Of a DNA stretch of 5,260 bases, positions 1 through 5,260 are shown piece by piece; positions within the stretch are counted from its first letter, which is position 1, and every line of letters begins with the position of its first letter. Position numbers and translations under genes: made by a program. Under the pieces are notes generated by a model. It was not told where the DNA came from. It saw only the letters and a list, made by a program, of their open reading frames with translations, and ran no database searches. Where the stretch lies: the IMG/VR virus record IMGVR_UViG_2877285697_000002, positions 1 through 5,260 of that record; one strand, written 5' to 3'. The DNA is from a virus. Taxonomy: Duplodnaviria; Heunggongvirae; Uroviricota; Caudoviricetes.

Positions 1-210
1 AACCGTCCTCCGTATCCTGTCATACGCGTAAAACAGCCAGCGCTGACGTGATTTAGCACCGACGTAGCCCCACTGTTCGTCCATTTCAGCGCAGACAATC
101 ACATCACTGCCCGGTTGTATGCGCGAGGTTACCGACTGCGGCCTGAGTTTTTTAAGTGACGTAAAACCGTGTTGAGGCCAACGCCCATAATGCGTGCACT
201 GGCGCGACAT
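1..210 (-). CDS. insB: IS1 InsB (transposase catalytic part), 5' portion only; runs off the window edge. Normally expressed as InsAB' by a -1 frameshift.
   Basis: Minus-strand frame starting at the ATG at 210 translates [64 protein letters not shown]..., matching IS1 InsB. Overlaps the insA 3' end with the A6C slippery motif. Confidence 0.85.
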
Positions 211-404
211 CCGACGCCATTCATGGCCATATCAATGATTTTCTGGTGCGTACCGGGCTGAGAGGCGGTGTAAGTGAACTGTAGTTGCCATGTTTTACGG
301 CAATGAGAGCAGAGATAGCGCTGATGTCCGGCAGTGCTTTTGCCGTTACGCACCACGCCTTCAGTAGCGGAGCAGGAAGGACATCTGATGGAAATGGAAG
401 CCAC
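129..404 (-). CDS. insA: IS1 InsA (transposition regulator, N-terminal part of the InsAB' transposase)
   Basis: 91-aa translation [43 protein letters not shown]... is near-identical to IS1 InsA as I remember it, with a few substitutions (iso-IS1 variant). Includes the zinc-finger-like CPSC...CSHC motif. Confidence 0.92.
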
Positions 405-459
405 GCAAGCACCTTAAAATCACCATCATACACTAAATCAGTAAGTTGGCAGCATTACC

Positions 460-912
460 TGATTCGATATCCTTTTTCCTGGCTTCAAGTTTTTGTTGCA
501 ATGCGCAGATTTCATGAAACCTTTTTGTTATTTCGTGTTCTGCGCTAAACATGCATTTATCTCTGGTCGGAGTAGGGAGCAATATATCTTCGCCGTTGCC
601 GTCTTTCCCATATGAATACCATCCAACCCTTCTGCCAGATACAGTCAGATAAATTGAAGTAGAACGAATATCGCATGAGTAAAATGAACATCCCATCTTT
701 TCAAGTTCTTCACTTATAGCTACCAACTTGGATGATAACTGATCCACTTCCTCAGTTTTCTTCTTCCCGCCAAACGCAACAACTCTGGCGTCAAGTGCAA
801 GCTGGTTCTTTAGCTTTGTTACTTCTTCAAGTTCAGTGAACACCCCGGACTTAATTAAAGCGTTGCGTGCTATTACTTCTTTTATTCTCGTTGTTAAGCG
901 GATTGATGACAT
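460..912 (-). pseudogene. Hypothetical prophage early-left operon protein, apparently interrupted at its 3' end by IS1. The open frame continues 8 codons into the IS1 inverted repeat before stopping at 433.
   Basis: ORF-track frame 433..927; the likely true start is the ATG at 912 (MSSIRLTTRIKEV...), preceded by GAGAGG 6 nt upstream. The reading frame crosses the IS1 boundary at 459/460. No family recognised; the sequence is charged and looks coiled-coil-like. Confidence 0.5.
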
Positions 913-973
913 ATTAATTCCTCTCAAATAAGTGGTTTGCTACCTAATTTCATTTTCTGGCGACCAACACAAG

Positions 974-1357
974 TCATCTTGCTGTCAGCTGTTTTGATTT
1001 CCGGTAGCCTGCCGCGTAAATGGCTACGTTTGGAAGACATACACCAGTTTCTGGTTGCTTATGTCCAAACTCATTCGCGTACACAATGGCCGCTCGCTCC
1101 AGATTGCGTCTGTATTCTTTCTGTTGCCAGATCACGTCCTGTGCCATGAACTTAATTGGCTTAGCGTCTTCTATGCGCTCAGGCGTTTCGTGAGTACCTT
1201 TAGCCTGAATCTGCGCTCTGCTTAGAGTAGGGCGGTGTAATACTTCTGAACTTATTGCTTCTTCGCGGGCCAGCACGCCGTTAGCTAATGCCTTTGCCTT
1301 TAAACGCTCACGACGACGAGAACGTGAATTGCCTTTGAACTGAGTTCTGCGTGTCAT
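974..1357 (-). CDS. N: N-like transcription antitermination protein (P22 gene 24 / lambda N family)
   Basis: N-terminal arginine-rich motif (GNSRSRRRERLKAKALANG) and C-terminus ...VAIYAAGYRKSKQLTAR resemble P22 gp24 (...VALYAAGHRKSKQITAR, from memory). Strong SD AGGAGG 4-5 nt upstream of the ATG at 1357. Sits downstream of a boxB hairpin and to the left of the repressor gene, as in lambda and P22. Confidence 0.75.
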   Translation of the reverse strand: MTRRTQFKGNSRSRRRERLKAKALANGVLAREEAISSEVLHRPTLSRAQIQAKGTHETPERIEDAKPIKFMAQDVIWQQKEYRRNLERAAIVYANEFGHKQPETGVCLPNVAIYAAGYRKSKQLTAR

Positions 1358-1522
1358 ATAGACCTCCTGATGAACTTTGGTGGTGTGGTAGGTGGGAGAC
1401 CCATTTTGACCTGTTTCGGCCTACTTCAATTCGGCAATAGTCCCGCAGGCCTCGCCGCTTTACGTGCGACATATTCCCGTCCATGAACCCTTCACCACAC
1501 CCCAAAGTTCACTTTGGTTATT

Positions 1523-1537
1523 GCGCTTTGTCAGCGC
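1523..1537 (-). promoter_or_regulatory. nutL boxB RNA hairpin (N-utilisation site)
   Basis: Minus strand reads GCGCTGACAAAGCGC: a 5-bp stem (GCGCU/AGCGC) with loop GACAA, matching P22 boxB as I recall it. Lies about 165 nt upstream of the N start. Not followed by a U-tract, so not a terminator. No convincing boxA found nearby. Confidence 0.6.
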
Positions 1538-1599
1538 CGTAGATTCATATTCGAATCGTTGTATATTCACCGCCCTGGTGAGTAGTGCGTCCTGCTGAT

Positions 1600-1710
1600 G
1601 GCTTAAAGATAATCTAGGTTATAGTGGTGGTCAATAACTTAATTTATGGATTCTGATAAATAAGTTATAAGTGATGGATAATAAAGGTATTTTATTTTTG
1701 TAAATGTTGC
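1600..1710 (-). promoter_or_regulatory. Putative OL/PL early-left promoter and operator region
   Basis: Candidate leftward promoter: -35 TTGACC (complement of 1629-1634), 17-bp spacer, -10 TATCTT (complement of 1606-1611). Shares motifs with the cI-cro intergenic region: GGTTAT-N11-ATAACTT at 1617-1640 versus 4016-4039; GTTATAAGTGATGG at 1664-1677 versus GTTATAAGTAATGG at 4052-4065; ATAATAAAGGT at 1680-1690 versus 4010-4020. Promoter hexamers assigned by eye only. Confidence 0.4.
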
Positions 1711-1813
1711 GGATTGGTCGGTATTGGAAGGGGGGCGCTGTATTGCTGGCGTGTTGGTTCGTGGTTTACCGCATTTGCGGCTGTTAAATATGGGGGACGA
1801 TCGCGAGGCAAAG

Positions 1814-1843
1814 AAAACCCGGCGCGGAAGCCGGGTTTGAGAT
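1814..1843 (-). terminator. Rho-independent terminator, bidirectional in shape and stronger for leftward transcription
   Basis: Stem CCCGGC (1818-1823) / GCCGGG (1830-1835) with a 6-nt loop. On the minus strand it is followed by TTTTCTTTG; on the plus strand by TTTGAGATTT. Confidence 0.5.
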
Positions 1844-1853
1844 TTAGTTATTT

Positions 1854-1988
1854 TCAGCAGCTCGGATAAGAGCGGAAGTGCTGACGAACATGTTCGAGCT
1901 CACCGAAACGTATGCGGCAGTAACTGCGCACATAAACCGGCTTGTCGTGTTCGTAGATGAAGTCATCGCGATTAACATCGTGAGCCAT
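1854..1988 (-). CDS. Possible small protein (44 aa), hypothetical
   Basis: Minus-strand ORF ATG(1988)...TGA(1854-1856) encoding MAHDVNRDDFIYEHDKPVYVRSYCRIRFGELEHVRQHFRSYPSC, with SD AGGAGA 6 nt upstream. Ends about 20 nt before the terminator at 1818-1835. Below the ORF-track size cut-off; no homology recognised. Confidence 0.3.
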   Translation of the reverse strand: MAHDVNRDDFIYEHDKPVYVRSYCRIRFGELEHVRQHFRSYPSC

Positions 1989-2014
1989 AGCTTTTCTCCT
2001 GTTTTTGTATACAG

Positions 2015-2133
2015 CCTGTTTACCCGAACAGGTTGTAGTTTGTTGGGAGAACCGCTATCCTTGGCTTGCGGTTGCCAAGGGTGTAGCGGTAGGTAATCCT
2101 CCATACACTTCGGAAATACTGGATATATTTCCG
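2015..2133 (-). other. Cluster of three stable stem-loops in a non-coding stretch (possible structured RNA or leader)
   Basis: Perfect inverted repeats: CCTGTT-tacccg-AACAGG (2015-2032); CCTTGGC-ttgcggtt-GCCAAGG (2059-2080); CGGAAATA-ctggata-TATTTCCG (2111-2133). None has a clear U-tract. Confidence 0.4.
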
Positions 2134-2136
2134 ACC

Positions 2137-2160
2137 CAAAAAGCCCCGTTCCCTCGGGGC
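2137..2160 (-). terminator. Rho-independent terminator immediately after the stop of the 177-aa gene
   Basis: GCCCCG (2143-2148), loop TTCCCT, CGGGGC (2155-2160). Minus-strand transcript reads GCCCCGagggaaCGGGGCTTTTTGGG. The stop codon of the upstream gene is at 2162-2164. Confidence 0.7.
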
Positions 2161-2161
2161 T

Positions 2162-2695
2162 TTATTCTTTTGTTCCGCCATCAATCATCGCAAAAGATTC
2201 CACAATCAGACTGATACGCTTGGCTTCATCTTTTGTCAGGTCGCGAGGCAGGTTGCCAATGGTGACGATAAGATCTCCGCGCAATGGAATCGGCAGTTCA
2301 AATGTTTTTACACCAACCTGTACGTCAGTTACCGCCTTCTTCTTAGGTGCCATCTTTTTACGCTCCTTTTTTTTATTTACATCACCAACTGACACATTAA
2401 TCTCACCATTCTGGTAGGAGATAAATTTATCAATAGCACTTTGCATCCGGCTTTTGTATGCCTGCAAAGATGATTCAGAGGGTTTGCTTTCTGCTGAGTC
2501 TGCGTACGAACTTGCTAAGTTGGCAACGCTATAATCACGGATATCGGCATCGGTGAAATCCGACCCAAGAACAGTAAGAAGGCGCAGGGAAGAGTCACGG
2601 AGATTGCGGGCTGTAGCATCATTGACGATACCAAGCTCAGGAAGCATCTGTAAGAAGTCCTGAAATGCTTTGATGGTGTAGCTTTTGGTTTGCAT
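2162..2695 (-). CDS. Hypothetical protein, 177 aa, unknown function; accessory (moron-like) gene in the rexAB-equivalent position
   Basis: Uninterrupted ORF with its own terminator. Contains a lysine-rich linker (KKKERKKMAPKKK) between two predicted domains. No family recognised from memory. The start codon at 2695 is immediately preceded by a hairpin and T-tract, with the only SD-like GAGG inside the hairpin arm. An alternative internal start (Met17, near 2647) cannot be excluded. Confidence 0.65.
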   Translation of the reverse strand: MQTKSYTIKAFQDFLQMLPELGIVNDATARNLRDSSLRLLTVLGSDFTDADIRDYSVANLASSYADSAESKPSESSLQAYKSRMQSAIDKFISYQNGEINVSVGDVNKKKERKKMAPKKKAVTDVQVGVKTFELPIPLRGDLIVTIGNLPRDLTKDEAKRISLIVESFAMIDGGTKE

Positions 2696-2722
2696 AAAAA
2701 AGCCTCATACAGTTGATGAGGC
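2696..2722 (-). terminator. Hairpin plus U6 tract directly abutting the ATG of the 177-aa gene; candidate terminator/attenuator that sequesters the SD
   Basis: Minus strand reads GCCTCAT-caactgt-ATGAGGC-TTTTTT-ATG. The 7-bp stem 2702-2722 contains GAGG 7 nt upstream of the start codon. Confidence 0.5.
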
Positions 2723-2884
2723 AATACTAATTTGATCGTCAAAACAAATCAAGACCCAAGAAACAATCGTTGATTCCTTTCTTTGTGACAATACAGTCAA
2801 ATCAAGTTTTACAAGGATTACTTTTCTTCGATTACATTAAAGGCCGCACTTCTGCGACCATCCATCACCAAAATGTCTCTTCAC

Positions 2885-3226
2885 TCATCCGAAGAAGCAG
2901 CAATCCGGGTCAGCACGCACAAGCTCAAGCGCATCAGTCAGCGAAAGTTCAGTACTGTACTGATGCCATTTCATATCCTTCCGCATCCAATAGATTTTCC
3001 ATCTATCCAGAGAACGTATGTACTTGATTCTTGCTGATGGCAGGATGTTTGTTTCACCTGGGTTGCCCTGCCACACGGGGCGCTGTTCGCCGATATCTAT
3101 CGTTTGGTCATTGATGCTATAAACAATATCCAGTTCATTGCGGATATGTTCAGGCGGCCTTATGCTTTCAATGAATTGGTGAACTTCTTTTTTGACCGCT
3201 TGATATTCAAGGTCAGTGAACGCCAT
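2885..3226 (-). CDS. DUF3024-like small protein (113 aa), unknown function; immediately downstream of the repressor gene and probably co-transcribed with it
   Basis: Translation contains ...RPPEHIRNELDIVY...WKIYWMRKDMKWHQY...CCFFG, which resembles the conserved core of DUF3024 family proteins as I recall them (RPP.H.R..L...Y, W.LYWMRRDLKWH.Y, terminal FFG). SD GAGGAGG 4 nt upstream of the ATG at 3226. Only 37 bp from the repressor stop codon. Confidence 0.75.
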   Translation of the reverse strand: MAFTDLEYQAVKKEVHQFIESIRPPEHIRNELDIVYSINDQTIDIGEQRPVWQGNPGETNILPSARIKYIRSLDRWKIYWMRKDMKWHQYSTELSLTDALELVRADPDCCFFG

Positions 3227-3263
3227 CTATCCTCCTCACCCAAACGTTTCTTCAGGCCACTGG

Positions 3264-3971
3264 TTACCAGCTATGCGATGACCAGAATACTCTGCCAATA
3301 ATCCTTACGGTTTTATGAAATTCATCTCTATCCATTACTTCATCCGGGTACTCTTCGCGATTTATTGATCTGATTATCACCGATGTAGGAGTGGCGATTA
3401 ATGTTTTTACTCGCAACAAATCAGACTGGCAAATAGCGTAGGTTTTACCATCTCTGATGGTGGTATCTTGTGTGTTAACACCAACAACATCGCCATCGTG
3501 AAGAGTTGGTTCCATGCTTTGACCTGTTACCCTTACCAGCTTGGCAGAACTTTCAGTTACCCCCATCTTTTTCAGATAGTACTTTCTGAAAACCAAAGAG
3601 AACTCTGATGATTCTTCTATCTCGCAGCTACCGCTTCCAGCCGAAAACGAAACGTTAAGAAGAGGCAATGCGACAAACTCGTCATCGTTTTTTTTAATGT
3701 CTTCCCATACCACAGCTTTTAAAGATGACTCACGGATATTGGATGGTTCTTCATGTGTACCATCCCTCATTTCACCAATACCAGAACTAAGCCATTCAGG
3801 GCGTACTTTTAAAGCATTAGCTAACTCAACCATCTTGCGAGATCCGTTTGTTTTACCGGATGACATCTTCTGTATGGCTGGCTGAGATATTCCAACCATG
3901 TCCGCAAGCTGTGATTGCGACACCCCTGCCGATCTCATGGCTGCATTTAGTCTTTCTGCGAATGTTTTCAT
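3264..3971 (-). CDS. cI: CI-like prophage repressor: N-terminal XRE-type HTH plus C-terminal S24 (LexA-like) autopeptidase domain
   Basis: HTH: QSQLADMVGISQPAIQKMSSGK. S24 signature GQSMEPTL (catalytic Ser) with a downstream LRVKTL (catalytic Lys). Candidate Ala-Gly cleavage site in FSAGSG. Divergent from a cro-like gene across an operator region. The start is placed at ATG 3971 (MKTFAERL...); the ORF-track TTG at 4001 has no SD and is judged less likely. Confidence 0.85.
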   Translation of the reverse strand: MKTFAERLNAAMRSAGVSQSQLADMVGISQPAIQKMSSGKTNGSRKMVELANALKVRPEWLSSGIGEMRDGTHEEPSNIRESSLKAVVWEDIKKNDDEFVALPLLNVSFSAGSGSCEIEESSEFSLVFRKYYLKKMGVTESSAKLVRVTGQSMEPTLHDGDVVGVNTQDTTIRDGKTYAICQSDLLRVKTLIATPTSVIIRSINREEYPDEVMDRDEFHKTVRIIGRVFWSSHSW

Positions 3972-4082
3972 ATCCACAAATCTATAACTACGGTTATCCA
4001 AAGTAAAATAATAAAGGTTATTGCTATTTTTTATAACTTGGGTTATCCTTGGTTATAAGTAATGGCTGAAAGAGGTATGCTC
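3972..4082. promoter_or_regulatory. OR-like divergent promoter/operator region (PRM leftward, PR rightward) with repeated GGTTAT/ATAAC half-sites
   Basis: Half-sites: ATAAC-n4-GTTATCC at 3984-4000 and 4033-4049; GGTTAT-N11-ATAAC at 4016-4037; GGTTATAAGTAATGG at 4051-4065. Candidate PR: -35 TTGCTA (4021-4026), 17-bp spacer, -10 TATCCT (4044-4049). Exact promoter elements not resolved. Confidence 0.6.
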
Positions 4083-4307
4083 ATGAATTTAGTAATTCAA
4101 CGAGCCTTGAAGATTGTCGGTAGTCAAAAGCGGCTTGCCGACAAGTGTGGTGTAACGCAGCCAGCAGTACACAAATGGCGGAAAGGCGGGCAGGTTTCTC
4201 CAGAGAAAGTTACCGCCATCGTTAACGCCACTGGAGGGCAGATCAAGGCTTACGAAATTCGCCCAGATTTACCACACCTGTTTCCAAAACCGAATCAGGC
4301 AGCATAA
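4083..4307 (+). CDS. cro: Cro-like small HTH regulator (Cro/YdaS-type)
   Basis: 74 aa from ATG 4083 with SD AGAGG (4071-4075) 7 nt upstream. HTH-like QKRLADKCGVTQPAVHKWRKGG. Divergent from the repressor gene; small size and position are typical of Cro. Confidence 0.8.
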   Translation: MNLVIQRALKIVGSQKRLADKCGVTQPAVHKWRKGGQVSPEKVTAIVNATGGQIKAYEIRPDLPHLFPKPNQAA

Positions 4308-4314
4308 GTAACAC

Positions 4315-4360
4315 CGCTATTTTCACAATGGGCATTCGTCCTACGTCGCTGACAAAGCGA
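4315..4360 (+). promoter_or_regulatory. nutR-like site: boxA-like CGCTATTTT followed by a boxB hairpin
   Basis: boxA-like 4315-4323 (CGCTATTTT versus consensus CGCTCTTTA). boxB 4346-4360 TCGCTGACAAAGCGA: 5-bp stem with loop GACAA, the same loop as the nutL boxB at 1523-1537. Located between cro and cII, as in lambda. Confidence 0.55.
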
Positions 4361-4445
4361 GTTCCAAGATATCTGACCAACTAAGGCCATATGCGTTTCC
4401 ATGCATACCTTTCAACTAACTATTCACTATTGGAAATCTTAAGAA

Positions 4446-4745
4446 ATGGAACAAACAAGTTACAGCAAACTATCACAGCGCGATGTTGATCGCGCAGAAA
4501 CAGATTTACTCATCAACCTGTCAACGCTTACCCAGCGCGGTCTGGCAAAGATGATTGGCTGTCATGAATCGAAGATAAGCAGAACGGACTGGAGATTTAT
4601 TGCTTCGGTCTTGTGTGCTTTCGGAATGGCATCAGACATCAGTCCGATTAGCAGGGCTTTTAAGTATGCGCTTGATGGACTCACCAATAAAAAACGCCCG
4701 GTGTGCAAGACCGAGCGTTCTGATCAAATACAAATGGAATTCTGA
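4446..4745 (+). CDS. cII: CII-like transcriptional activator (lambda CII family)
   Basis: C-terminus ...LTNKKRPVCKTERSDQIQMEF closely matches lambda CII ...LTNKKRPAATERSEQIQMEF (from memory). HTH region KMIGCHESKISRTDW aligns with lambda AVGVDKSQISRWKRDW. Position right of cro matches. Confidence 0.88.
   Translation: MEQTSYSKLSQRDVDRAETDLLINLSTLTQRGLAKMIGCHESKISRTDWRFIASVLCAFGMASDISPISRAFKYALDGLTNKKRPVCKTERSDQIQMEF
4455..4468 (-). promoter_or_regulatory. Candidate CII-binding site / PRE -35 region (TTGC-N6-TTGT on the minus strand)
   Basis: Complement of 4455-4468 reads TTGCtgtaacTTGT, one mismatch from the TTGC-N6-TTGC CII recognition repeat. Lies in the 5' end of cII and is oriented leftward, as in lambda PRE. 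Confidence 0.35.
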
Positions 4746-4777
4746 GGTCATTACTGGATCTATCAACAGGAGTAATT

Positions 4778-5260
4778 ATGACATACGAAAATGACAAATT
4801 CCAGGTTCTGAAGAGCATGAAGGTGCCAGATGATTTTAAATCAAATGGCTTTGTTTATGTGCTTTCGAATGAGTGCATGCCAGGAATTTATAAGATTGGG
4901 ATGACTAAGCATTCACCAGAAGTTAGGGCTAAAGAAATTTCAGCCTCTACTGGCGTTCCTAAGCCATTTAAGGTGATAGCAGCCTTTCATTCAAATAATC
5001 CCGCATCAGATGAAAAACTCATTCATAAAGCCTTTGCAAAAGAGAGGCTTAGTGATAATCGAGAGTTTTTCAAGCTTGAAGATAATGATCTTTCTGAATC
5101 TCTAAATGAAATAAGGGCGCTGGTTGGCCCTGAAAGAAATGGCGAGACGGCAGAATACGCAATTTACGACTCATTCATTTCTTTTCGCCATGAAAATGAG
5201 CTTGATCTTAATGAGGAGCTTATAGAGCAAGGTCTGGGTAGTGTAGTTGGTCTGAGGTAG
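4778..5260 (+). CDS. T5orf172 / GIY-YIG-like domain protein (160 aa); putative nuclease-fold accessory protein
   Basis: N-terminal region GFVYVLSNECMPGIYKIGMTKHSPEVRAKEIS...FKVIAAFH...REFFK fits the T5orf172 (MUG113) / GIY-YIG pattern as I recall it (YVL.N...KIG.T...R..E...H..FF). SD AGGAG 6 nt upstream of the ATG at 4778. Stop codon TAG at 5258-5260. Confidence 0.7.
   Translation: MTYENDKFQVLKSMKVPDDFKSNGFVYVLSNECMPGIYKIGMTKHSPEVRAKEISASTGVPKPFKVIAAFHSNNPASDEKLIHKAFAKERLSDNREFFKLEDNDLSESLNEIRALVGPERNGETAEYAIYDSFISFRHENELDLNEELIEQGLGSVVGLR

Follow-up and report, generated by a model that had tools for sequence, protein, structure and literature searches.

The insertion sequence IS1 transposes by means of InsAB', a transposase that arises from a -1 frameshift at the A6C motif. 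InsAB' joins the ends of the element to target DNA cut with a 9-bp stagger, and a 9-bp duplication is left once the cut has been repaired. The 'canonical' IS1 elements of K-12 and R100 are IS1A and IS1R, and an iso-IS1 diverging from them by about 10% was reportedly first described by Ohtsubo et al. in 1981, in Shigella dysenteriae. In the classical polar insertions (e.g., in gal), IS1 lies within a polycistronic operon, as it does in the locus studied here, whose setting is a PL-type promoter, an N gene and a nut site; the two situations differ in that no downstream genes are left in our locus for polarity to act on.

The gene that is interrupted in this locus has close intact relatives in Stx1a-converting phages (e.g., LC727891), PhiR12_1 to PhiR12_5, HK542, HK244, mEp235 and E. 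coli prophages, with 95-99% DNA identity by megablast across the part retained here. In these relatives the gene likewise stands directly after N, and in the E. coli prophages it is annotated as 'Nmad5 family putative nucleotide modification protein'. There it runs uninterrupted for 207 codons, and cIII, kil, gam, bet, exo or equivalents come after it, whereas here it is split by IS1. The role of Nmad5 in nucleotide or DNA base modification is given by a family name that comes from computational prediction. The sole experimental data on Nmad5 that we found concern a longer Dhillonvirus protein, in which a point mutation enables phages to evade the Tmn defence system; the wild-type form of its gene resisted cloning, apparently owing to toxicity (PMC11846954).

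Our analyses concerned a 5,260-nucleotide stretch of viral DNA (IMG/VR record IMGVR_UViG_2877285697_000002, positions 1 to 5,260), referred to in its entirety as the window, which had previously been interpreted from its letters alone (the sequence-only reading). The reverse complement of the window occurs without any difference at positions 5653-10912 of a source locus (L003) in the chromosome CP026827.1. We are very nearly certain that at this locus a complete, apparently functional IS1F-type IS1 transposed into codons 149-151 of a 207-codon Nmad5 gene, the first gene after N in the early-left (PL) operon of a lambdoid prophage.

The IS1 element at the left end of the window

The left end of the window lies within an IS1 element, to whose left part the following features were assigned.

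1 to 459, minus strand: left part of IS1 (nucleotides 1-459 of 768), IS1F-type, the window being cut inside the element
437 to 459, minus strand: left terminal inverted repeat (IRL) of IS1, GGTAATGCTGCCAACTTACTGAT, read from 459 down to 437
129 to 404, minus strand: insA, 91 amino acids, GTG start, with both InsA Pfam domains
147 to 153, minus strand: AAAAAAC (A6C), the -1 frameshift motif, at IS1 nucleotides 307-313, the position that it has in K-12 IS1A
1 to 210, minus strand: 5' part of the insB' frame (IS1 nucleotides 250-459), placed by the K-12 IS1A annotation and cut at the window edge

Positions 1-459 were identical to K-12 IS1F at 457 of 459 positions and to K-12 IS1A at 418 of 459, in both cases without gaps, and the ungapped identity to IS1F excluded a chance match. 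Read on the plus strand, this part of the window ends in ...GTAAGTTGGCAGCATTACC, with its last base at 459, which on the minus strand is the IRL GGTAATGCTGCCAACTTACTGAT. A promoter-like match (CTGCCA, a 16-nt spacer and TATGAT) was found within or near the IRL, from 452 to 425 on the minus strand. The insA product contained the zinc-ribbon and helix-turn-helix domains of the family (Zn_ribbon_InsA, PF03811, 71.1 bits; HTH_Tnp_IS1, PF12759, 103.3 bits).

The full copy of the element was located at 10454-11221 of L003. It is 768 bp long and is bounded by imperfect inverted repeats of about 23 bp that begin GGTRATG, as is characteristic of the IS1 family; the partner of the IRL, the IRR GGTAATGACTCCAACTTACTGAT, lies in L003, the window itself holding only the IRL and nucleotides 1-459. 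The insB' frame of the full copy is open for 174 codons, the same as in IS1A, and the DDE_Tnp_IS1 domain (PF03400) was recorded on the L003 and L004 gene calls. A frameshift site and an open DDE transposase frame were thus both present in the sequence, with frameshifting itself being predicted. Based on both inverted repeats, the A6C motif and the open insB' frame, this copy of IS1 is apparently competent for transposition.

Comparison with the K-12 IS1F of MG1655 (NC_000913.3, 4518472-4519239) showed identity at 762 of 768 positions (99.2%) over 768 bp, with no indels. The two share the IRL variant (GGTAATG...) and the A6C site, and their InsA proteins differ at two residues (relative to InsA7). 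They differ in their insertion sites and in that insB7 of the K-12 copy is annotated as a pseudogene, whereas the B' frame here is open for 174 codons. IS1A and IS1R agree with the element described here in length, organisation, frameshift site and 9-bp duplication, but IS1A is identical to it at only 699 of 768 positions (91.0%), again with no indels, and five InsA residues differ from those of InsA1 (V4I, S7R, D15E, T69S and I80V). The sequence-only reading had called the element an iso-IS1 variant on account of residues at which its InsA differs from the K-12 copy. This holds relative to IS1A, but the contrast with K-12 does not, as K-12 also carries the IS1F type. The element is best described as IS1F-type, by its sequence a variant that is present in K-12 too.

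The interrupted Nmad5 gene and its duplicated flanks

Immediately beyond the IRL, the minus strand carries the beginning of an Nmad5-family gene, and three features define the junction.

460 to 912, minus strand: native codons 1-151 (453 nt) of an Nmad5-family gene (Pfam PF18757), which has 207 codons when intact
433 to 459, minus strand: IS1-encoded tail of the chimeric ORF, eight codons (GNAANLLI) and a TAG stop at 433-435, from reading of the sequence
460 to 468, minus strand: one copy of the 9-bp target-site duplication, ATCGAATCA, the second copy lying beyond the far end of IS1

The chimeric ORF (433-912, minus strand) begins with an ATG at 912, and its native part is followed by GGT AAT GCT GCC AAC TTA CTG ATT TAG. 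The ORF matched PF18757 with 131.5 bits (cut-off 27; E = 5.6e-38) over profile positions 1-154 of 206, while an intact homologue matched it with 239.8 bits over the entire profile (1-206/206). The window copy is therefore a member of the family by its score above the gathering threshold, with partial coverage of the profile. Alignment with 207-residue homologues showed the proteins to be collinear through residue 151, after which the IS1-encoded tail begins. The intact gene is 624 bp in length and encodes 207 amino acids in both annotated examples (PhiR12_1 and the prophage of E. coli FDAARGOS_944), and a length of 207 was also found in 11 of the 15 members listed of a 2,436-member cluster at 90% identity. 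The intact copy matches PHROG 1965, a family of 'unknown function', over positions 2-208 of 208. No match to Nmad5 was found among the PADLOC profiles.

The chimeric product is 159 amino acids long; missing from it are the 56 residues of the conserved C-terminus, which make up a quarter of the Nmad5 domain. Judging solely by the removal of this conserved quarter, the gene has most probably been inactivated. The 159-residue chimera (window 436-912, minus strand) is identical to the RefSeq protein WP_158499417.1 (WNT67209.1), which is labelled Shigella dysenteriae. In RefSeq this protein bears the name 'Nmad5 family putative nucleotide modification protein' and has no pseudogene flag.

Extension of the sequence beyond the window revealed the far side of the element. 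In L003, IS1 is flanked at 10445-10453 and at 11222-11230 by ATCGAATCA, a perfect 9-bp duplication of the length usual for IS1. Past the far copy the sequence continues AAT GTA TGG GCT GCT TTG AAC..., which translates as NVWAALNSVTTVKRLIEVWPESKELLPKEADKASTALPALRVEDLNKMIGLPSEAA followed by a stop and is the missing 56-codon C-terminus, in frame. A blastn comparison with the uninterrupted E. coli FDAARGOS_944 locus (L001) gave two collinear segments that overlap by 9 bp in the subject (5001-5009). Excision in silico of IS1 and one repeat produced an open gene of 207 codons whose product differs by three residues from the FDAARGOS_944 homologue. The identical 9-bp flanks, the adjacent 56 codons and the restored 207-codon frame together indicate a simple IS1 transposition and not a deletion or rearrangement.

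These findings bore out what the sequence-only reading had proposed about the junction. It had placed the end of the IS1 inverted repeat at 459 and had described an upstream minus-strand ORF that crosses the junction, acquires eight IS1 codons and stops, and all of these coordinates were right. It had also proposed that the native C-terminus was displaced, which agrees with the divergence from the 207-residue homologues exactly after residue 151, and had suggested looking leftward for the other end of IS1 and an 8-9 bp duplication, both of which were found there. Homologues that naturally end at the position of the break, or absence of the rest of the gene from the far side of IS1, would have spoken against that reading; the homologues have 207 residues, and the 56 codons lie directly beyond the element.

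An exact protein look-up located the 159-residue chimera in five contigs, two of which are complete chromosomes, CP026827.1 (4.56 Mb) and CP119450.1 (4.64 Mb), and three of which are short-read contigs that break inside IS1, as expected at a repeat. An assembly artefact was ruled out by the identical junction in the two complete genomes and in three independent short-read assemblies. The two complete genomes differ at 3 of 20,480 positions, all outside the phage segment; they represent one lineage and therefore provide no comparative signal on selection or retention. The 47-nt IS1/Nmad5 junction had no exact match in a scan of the GTDB representative genomes. Similarly, no record spanning the junction came from megablast searches with window positions 1-1400 and 380-560 against the 5,426 complete genomes of an E. 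coli collection, which therefore lacks the insertion.

A further ORF was noted across the junction. It lies at 285-548 on the plus strand (L003 10365-10610, minus strand), would encode 81-87 amino acids and runs antisense from IS1 into Nmad5. Gene calling in both complete genomes picked it up, and it had no Pfam match. With no family match, we treated it as probably a spurious call.

The early-left operon and the prophage remnant

Upstream of the Nmad5 gene, the window contains a set of features resembling the control region of a lambdoid early-left operon.

974 to 1357, minus strand: gene for an N-type antiterminator, 127 amino acids (Pfam N_peptide, 57.5 bits, cut-off 27.9)
1524 to 1536, minus strand: boxB-like hairpin CGCTGACAAAGCG with a GACAA loop, a putative nutL, between the PL-like promoter and N
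1606 to 1634, minus strand: PL-like promoter by consensus match (TTGACC, 17-nt spacer, TATCTT)
1608 to 1623: operator-like repeat TATAACnnnGGTTAT, by repeat match, overlapping the PL-like promoter
4347 to 4359, plus strand: boxB-like hairpin CGCTGACAAAGCG, a putative nutR, between cro and cII

The N gene lies 61 bp upstream of the interrupted Nmad5 gene in the same orientation, and its counterpart in phage PhiR12_1 is annotated as 'antitermination protein N'. Exactly two exact copies of CGCTGACAAAGCG occur in the window, and none occurred in 200 shuffles; these hairpins resemble the P22-type boxB and would thus be nutL and nutR. Better copies of the TATAACnnnGGTTAT repeat than the one at the PL-like promoter are present in the cI/cro intergenic region (3983-4057), at 3983-3997, 4007-4021 and 4032-4046. 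The operator-like repeats gave nine strand-matches in all, against 0.34 expected. Thus an N gene, boxB, a promoter and co-oriented genes, the components of a lambdoid PL/N operon, were all recognised, the promoter and boxB at the level of consensus matches. A layout of PL, nutL, N and Nmad5 is supported by sequence and by synteny with PhiR12_1 and the FDAARGOS_944 prophage, with the promoter and the nut site being putative. The direction of insA is that of PL transcription.

The N gene of the window is a full 127-codon ORF. In the prophage of E. coli FDAARGOS_944 (L001), which is otherwise 99.25% identical without gaps, N is annotated as a 69-bp partial pseudogene (5515-5583).

The surviving phage DNA amounts to about 5 kb, comprising window positions 460-5252 and 202 bp beyond IS1. 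On the far side of IS1, phage homology ends at L003 11432, 31 bp past the Nmad5 stop. Beyond this point lie an end fragment of an IS3-family element (TGAAGTGGTCAACAAAAACTGGCC..., about 114 bp, L003 11433-11546), a truncated and inverted IS600 from 11547, and a complete IS600 of 1264 bp at 12402-13665. Past the IS600 copies we found a 198-residue Phage_integrase fragment and then the chromosomal genes DUF1175/MagC, DUF2138, gyrA and one for a methyltransferase of the UbiE type. On the opposite side, a T5orf172/MUG113 ORF at the window's right end (4778-5260) is cut by IS600 at 5252/5253. Compared with the intact 214-codon gene of Escherichia phage CurroJimenez_Bas106 it shows two mismatches in 475 nt, and the identity ends at 5252. 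Positions 5253-5260 (TGAGGTAG) are the first 8 nt of the IS600 inverted repeat, which continues in L003, so that the truncated ORF consists of 158 native codons, two IS600 codons and a stop. Past this IS600 there are IS4- and IS66-family genes.

All genes in the flanks of the remnant belonged either to IS elements or to the chromosome. Genes for replication, lysis or structural proteins were absent from the 10 kb on either side, and because of this the remnant cannot be an inducible phage. The locus is a prophage remnant of a Shigella dysenteriae chromosome, the organism being taken from the label of the RefSeq protein. By sequence, cI (a helix-turn-helix domain and an S24 peptidase), N, the boxB-like nutL and the PL-like signals seem to be undamaged.

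Between cI and N, where lambda has rexAB, there are two genes, and a hairpin adjoins one of them.

2885 to 3226, minus strand: DUF3024 protein, 113 amino acids, next to cI, matching the PADLOC candidate defence family PDC-S43 at full length (E = 7e-42)
2162 to 2695, minus strand: 177-residue protein of PHROG 2602, a family of unknown function
2140 to 2163: terminator-like hairpin

An Rfam scan of the window yielded no family at the gathering threshold.

The sequence-only reading had assigned the interrupted gene to the N (early-left) operon, in agreement with the co-oriented N_peptide gene 61 bp upstream, the P22-type boxB and the PL-like promoter. Its suggestion of a defective prophage also stood, and decay has gone further than it had supposed, with no more than about 5 kb of the phage left between IS elements. 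It had further proposed that IS1 would exert polarity on distal early-left genes. This proposal did not survive extension of the sequence, as homology to the intact prophages stops just past Nmad5 and the distal set of cIII, kil, gam, bet, exo, xis and int is missing downstream of it at the locus, where the IS copies and the 198-residue integrase fragment follow. The polarity argument is moot because no distal early-left genes remain. Adhya, Gottesman and de Crombrugghe are said to have shown in 1974 that N-modified transcription overrides IS polarity, passing through the terminators that an IS carries. By this analogy, N-modified transcription in an ancestral intact prophage would probably have largely overridden the polarity of IS1.

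Origin and significance of the insertion

The window by itself is compatible with another origin of the junction, as it is cut inside IS1. An IS1-mediated rearrangement, such as an adjacent deletion, an inversion or recombination between IS1 copies, would make the element a breakpoint at which the 3' end of the gene had been lost or moved, and this would fit a region that is dense in IS elements and a prophage that has lost most of its DNA. However, in the source chromosome the far end of IS1 leads to the same 9 bp, the 56 in-frame codons and the stop, and both segments are collinear with the uninterrupted homologue. We rejected a deletion or inversion breakpoint on the basis of the 9-bp flanks and the collinear restored gene, and regard such an origin as having practically no chance of being correct. 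We give equally negligible credence to the gene at 460-912 being a naturally short isoform that IS1 merely adjoins. The naming of the 159-residue product as an ordinary Nmad5 in RefSeq is the only point in its favour, and it was rejected since the homologues have 207 residues (11 of the 15 listed cluster members), the Pfam and PHROG profiles run about 50 positions further, and the last eight residues come from codons within the inverted repeat of IS1.

A different kind of proposal accepts the insertion but gives it a function, either as a selected inactivation of a harmful Nmad5 or as a coupling of IS1 to read-through from an SOS-inducible, N-antiterminated PL. The uncloneable and apparently toxic Nmad5 of Dhillonvirus (PMC11846954), the intact appearance of cI, N, the boxB-like nutL and the PL-like signals, the match of the DUF3024 gene beside cI to PDC-S43 and the co-orientation of insA with PL can all be cited for it. 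However, the Dhillonvirus Nmad5 is a longer, different protein, and its toxicity allows, but does not support, an advantage from Nmad5 inactivation. In addition, a single clonal lineage carries the IS1 insertion, providing no comparative evidence of selection, and a remnant truncated by IS elements on both sides is the pattern expected from neutral decay. We therefore consider a functionally meaningful insertion very unlikely. The same slim likelihood attaches to the speculation that the remnant as a whole (cI with its S24 peptidase, the PDC-S43-like DUF3024 protein, the 177-residue protein, N, nutL and PL) is a domesticated, SOS-responsive immunity or defence module in which IS1 is not neutral. 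If that speculation were true, IS1 would detoxify Nmad5, or its expression or transposition would answer DNA damage via PL.

For the simple transposition of IS1 into Nmad5 that we favour, the course of events can be outlined as follows. InsAB', produced by the -1 frameshift at A6C, would have joined the IS1 ends to a 9-bp stagger in the gene, and repair would have created the duplication of ATCGAATCA. The 5' fragment of Nmad5 now reads through the IRL for eight codons before a stop, giving the 159-residue chimera, and it does so because insA is co-oriented with PL transcription. Other IS elements (IS600, the IS3-family fragment, IS4 and IS66) have cut the remnant back to about 5 kb. The order that remains is PL-N-Nmad5 on the left, then the cI-proximal accessory cassette and cI-cro-cII, with the truncated T5orf172 on the right.

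As an IS1 insertion this one is canonical, it stands in a public genome that had been annotated before, and nothing in it is novel. Textbooks describe both the expansion of IS1 and the decay of prophages in Shigella, and the importance of the finding is accordingly small. The locus does serve as an example of an IS junction and its consequences being called correctly by a reader from raw sequence alone. It also shows that WP_158499417.1, for all its ordinary Nmad5 name, is the fragment of a pseudogene cut short by an IS, and that its tail is encoded by IS1. For the biology of the organism, the insertion is one step in the IS-driven decay that is typical of Shigella genomes, with no evident further function.

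Follow-up and report, generated by a model that had tools for sequence, protein, structure and literature searches.

Two GACAA-loop boxB hairpins at the nutL and nutR sites of a lambdoid prophage immunity region

The immunity region and its two hairpins

The open reading frames and Pfam matches of the 5,260-nucleotide stretch of DNA analysed here (the window) outline a standard lambdoid immunity region. The minus strand carries the gene of the N antiterminator (974-1357; 127 aa; PF25694 N_peptide, E=2e-15), with an arginine-rich motif in residues 7-26, and the gene of the cI repressor (3264-3971; HTH_3 and Peptidase_S24), and the plus strand carries cro (4083-4307; YdaS/P22_Cro/HTH_3 Pfam matches) and cII (4446-4745; PF05269 Phage_CII, E=2e-34). 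A candidate pL promoter (1634..1606, minus strand; TTGACC-17-TATCTT) was located with the promoter scan, the operator repeats and the leader alignment, and its transcript would start near 1599 according to the alignment with the lambda pL leader. The candidate pR promoter (4021..4049, plus strand; TTGCTA, 17 nt, TATCCT), which was found by eye and is under the threshold of the promoter scan, lies inside the oR repeats. Operator-like repeats are present at 1608-1699, where the pL-like promoter overlaps them, and at 3982-4075 beside cro; the repeats of oR, at 3983-3999, 4032-4048 and 4052-4075, recur within 1608-1699.

One hairpin, the boxB of nutL, is read on the minus strand at 1537..1523 (GCGCUGACAAAGCGC; GCGCU-GACAA-AGCGC), and the other, the boxB of nutR, on the plus strand at 4346..4360 (UCGCUGACAAAGCGA; UCGCU-GACAA-AGCGA). 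The plus-strand letters are GCGCTTTGTCAGCGC at 1523-1537, giving GCGCTGACAAAGCGC when read on the minus strand, and TCGCTGACAAAGCGA at 4346-4360. Each hairpin has five Watson-Crick pairs in its stem, of which U-A closes the GACAA pentaloop, so that the two hairpins claimed in the preliminary description can be read directly in the sequence. The 11-mer common to both (GCTGACAAAGC, with one mismatch or fewer) has two copies in the window against 0.10 expected, one on each strand and both in the right orientation, and none of the 200 dinucleotide shuffles contained at least two copies. The minimum-free-energy folds of the local transcripts contain both boxB hairpins. The nutR region showed no excess of stability over shuffled sequence (z=+0.46), as expected for a hairpin of 5 bp, and an Rfam scan of the whole window with E up to 1 gave no match. 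The two hairpins were also considered as terminators and rejected as such; there is no U-tract after either of them, and the terminator scan reported neither.

The nutL boxB lies at about +63 from the expected pL start and 166 nt 5' of the ATG of N, and the nutR boxB lies between cro and cII, 39 nt from the cro stop and 86 nt from the cII start. Both are in the early transcripts and in the sense orientation, downstream of pL and of pR-cro, as the position of a nut site demands, and nutL is followed downstream by the gene of a cognate N, which has an arginine-rich motif at its N-terminus. The gene map, the pL-like promoter and the operator repeats agree with the earlier placement of the hairpins downstream of the early promoters and upstream of N and cII.

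The region is a mosaic. Its oL, the genes between cI and oL, cI and cro are of the SH2026Stx1/Stx2-1717 type, and N, nutL and nutR are of the 933W type, with junctions at about 1590, immediately after the conserved leader sequence CAGCAGGACGC, and at about 4318, inside the nutR boxA (CGCT|A/C|TTT). The interval between cI and oL, at the position of rex, holds three minus-strand genes (at 2162-2695, 2885-3226 and 1854-1988), which comprise a DUF3024 gene, a 177-aa ORF without a Pfam family and a 44-aa ORF, and which stand in for the stk kinase cluster of 933W; terminator-like hairpins are present between them at 2702-2722 (minus strand) and 2140-2163. A gene with a T5orf172/MUG113 domain (GIY-YIG-like family; 4778-5260) directly follows cII, at the usual place of the lambdoid O replication gene, and the best matches to E. 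coli genomes stop at 4741-4783. At the left end, a copy of IS1 fills 1-459 (insA ORF at 129-404, minus strand), and matches to E. coli genomes begin at 460. Downstream of N, an Nmad5-family gene (433-927, minus strand) has its 3' end next to the IS1 copy or overlapped by it. An interruption of the leftward operon at IS1 is probable, and this insertion downstream of N may truncate the operon, so that the biological output in the prophage is uncertain.

Correspondence with the nut sites of 933W and H-19B

A megablast search of phage genomes with the window matched hundreds of Stx phages. At the protein level, the window N shares 100% of its residues with the N of 933W and 98.4% with that of HK97, and it differs from that of H-19B in three residues (E60D, K80E, I113L), all of them outside the arginine-rich motif. 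The GenBank record of 933W (AF125520) contains features annotated as 'nutL; putative N-utilization leftward' and 'nutR', which by alignment correspond to window positions 1523-1589 (minus strand) and 4315-4360 (plus strand); these mapped limits coincide with the boxB limits and the start of the nutR boxA given in the preliminary description. The nutL leader of H-19B (AF034975) shows no difference from that of the window between the transcript start and the end of the hairpin that follows boxB, and the nutR of H-19B is identical from boxA to boxB except at window position 4332. The 15-mer of the nutL boxB is identical in H-19B, 933W and HK97, and the same holds for the nutR boxB. Both in vivo and in vitro, H-19B N acting with H-19B nutR causes antitermination at tR1 as well as at further terminators, and N with NusA/NusG protects the spacer and boxB of nutR, but not boxA, from RNase H (PMC3526286, PMC4499122). 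The H-19B nutR RNA has two hairpins (PMC3526286). The hairpins of the window are known nut sites, annotated in 933W and experimentally characterised in H-19B, and are not new. Their use in support of the N gene call holds as well, with an N that is the N of 933W and with the 933W annotation at the same positions. Among the other matches, an N with 99% identity to the window N is encoded on a 394-bp contig that bears the name Xanthomonas pisi DSM 18956, and this contig is most likely a contamination of the assembly by E. coli or phage DNA.

Further hairpins accompany both boxB elements. The spacer hairpin of nutR (4330..4341, plus strand; GGGC-AUUC-GUCC) corresponds to GGAC-AUUC-GUCC in H-19B. 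Position 4332, which is G in the window and A in H-19B/933W, is the sole difference from these phages between boxA and boxB of nutR, and the resulting change of an A-U pair to G.U in the spacer keeps the dyad symmetry. On the nutL side, all on the minus strand, there are a leader hairpin (1567..1581; UCACC-AGGGC-GGUGA), a spacer hairpin (1542..1557; GAUUC-GAAUAU-GAAUC) followed by UACG and boxB, and a hairpin just 3' of boxB (1502..1517; CCAAAG-UGAA-CUUUGG) that is conserved in the N leader. The N leader (1500-1600, minus strand) is homologous to the lambda N leader in its 5' end, in the CACC...GGUG hairpin and in CAAAG...CUUUGGGGUGUG after boxB. More precisely, the leader hairpin of the window is homologous to CACC-AUGAA-GGUG of lambda, which precedes the lambda boxA, and at the place of the hairpin after boxB lambda has CAAAGC-AGAA-GGCUUUG followed by GGGGUGUG. 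The RNAalifold consensus of six N leaders of the window class contains four hairpins, with compensatory changes only in the boxB stem; the other three, including the nutL spacer hairpin, have invariant stems and variable loops in the six relatives. By analogy with lambda, the N leader may have a role in RNase III processing or in N autoregulation.

A boxA-like element had been reported at nutR, and none clearly at nutL. The nutR element (4315..4323, plus strand; CGCTATTTT) matches CGCTCTTTA at 7/9 positions and sits at the start of the nutR feature annotated in 933W; at the same place, HK97 has CGCTCTTTT and SH2026Stx1 has CGCTCTTTA. A scan of the 5-kb window for the boxA consensus with two mismatches or fewer gave 13 matches against 15 expected, so that the bare match at nutR is at chance level; its position and homology support it as a putative boxA. 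Between pL and the nutL boxB, there was no match to the boxA consensus within two mismatches. The nutL feature annotated in 933W begins at CGCATTACT, for which the window has CGCACTACT (1581..1589, minus strand), a poor boxA (5/9) that belongs to the conserved pL leader, present in lambda too, and that does not appear to be a convincing boxA. The position of the lambda boxA is occupied by AAUAUACAACG in the alignment of the window leader. The lack of a match at nutL agrees with the earlier remark on boxA. Neely and Friedman are said to have found, in 2000, a reduced host-factor requirement of H-19B N, with boxA reportedly dispensable and with independence of NusB and S10. A degenerate or absent boxA would fit such a reduced requirement.

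The covariation analysis was based on 15 distinct nut sites from relatives of N, which were obtained by tblastn in the phage collection and in whose immunity regions a mechanical listing was made of the hairpins at the two nut positions. In the boxB stem, 97% of the cells were paired, as against 26-45% in slid-register controls, and three of the five stem pairs showed compensatory changes, the basal pair being G-C, U-A, A-U or C-G. The observed covariation score was matched by none of 500 shuffles. Covariation and the RNAalifold consensus agree that boxB is conserved as a structure, as is expected of a nut-site hairpin. The exact nutL boxB was present in 79 of the 80 viral contigs encoding a window-type N; the N proteins of these loci are 99-100% identical, and the loci were therefore not usable for covariation. 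A profile search of genome contigs with the N alignment yielded three loci only. The preliminary description had proposed covariation of the stem as a check and had named a lack of conservation in relatives as evidence against its reading; the hairpins proved to be kept in the relatives, with compensatory changes in the stem. In SPN9CC, whose N is 86% identical to the window N and has GT instead of GN in the motif, the nutL boxB (about 4880-4895 of its record; GCUCC-GUCAA-CGAGC) has C.C next to the loop, as does the P22 nutR, and U at loop position 2, and the nutR boxB closes with U.G.

Loop type, N motif class and boxB recognition

The nut sites of P22 read ...GCTCTTTAACTTCGATGAT-GCGCTGACAAAGCGC-G (nutL) and ...CGCTCTTTACCAATCTGAA-CCGCCGACAACGCGG (nutR). 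Alignment to them, which had been suggested as a check of the P22-like label, showed that the nutL boxB of the window is identical to that of P22 in 15/15 positions and that GACAA is present in all four loops, those of nutL and nutR in the window and in P22. In a BLASTP comparison of the window N with P22 gp24, only the C-terminal 30 residues aligned (67% identity). The arginine-rich motifs, FKGNSRSRRRERLKAKA in the window and FAGNAKTRRHERRRKLA in P22, were aligned with MAFFT and are identical in 8/18 positions, with F, G, N, R, R, E, R and A invariant, indicating a related motif but not the same one; to the P22-class motif GNAKTRRHERRRK, the window aligns as GNSRSRRRERLK. A phmmer search of PDB sequences with the window N and P22 gp24 returned nothing relevant, the peptide of 1A4T being too short. 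The complex of the P22 peptide with boxB (PDB 1A4T) has the C of the GACAA loop extruded, in contact with peptide residues His7 and Arg11 (PMC12550061), a numbering that fits only if counted from Asn. At the aligned positions, the window N has Arg16 (for His7) and Lys20 (for Arg11).

Two groups of phages share the nutR scaffold GGACATTCGTCCTACGTCGCTGA(C)AAAGCGA, in which the single C is the only difference in the segment. The loop on this scaffold is GACAA in 933W, H-19B, HK97 and SPN9CC, and GAAA in VT2-Sakai, ev017, POCJ13, S137 and SI8. A pattern scan for the scaffold, with any base or none allowed at the position of the C, returned 120 viral contigs, none of which had an inserted base other than C, and N was found in 78. 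Counted per contig, in a set of 78 whose members are not phylogenetically independent, a GACAA loop at nutR was accompanied by an N motif of the FKGNSRSRRRERLK type and by GACAA at nutL in 37/37, and a GAAA loop at nutR by an N motif of the ...RRR[AE][RH]RA type in 41/41, with GAAA or GCAA at nutL in 40 of these and an off-target hairpin pick in one. The residue aligned to Arg11 of the P22 peptide is Lys/Arg in the GACAA classes, and Ala in the GAAA classes and in lambda. An N whose arginine-rich motif belonged to a class that does not bind GACAA would have contradicted the preliminary description; what we observed is that the loop type tracks the motif class.

The freely exchanged immunity cassette separates N/nutL from nutR, and the matched pairs of N with nutL and nutR therefore point to selection. 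The window shares its cI/cro cassette with SH2026Stx1, which has a P22-type N and P22-type nut sites, and this again argues for selection for cognate N-boxB recognition. The N of SH2026Stx1 (625-966 of its record) is a hybrid, with a P22-type N-terminus and arginine-rich motif and a lambda-like C-terminus (...RKPRSEMGVTCVGRQKMKLGSKPLI); it is 68% identical to gp24 over 79 aa, and nutL and nutR of this phage are both P22-type. The hybrid shows that motif and boxB move as a unit, separately from the end of N that binds the polymerase.

These comparisons, although made on sequence, support a P22-like specificity of the window N for its boxB. The label would be wrong if N recognised boxB as in lambda, with the fourth loop base flipped out, and we regard this as very improbable. 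The motif core of the window, SRRRERL, does resemble TRRRERRA of lambda as much as TRRHERRR of P22, and close relatives of N use plain GAAA tetraloops, which a fold of the lambda type would also give. However, GACAA with its fourth base out leaves GACA, which is not a GNRA sequence, whereas with its third base out it leaves GAAA, which is one, and the fold of P22 is favoured for this reason. Moreover, both P22 sites have this very loop, and over 15 nt the nutL hairpin does not differ from that of P22; the window N is without a tryptophan at the position of Trp18 of lambda, and it is basic where the P22 peptide touches the flipped C, a place at which lambda and the GAAA classes have Ala.

The GACAA and GAAA groups could conceivably be naturally orthogonal N-boxB classes that arose by a one-base indel in the loop and a few substitutions in the motif. 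We advance this idea tentatively and consider it rather less than even in likelihood. No description of such classes was found in the literature searched, the specialist work of 1998-2000 being outside its reach. If the idea were true, the module of the window would supply one member of a minimal natural pair on which to study the switching of RNA-peptide specificity, and it would explain why mosaics with a mismatched N and nutR are not seen.

Predicted function and relation to known systems

We consider it very probable that the hairpins represent boxB of nutL and boxB of nutR in a lambdoid prophage with an N/nut module of the 933W/H-19B/HK97 type, and that they work by N antitermination. After loss of the repressor, RNA polymerase would start at pL and pR and transcribe each nut site, and the arginine-rich motif of N (residues about 7-26) would bind the boxB loop in the nascent RNA. 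As in the complex of P22 N with boxB, the third base (C) of GACAA would most likely be extruded, and the loop would fold like a GAAA tetraloop of the GNRA kind. While tethered to the RNA, N would contact NusA, itself on the spacer, and, by way of its C-terminal part, RNA polymerase, and the polymerase modified in this way would read through the Rho-dependent tR1 after nutR and the terminators downstream of N, turning on the delayed-early genes. In this scheme, the binding mode, the dependence on NusA and the antitermination are modelled on published work on H-19B, P22 and lambda, and N-dependent read-through at the sites of the window would be expected from H-19B in particular, whose nutR differs by one spacer base.

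It is very unlikely that the hairpins serve mainly other roles, nutR in the loading of Rho at tR1 (rut) and the nutL boxB in the translational autoregulation of N, with antitermination only secondary. In lambda, N at nutL reportedly represses its own translation, according to work by Wilson and co-workers in 1997. The N leader of the window is homologous to that of lambda, including the hairpin after boxB and GGGGUGUG, and the nutR of H-19B overlaps the rut site of tR1 and is co-occupied by Rho and N (PMC3526286). In lambda and H-19B, however, these roles add to antitermination and do not replace it, and at nutL as well as at nutR the loop changes along with the N motif class, which indicates that N binding is the selected property. 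An overlap with rut at nutR and N autoregulation through nutL and the leader are plausible as additional and non-exclusive roles. Finally, that the two hairpins are chance palindromes without function, a reading open to elements of only 15 nt each and to a nutR region without excess folding energy, is refuted already by conservation in 79 of 80 loci encoding window-type N and by the compensatory stem changes, and with two copies of the shared 11-mer against 0.10 expected, correct orientation and position of both hairpins and sequences the same as those of experimentally validated nut sites, it can be put at the very edge of the conceivable.

Antitermination by N at both sites being the preferred reading, the prophage carries an intact early-antitermination module, consisting of N and both nut sites. 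In Shiga-toxin phages, such modules drive the expression of the delayed-early and ultimately of the late (Stx) genes, and recognising the module helps with annotation and with the question of whether the prophage could still be induced. For the biology of N antitermination itself, the module brings nothing new; the clean co-variation of loop type and N motif class across the relatives is a by-product of modest interest.

Among known systems, the modules of 933W, H-19B and HK97 have the same spacer hairpins as the window. Unlike them, the module of the window adjoins cI/cro of the SH2026Stx1/Stx2-1717 type and other genes between cI and oL, and has IS1 downstream of N. The modules of VT2-Sakai/ev017/POCJ13 and S137/SI8 share with it the N family, the C-terminus of N, the nutR scaffold GGACATTCGTCCTACGTCGCTGA-AAAGCGA and the arrangement of a spacer hairpin and then UACG before boxB, but they differ in having GAAA (or GCAA) tetraloops without the C, and Ala where the window N has Lys20.

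Lambda resembles the window in gene order, in the position of the nut sites, in the homologous 5' N leader and in a 5-bp boxB stem that is closed by U-A and carries a GNRA-like pentaloop. Its loops are GAAGA and GAAAA, in contrast to GACAA in the window, and in the published structures of the lambda boxB the fourth loop base is flipped out and stacks on Trp18. In lambda, moreover, both sites carry a canonical boxA (CGCTCTTA), and NusB and S10 are required, whereas boxA is weak or absent in the window. P22 likewise has a canonical boxA (GCTCTTTA) at both sites, with a short spacer without a hairpin, in contrast to the degenerate boxA at nutR, the lack of one at nutL and the spacer hairpins of the window, and its nutR boxB (CCGCC-GACAA-CGCGG) has C.C next to the loop. 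Between the window N and P22 gp24 (127 and 100 aa), the motif core F-GN--RR-ER and the C-terminus LP-VA-YAAG-RKSKQ-TAR are common and the rest is unrelated, while the GACAA loop is shared at both nut sites.

Follow-up and report, generated by a model that had tools for sequence, protein, structure and literature searches.

Type I toxin-antitoxin (TA) loci, such as tisB/istR-1, zorO/orzO, shoB/ohsC and hok/sok, combine a divergent or antisense RNA with a structured 5′ UTR on the toxin mRNA. Another means by which the product of a downstream gene can be kept scarce is seen in the rpsU-dnaG-rpoD operon, where an internal attenuating terminator occurs together with poor translation initiation within the operon. 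In the maturation-gene leader of phage MS2, the Shine-Dalgarno (SD) sequence is occluded over a long distance by an upstream complement, and in phage lambda the cIII gene provides an example of alternative mRNA structures. Prophage immunity regions are known to house defence and lysogenic-conversion genes. In the one considered here, a pair of genes (A and B) and the spacer between them are without any annotation. As read from its sequence and that of its relatives, the spacer would be a riboregulated leader of a small gene, with a likely antisense RNA, and the four stem-loops within it appear to be functional RNA structure in a regulatory spacer between A and B.

The window (the whole stretch of DNA analysed, 5,260 nt of the IMG/VR virus record IMGVR_UViG_2877285697_000002) corresponds to the immunity region of a lambdoid prophage that resembles Stx phages; its identity is 98% with Escherichia phage SH2026Stx1 and 100% with two complete E. 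coli genomes. The relevant features are collected in Table 1. Given the gene order, in which cI is followed in turn by A, the spacer, B, a tImm-like terminator and PL, the hairpins must lie in the “rex slot” upstream of PL. An earlier sequence-only reading of the window had assumed such a placement, and the gene layout shows it to be correct. The terminator that follows gene B is of the tImm type both by similarity and by its position between gene B and the operator-like repeats; this assignment concerns a flanking terminator and not the four hairpins.

Table 1. Genes, signals and pairings in and around the A-B spacer (window coordinates; predicted features are marked as such).
Feature	Position	Strand	Details
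cI	3971..3264	-	
DUF3024 / PDC-S43 gene	3226..2885	-	terminator after it at 2859..2842
P_A, module promoter	TTGATT 2752..2747, 17 nt, TAGTAT 2729..2724	-	from the alignment upstream of A, 15 loci
5′ hairpin after P_A	2722..2702	-	3′ arm carries the SD sequence of gene A
Gene A	2695..2162 (also given as 2162..2695)	-	177 aa, phrog_2602
Spacer holding the hairpins	between gene A and gene B		173 nt
Hairpin T	2140..2163		core 2143-2160, GCCCCG/CGGGGC; extends to 9 bp
Hairpin H2	2110..2134 (9 bp)		8 bp at 2111-2133; TCGGAAATA-N7-TATTTCCGA
Hairpin H2b (fifth hairpin)	2081..2108		in minimum-free-energy folds of both strands
Hairpin H3	2051..2090	-	inner stem 2059-2080, CCTTGGC/GCCAAGG, 7 bp
H3 outer helix	ACCGCUA (2090..2084) with UAGCGGU (2057..2051)	-	
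Hairpin H4	2010..2037, one mismatch	-	core 2015-2032, CCTGTT/AACAGG, 6 bp; inside the long-range helix
Long-range helix LR	AUAGCGGUUCUCC (2058..2046) with GGAGAAAAGCUAU (1999..1987)	-	13-nt
P_as, predicted antisense promoter	TTGTAG 2033-2038, 17 nt, TATCCT 2056-2061	+	fires away from B
Predicted antisense RNA	2068..2172 (~100 nt)	+	H2b, H2, T and U-rich 3′ tail; inferred ends
Gene B	1988..1854	-	44 aa, phrog_21154
Gene B terminator, lambda tImm-related	1838..1815	-	91% identity to lambda 35782-35826
Operator-like repeats and PL	about 1600-1700		
N-like antiterminator	1357..974	-	
Nmad5-domain gene, interrupted by IS1	leftmost of the listed minus-strand features	-	

The sequence-only reading had described four inverted repeats in the spacer (the cores of T, H2, H3 and H4) and an unusual density of structure. 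All four repeats are found exactly where it had put them, and the density is beyond chance on both strands. The minus strand of the 182-nt spacer folded with a minimum free energy of -70.3 kcal/mol, as against -44.6 +/- 4.3 kcal/mol for 200 dinucleotide shuffles, none of which folded as well (z = -6.05, 0/200), and the fold of the plus strand likewise stood apart from its shuffles (z = -7.19, 0/200 as stable). That reading had also seen a U-tract at the 2143-2160 hairpin only, which holds for the minus strand, where the other three hairpins are without one. Three pairings absent from it were also observed, namely the outer helix of H3, the long-range helix LR and the fifth hairpin, H2b. The last carries an SD-like GGAGG on the minus strand and competes with the H3 outer helix; in locus L029 it shows an AGG/CCU to GGG/CCC change. 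An Rfam scan had been proposed as one check on the structures, and it gave no assignment: neither strand of the window had a match at E <= 1, and at the gathering threshold the only matches in 20 related loci were tRNAs. A conserved unpaired core of the kind found in riboswitches was likewise not evident in the spacer, again with no Rfam match.

Covariation was examined across 13 distinct spacer variants of the window’s leader type, with a 9-sequence version also counted, and the formal count took in the terminator, H2, LR and H4. Among the 13 variants, standard pairs occupied 85.8% of the cells, compared with 39–47% when the partners were slid by 1–3 columns. Changes on both sides were seen at 10 pairs versus 5.3 expected, a figure reached by none of 500 shuffles, which ignore relatedness; because the 13 sequences come from few lineages, the independent covariation events are few. 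The individual stems show how far the sequences have moved while remaining paired. The H2 stem, GGAAATA/TATTTCC in one form, becomes GGGAATA/TATTCCC, GGAAGTTT/AAACTTCC or GAAGAGA/TCTCTTC in others, and the inner stem of H3 is fully replaced in homologs with the hairpin kept (TCTATGTCT/AGACGTAGA, CCACTAA/TTAGAGG and CTAAG/CTTAG). In the H3 outer helix, pairing stands at 91.7% and a single pair covaries (CG in seven, UA in four), the H4 pair 139-156 occurs as four standard pair types (CG, GC, AU and GU), and LR has five pairs with changes on both sides. The SD and anti-SD sequences also covary, as GGAG:CUCC, GGUA:UACC, GGUU:GGCC and GGAU:AUCC. A conservation check had been suggested along with the Rfam scan, and by this measure the palindromes are indeed kept in related prophages.

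Wobble pairs favouring the sense strand were considered and dropped, as the G-U and A-C counts were balanced (12 versus 13, and also helix by helix) and do not tell the strands apart. A pattern search of IMG/VR for H2 found 14 loci that differed from the window by single bases only, and it gave no usable diversity because all 14 are nearly identical to the window. It is highly probable that the spacer forms an RNA structure which is conserved and under selection and which serves gene B.

Gene B itself is real and conserved. It matches its PHROG family with an E-value of 1.9e-31, has a strong AGGAG SD sequence and encodes a basic, charged, hydrophilic and arginine-rich protein without a hydrophobic stretch. 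The core of the B family reads V-x-V-x-x-Y-x-R-x-R-x-G-x-x-E-x-V-x-x-H-x-R-S-x-P, and its distant members often end in a QLxLF-like tail resembling a beta-clamp-binding motif. Among the homologous loci, A is always upstream of the spacer, and the distance from A to B is 158–201 nt, with most values at 163–174 nt. The pair occupies “moron” slots, and the host genera of these prophages include Escherichia, Klebsiella, Salmonella and Serratia, among others. It lies beside SSB and primase genes in Klebsiella prophages, after dinI in Salmonella and after a cI-type repressor in Serratia and other lambdoid prophages; it also occurs in Symbiopectobacterium and in several IMG/VR contigs. Further settings are Yersinia prophages, lambdoid immunity regions and loci with BstA genes as neighbours. 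Distant homologs of A of the Sakai and Oslo types (38–41% identity) are followed, about 173 nt downstream, by an unannotated B homolog; the small gene was not called in the VT2-Sakai annotation, and the corresponding Sp5 spacer of O157 Sakai is found between VT2-Sap23, the homolog of A, and N.

The σ70-type promoter P_A is conserved in most of 15 contexts, the VT2-Sakai locus (L003) being not alignable, while within the spacer no sense-strand promoter is conserved and the best match in the window scores 2.5 bits. By the distribution of its sequences, the spacer goes with A and not with B. In Yersinia phage YP3, A, the terminator and H2 are kept and B is lost, the homology to the window stopping inside the spacer at about 2090. 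Locus L072 keeps a Sakai-type leader in front of a different small ORF, and beyond the A homologs in Proteus (L030) and in the contigs L050-L052, which are identical to the Yersinia pseudotuberculosis locus L188, a spacer comparable in length and structure leads to yet another small ORF.

Searches of Pfam, NCBIfam, PADLOC and PDB sequences with A and B gave no matches. In an AlphaFold model of A, a 4-helix N-terminal domain is predicted with confidence (pLDDT about 90), for which the PDB fold matches were the N-terminal domains of integrases, at a level that is not significant (E 0.4–0.7). In at least four distant metagenomic loci the upstream protein has 238–276 aa, with a weak DUF5343 match in L092; homology of A to the upstream proteins of the distant loci was tried and is unsupported (hhalign probability 0.45%).

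The spacer is connected to gene B through LR, in which the SD (GGAGAA, 1999..1994) and the initial two bases of the B AUG (1988..1986) are paired. Its UAGCGGU segment can pair downstream, so that the start of B is closed, or upstream, in the H3 outer helix. Across nine homologs the two conformers differ by 0.9–7.7 kcal/mol, and in 5/9 the difference is below 3 kcal/mol. Accessibility of the ribosome site was taken as the unpaired probability at positions -16 to +3 and compared with the same quantity after the upstream sequence had been shuffled. It was 0.42 in the window type versus 0.60 after shuffling, with 4/60 shuffles as low, and 0.28 versus 0.55 in the Sakai type, with 0/60 as low; in the Klebsiella type the observed value of 0.51 was not lower than the shuffled 0.36. 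In computed folds, then, occlusion of the ribosome site is real for the window type. Over the whole family, the median accessibility was 0.40 versus 0.42 for shuffles and distant members were mixed. Since the Klebsiella type is not lower and the distant members are mixed, occlusion is not universal, and it was rejected as a family-wide property, the effect being limited to the window and Sakai types. That the hairpins belong to a leader of the ORF at 1854-1988 had been among the proposals made from the sequence, and it is supported by the conservation of the gene, its co-occurrence with the spacer and the covarying helix that reaches its SD and AUG.

A second element with a regulatory role would be hairpin T, which comes immediately beyond the gene A stop codon. 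Its stem (AAAGCCCCG-loop-CGGGGCTTT) has the makeup of an intrinsic terminator, with 9 bp, six G-C pairs and a U-tract that follows directly (GGGGCUUUUUGGG; the minus-strand tail is UUUUUGGG, with U5). The plus-strand tail, UUUAUUCUUUU, is T-rich. Because there is a U-tract on the minus strand and a T-rich tail on the plus strand, T is bidirectional. The stem is invariant in 12 of the 13 variants and carries a compensatory C-G to U-A change in the remaining one, and the loops vary. The plus-strand tail has 6–7 T of 8 in 10/10 variants, compared with 3–6 in the minus-strand tail, and in Klebsiella-type spacers the GAATAA that supplies the plus-strand tail is conserved though it lies beyond the stop codon of gene A.

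The third element is the predicted antisense promoter, P_as, which lies about 45 nt upstream of the B AUG. In the window it is weak, at 8.9 bits, a score that 36% of shuffles reach somewhere and that falls below the threshold of a consensus promoter scan. Its TTG and TA...T positions are invariant in the 13 variants, a conservation with a second possible cause because the same bases lie in RNA helices. The motif nevertheless recurs widely: TTGnnn-17-TAnnnT, with its -35 element 33–46 nt upstream of the small ORF AUG, is present in all three mutually unalignable enterobacterial leader types, as TTG(T/C)..-17-TAT(C/T)CT, as TTGA(A/T)A-17-TAA(G/T)GT and as TTGCTT or TTGATT-17-TATCGT or TATTGT, and in 7/14 distant metagenomic leader classes. 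Counted with one representative per class, it occurs in 10/17 independent classes versus 0.97 expected (Poisson-binomial P about 1e-9, for a positional window of -15 to -60 that was chosen post hoc, after seeing the data). A mirror test on the sense strand found three classes with the motif.

A weak promoter whose invariant bases overlap conserved helices is also what would be seen if the antisense motif were non-functional and the spacer were a purely cis-acting intercistronic leader, in which an internal attenuator, stabilising or Rho-blocking stem-loops and occlusion together set a low B:A ratio. The covariation of LR with the B ribosome site and the finding of a conserved module promoter only upstream of A would also suit such a leader. 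This explanation seems rather unlikely, as it does not predict a promoter-like motif at the same position and spacing in more than half of the unalignable leader classes, nor the plus-strand terminators that occur, in most cases, about 90–100 nt beyond that motif, nor a T U-tract that is consistently better on the plus strand.

An RNA starting from P_as and ending at T would, in the window (2068-2174), fold into three hairpins with a U-rich tail. A terminator is predicted for eight enterobacterial variants, and the predicted RNA is 92–103 nt long in seven of them and 131 nt in L029, which has a spacer insertion; in the distant loci L090, L096, L097 and L098 it is 88–100 nt. It would be fully complementary to the B leader only if the B mRNA starts upstream of 2068. 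Pairing in trans between the predicted RNA and the B ribosome site was no better than in shuffles in 13/14 loci, the Klebsiella type being the sole exception (z = -2). A structured non-coding RNA, another of the functions first suggested for these hairpins, probably does exist, on the other strand from the one envisaged: the promoter motif and terminator predict an RNA of ~100 nt from the plus strand. The literature search found nothing on this spacer. The known prophage small RNAs svsR, AgvB, AsxR and the Pas sRNAs were considered as candidates, and all map elsewhere, svsR lying at the 3′ end of cI, AgvB and AsxR at the PR′ moron site and the Pas sRNAs in the late region.

It is also conceivable that the plus-strand transcript is an independent small RNA acting in trans on host or phage targets, with the minus-strand structures as a by-product. 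The predictions for the plus strand include a promoter, three hairpins and a U-rich terminator, and this strand also folds slightly better than the minus strand. This interpretation is nevertheless doubtful, and markedly more so than that of a cis-acting leader, given that H4 and LR, although not part of the predicted RNA, covary with the SD sequence of B, that the stems change sequence freely with no conserved single-stranded seed evident, and that Rfam has no match for it. That the repeats work at the DNA level, as operators (e.g., for protein A) or as recombination joints between mobile gene modules, is very improbable: the break in YP3 homology, the exchanged small ORF of L072 and the faint, non-significant likeness of the A N-terminal domain to those of integrases would agree with it, but half-site sequences are not conserved across homologs, and unrelated stems still pair around loops of varying length, which points to single-strand folding.

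Since stem sequences are swapped while pairing is kept, RNA structure is indicated rather than operator half-sites, and the protein-binding palindromes envisaged in the sequence-only reading find no support. The insulator shielding PL that it also offered survives in a trivial sense only, in that the terminators at 2140-2163 and 1815-1838 stand between the lysogenic transcripts and OL/PL.

On balance, a combined model is favoured, albeit with modest confidence, in which a two-way terminator, a folded B leader and a convergent antisense RNA of ~100 nt act together. The mobile prophage cassette would consist of P_A, gene A, the spacer, gene B and a terminator. T would attenuate P_A transcripts before they reach B and would also end the convergent RNA of the other strand. 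Sense transcripts that pass beyond T would fold into H2, H3 and H4, and LR would lock the SD and AUG of B against the upstream anti-SD, with low translation of B as the outcome; the anti-SD segment may also switch to the H3 outer helix, giving two conformers of similar energy. Finally, the σ70-type promoter on the opposite strand would probably give rise to the antisense RNA, comprising H2b, H2 and T, which would be fully complementary to the upstream half of any long, read-through B leader. The model takes it that these RNAs are made with about the ends predicted, that B would be harmful if over-expressed and that some cause of derepression operates. It also agrees with where the cassette lies, among genes that the prophage expresses in the lysogen.

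It can also be proposed, more speculatively, that the cassette represents an undescribed and widespread three-part module, made up of a partner protein, an antisense RNA and an arginine-rich protein of 30–50 aa, and that this is a new type-I-like toxin-antitoxin or abortive-infection system. The partner would be phrog_2602 in enterobacterial prophages and the larger upstream protein in at least four of the distant metagenomic loci. Such a module would be expressed from prophage immunity regions, and the small protein would be released once synthesis of a short-lived antisense RNA stops. This is put forward as a rather unlikely extension of the combined model.

If the combined model is right, the spacer offers a testable candidate regulatory RNA family, a probable new antisense RNA and a widespread, uncharacterised family of tiny, tightly controlled proteins. 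In Shiga-toxin phages and in the prophages of Klebsiella and Salmonella, a new mechanism of the toxin-antitoxin or phage-exclusion kind could be sought among them. The model would also account for some 170 nt of “empty” yet highly structured DNA left by annotation pipelines.

Set against the systems described at the outset, the logic of the cassette resembles that of type I TA loci and of other small-gene loci under antisense control. The likeness lies in a small ORF of fewer than 60 aa, a long structured leader that would hide its ribosome-binding site, a predicted ~100-nt opposite-strand RNA gene just upstream of the ORF with a promoter and intrinsic terminator of its own, and a location in prophage or mobile DNA. 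A structured 5′ UTR that sequesters the ribosome site is found in the window, though not in every homolog. The differences are also considerable. Classical type I toxins are small, hydrophobic membrane peptides, whereas B is charged, basic, hydrophilic and rich in arginine. In nearly all loci (13/14) the predicted RNA is no more complementary to the ribosome site than expected by chance, B has no promoter of its own that could be found and is preceded by a partner gene of 177 aa, and Rfam gave no match to a known antitoxin RNA. On this comparison, membership of the cassette among type I TA systems is not established.

The rpsU-dnaG-rpoD operon provides a parallel for the sense strand, as there too one upstream promoter, a terminator between co-oriented genes and weak downstream translation would make the downstream product scarce. 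The A-B spacer differs in adding three conserved hairpins, a covarying helix that occludes the SD and a candidate gene for a convergent RNA, which would end at the same terminator. The MS2 maturation-gene leader and lambda cIII are parallels for the folding itself: the SD and AUG of B are predicted to pair ~50 nt upstream across an enclosed hairpin, and a competing pairing gives two conformers. The sequence of the A-B spacer is unrelated to either, and nothing in it points to kinetic or RNase III control.

The closest parallel in position is the rexA-rexB-tImm region of lambda with its lit transcript. The genes there are unrelated to A and B, and lambda is without a comparable structured spacer or antisense promoter at that place. 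The cassette nevertheless occupies the same slot between cI and OL/PL, its final terminator is 91% identical over 45 nt to lambda tImm, which follows rexB, and the A and B genes, like those of the rex region, would probably be expressed in the lysogen.

The fourth hairpin of the spacer between gene A, which encodes a 177-aa protein, and gene B, which encodes a 44-aa basic protein, also has a plus-strand face. At window 2010-2037 (+), a 12-bp stem that includes G-U pairs is followed by GUUUGUU, and the hairpin is therefore terminator-like on this strand. The predicted antisense promoter begins directly downstream of it. The spacer of the Symbiopectobacterium locus is ~28 nt longer than that of the window, and ~30 nt of its third-hairpin region duplicate the 5′-terminal part of the small ORF (CATGATGTAAATCGCGACGATTTCATCTA), probably as a scar of recombination. 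In the Sakai-type spacer, lineages carry the centre of the first long hairpin in opposite orientations (ATGTCCAACTCCCCAGTCCGACAT versus ATGTCAGACTGGGGAGTTGGACAT; ~3040-3075 in phage VT2-Sakai, L003, compared with L155 and L121), which has the appearance of an inversion between the palindrome arms.

Conserved sequence also marks the promoter of gene A (window 2724-2790, minus strand), as seen in the upstream regions of 15 loci. Two conserved CGATC-containing motifs occur there, one within the -35/-10 spacer and the other ~20 nt upstream of the -35 element, and these are either Dam sites or putative operators. The Shine-Dalgarno sequence of gene A itself falls within a 5′-terminal hairpin (2722..2702), which is followed by T6.

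Downstream of some gene A homologs, the slot of gene B is occupied by unrelated small ORFs (the Proteus locus L030, and L050-L052, L187 and L072), and a structured spacer of ~150-170 nt separates the two genes in these cases as well. One such ORF encodes 57-58 aa (GYRW..CRYRK.RAKAGTPDSER..LDAH.YGYKCW), and another a Cys-rich product of 47 aa. In L072 the Sakai-type leader is retained despite the different small ORF, which suggests an ORF exchange with its junction at the start codon.

At window 1-459 and 433-915, an Nmad5-domain gene downstream of N is truncated by an IS1 copy, and in L048 IS1 is inserted instead in the 3′ end of gene A. The immunity switch of the window is flanked by two candidate defence genes (see table).

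Coordinates of genes and elements in the window and in related loci
Feature	Locus	Position	Strand	Remarks
IS1 copy	window	InsA 404..129		inverted-repeat end at 459
DUF3024 protein, candidate defence gene	window	2885-3226	-	adjoins cI; PADLOC candidate PDC-S43 match, E 7e-42
T5orf172/MUG113-domain protein, candidate defence gene	window	4778-5260	+	after cII; matches PDC-S57 and PD-Lambda-1
Gene B homolog, 40 aa	L003 (phage VT2-Sakai)	3196-3318	+	MSTYNLNDQFDREVHVNAYERIRHGNLEHVCEHYRSRPHR
Gene upstream of small ORF	L088	386-1162		
Gene upstream of small ORF	L090	406-1221		
Gene upstream of small ORF	L094	269-1099		
Gene upstream of small ORF	L092	112-828		

Together with loci L086-L130, gene B (window 1854-1988, minus strand) forms a widespread unannotated family of 30-50 aa, with the core VFVRAY.R.RFG.LEHV.QHYRS.P and no match in Pfam, NCBIfam or PDB. 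The VT2-Sakai annotation omits the homolog there, and an opposite-strand GeneMark ORF is annotated instead. In distant loci, a gene of 238-276 aa precedes the small ORF on the same strand, 158-332 nt upstream. The four upstream proteins (L088, L090, L094 and L092) are mutually alignable at 25-40% identity, and that of L092 has a weak DUF5343 match. Their C-terminal motif, FEVPIPG..VIVPDDLD.., resembles FELPIPLRG..VTI..LPRDLT of gene A, and profile-profile comparison with the gene A protein was not significant. Many distant members of the gene B family, from soil, gut and other metagenomes, carry QL(S/E/K)LF-like C-terminal tails, which, by the look of the sequence, resemble beta-clamp-binding motifs.

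Follow-up and report, generated by a model that had tools for sequence, protein, structure and literature searches.

Two accessory modules probably stacked between cI and OL/PL of a Stx-type prophage, one with an RNA leader that covers the start of a micro-protein

The window analysed here is a stretch of 5,260 nucleotides (positions 1 to 5,260 of the IMG/VR virus record IMGVR_UViG_2877285697_000002). The gene order N–PL/OL–[cargo]–cI–OR–cro–cII, read in an earlier note on this DNA, was borne out by Pfam profiles and by operator and promoter scans; N_peptide matches at 974-1357, and a cro-like gene and a Phage_CII gene are present in the window (Pfam). The cargo between the repressor gene and OL/PL consists of a DUF3024 gene with its boundary hairpin, called module A, followed by module B (1815-2752). 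The features are as follows.

1606-1690, minus strand: OL/PL region, left bound of the slot (promoter-like match and operator-like site 1607-1623)
1815-1840, minus strand: intrinsic terminator closing module B, just upstream of OL/PL (-15.8 kcal/mol, z -4.2)
1854-1988, minus strand: 44-aa ORF (phrog_21154, 1.9e-31; WP_000929756; MAHDVNRDDFIYEHDKPVYVRSYCRIRFGELEHVRQHFRSYPSC)
1989-2139, minus strand: structured leader or spacer of about 150 nt, with three local hairpins and a long-range helix
2140-2163, minus strand: intrinsic terminator GCCCCG...CGGGGC followed by U5, right after the stop codon of the 177-aa gene (-15.3 kcal/mol)
2162-2695, minus strand: gene for the 177-aa protein (ORF; phrog_2602)
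2702-2722, minus strand: 5' hairpin holding the Shine-Dalgarno sequence (SD) of the 177-aa gene (-10.1 kcal/mol, z -2.3)
2724-2752, minus strand: proposed sigma-70-like promoter, TTGATT (2752-2747), 17 nt, TAGTAT (2729-2724), read from the sequence
2842-2859, minus strand: conserved hairpin GGTCGCAGAAGTGCGGCC, 3' boundary of the DUF3024 module (-12.1 kcal/mol, z -3.8)
2885-3226, minus strand: DUF3024 gene, 113 aa, equivalent to L0084 of phage 933W (Pfam DUF3024, PADLOC PDC-S43, phrog_3467)
3264-3971, minus strand: cI-type repressor gene with HTH and Peptidase_S24 domains (Pfam Peptidase_S24 4e-18, HTH_3 3e-07)

The longest ORF of cI extends to 4001; the RefSeq start is at 3971, and NZ_CP065613 lists the gene as an XRE-family regulator of 708 nt. 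Operator-like sites of the form TATAAC-N4-GTTATCC were found in OR (3983-4057) and OL (1607-1623) only, with 8 matches observed against 1.3 expected, and a PL-like sequence, TTGACC-17-TATCTT, lies at 1634-1606 on the minus strand. The terminator at 1815-1840 has equivalents in tM of 933W, annotated at the corresponding place, and in timm of lambda. The position of the cargo is that of RexA and RexB in lambda: the same slot and strand, between cI and OL/PL with a terminator before OL, and the first gene of the slot is read from the cI transcript in lambda and presumably likewise in the window. The proposed equivalence with the rexAB slot is strengthened by relatives in which lambda cI itself is trailed by DUF3024, which starts 9 nt later. 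The likeness ends at position. There is no sequence or profile similarity to RexA/RexB, in keeping with the earlier note (PDC-S43 was the only PADLOC profile matched by either protein), the window proteins are far smaller, and in place of rexAB there are two modules unrelated to each other, of which one brings a promoter-like site and an RNA leader of its own.

The 113-aa protein of module A, described before as DUF3024-like, matched Pfam DUF3024 (PF11225) with E 2.4e-31 and 108.7 bits (cut-off 24.9), over positions 2-112 of 112. Given that the gap between the cI stop (3264) and the DUF3024 ATG (3226) measures 37 nt, contains a GAGGAGG SD and has no terminator, DUF3024 is presumably co-transcribed with cI and translated from the cI (PRM/PRE) transcript. 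L0084 is assigned to the pM operon in the 933W annotation. The AF2 model (pLDDT 89.5) is an alpha-beta5-alpha sandwich, and since this is a small alpha/beta sandwich without a catalytic signature, the protein is predicted most likely to act through binding another protein. It also matches PADLOC PDC-S43 end to end (1-115 of 115, E 7.2e-42). PDC-S43 is a computational candidate of PADLOC whose sole mention found in the literature is a PADLOC prediction in O157:H7 genomes; no experimental report of protection against phage was found. The term 'DUF3024' was absent from searchable papers, searches for L0084 and L0083 returned unrelated matches only, and none of the accession numbers was present in the DefensePredictor supplements.

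DUF3024 always lies 9-66 nt 3' of cI, behind at least six cI alleles (U0-U4 and U7, lambda cI among them), and in Stx-type (Traversvirus) phages its association with cI is constant. What lies downstream of it is interchangeable: the Stk kinase cassette of 933W, a 162-aa gene, ParA-like ATPases or the 177-aa gene, and at least five other cargos and at least ten different downstream neighbours were counted in all. The boundary hairpin at 2842-2859 recurs in 95 fetched loci irrespective of the downstream cargo. It is a weak terminator at best because UUUAAU follows the stem, and the T-run is absent from the 933W copy. A Hex/PsiB-like role of DUF3024 in modulating lysogeny, for example by damping RecA-stimulated cleavage of the repressor instead of excluding phages, is an improbable reading of this gene.

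The earlier note had taken the DUF3024 gene and the 177-aa gene to be a two-gene cassette, and their distribution largely refutes this. An intact DUF3024 gene was found upstream in 3 of 24 clusters of the family of the 177-aa protein, referred to here as the CB family, and was lacking in the other 21, so that the conserved co-occurrence proposed as a check is confined to three clusters. Complete E. coli genomes give the same picture, with DUF3024 in 227 of 5426 and the 177-aa gene in 6. In Sakai-type phages (VT2-Sakai), DUF3024 is a frameshifted remnant next to an intact 173-aa CB homologue and small ORF. Within the window the two genes are separated by two hairpins and a separate promoter-like site. 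The two modules are thus independent, and the cI–OL/PL interval is very probably made up of two lysogen-side accessory modules, A then B, stacked one behind the other; this high confidence applies to the architecture of the slot as a whole. The limits given before were right in part. Both ORFs at 2162-3226 are present, but module B runs on to 1815 and the leader and 44-aa ORF (1854-2161) had been omitted.

The slot had been suggested to be a hotspot for cargo, and its residents in relatives agree with this. In 933W, this position is occupied by the Stk cassette (L0083-stk-L0081), preceded as in the window by the DUF3024 gene (98% identical) and the boundary hairpin. Its proteins (a 153-aa protein and a 348-aa kinase) are unrelated to the window cargo and are read from pM, whereas the cargo of the window is insulated and comes with a leader RNA of its own. 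The Stk kinase is activated upon HK97 infection and excludes HK97 (PMC3681748), from which it follows that the cargo position behind DUF3024 carries exclusion functions. In a Yersinia prophage, the abortive-infection protein BstA (KilA-N and BstA_C, 254 aa) lies directly after cI and just upstream of a homologous module B; it is a further slot resident made up of one gene and is not homologous to the proteins of module B. Module B was found in cI–PL slots of lambdoid prophages of Escherichia, Salmonella, Yersinia and Proteus, in accessory slots of satellites with integrase, primase and capsid genes, and on an element that encodes a replicase and a serine recombinase. Its neighbours include BstA, Kiwa, PDC-S15, HigBA-like genes and DUF3024/PDC-S43.

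The hairpin that had been noted after each of the two genes was found in both cases, at 2859-2842 on the minus strand for DUF3024 and at 2163-2140 for the 177-aa gene. The latter terminator is conserved, with a CG-to-UA covariation in the relative A5. At the other end of the 177-aa gene, the putative promoter scores 8/12, under the scan threshold, and its predicted start is at the foot of the 5' hairpin; the arrangement TTGATT-N17-TAnnAT also occurs in L102 (TATTAT) and in the Yersinia locus L004 (TACCAT). The sequestered SD described previously was confirmed. GAGG (2703-2706) lies in the 3' arm of the hairpin (2722-2702, minus strand) and is followed by U6 and then the AUG (2695-2693). This hairpin is kept with compensatory changes in L102, L103, L105 and L004, the flank pairs in the Salmonella/Citrobacter-type and Yersinia homologues being GCCUCAU/AUGAGGC, CACCUCAUA/UAUGAGGUG and UUCCUCA/UGAGGAA. 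Translation of the 177-aa gene looks restrained; in the satellite homologues the 5' hairpin is not conserved as an SD trap, so the trap is not universal.

The statement that the 177-aa protein has no recognised family withstood searches of Pfam, NCBIfam and PADLOC, none of which gave a significant match, and its sole profile match is phrog_2602 (function unassigned). PADLOC gave 0 families at E <= 0.1 for both the 177-aa and the 44-aa protein, and matches to CagZ, DUF7088 and DUF6517 in the profile searches with these two proteins were rejected as weak and below their own cut-offs. Residues 1-100 have the fold of a tyrosine-recombinase core-binding (SAM-like) domain, as in lambda Int (75-175), XerD and IntI4. 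They are followed by a disordered K-rich linker (102-143) and an invariant C-terminal module (127-170, KTFELPIPLRGDLIVTIGNLPRDLTKDEAKRIS.IVESFA). In contrast to the tyrosine recombinases, the protein ends at residue 177 without the catalytic domain carrying R-H-R-Y, and has instead the basic linker and an unrelated module of about 45 residues. It gave no match to Phage_integrase of Pfam and none to the Phage_int_SAM families at E 0.1; its likeness to integrases is at the level of the fold and is not family membership. The C-terminal module, described as a conserved beta-beta-alpha unit and modelled with low confidence, is widespread but not filed in databases, with 471 representatives across metagenomes. 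Its conservation is not at the DNA level, as 41-76% of identical codons differ synonymously.

A sequence search of the PDB gave non-significant matches only (NF-YB, lambda Int, Rpn8, SFPQ RRM). Those to NF-YB and Rpn8 were dropped and those to lambda Int and the RRM were retained as leads. The RRM comparison covers an RNP2/helix-1-like stretch only (tigNLPrdLtkdEAkRI against FVGNLPADITEDEFKRL, E 0.39), and a significant match with both RNP1 and RNP2 was not obtained, so that it is a lead and nothing further. The 177-aa protein may be regarded as a putative DNA-binding protein.

Downstream of the terminator lies the structured leader, which folds with a minimum free energy of -73.7 kcal/mol (z -7.7; z -2.6 to -7.3 in 17 relatives). 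In its long-range helix, AUAGC (2058-2054) and UUCUCC (2051-2046) pair with GGAGAA (1999-1994) and GCUAU (1991-1987), which covers the SD (GGAGAA) of the 44-aa ORF and overlaps its AUG (GCUAU). RNAalifold and pair counts gave 94% paired for this helix against 29-48% when it was slid, and 21 double-change cells were observed against 7.5 in shuffles. Relatives have covarying duplexes against the ribosome-binding site, with weaker pairing for type C leaders. Rfam 15 gave no match at E <= 1 anywhere in the window, and the known sRNAs of Stx phages (Pas sRNAs, HnrS, AgvB, AsxR) are located in late regions and not in this one.

The 44-aa ORF is annotated in RefSeq and as gp19 of SH2026Stx1. Its product, with 7 acidic, 7 basic and 5 His residues, lacks any hydrophobic stretch. 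An overlapping 86-aa ORF at 1844-2104 is spurious, being broken to 27 aa in L102 where the 44-aa frame is kept. If the cassette is defined as a CB gene followed on its own strand by a small ORF at a distance of 150-240 nt, nearly all of the 58 unique loci have it; the distance is 154-177 nt in essentially every locus of the family, and the spacing is constant in all contexts, distant proteobacterial metagenome loci included. A reverse search from the 44-aa ORF gave 60 IMG/VR loci, in 46 of which the ORF is preceded by the CB gene, and the leader with its ORF and the 177-aa gene were found in the same 6 complete E. coli genomes. Terminator, leader and 44-aa ORF are therefore the constant partner of the 177-aa gene.

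The ORF at this position is of three types with no detectable homology; homology of types A and B was rejected (hhalign probability 0.3%). This makes a single mechanism for the effector doubtful. Only in non-enterobacterial relatives (L142, L170, L173, L174, L176, L178, L182) do the micro-ORFs end in QL[SEDNV]LF, which fits the beta-clamp-binding consensus (QL[SD]LF); this tail hints at a replisome target. The ORF of the window ends in ...HFRSYPSC, without a C-terminal QLxLF pentapeptide.

Module B is an insulated cassette consisting of a predicted promoter of its own, the SD hairpin, the 177-aa gene, a terminator, the leader, the 44-aa ORF and a final terminator. For its working we propose the following. 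The 44-aa micro-protein would be its effector, whose synthesis in the lysogen is prevented by the terminator ahead of the leader and by the RNA lock, and the 177-aa protein would bind nucleic acid and serve as regulator or sensor. The lock might be opened by superinfection, by induction of a competing element or by a similar trigger, upon which the effector would block the competitor or the cell, and the outcome would be exclusion or abortive infection, as for other residents of the slot. Module B probably acts in conflicts between mobile elements, the argument from context being partly circular since the slot collects all kinds of morons. Stacked modules, with B acting in exclusion or abortive infection by way of an RNA-locked effector, form the best explanation overall and come close to an even chance of being right. 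The exclusion or defence function taken by itself, with roles and phenotype drawn from context, is held tentatively and at somewhat less than that; against it are the micro-protein of the window, which is without the QLxLF tail, and the lack of a PADLOC model for the 177-aa and 44-aa proteins. A more specific version, in which module B is a three-part conflict system whose integrase-derived protein senses DNA, whose RRM-like module unlocks the leader and whose effector, clamp-tailed in many lineages, arrests replication, with DUF3024 as a separate cI-linked exclusion factor, is unlikely.

Equally unlikely is a regulatory role, in which the 177-aa protein, with a DNA-binding domain, a basic linker and an oligomerisation module, would be a nucleoid-associated or transcription-factor-like binder that tunes genes of the element or the host, with the micro-protein as a co-factor. 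Against this, module B is absent from most close relatives sharing cI, N and PL, so the phage circuit can do without it; it also travels between element types that are unrelated, and an RNA lock on a co-factor would be left without explanation.

Slightly more doubtful is an addiction or stabilisation system of toxin-antitoxin type, in which a leaked micro-protein toxin would kill cells that lose or rearrange the element and there would be no anti-phage role. The hallmark of type I toxin mRNAs (hok/sok, tisB/istR) is a long-range helix that sequesters SD and AUG, and module B likewise has a tiny ORF with both signals hidden by such a helix in a structured 5' leader. It also rides on prophages, satellites and the element with replicase and serine recombinase, and in L142 it adjoins a Gp49/HTH_37 (HigBA-like) pair. 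However, the micro-proteins are polar and basic and are not membrane peptides, the 44-aa protein not being the small hydrophobic toxin of a type I system, and no antisense RNA was identified. Unlike in type I systems, a gene for a putative DNA-binding protein invariably precedes the ORF, and three unrelated types of peptide occupy one position. That partner, a protein of 160-200 aa, does not belong to a known antitoxin class. The adjacent or overlapping co-translated genes of a type II system are not seen either, a terminator and a 173-nt spacer lying between the two ORFs, and integrated prophages would gain little from addiction.

The least probable reading is that DUF3024 and the 177-aa protein work jointly as one defence or exclusion system, which is largely refuted by distribution and by the exchange of partners behind DUF3024. 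In its favour, three diverged versions have the two genes side by side and on one strand: the SH2026Stx1 type; the Sakai type, with a 173-aa homologue of 38.6% identity; and Proteus, with the order cI-DUF3024-CB-leader-small ORF-N and both genes about 37% identical to those of the window. This adjacency is accounted for by residence in one slot with DUF3024 proximal to cI.

The locus is the immunity region of Shiga-toxin-type prophages, where cargo expressed from the lysogen decides which other phages can infect a pathogenic strain. DUF3024 is an unstudied fixed partner of cI, present in 933W itself. The CB family is an undescribed protein family that combines the fold of an integrase core-binding domain with a widespread C-terminal module, and always coupled to it is a leader RNA, absent from Rfam, that locks the start site of a micro-protein. 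Should module B prove to be an exclusion system, the known repertoire would be extended by the design of an RNA-gated micro-protein. As a regulator or addiction module, it is still a widespread and undescribed part of mobile elements.

The features of the window, from an ORF listing and profile scans (Pfam, NCBIfam, PADLOC, PHROG), are as follows.

129-404, minus strand: IS1 InsA gene
433-927, minus strand: Nmad5-family gene
974-1357, minus strand: antiterminator N (Pfam N_peptide, 2e-15)
1606-1690, minus strand: PL-like promoter and OL (promoter-like and operator-like sites)
1854-1988, minus strand: 44-aa ORF (phrog_21154)
2162-2695, minus strand: 177-aa ORF (phrog_2602)
2885-3226, minus strand: DUF3024 ORF
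3264-3971/4001, minus strand: cI-type repressor (HTH and Peptidase_S24)
3983-4057: OR, three TATAAC-N4-GTTATCC sites
Plus strand, in this order: cro-like gene, cII, T5orf172/MUG113 gene

On re-reading the window, the coordinates in the earlier note, its 37-nt gap, DUF3024 assignment, hairpins and Shine-Dalgarno (SD) sequence within a hairpin were all correct. It had seen no recognisable family for the 177-aa protein, and the scans likewise gave no Pfam, NCBIfam or PADLOC family. The nearest phage is SH2026Stx1, a Traversvirus, with 95% identity across 1600-4060 (gp19-gp22). The gene at the cro position (4062-4307, plus strand) scores best in Pfam against YdaS_toxin (2.7e-17) and more weakly against P22_Cro (3e-06); the former reflects HTH family naming and is no evidence of a toxin. 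The Nmad5-family gene appears to be truncated by the adjoining IS1 since it encodes 164 aa here versus 207 aa (624 nt) in relatives; homology of the window to complete E. coli genomes begins only at position 460. Relatives carry the O replication gene directly 3' of cII; at this place the window encodes a 160-aa protein (T5orf172/MUG113, GIY-YIG-like; 4778-5260, plus strand), whose stop codon is the window's final codon. The protein matches PADLOC's candidate PDC-S57 (3e-29) as well as the PD-Lambda-1 C-terminal domain (4e-12) and may be another inserted defence-type gene, because megablast matches of the window to relatives stop at 4741-4783.

The DUF3024 and 177-aa genes had been read as a two-gene defence or exclusion cassette. 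Eighty IMG/VR loci were collected with a DUF3024 alignment and the flanking genes on both sides were classified. In almost every E. coli or Salmonella locus the gene 5' of DUF3024 is a cI-type repressor, at a gap of 9-66 nt, and these repressors comprise at least six alleles, unrelated or partly related. Lambda cI itself is among them at a gap of 9 nt, therefore DUF3024 lies there literally at the rexA position, as expected if the slot between cI and PL is the rexAB equivalent. The gene 3' of DUF3024 encodes the 153-aa L0083 protein, with the Stk kinase after it, in 29 of the 80 loci; it is the 177-aa gene in 26 loci, with frameshifted copies in 6 more, and encodes a 162-aa protein in 12. Other loci have either of two ParA-like ATPases or further genes. 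The three main cargos were found in most of the possible pairings with the commoner cI alleles. The DUF3024 gene of 933W is L0084, annotated within the pM (PRM) transcription unit ending at tM, and Stk, in the same unit, excludes HK97 (PMC3681748). Intact DUF3024 is found upstream in only 3 of 24 clusters (95% identity) of the CB gene, as we call the 177-aa gene and its homologues, and of 5426 complete E. coli genomes 227 have DUF3024 DNA and 6 have the 177-aa gene. Thus DUF3024 is tied to cI and not to the 177-aa gene, the proposed pair is not upheld, and the slot holds two independent modules. Decay of either gene was also observed. In six IMG/VR loci (L038, L051 and relatives; cluster D3) a frameshift shortens the 177-aa product to 121 aa, and in VT2-Sakai-type phages DUF3024 is split into two unannotated pieces (NC_000902 10400-10900, L147) with the 173-aa CB homologue and micro-ORF both intact.

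A hairpin, GGTCGCAGARRTGCGGCC (window 2842-2859), lies 3' of DUF3024 in 95 fetched loci. Because it is kept whichever cargo comes next while the run after it varies (no T-run in 933W, UUUAAU in the window, U6 where the cargo is of Sakai type), it is a module boundary mark and a terminator in some combinations only. Recombination that swaps cargos may use it as a junction, or it may stabilise mRNA 3' ends. A remnant persists upstream of the CB gene in L114, where no DUF3024 ORF was detected upstream.

When the flanks of CB family members from very different contexts were compared, the CB gene was in every case followed by a terminator, 150-175 nt of conserved non-coding sequence and a small ORF. 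These contexts were E. coli Stx prophages, Salmonella and Citrobacter prophages, Yersinia lambdoid prophages (order cI-(BstA)-CB gene), Raoultella/Enterobacter satellites with integrase, AlpA and primase (and capsid genes in one satellite type), a Proteus prophage (cI-DUF3024-CB-leader-ORF-N) and metagenome contigs of free-living proteobacteria. The constant partner of the 177-aa gene is this small ORF, of 44 aa in the window, which with its leader lies beyond 2162 and so outside the interval 2162-3226 that had been taken as the unit. CB gene, leader and small ORF form a conserved triad, here module B (1815-2752). The small ORF is of type A (40-45 aa, phrog_21154; the window's type), type B (49-58 aa, very basic, phrog_33859) or type C (44-46 aa, CxxC...CxC pattern), with no homology detectable between types A and B. 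CB genes that are otherwise similar can have different types: the 173-aa protein is accompanied by type A in Sakai and by type B in Proteus. A reverse search with the type A ORF gave 60 IMG/VR loci, 46 with the CB gene directly upstream and 14 in which a different DNA-binding gene or the remnant of a CB gene precedes the ORF. The six complete E. coli genomes that have the 177-aa gene are the same six that have the leader plus ORF stretch. The Proteus mirabilis example (L209, NZ_OL790812, 1107500-1114500) is an unannotated stretch of a 4.09-Mb PLSDB record filed as 'plasmid', with the lambdoid order cI-DUF3024-CB-leader-type B ORF-N; its 173-aa CB protein is very similar to the E. coli Sakai version over the N-terminal ~60 residues compared, and the micro-ORF type differs. 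Type A micro-proteins of non-enterobacterial relatives (L142, L170-L182) end in QLSLF, QLELF, QLDLF, QLNLF or QLVLF, pentapeptides that look like the beta-sliding-clamp-binding consensus and give the family a further hint of an exclusion-type function. This tail is missing from the window's 44-aa micro-protein, and clamp binding is for that reason not extended to it. Some QLxLF-tailed ORFs follow XRE+ImmA/IrrE pairs or coiled-coil wHTH proteins in place of the CB protein.

The spacer is predicted to be a structured leader that hides the micro-ORF start site. The 179 nt from CB stop codon to AUG in the window fold at -73.7 kcal/mol (z = -7.7 versus dinucleotide shuffles), and the leaders of seventeen relatives give z of -2.6 to -7.3. 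The predicted window fold has the SD (GGAGAA) paired with UUCUCC, and GCUAU, which overlaps the AUG, paired with AUAGC. The anti-SD duplex is kept in relatives of differing sequence: AUAACGGUUGGCC with GGUUAAUCGUUAU in L007 (-16.5 kcal/mol), AUAACUGUUACC with GGUAAACAGUUAU in L112 (-13.0 kcal/mol) and UUUACC with GGUAA in L104 (duplex total -10.9 kcal/mol). RNAalifold of a 12-sequence alignment predicted the terminator, a long-range ACCGC/GCGGU helix, a 3' hairpin and the anti-SD helix. Paired cells amounted to 94% versus 29-48% with partners slid, a contrast inflated because this alignment also supplied the structure; there were 21 double-change cells, against 7.5 in shuffles, and none of 500 shuffles reached that number. 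The putative RNA lock over the small-ORF start site thus covaries. Type B leaders fold more cleanly still (alifold -40 kcal/mol, 16 sequences). The leader had no Rfam match.

Upstream of the 177-aa gene a TTGATT-N17-TAnnAT sequence, common to three diverged homologues, would place the transcription start at the foot of the SD-containing hairpin. This hairpin is kept through compensatory changes and is followed by a U-run in some relatives only; satellite versions have a 5' hairpin that does not trap the SD. In the window both ORFs of module B have predicted occluded ribosome-binding sites. Module B looks insulated, given the boundary hairpin and a hairpin with U6 before it, the terminators after each ORF and these occluded sites, the promoter and transcript ends being predictions. 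In several subfamilies (L115, L118, L129, L004, L010) a motif (G)CTAATCC(T) lies 3' of an inverted repeat (e.g. GCCGATCGATGA...TGATCGGC), 60-90 nt upstream of the CB start, the window's counterpart being GTAATCCTTG at 2801-2810; it may be an operator or boundary element.

At the sequence level the 177-aa family comprises 53 clusters, exclusively in Enterobacterales; the N-terminal half varies, and the last 45 residues hardly change. This conservation is at the protein level, as 41%-76% of identical codons differ synonymously between diverged pairs. AlphaFold gave a confident four-helix domain (residues 1-100), whose fold is that of an integrase core-binding domain. Residues 102-143 form a linker that is rich in lysine and disordered, and the C-terminus, with a single helix, is modelled poorly. 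A search of 1.84 billion proteins with a profile of the C-terminal module alone (consensus PIPLR.dL.V.I.nLP.DLT..EA.RI) gave 471 representatives at E <= 1e-3, none with a Pfam family. Most are of 150-200 aa with a CB-like domain, low-complexity linker and module; some are fusions to other N-termini, an HNH-like domain among them (P0134, P0244), and many are stand-alone peptides of 40-65 aa. A weak likeness of the module to the RRM RNP2-strand/helix-1 segment (E 0.39) is a lead only.

The AlphaFold model of DUF3024 is confident (pLDDT 89.5) and has an antiparallel sheet of five strands between an N-terminal and a C-terminal helix; CFFG is invariant at the C-terminus. The protein matches PADLOC PDC-S43, a computational defence candidate, and so is already catalogued and not new as such; PDC-S43 is mentioned in the searchable literature only as a prediction in O157:H7 genomes, and the term 'DUF3024' is absent from searchable papers. 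Distant homologues occur in Vibrio, Azonexus and Polaromonas replicons (35-47% identity), on Rhodococcus and Mycobacterium plasmids (<60%) and in phage contigs with a non-repressor gene upstream, thus DUF3024 is not specific to one repressor. It would be made from the cI transcript and may act by protein binding; a less likely rival reading makes it a modulator of induction, comparable to 434 Hex.

It is textbook knowledge that exclusion genes are carried in the rex slot. The earlier view of the slot as a cargo hotspot holds. Genes within 3.5 kb of CB genes include eight clusters of S24 repressors, O, P and N, together with Kiwa, PDC-S15, PDC-S43, methyltransferases, BstA and HigBA-like genes. 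Pfam, NCBIfam, PADLOC, Rfam, PHROG annotations and the searchable literature minus one relevant screen gave no record of a strict linkage of DUF3024 to cI along with free exchange of cargo, of the CB-domain family and its widespread C-terminal module, of the conserved leader RNA or of the micro-ORF at its fixed position. In module B the micro-protein may be the effector and the CB protein its regulator or sensor. Given that the slot is a cargo hotspot and that the cassette rides on satellites, exclusion or abortive infection is the favoured, still tentative function; module B could otherwise be an addiction module or a regulator. The anatomy is solid, and the two modules are best described as lysogen-side accessory or exclusion cargo, the exclusion part being suggested by context. 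The predictions on module B and DUF3024 are testable, in a phage group that is medically relevant.

Follow-up and report, generated by a model that had tools for sequence, protein, structure and literature searches.

The window analysed here, the whole stretch of 5,260 nt, represents the early-control region of an E. coli prophage of the lambdoid, Stx-phage-like type, and contains its immunity switch. We consider it very probable that this switch follows the lambda/434 plan, with dimers of both CI and Cro recognising a 14-bp dyad, ATAAC-N4-GTTAT. The system is an ordinary lambdoid CI/Cro switch, and shows every feature of the lambda/434 kind that can be tested in a sequence. Our analysis established the operator sites with their spacing and conservation, the covariation of these sites with the recognition helices of the two proteins, and a consensus-level PL promoter.

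The open reading frame listing and Pfam scans revealed a lambdoid layout of N, cI (HTH plus S24), cro and cII, with the following genes:

129-404, minus strand: insA of an IS1 element (ORF listing, Pfam)
433-915, minus strand: Nmad5-family gene (ORF listing, Pfam)
974-1357, minus strand: N antiterminator (ORF listing, Pfam)
1854-3226, minus strand: three small cargo genes, including a DUF3024 gene (ORF listing, Pfam)
3264-3971, minus strand: cI repressor gene, 235 aa (Pfam Peptidase_S24, 3.7e-18, and HTH_3)
4083-4307, plus strand: cro, a Cro-type HTH gene, 74 aa (Pfam YdaS_toxin, P22_Cro and HTH_3; PHROG 35)
4446-4745, plus strand: cII (ORF listing, Pfam)
4778-5260, plus strand: T5orf172 gene (ORF listing, Pfam)

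The cI and cro genes are divergent and about 100 bp apart (intergenic region 3972-4082), flanked by N on the left and cII on the right. CI carries an N-terminal HTH with the recognition helix SQPAIQKM (residues 29-36) and a C-terminal S24 peptidase domain in which Ala-Gly occupies 111-112, the GQSM serine motif lies at 150 and RVK at 187. The recognition helix of Cro is TQPAVHKW (residues 25-32); cro has the Shine-Dalgarno sequence AGAGGT at 4071-4076, and its PHROG 35 match is annotated as a transcriptional repressor. A scan of the entire window against Rfam, with E values up to 1 allowed, returned zero matches, and the prophage sRNA families AgvB/AsxR and Pas were set aside because the literature maps them to the late region. 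A hairpin at 1815-1838, read from the sequence, was not called by the terminator scan. The IS1 element at the left end and a mismatch unique to OL1 of this prophage suggest that it may be decayed.

An earlier note on this DNA had described GTTAT/ATAAC half-sites between cI and cro, arranged as ATAAC-n4-GTTATCC and GGTTAT-n11-ATAAC. All of the listed motifs are present where the note had placed them: six exact 5-mers lie in 3984-4056, ATAAC-n4-GTTATCC occurs at 3984-3999 and 4033-4048, and GGTTAT-n11-ATAAC at 4016-4037 and 1617-1638. The interpretation given in the note is sound in substance but parses the motifs wrongly. The repeating unit is the 14-bp dyad ATAAC-N4-GTTAT; the CC that trails the first arrangement is outside the operator (at OR1 it belongs to the -10 hexamer of PR), and a further site, OR2 at 4008-4021, had been missed. 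With up to one mismatch allowed, the dyad has five matches in the window against 0.11 expected, a count that 0 of 200 shuffles reached, and all five fall in two control regions, as OR3, OR2 and OR1 between cI and cro and as OL1 and OL2 beside PL.

For comparison, 86 loci encoding CI relatives were fetched, together with phage and genome records found by DNA similarity; in this combined set, 79 loci form the group with ATAAC half-sites. A weight matrix built from the relatives, in which positions 1-5 and 10-14 carry much information and positions 6-9 little, gives the five sites 13.3-20.6 bits. No other position in the window exceeds 5.6 bits, and the top score per shuffled window averages 6.2 bits. 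Perfect dyads number 274 in the 79 loci (621 kb), all at OL or OR; the lone dyad flagged as lying elsewhere is OL1 of one locus (L013), whose partner has two mismatches. The motif is kept in 79 of 79 loci, and its absence from prophages carrying the same repressor was the observation set beforehand as refuting the operator claim. Among 23 unique OR sequences, invariant columns make up 27 of 30 in the half-sites, 2 of 12 in the N4 centres and 11 of 50 elsewhere.

These data bear directly on the idea that A+T-rich intergenic DNA yielded the repeats by chance. The bare 5-mer GTTAT/ATAAC indeed shows no enrichment across the window as a whole (13 copies against 10.3 expected), and the signal therefore lies in clustering and fixed spacing: nine of the 13 exact 5-mers are in the two control regions, six in 3984-4056 and three in 1618-1668. 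Clustering and spacing far exceed expectation, the sites are conserved across divergent relatives while N4 and flanks vary, and they covary with the recognition helices of two proteins. The chance explanation is already refuted, and we give it practically no probability.

The covariation is seen in distant relatives, which keep the architecture and change the half-site, with the recognition helices of both CI and Cro changing along with it. Four specificity classes were distinguished:

half-site ATAAC: CI helix SQPAIQKM, Cro helix (T/S)QPAVHKW
half-site ACAAC: CI helix SQAAIQKI, Cro helix (S/T)QQAVYKW
half-site ATAGC: CI helix AQPSVWKL, Cro helix KQPSVWAW
half-site ATCGC: CI helix AQSS(I/V)N(R/K)L, Cro helix AQSTICDW

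In HK639 and two further loci (L007 and L088), the CI N-terminal domain and the operators are the same but the C-terminal domain is unrelated, so that the sites track the DNA-binding domain. The support for the dyads as shared targets of CI and Cro is as strong as evidence from sequence allows, and upholds the earlier proposal that operators common to OL and OR mark CI/Cro immunity control and set the immunity specificity of this prophage. Bases 1 (A) and 5 (C) of the half-site are invariant in all four classes. In 434 repressor, Gln28 contacts operator base 1; the aligned Gln is invariant in every CI and Cro compared, and the residue that aligns with 434 Gln33 is Lys or Arg in each CI. Contacts from Gln to base 1 and from Lys/Arg to base 5 would be consistent with this pattern throughout the family.

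The right operator region comprises three sites and two divergent predicted promoters:

3984-3997: OR3, ATAACtacgGTTAT, perfect dyad, 18.6 bits; overlaps the predicted PRM -10 hexamer and spacer
4008-4021: OR2, ATAATaaagGTTAT, one mismatch (ATAAT), 13.3 bits
4033-4046: OR1, ATAACttggGTTAT, perfect dyad, 20.6 bits, the best in the window; conserved
3979-4007, minus strand: predicted PRM, with -35 TTTACT (4007-4002), 17-bp spacer and -10 TAGATT (3984-3979)
4021-4049, plus strand: predicted PR, with -35 TTGCTA (4021-4026), 17-bp spacer and -10 TATCCT (4044-4049)

The distances between the centres of neighbouring sites are 24 and 25 bp here and 25 bp from OL1 to OL2, as in lambda-type operator arrays. 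OR2 lies immediately next to the PRM -35 hexamer, and its last T doubles as a base of the PR -35 hexamer, while OR1 overlaps the PR spacer and the first three bases of the PR -10 hexamer. In most relatives the OR2 position reads ATAACaaagGTTAT. A candidate fourth OR site at 4043-4056 was rejected, as it scores at background (5.3 bits), overlaps OR1 by 4 bp and is not conserved.

Both promoters, and the starts we assign to them, are predictions from hexamer matches and conservation. Each matches 8 of 12 sigma-70 consensus positions, and neither was called by the promoter scan. The PR hexamers keep the same register and position in all relatives, one of which (L078) has TAGACA-17-TATAAT there. 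An alternative -10 hexamer, TATAAG, lies at 4054-4059, and the annotators of HK639 placed pR elsewhere than the PR predicted here. For PRM, the arrangement TTTACT-17-TA(N)ATT at 6-7 nt from the ATG is found in nearly all unique variants among the 79 loci. Only 7 nt separate the predicted PRM -10 hexamer from the cI ATG (3971), implying a leaderless cI mRNA.

OR3 is conserved in all relatives, with the N4 variants tacg, cacg, cgtg, cgaa, cgag and ttct. A CG is present in the centre of OR3 in seven of eight variants and never in the centres of OR1, OR2, OL1 or OL2. In phage 434, repressor and Cro contact the outer 4-5 bp of each half, and the non-contacted centre tunes affinity; by this analogy, OR3 could be a weak site.

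The left operator region, between N and the cargo genes, contains the following features:

1606-1634, minus strand: PL, with -35 TTGACC (1634-1629), 17-bp spacer and -10 TATCTT (1611-1606)
1609-1622: OL1, ATAATctagGTTAT on the plus strand and ATAACctagATTAT in the direction of PL, 17.3 bits; overlaps the PL -10 hexamer
1634-1647: OL2, ATAACttaaTTTAT, 18.0 bits; one base in common with the PL -35 hexamer
1655-1668: candidate weak OL3, GATAAataaGTTAT, right half perfect and left half degenerate; 21 bp to the right of OL2
1678-1691: candidate weak OL4, ATAATaaagGTATT, followed by a conserved T-tract, TTATTTTTG, to 1700

The earlier note had predicted a PL beside the OL motifs, and the promoter scan calls one there on the minus strand. 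This PL matches 9 of 12 consensus positions, is conserved, reads toward N (1357-974) and coincides in location with the 'putative pL' annotated in HK639. The mismatch in OL1 of the window is a C-to-T change absent from the other 78 loci; the TTTAT half of OL2 is a deviation kept across relatives. OL1 and OL2 lie 25 bp apart, start to start, in nearly all relatives, and the spacing of the pair is kept though its distance to cI ranges from 172 to 1824 bp and the cargo is unrelated.

The second arrangement described earlier, GGTTAT-n11-ATAAC, could instead be taken as the binding unit, a wider inverted repeat of about 22 bp directly duplicated at OL and OR. It is itself an inverted repeat and occurs exactly twice, once per control region, against 0.01 expected in the window. 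However, parsing the arrays in this way leaves orphan half-sites at both ends (3984, 4042, 1609 and 1643) and OR3 without a partner. The neighbouring gap in OR is 10 bp and the gaps in OL are 11, 7 and 9 bp, so that gaps between sites vary (10, 11, 7 and 9 bp) while each of the 274 perfect sites has exactly four bases between its halves. The -35 hexamers lie within the 11-bp gap, pointing opposite ways at OL and OR, which explains the conserved length of this gap, and 434-type domains bind 14-bp dyads. GGTTAT-n11-ATAAC is the gap between O2 and O1, consisting of the right half of one site, the -35 hexamer and the left half of the next, and is not an operator arrangement; we regard the wider unit as very improbable.

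The earlier claim that the operators are duplicated at OL holds for the dyads, which recur as OL1 and OL2; the orientation is that of a mirror image, not of a direct copy. At OR, the plus strand reads GTTAT-TGCTA, giving the -35 hexamer TTGCTA, and at OL the minus strand reads GTTAT-TGACC, giving TTGACC. Along transcription, the last T of O2 falls in the -35 hexamer, the 17-bp spacer contains most of O1, and the -10 hexamers (TATCCT at PR, TATCTT at PL) begin with the TAT of the GTTAT of O1. Since the promoter elements align when each region is read along transcription, OL is the mirror image of OR, as expected for the divergent promoters PL and PR. A direct duplication of OR at OL was considered and rejected: the asymmetric promoter hexamers align only in the inverted orientation, and direct alignment yields a 27-bp block alone.

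That block contains a further sequence, GTTATAAGTRATGG, which the earlier note had counted among the shared operator elements. It is present at 4052-4065 and 1664-1677, two matches against 0.01 expected in the window. The OR copy forms part of the following feature:

4051-4065, plus strand: GGTTATAAGTAATGG block after OR1, with an orphan GTTAT half-site and the -10-like hexamer TATAAG (4054-4059)

The 27-bp direct repeat (4052-4078 and 1664-1690) is identical at 22 of 27 positions, with a score of 29 compared to a mean of 18.7 and a maximum of 28 in 300 shuffles. This repeat and the orphan GTTAT at 4052-4056 lie outside what the lambda/434-plan model explains.

The sequence to the right of OL2 accounts for the OL copy. 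The whole OL-distal element (1655-1700) is conserved in all relatives. Exactly 21 bp to the right of OL2, where the window has its degenerate OL3, a one-mismatch site, ATCACataaGTTAT, is found in HK639 and L008 and in L088, and the sister groups L083, L084 and L086 have a third OL site at +20 or +21 (up to one or two mismatches). In the window itself, OL3 is outside the top 25 matrix scores. The left half-site of OL4, ATAAC, is invariant across relatives, though in the window the position scores -2 bits; the good half at this position follows the specificity class, being ATATC in L083, ATTGC in L084 and GCGAT (the right half) in L086. Start to start, OL2 lies 25 bp beyond OL1, OL3 a further 21 bp on and OL4 another 23 bp on. 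On this positional evidence, GTTATAAGTRATGG at OL is the right half of the weak OL3 plus the spacer between OL3 and OL4, and not an operator of its own. The OR copy is restricted to the lineages of the window and SH2026Stx1; L061, L088, L007 and HK639 have the same operators yet lack the block. It may be a relic of an exchange between OL and OR, or it may supply the alternative -10 hexamer TATAAG.

A broader version of this idea takes both GTTATAAGTRATGG blocks as promoter elements or a recombination relic, with a TATAAG -10 hexamer fused to a GTTAT half-site; the OR block would serve an alternative or second PR start and the OL block a rightward cargo promoter. The score of the 27-bp repeat, just above the shuffled maximum, fits this reading, as does the fact that the other three switch promoters likewise start their -10 hexamers inside a GTTAT half-site. 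Furthermore, genuine rightward genes (phrog_3946 and phrog_3975) come immediately to the right of the OL-distal element in PA28 and HK639, and the promoter scan gives a plus-strand promoter-like match at 1653-1682. One such match is, however, the level expected by chance (1.1 in the region), TATAAG does not end in the T that is conserved in -10 hexamers and has a poor -35 partner, and the window has no rightward gene after OL. The OR copy is missing from the four relatives named above, and the distal half-sites change with repressor specificity, unlike a pure promoter element. Taken together, we judge this broader reading unlikely.

Alternatively, the OL-distal sequence (1664-1700) could be a host-factor site, for example an IHF site plus A/T tract stimulating PL, as in lambda, where an IHF site lies upstream of PL. 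The reverse complement of 1668-1680, TATCCATCACTTA, is one mismatch from the IHF core consensus, WATCAANNNNTTR, with an A/T-rich tract on its 5' side, and the T-tract TTTATTTT is invariant across relatives of every specificity group. The core match is nonetheless a weak one (1-2 mismatches). In L083, L084 and L086 the GTTAT and ATAAC words of the element are replaced by group-specific half-sites, and in L088, HK639, L084 and L086 full OL3 sites occupy its position. The two roles can coexist, and a host-factor site in place of the weak operators seems to us somewhat less likely still than promoter elements or a relic. Weak OL3 and OL4 sites are the reading that we prefer for the distal element. 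Sister groups also have an operator-like site over the cro ribosome-binding site, and it is conceivable, though we hold the view only tentatively, that this 434-like repressor family uses operator arrays longer than the textbook three plus three.

The switch mechanism that we propose is the standard one. Dimers of CI and of Cro would bind ATAAC-N4-GTTAT through a 434-type helix-turn-helix. OR1 covers the PR spacer and -10 hexamer, and CI at O1 and O2 would block PR and PL; at OR2, abutting the PRM -35 hexamer, CI would repress PR and be well placed to activate PRM. With OR3 over the PRM -10 hexamer, high levels of CI, or Cro, would shut off cI. OL1 over the PL -10 hexamer and OL2 at the -35 hexamer would repress N and the leftward genes, with the putative weak sites OL3 and OL4 distal to PL. 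RecA-stimulated self-cleavage of CI by its S24 domain, at Ala111-Gly112, would lead to prophage induction. Binding, the order of affinities, cooperativity and PRM activation are predicted from the arrangement of the sites and from the related systems.

Comparison with related prophages, which the earlier note had proposed as the route to an immunity group, places this prophage with SH2026Stx1, PA28 and related Stx1a phages, and HK639. The assignment predicts which superinfecting phages would be excluded and which co-resident prophages would share the repressor, the latter being relevant to Stx-phage induction in multi-prophage strains. Classical mosaic boundaries delimit the immunity module: homology to the heteroimmune phage 86 breaks off at 1600 and starts again at 4295, and this homology takes in the DUF3024 cargo gene (2841-3281) as well. 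The N and nutL region of the window is 99% identical to the Stx2 phage 86 type. The best complete-genome match is 99.6% identical, and the cI-cro type of the window was found in 163 of 5426 complete E. coli genomes.

In terms of mechanism, the switch offers nothing new beyond the lambda/434 paradigm, and only an OL array with four positions and, in the relatives, a series of co-evolving specificity classes are mildly unusual. If operator arrays in this family are indeed longer, they would allow the role of weak distal sites in long-range OL-OR looping to be tested, and the four classes, in which CI, Cro and sites change together, would form a ready series for the HTH recognition code. A literature search found no footprint, EMSA or cross-immunity data for this repressor or its close relatives, and an exact-string search for the 14-mers returned nothing relevant. 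The same 14-mers of PA28 are listed as putative operators, by computational prediction, in Table S5 of Yin et al. 2015 (PMC4587872). In that table the sites between cI and cro are called OL and those on the N side OR, opposite to where they lie in the genome. The present analysis gives exact coordinates for sites and promoters, and corrects the swapped labels of this sole published prediction.

Among known phages, the closest is SH2026Stx1, with 95% DNA identity over cI-cro and 96% identity in CI, followed by PA28 and a set of Stx1a phages of O157:H7 (80% DNA, 84% CI) and by HK639 (71% DNA, about 45% CI overall). All phage records above 60% CI identity are of the SH2026Stx1 and PA28 types, and none falls between 40 and 60%. 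SH2026Stx1, PA28 and HK639 share the CI helix SQPAIQKM, the Cro recognition helix and ATAAC-N4-GTTAT sites at the same spacings as the window. The window differs from all three in the mismatches in OL1 and OR2 (ATAAT) and in the cargo between cI and OL; HK639 differs further in its CI C-terminal domain and in using put-RNA antitermination instead of N.

The Stx phages 933W, BAA2326 and H-19B have the same lambdoid layout as the window, and each was rejected as a member of its immunity group. The operator of 933W is 15 bp long with a different consensus, so that length and sequence both differ (PMC3317979); like the window, 933W carries three sites at OR and just two at OL (PMC8065619). BAA2326, whose operator sites are weakly symmetric (PMC5977221), has an unrelated CI, though its footprinted OR3, CCTTTGGTTATATGTAAT, resembles 4047-4063 of the window. 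The CI of H-19B is without significant similarity, and its intergenic repeats differ.

The DNA-binding side of the switch most resembles that of phage 434. The closest match of the CI N-terminal domain among solved structures is 434 repressor (E values 1e-8 to 9e-8), with 434 Cro also near (1.3e-6), and the two systems share a 14-bp dyad whose outer bases are conserved and whose centre varies, similar recognition helices in CI and Cro, and three OR sites overlapping divergent PR and PRM. The 434 operators are ACAA-N6-TTGT, with the recognition residues Gln28, Gln29 and Gln33. In contrast, the half-site of the window is ATAAC, not ACAA, and these residues align with Gln, Pro and Lys in its CI. 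Given the different half-site and the changes in two of the three key residues, the phage is predicted to be heteroimmune to 434. The sister group with ACAAC half-sites, whose Cro contains QQ, comes closer in sequence to 434.

The general plan is that of lambda. Shared features include the gene order N - PL/OL - cargo - cI - PRM/OR/PR - cro - cII, the 24- and 25-bp OR spacings, an O1 that covers the -10 hexamer and an O2 beside the PR and PL -35 hexamers while abutting that of PRM, a repressor with an S24 self-cleavage domain and a predicted leaderless cI mRNA. The lambda PRM -10 hexamer is TAGATT, identical to that predicted in the window. The operators of the window, however, are 14 bp and unrelated in sequence to the 17-bp operators of lambda, its CI N-terminal domain is 434-like (lambda repressor gives E = 0.75), and its OL has two strong sites plus two weak positions, whereas that of lambda has three clear sites.

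Four operator positions were found at OL across the family, with OL1 followed by positions at successive steps of 25, 21 and 23 bp, start to start (OL regions of the window, 1655-1700, and of the related loci L083, L084, L086, L088 and L008). The half-sites of the distal positions vary together with the repressor specificity class in the OL regions compared, and both distal sites of the window (1655-1700) are half-degenerate. The T-tract TTTATTTT, which follows the distal OL sites, showed no variation in the ATAAC-group alignment and was seen again in several sister-group loci. In two phages of the same predicted operator type, small genes are encoded immediately to the right of OL:

L002 (PA28), about 3632-3853, plus strand: rightward gene phrog_3946, without annotation in the PA28 record
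L111 (HK639), 197-433, plus strand: rightward gene phrog_3975, which is HK639_46

The location of these genes directly beside OL implies that PA28 and HK639 have a promoter reading rightward close to the OL-distal element. The window carries no rightward gene of the phrog_3946 or phrog_3975 type to the right of OL, just a 27-codon ORF at 1704-1787.

The OL3-OL4 region also contains one copy (1664-1690) of a 27 bp direct repeat, the other copy of which (4052-4078) lies where the cro leader begins and takes in the Shine-Dalgarno sequence; 22 of the 27 positions are identical. The repeat is kept in the SH2026Stx1 lineage (20/27), and is not conserved in PA28, HK639 or the related locus L061. In the sister specificity groups, we observed an operator-like dyad with one to two mismatches and group-specific half-sites, the N4 of which is the cro Shine-Dalgarno sequence (significance was roughly estimated). 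Its offsets from the cI start are:

L080, +91
L004, +97
L083, +103
L081, +111
L084, +127
L086, +116

This dyad may represent a fourth OR operator in the sister groups; the counterpart in the window (4066-4079) is not a site.

At OR3, a CG lies within the N4 centre (window 3989-3992) in seven of the eight variants among the relatives, and was never found in the N4 centres of OR1, OR2, OL1 or OL2 of these relatives. By analogy with 434, the CG may tune affinity via the non-contacted centre. CCTTGGTTATAAGTAAT (window 4047-4063) closely resembles OR3 of phage BAA2326, CCTTTGGTTATATGTAAT (L092 5686-5703), which has been DNase-footprinted (PMC5977221). The CI and context of BAA2326 are unrelated to those of the window, and for this reason the likeness is probably a coincidence of promoter-like sequences.

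The published annotations of PA28 and HK639 were also checked. The putative PA28 operators are listed as 14-mers, OL1-3 and OR1-3, in Table S5 (PMC4587872). Comparison of that table with L002 (3494-3560, 4723-4785) revealed that the labels are swapped: the 14-mers called 'OL1-3' are located in the cI-cro interval and those called 'OR1-3' on the N side, where the third entry, ATAAATGACTGAT, is the OL3-OL4 spacer rather than a dyad. The 'putative pR' of the HK639 record, TTGGGT-17-AGTAAT (L111 2757-2785), is out of the family-conserved register, which in HK639 is TGGACA-17-TATCTT (L111 2739-2768). The 'putative pL' of the same record agrees with the PL assigned here.

Homology to the heteroimmune Stx2 phage 86 (92-99% identity) breaks off immediately to the left of the PL -10 hexamer, at window position 1600, and restarts at 4295, the cro end; it also includes the DUF3024 cargo gene (2841-3281). 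The immunity module is flanked by clean mosaic joints. Further features of the window are:

1815-1838: hairpin AAACCCGGC-GCGGAA-GCCGGGTTT, with TTTTCTTT after it on the minus strand, read from the sequence
129-404: IS1 insA, at the left end
4778-5260: T5orf172/MUG113 (GIY-YIG-like) gene, after cII

The hairpin was not called by the scan. It is kept in phages 86 and H-19B, both heteroimmune, and probably terminates the leftward operon of cI and the cargo genes, in the t_imm position.

Besides the insA sequence, the N gene is an annotated pseudogene in the closest complete genome, and the prophage may be decaying. The OL1 half-site at 1609-1613 is ATAAT in the window and ATAAC in the other 78 loci, save one with ATGAC; the change in the window could weaken PL repression. 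In lambdoid phages, cII is usually followed by the replication gene O. Among the relatives, SH2026Stx1 and PA28, for example, carry O-like genes at this position; the window has the T5orf172/MUG113 gene in that place.

Follow-up and report, generated by a model that had tools for sequence, protein, structure and literature searches.

A T5orf172 gene cut short by IS600 in a lambdoid prophage remnant, and its intact relatives at the head of the phage replication module

Proteins with a T5orf172 domain have been described in several settings. Among the candidate homing endonucleases of phages that carry this domain, ~87% also have zinc-finger domains (PMC10448857), and in lytic phages the T5orf172 genes lie at genetic-exchange boundaries (Barth, Dunham & Seed 2023, PMC10448857). 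Odn (Gp88) of ICP1 is an origin-directed nuclease with catalytic Arg and Glu residues that cuts the PLE origin (PMC8263062). Metal-dependent DNA cleavage has its precedents among other T5orf172 proteins, with the mutants Odn E180A (PMC8263062) and SNIPE E414A (PMC13190303). We analyzed a 5,260-nt stretch of DNA (hereafter the window) that ends in an open reading frame (ORF) with a T5orf172 domain, located directly after cII. The explanation that we favor overall, with a probability of about 60%, is that this ORF is the IS600-truncated relic of an optional nuclease gene of the replication module, with a role in homing or competition.

The original prediction had placed a 160-aa T5orf172/GIY-YIG-like gene with a strong Shine-Dalgarno sequence 32 nt after cII, and this was confirmed (Table 1): the cII stop codon occupies 4743-4745, leaving a gap of 32 nt, and the Shine-Dalgarno sequence, AGGAG, ends 5 nt before the ATG. 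The domain call also held when the search was run. PF10544 (T5orf172) matched residues 24-112 over profile positions 1-100 of 101 with 58.4 bits against a cut-off of 20, and PF13455 (MUG113) scored 60.6 bits against 22.3, the curated gathering cut-off serving as the threshold for Pfam membership. The protein is a member of Pfam T5orf172 and belongs to the GIY-YIG superfamily by its fold.

The length of 160 aa had to be abandoned. In relatives the gene is always 645 nt long and encodes 214 aa, and as far as position 5252 the window agrees at or close to 100% with the copies in E. coli prophages and phage Bas106. The 214-aa protein is listed as WP_000220586.1 and, in Bas106, as Bas106_0049. After this position the window reads TGAGGTAG, whereas the relatives all read ATCTTCCTGCGG... 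and continue for 56 further codons (alignment A1). Because identity with the relatives ends at 5252, where the IS600 terminus starts, residues 1-158 are native, and it is IS600 that supplies Leu159, Arg160 and the stop codon. The 160-aa length is an artefact of IS600 insertion into a 214-aa phage gene, and the ORF is a truncated pseudogene. Residues 159-214, missing from the window copy, comprise a long helix (160-182), a hairpin (184-198) and a further helix (200-210). Apart from a few short contigs, our look-up found the exact 160-aa product in two complete chromosomes only, and the whole window is an exact substring of both chromosomes (L005/L006, positions 5224-10483). Past the window both continue with TGAGGTAGCCTGAGTTTAACGGACACTCC..., followed by an HTH_Tnp_1 / IS3-family orfA fragment, and copies matching the IS end carry the PGAP label "IS3-like element IS600 family transposase." We regard this account of the identity and anatomy of the ORF and its locus as very likely correct.

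Table 1. Features of the window (positions in nt; strand relative to the window).
Feature	Position	Strand	Remarks
IS1 copy	1-459		window begins inside IS1; insA 129-404 on the - strand; terminal repeat ends at 459
Nmad5-family gene	433-927	-	truncated by IS1
Accessory gene between cI and N, phrog_2602	2162-2695	-	
Accessory gene between cI and N, DUF3024	2885-3226	-	
cII	4446-4745	+	PF05269, E=1.9e-34; phrog_191; upstream neighbor in the same rightward operon
Terminator-like hairpin and T-run	4691-4721	-	inside the cII 3' end; 12 pairs, 6 of them G-C, then TTTTTTATT
Spacer from cII to the T5orf172 ORF	4746-4777	+	linker ACTGGATCTATCAACAGGAGTAATT; AGGAG at 4768-4772
T5orf172 ORF	4778-5260	+	ATG at 4778; 160 sense codons; TAG at 5258-5260
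Native part of the T5orf172 gene	4778-5252	+	codons 1-158 and first base of codon 159
T5orf172 / GIY-YIG catalytic core	4847-5113	+	residues 24-112
Stump of the family-specific C-terminal domain	5114-5252	+	residues 113-158 kept
IS600 left end, first 8 nt (TGAGGTAG)	5253-5260	+	completes codon 159 (Leu), gives Arg160 and TAG

Besides cII, a cro-like gene, a divergent cI-type repressor gene (HTH_3 + Peptidase_S24) and the gene of the N antiterminator were confirmed upstream, and this set therefore identifies the immunity region of a lambdoid prophage. The order is IS1, the truncated Nmad5-family gene, N, two accessory genes, cI, cro, cII, the truncated T5orf172 gene and IS600. Apart from an ipaH gene (IpaH_Shig, 563 bits; cut-off 550), the complete chromosomes hold only elements of the IS4, IS66 and IS3 families downstream of the window; neither the 3' part of the T5orf172 gene nor an O-like gene or a loader gene was found within 10 kb downstream. 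The locus is a decayed, IS-riddled lambdoid prophage remnant of ~5 kb whose replication, late and structural genes are gone. The replication genes are missing here through IS-associated deletion and not through replacement by the T5orf172 gene. From ipaH and the IS load we infer a chromosome of the Shigella/EIEC type. Most of the C-terminal domain is gone, the fragment lies behind an apparently intact cI repressor and the prophage is dead; the window copy is most likely inert. For the window itself this dead, IS-truncated fragment is of little importance, and annotation should rest on the 214-aa form.

Several other features of the remnant were recorded. The IS600 copy at the truncation is itself interrupted, only a 30-aa orfA fragment being left (L005/L006, 10476-17149). 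Past it come IS66-related sequence, an IS4-family transposase, an IS66 unit, another IS3-family element and a further DDE transposase, and then ipaH; an IS "graveyard" like the one at 10476-17149 is typical of Shigella chromosomes. At the other end of the remnant, the Nmad5-family gene encodes 164 aa in the window versus 207 aa in the E. coli prophage L001, and the last residues of the truncated product (GNAANLLI) are encoded by IS1. The two accessory genes occupy the slot of rexAB in lambda. One encodes a DUF3024 protein with a full-length match to the PADLOC defence candidate PDC-S43 (E=7e-42), the other a 177-aa phrog_2602 protein with no assigned function; together they may form a defence pair of the prophage. 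The ~800 nt that separate N from the phrog_2602 gene (window 1358-2161) hold no long ORF, the gene callers proposing only one of 44 aa (1854-1988, - strand). The segment presumably corresponds to the pL/nutL leader and may include one more small gene.

Intact members of the T5orf172 family, as sampled in a large protein collection, form a compact group of 211-238 aa from Escherichia, Klebsiella, Pectobacterium, Cronobacter, Pantoea and Enterobacter. Existing database labels read "GIY-YIG nuclease family protein" and phrog_8430 "unknown function," NCBIfam has no model that matches the protein, and our literature search found no functional study of this family. The GIY-YIG alpha/beta fold is present, with SLX1 and HIGLE, both structure-specific nucleases, as the best structural neighbors; searching PDB with a profile of the whole family returned no match. 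Across 37 members, down to 33% identity, G24, Y27, Y38, K39, G41, R50, E53, H83, R90 and R95-E96-F97-F98 are invariant. As to catalytic GIY-YIG residues, Y27, Y38, R50 and E96 are among the invariant positions and their spacing is compatible with the GIY-YIG motif; mapping onto the residues of I-TevI by sequence gave no alignment (hhalign probability 0.65%). The Tyr/Tyr/Arg/Glu set together with the fold argues for an active nuclease, as a prediction for the intact protein.

The rest of the protein, a C-terminal domain of ~100 aa, is conserved across the family and cysteine-poor. No zinc finger, NUMOD or helix-turn-helix is recognizable in it, and it matched no known domain. The peptide G-I/V-Y-G-P-x-x-P-x-x-F ends 35 of the 72 distinct members (the tail-bearing ones being L019, L024, L026, L027, L063-L118 and P0031/P0035/P0039/P0040), and the clade of the window lies outside this group. 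A few members end instead in DFDDAPF or SDDSDIPF, which we take to resemble the acidic C-terminal tip of E. coli SSB. The tail peptide suggests docking onto a replisome or repair protein. In one metagenomic protein of 202 aa (P0032), the last ~66 nuclease residues are in frame with an O-like initiator (...DAEVGNRQLEVFYLPKSEPVEQERRV...); a frameshift or a 5' truncation where the two genes overlap probably accounts for it.

To place the gene in its module, prophages with and without it were compared. An O-like/DnaC-like module of ~99% identity also occurs in E. coli prophages that lack the T5orf172 gene (matches from query 677), and the same cII allele, WP_000251073.1, stands before the T5orf172 gene in L004 and before the gene-less module in L010 and L012. 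The indel between cII and the O-like gene that the original prediction proposed to look for is seen when L004 is aligned with L012: 42 nt of the O-like 5' end give way to a cassette of 670 nt, and the flanks are 97.1% (300 nt upstream) and 99.1% (1700 nt downstream) identical. On the left, shared sequence runs through the linker, the Shine-Dalgarno sequence and ATGACA, and on the right it resumes at GAACAGGAGC, at about codon 16 of O (alignment A2). The replaced 42-nt segment of the lambda-type O 5' end is AATACAGCAAAAATACTCAACTTCGGCAGAGGTAACTTTGCC. The cassette contains the nuclease ORF and a new O N-terminus, MSLAEVFYLPKSEPV, in place of the lambda-like MTNTAKILNFGRGNFA. In the E. coli prophages and Bas106, the last 14 nt of the 645-nt gene overlap the O-like start, and a DnaC-like loader gene is next.

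Universal presence with the replication module, which would have made this a core gene, was not observed: the gene was found in only 19 of 5426 complete E. coli genomes, at >=99% identity in each, and CurroJimenez_Bas106 is the only sequenced phage with a full-length copy. Because the same module exists at ~99% identity with and without the gene, sometimes behind the same cII allele, the T5orf172 gene is accessory, an optional element that the replication module can dispense with. A fixed-site presence/absence polymorphism with altered flanking sequence, one mark of homing genes, is thus found here. The idea of an accessory insertion stands insofar as the gene is optional; it fails insofar as the gene is not sporadic in its placement, being position-locked and co-inherited with the initiator.

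The position lock holds over a wide range. In more than 100 loci across Enterobacterales and viral contigs, the T5orf172 gene lies directly 5' of a replication initiator gene, and the stop and start codons of the two usually abut or overlap. Five of five divergent homologues (to ~40% identity; Klebsiella, Pectobacterium, Pantoea, Enterobacter and one further host) sit between cII or its YdaT-type counterpart and the initiator, and a scan of one genome per species added seven further loci, all seven with the same position. In the viral contig scan a long ORF starts between -71 and +12 nt from the nuclease stop in 75 of 80 loci. The adjoining initiators are of several unrelated kinds (22 Phage_rep_O, 6 HTH_36, 2 DnaT-like and 1 DUF1376), and a large "MARSRNIKPGFF" initiator group for which there is no Pfam model also adjoins the gene. 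The second downstream gene encodes a helicase loader or helicase in all 71 scorable viral loci: 44 IstB/DnaC-like, 25 lambda P and 2 DnaB. The evidence points to a widespread, position-locked T5orf172 family and not to a one-off insertion.

When E. coli carriers are compared with each other, identity jumps from ~50% to 100% exactly at the nuclease start codon; across O it remains at ~99%, and in some pairs this level extends over the loader gene as well. In these carriers O and the nuclease gene are conserved to the same degree, and the upstream immunity regions vary. By its alignment pattern the T5orf172 gene is the leftmost gene of the replication block and lies on the immunity/replication mosaic boundary. 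No pair of T5orf172 genes at least 85% identical was found beside unrelated initiators among 83 loci, and over these loci the similarities of nuclease and initiator correlate (Spearman 0.47); the gene is therefore passed on with the module and does not move by itself. Mobility independent of the flanking genes, a second mark of homing genes, was accordingly not seen in this set.

The prediction that the ORF takes the position of O in lambda was borne out. In lambda (L043, 355-386) and in E. coli prophages that have no T5orf172 gene (L010/L011/L012, 2921-2952), the linker seen in the window stands before O; in the Klebsiella, Pantoea and Enterobacter loci it stands before the T5orf172 gene (alignment A5). 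It is the lambda cII-O spacer of ~30 nt, ACTGGATCwATyMACAGGrGTmATTATG, and its conservation across genera does not depend on which of the two, O or the nuclease gene, comes next. Kept regardless of the flanking genes, the linker behaves as a module-boundary recombination sequence.

The original prediction had credited the gene with signals of its own, and this part was not upheld. The Shine-Dalgarno sequence, the ATG and the second codon that the T5orf172 gene uses are those that serve O in lambda, and a scan for consensus sigma-70 sites on the + strand found no promoter-like site between cII and the ORF. At its 3' end the intact gene provides a GGAGG Shine-Dalgarno sequence for O and overlaps the O start. 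A classical moron was considered and rejected on these grounds, namely the lack of a promoter-like site of its own, the use of O's translation signals and the overlap of its stop with the initiator start; the gene is better described as an operon-embedded, optional first cistron of the replication module. In a live phage it would be a delayed-early gene of the pR transcript, its translation going along with that of the initiator, and the protein would therefore be made in lytic growth and not in a repressed lysogen. The strong terminator-like hairpin on the - strand inside the cII 3' end (Table 1) is at what we take to be the position of the lambda oop antisense RNA terminator. The 42 nt that the cassette replaces in carriers presumably hold part of the lambda pO promoter, in which case the cassette might change how oop and cII are regulated.

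What the intact protein does can be approached through these facts. A putative role as a homing-like or competition nuclease is the one we put forward, tentatively and at well below even odds. With its invariant Tyr/Tyr/Arg/Glu set the protein would cut DNA, the C-terminal domain presumably supplying the targeting. Its targets would be co-infecting or co-resident lambdoid genomes without the cassette, cleaved plausibly at the conserved lambda-type O 5' end, for which the cassette substitutes its own sequence; in the ensuing repair the cassette would be copied in, and the adjoining replication module with it. The clean presence/absence polymorphism, the replaced target-gene sequence, the location at an exchange boundary and the rarity of the gene speak for homing. 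Against it stand a C-terminal domain without a recognizable DNA-binding fold and the absence of movement apart from the initiator, which fits long-term residence in the module equally well. The nuclease or homing-type role of the original prediction is compatible with the published T5orf172 proteins (PMC10448857, PMC8263062, PMC13190303) and would apply to the intact family, the window copy being truncated. A bolder version, in which the 214-aa family is a homing nuclease that cuts rival genomes at the lambda-type cII-O junction or O 5' end and so forces exchange of whole replication modules, and its C-terminal domain is a new type for targeting or replisome docking, strikes us as improbable.

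The same position lock can be read without any selfish element. The protein could be an accessory nuclease of replication or recombination, for example a structure-specific or nicking enzyme that acts on intermediates or stalled forks and is recruited to the phage replisome through its C-terminal domain or tail. Regardless of the initiator or loader family, the gene is always the one immediately before the initiator, in most cases with translational coupling, and the two are co-inherited; their overlap is kept at 55% protein identity. Its nearest neighbors in structure, SLX1 and HIGLE, are structure-specific, half of the family carries the GIYGPxxPxxF-COOH tail (35 of 72) and some ends are SSB-tip-like, all of which favors a replication-linked function. 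We nevertheless consider such a non-selfish role rather unlikely. A nuclease without homing that destroys a rival replicon (a phage satellite/PICI, a plasmid or a heterologous phage) or host DNA early in the lytic cycle seems to us unlikely as well. It has precedents in Odn, acting on the PLE origin (PMC8263062), and SNIPE/PD-lambda-1, acting on incoming phage DNA (PMC13190303), and it would suit the sporadic distribution of the gene. The PADLOC models PDC-S57 (6e-29) and PD-Lambda-1 (8.5e-12) do match the nuclease core, but the matches are confined to it (positions 3-93 of 212 and 355-449 of 496, respectively), and the protein has no transmembrane segment, DUF4041 or RepA_N-like domain. Its C-terminal domain shows no relationship to the origin-binding domain that the neighboring O proteins carry (hhalign probability 0.2%, C-terminal profile A4 against O N-terminal profile A8). 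The gene, being part of the pR operon and lacking a separate promoter-like site, would not protect a lysogen, and the strict position lock would stay unexplained.

A non-catalytic DNA-binding or regulatory protein, modulating for example the cII/oop/O region, is very improbable. The cassette replaces sequence that we assume to hold part of the lambda pO promoter, which would suit such a role. It counts against such a role that Tyr, Tyr, Arg and Glu never vary in this family over the range of 33 to 100% identity, whereas domesticated derivatives usually lose these residues. The UniProt and BFVD names, "Bacteriophage T5 Orf172 DNA-binding," which keep the first annotation of the domain, agree with a regulator, as does the precedent of PLE CapR, a domesticated T5orf172-related regulator (PMC10448857).

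The homing or competition role, if correct, would have consequences beyond this locus. The slot of the T5orf172 gene lies exactly on one of the best-known mosaic boundaries in lambdoid genomes, and a nuclease that breaks cassette-less rivals would give a mechanistic cause for recombination at the immunity/replication boundary. It would also extend the idea of nuclease genes at exchange boundaries from lytic vibriophages to temperate coliphages. As a result on the family, we describe a widespread, uncharacterized accessory nuclease in one precise slot of lambda-like phages of Enterobacterales. Bas106 (BASEL collection, a P22-like podovirus) is viable, public and carries the intact gene, and the proposal is directly testable in it.

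Among the known systems, the freestanding GIY-YIG homing endonucleases of T4 (Seg proteins) and I-TevI show no detectable sequence similarity to the family, which is without a NUMOD, zinc-finger or helix-turn-helix DNA-binding region. With SNIPE/PD-lambda-1 (PMC13190303) and PDC-S57 it has in common the nuclease core that their HMMs match. SNIPE, however, has an N-terminal membrane anchor, DUF4041 and a C-terminal nuclease, whereas the proteins described here have 214 aa and an N-terminal nuclease. Membership in SNIPE/PD-lambda-1 was rejected, the match covering the core only and neither DUF4041 nor any further Pfam domain being found, and SNIPE is kept as an analogy. PDC-S57 is closer in layout, with an N-terminal T5orf172 domain in a protein of about 212-245 aa; membership was rejected here too, since the match (E=6.4e-29) is restricted to the core positions given above and the C-terminal halves differ. 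The gene of this family is phage-encoded, belongs to the repressed pR operon and is no host defence-island gene. Odn shares the T5orf172 core with its Arg and Glu and a link to replication modules. Odn owes its targeting to a homologue of the target's own RepA_N origin-binding domain, whereas the C-terminal domain of our family is unlike the N-terminus of the neighboring O, and an Odn-like chimera was rejected on the hhalign comparison above. The ICP1/T5-like putative homing endonucleases (PMC10448857) differ in that most of them bear CapR/DUF723/DUF4397 zinc-finger repeats, whereas this family has its cysteine-poor C-terminal domain of ~100 aa; it also belongs to temperate lambdoid phages, keeps to one fixed slot, is translationally coupled to the initiator and shows no independent movement. 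What the two have in common is a T5orf172 core in a freestanding protein, encoded beside an essential replication gene, with presence/absence polymorphism and a position at the boundary of exchange between related phages.
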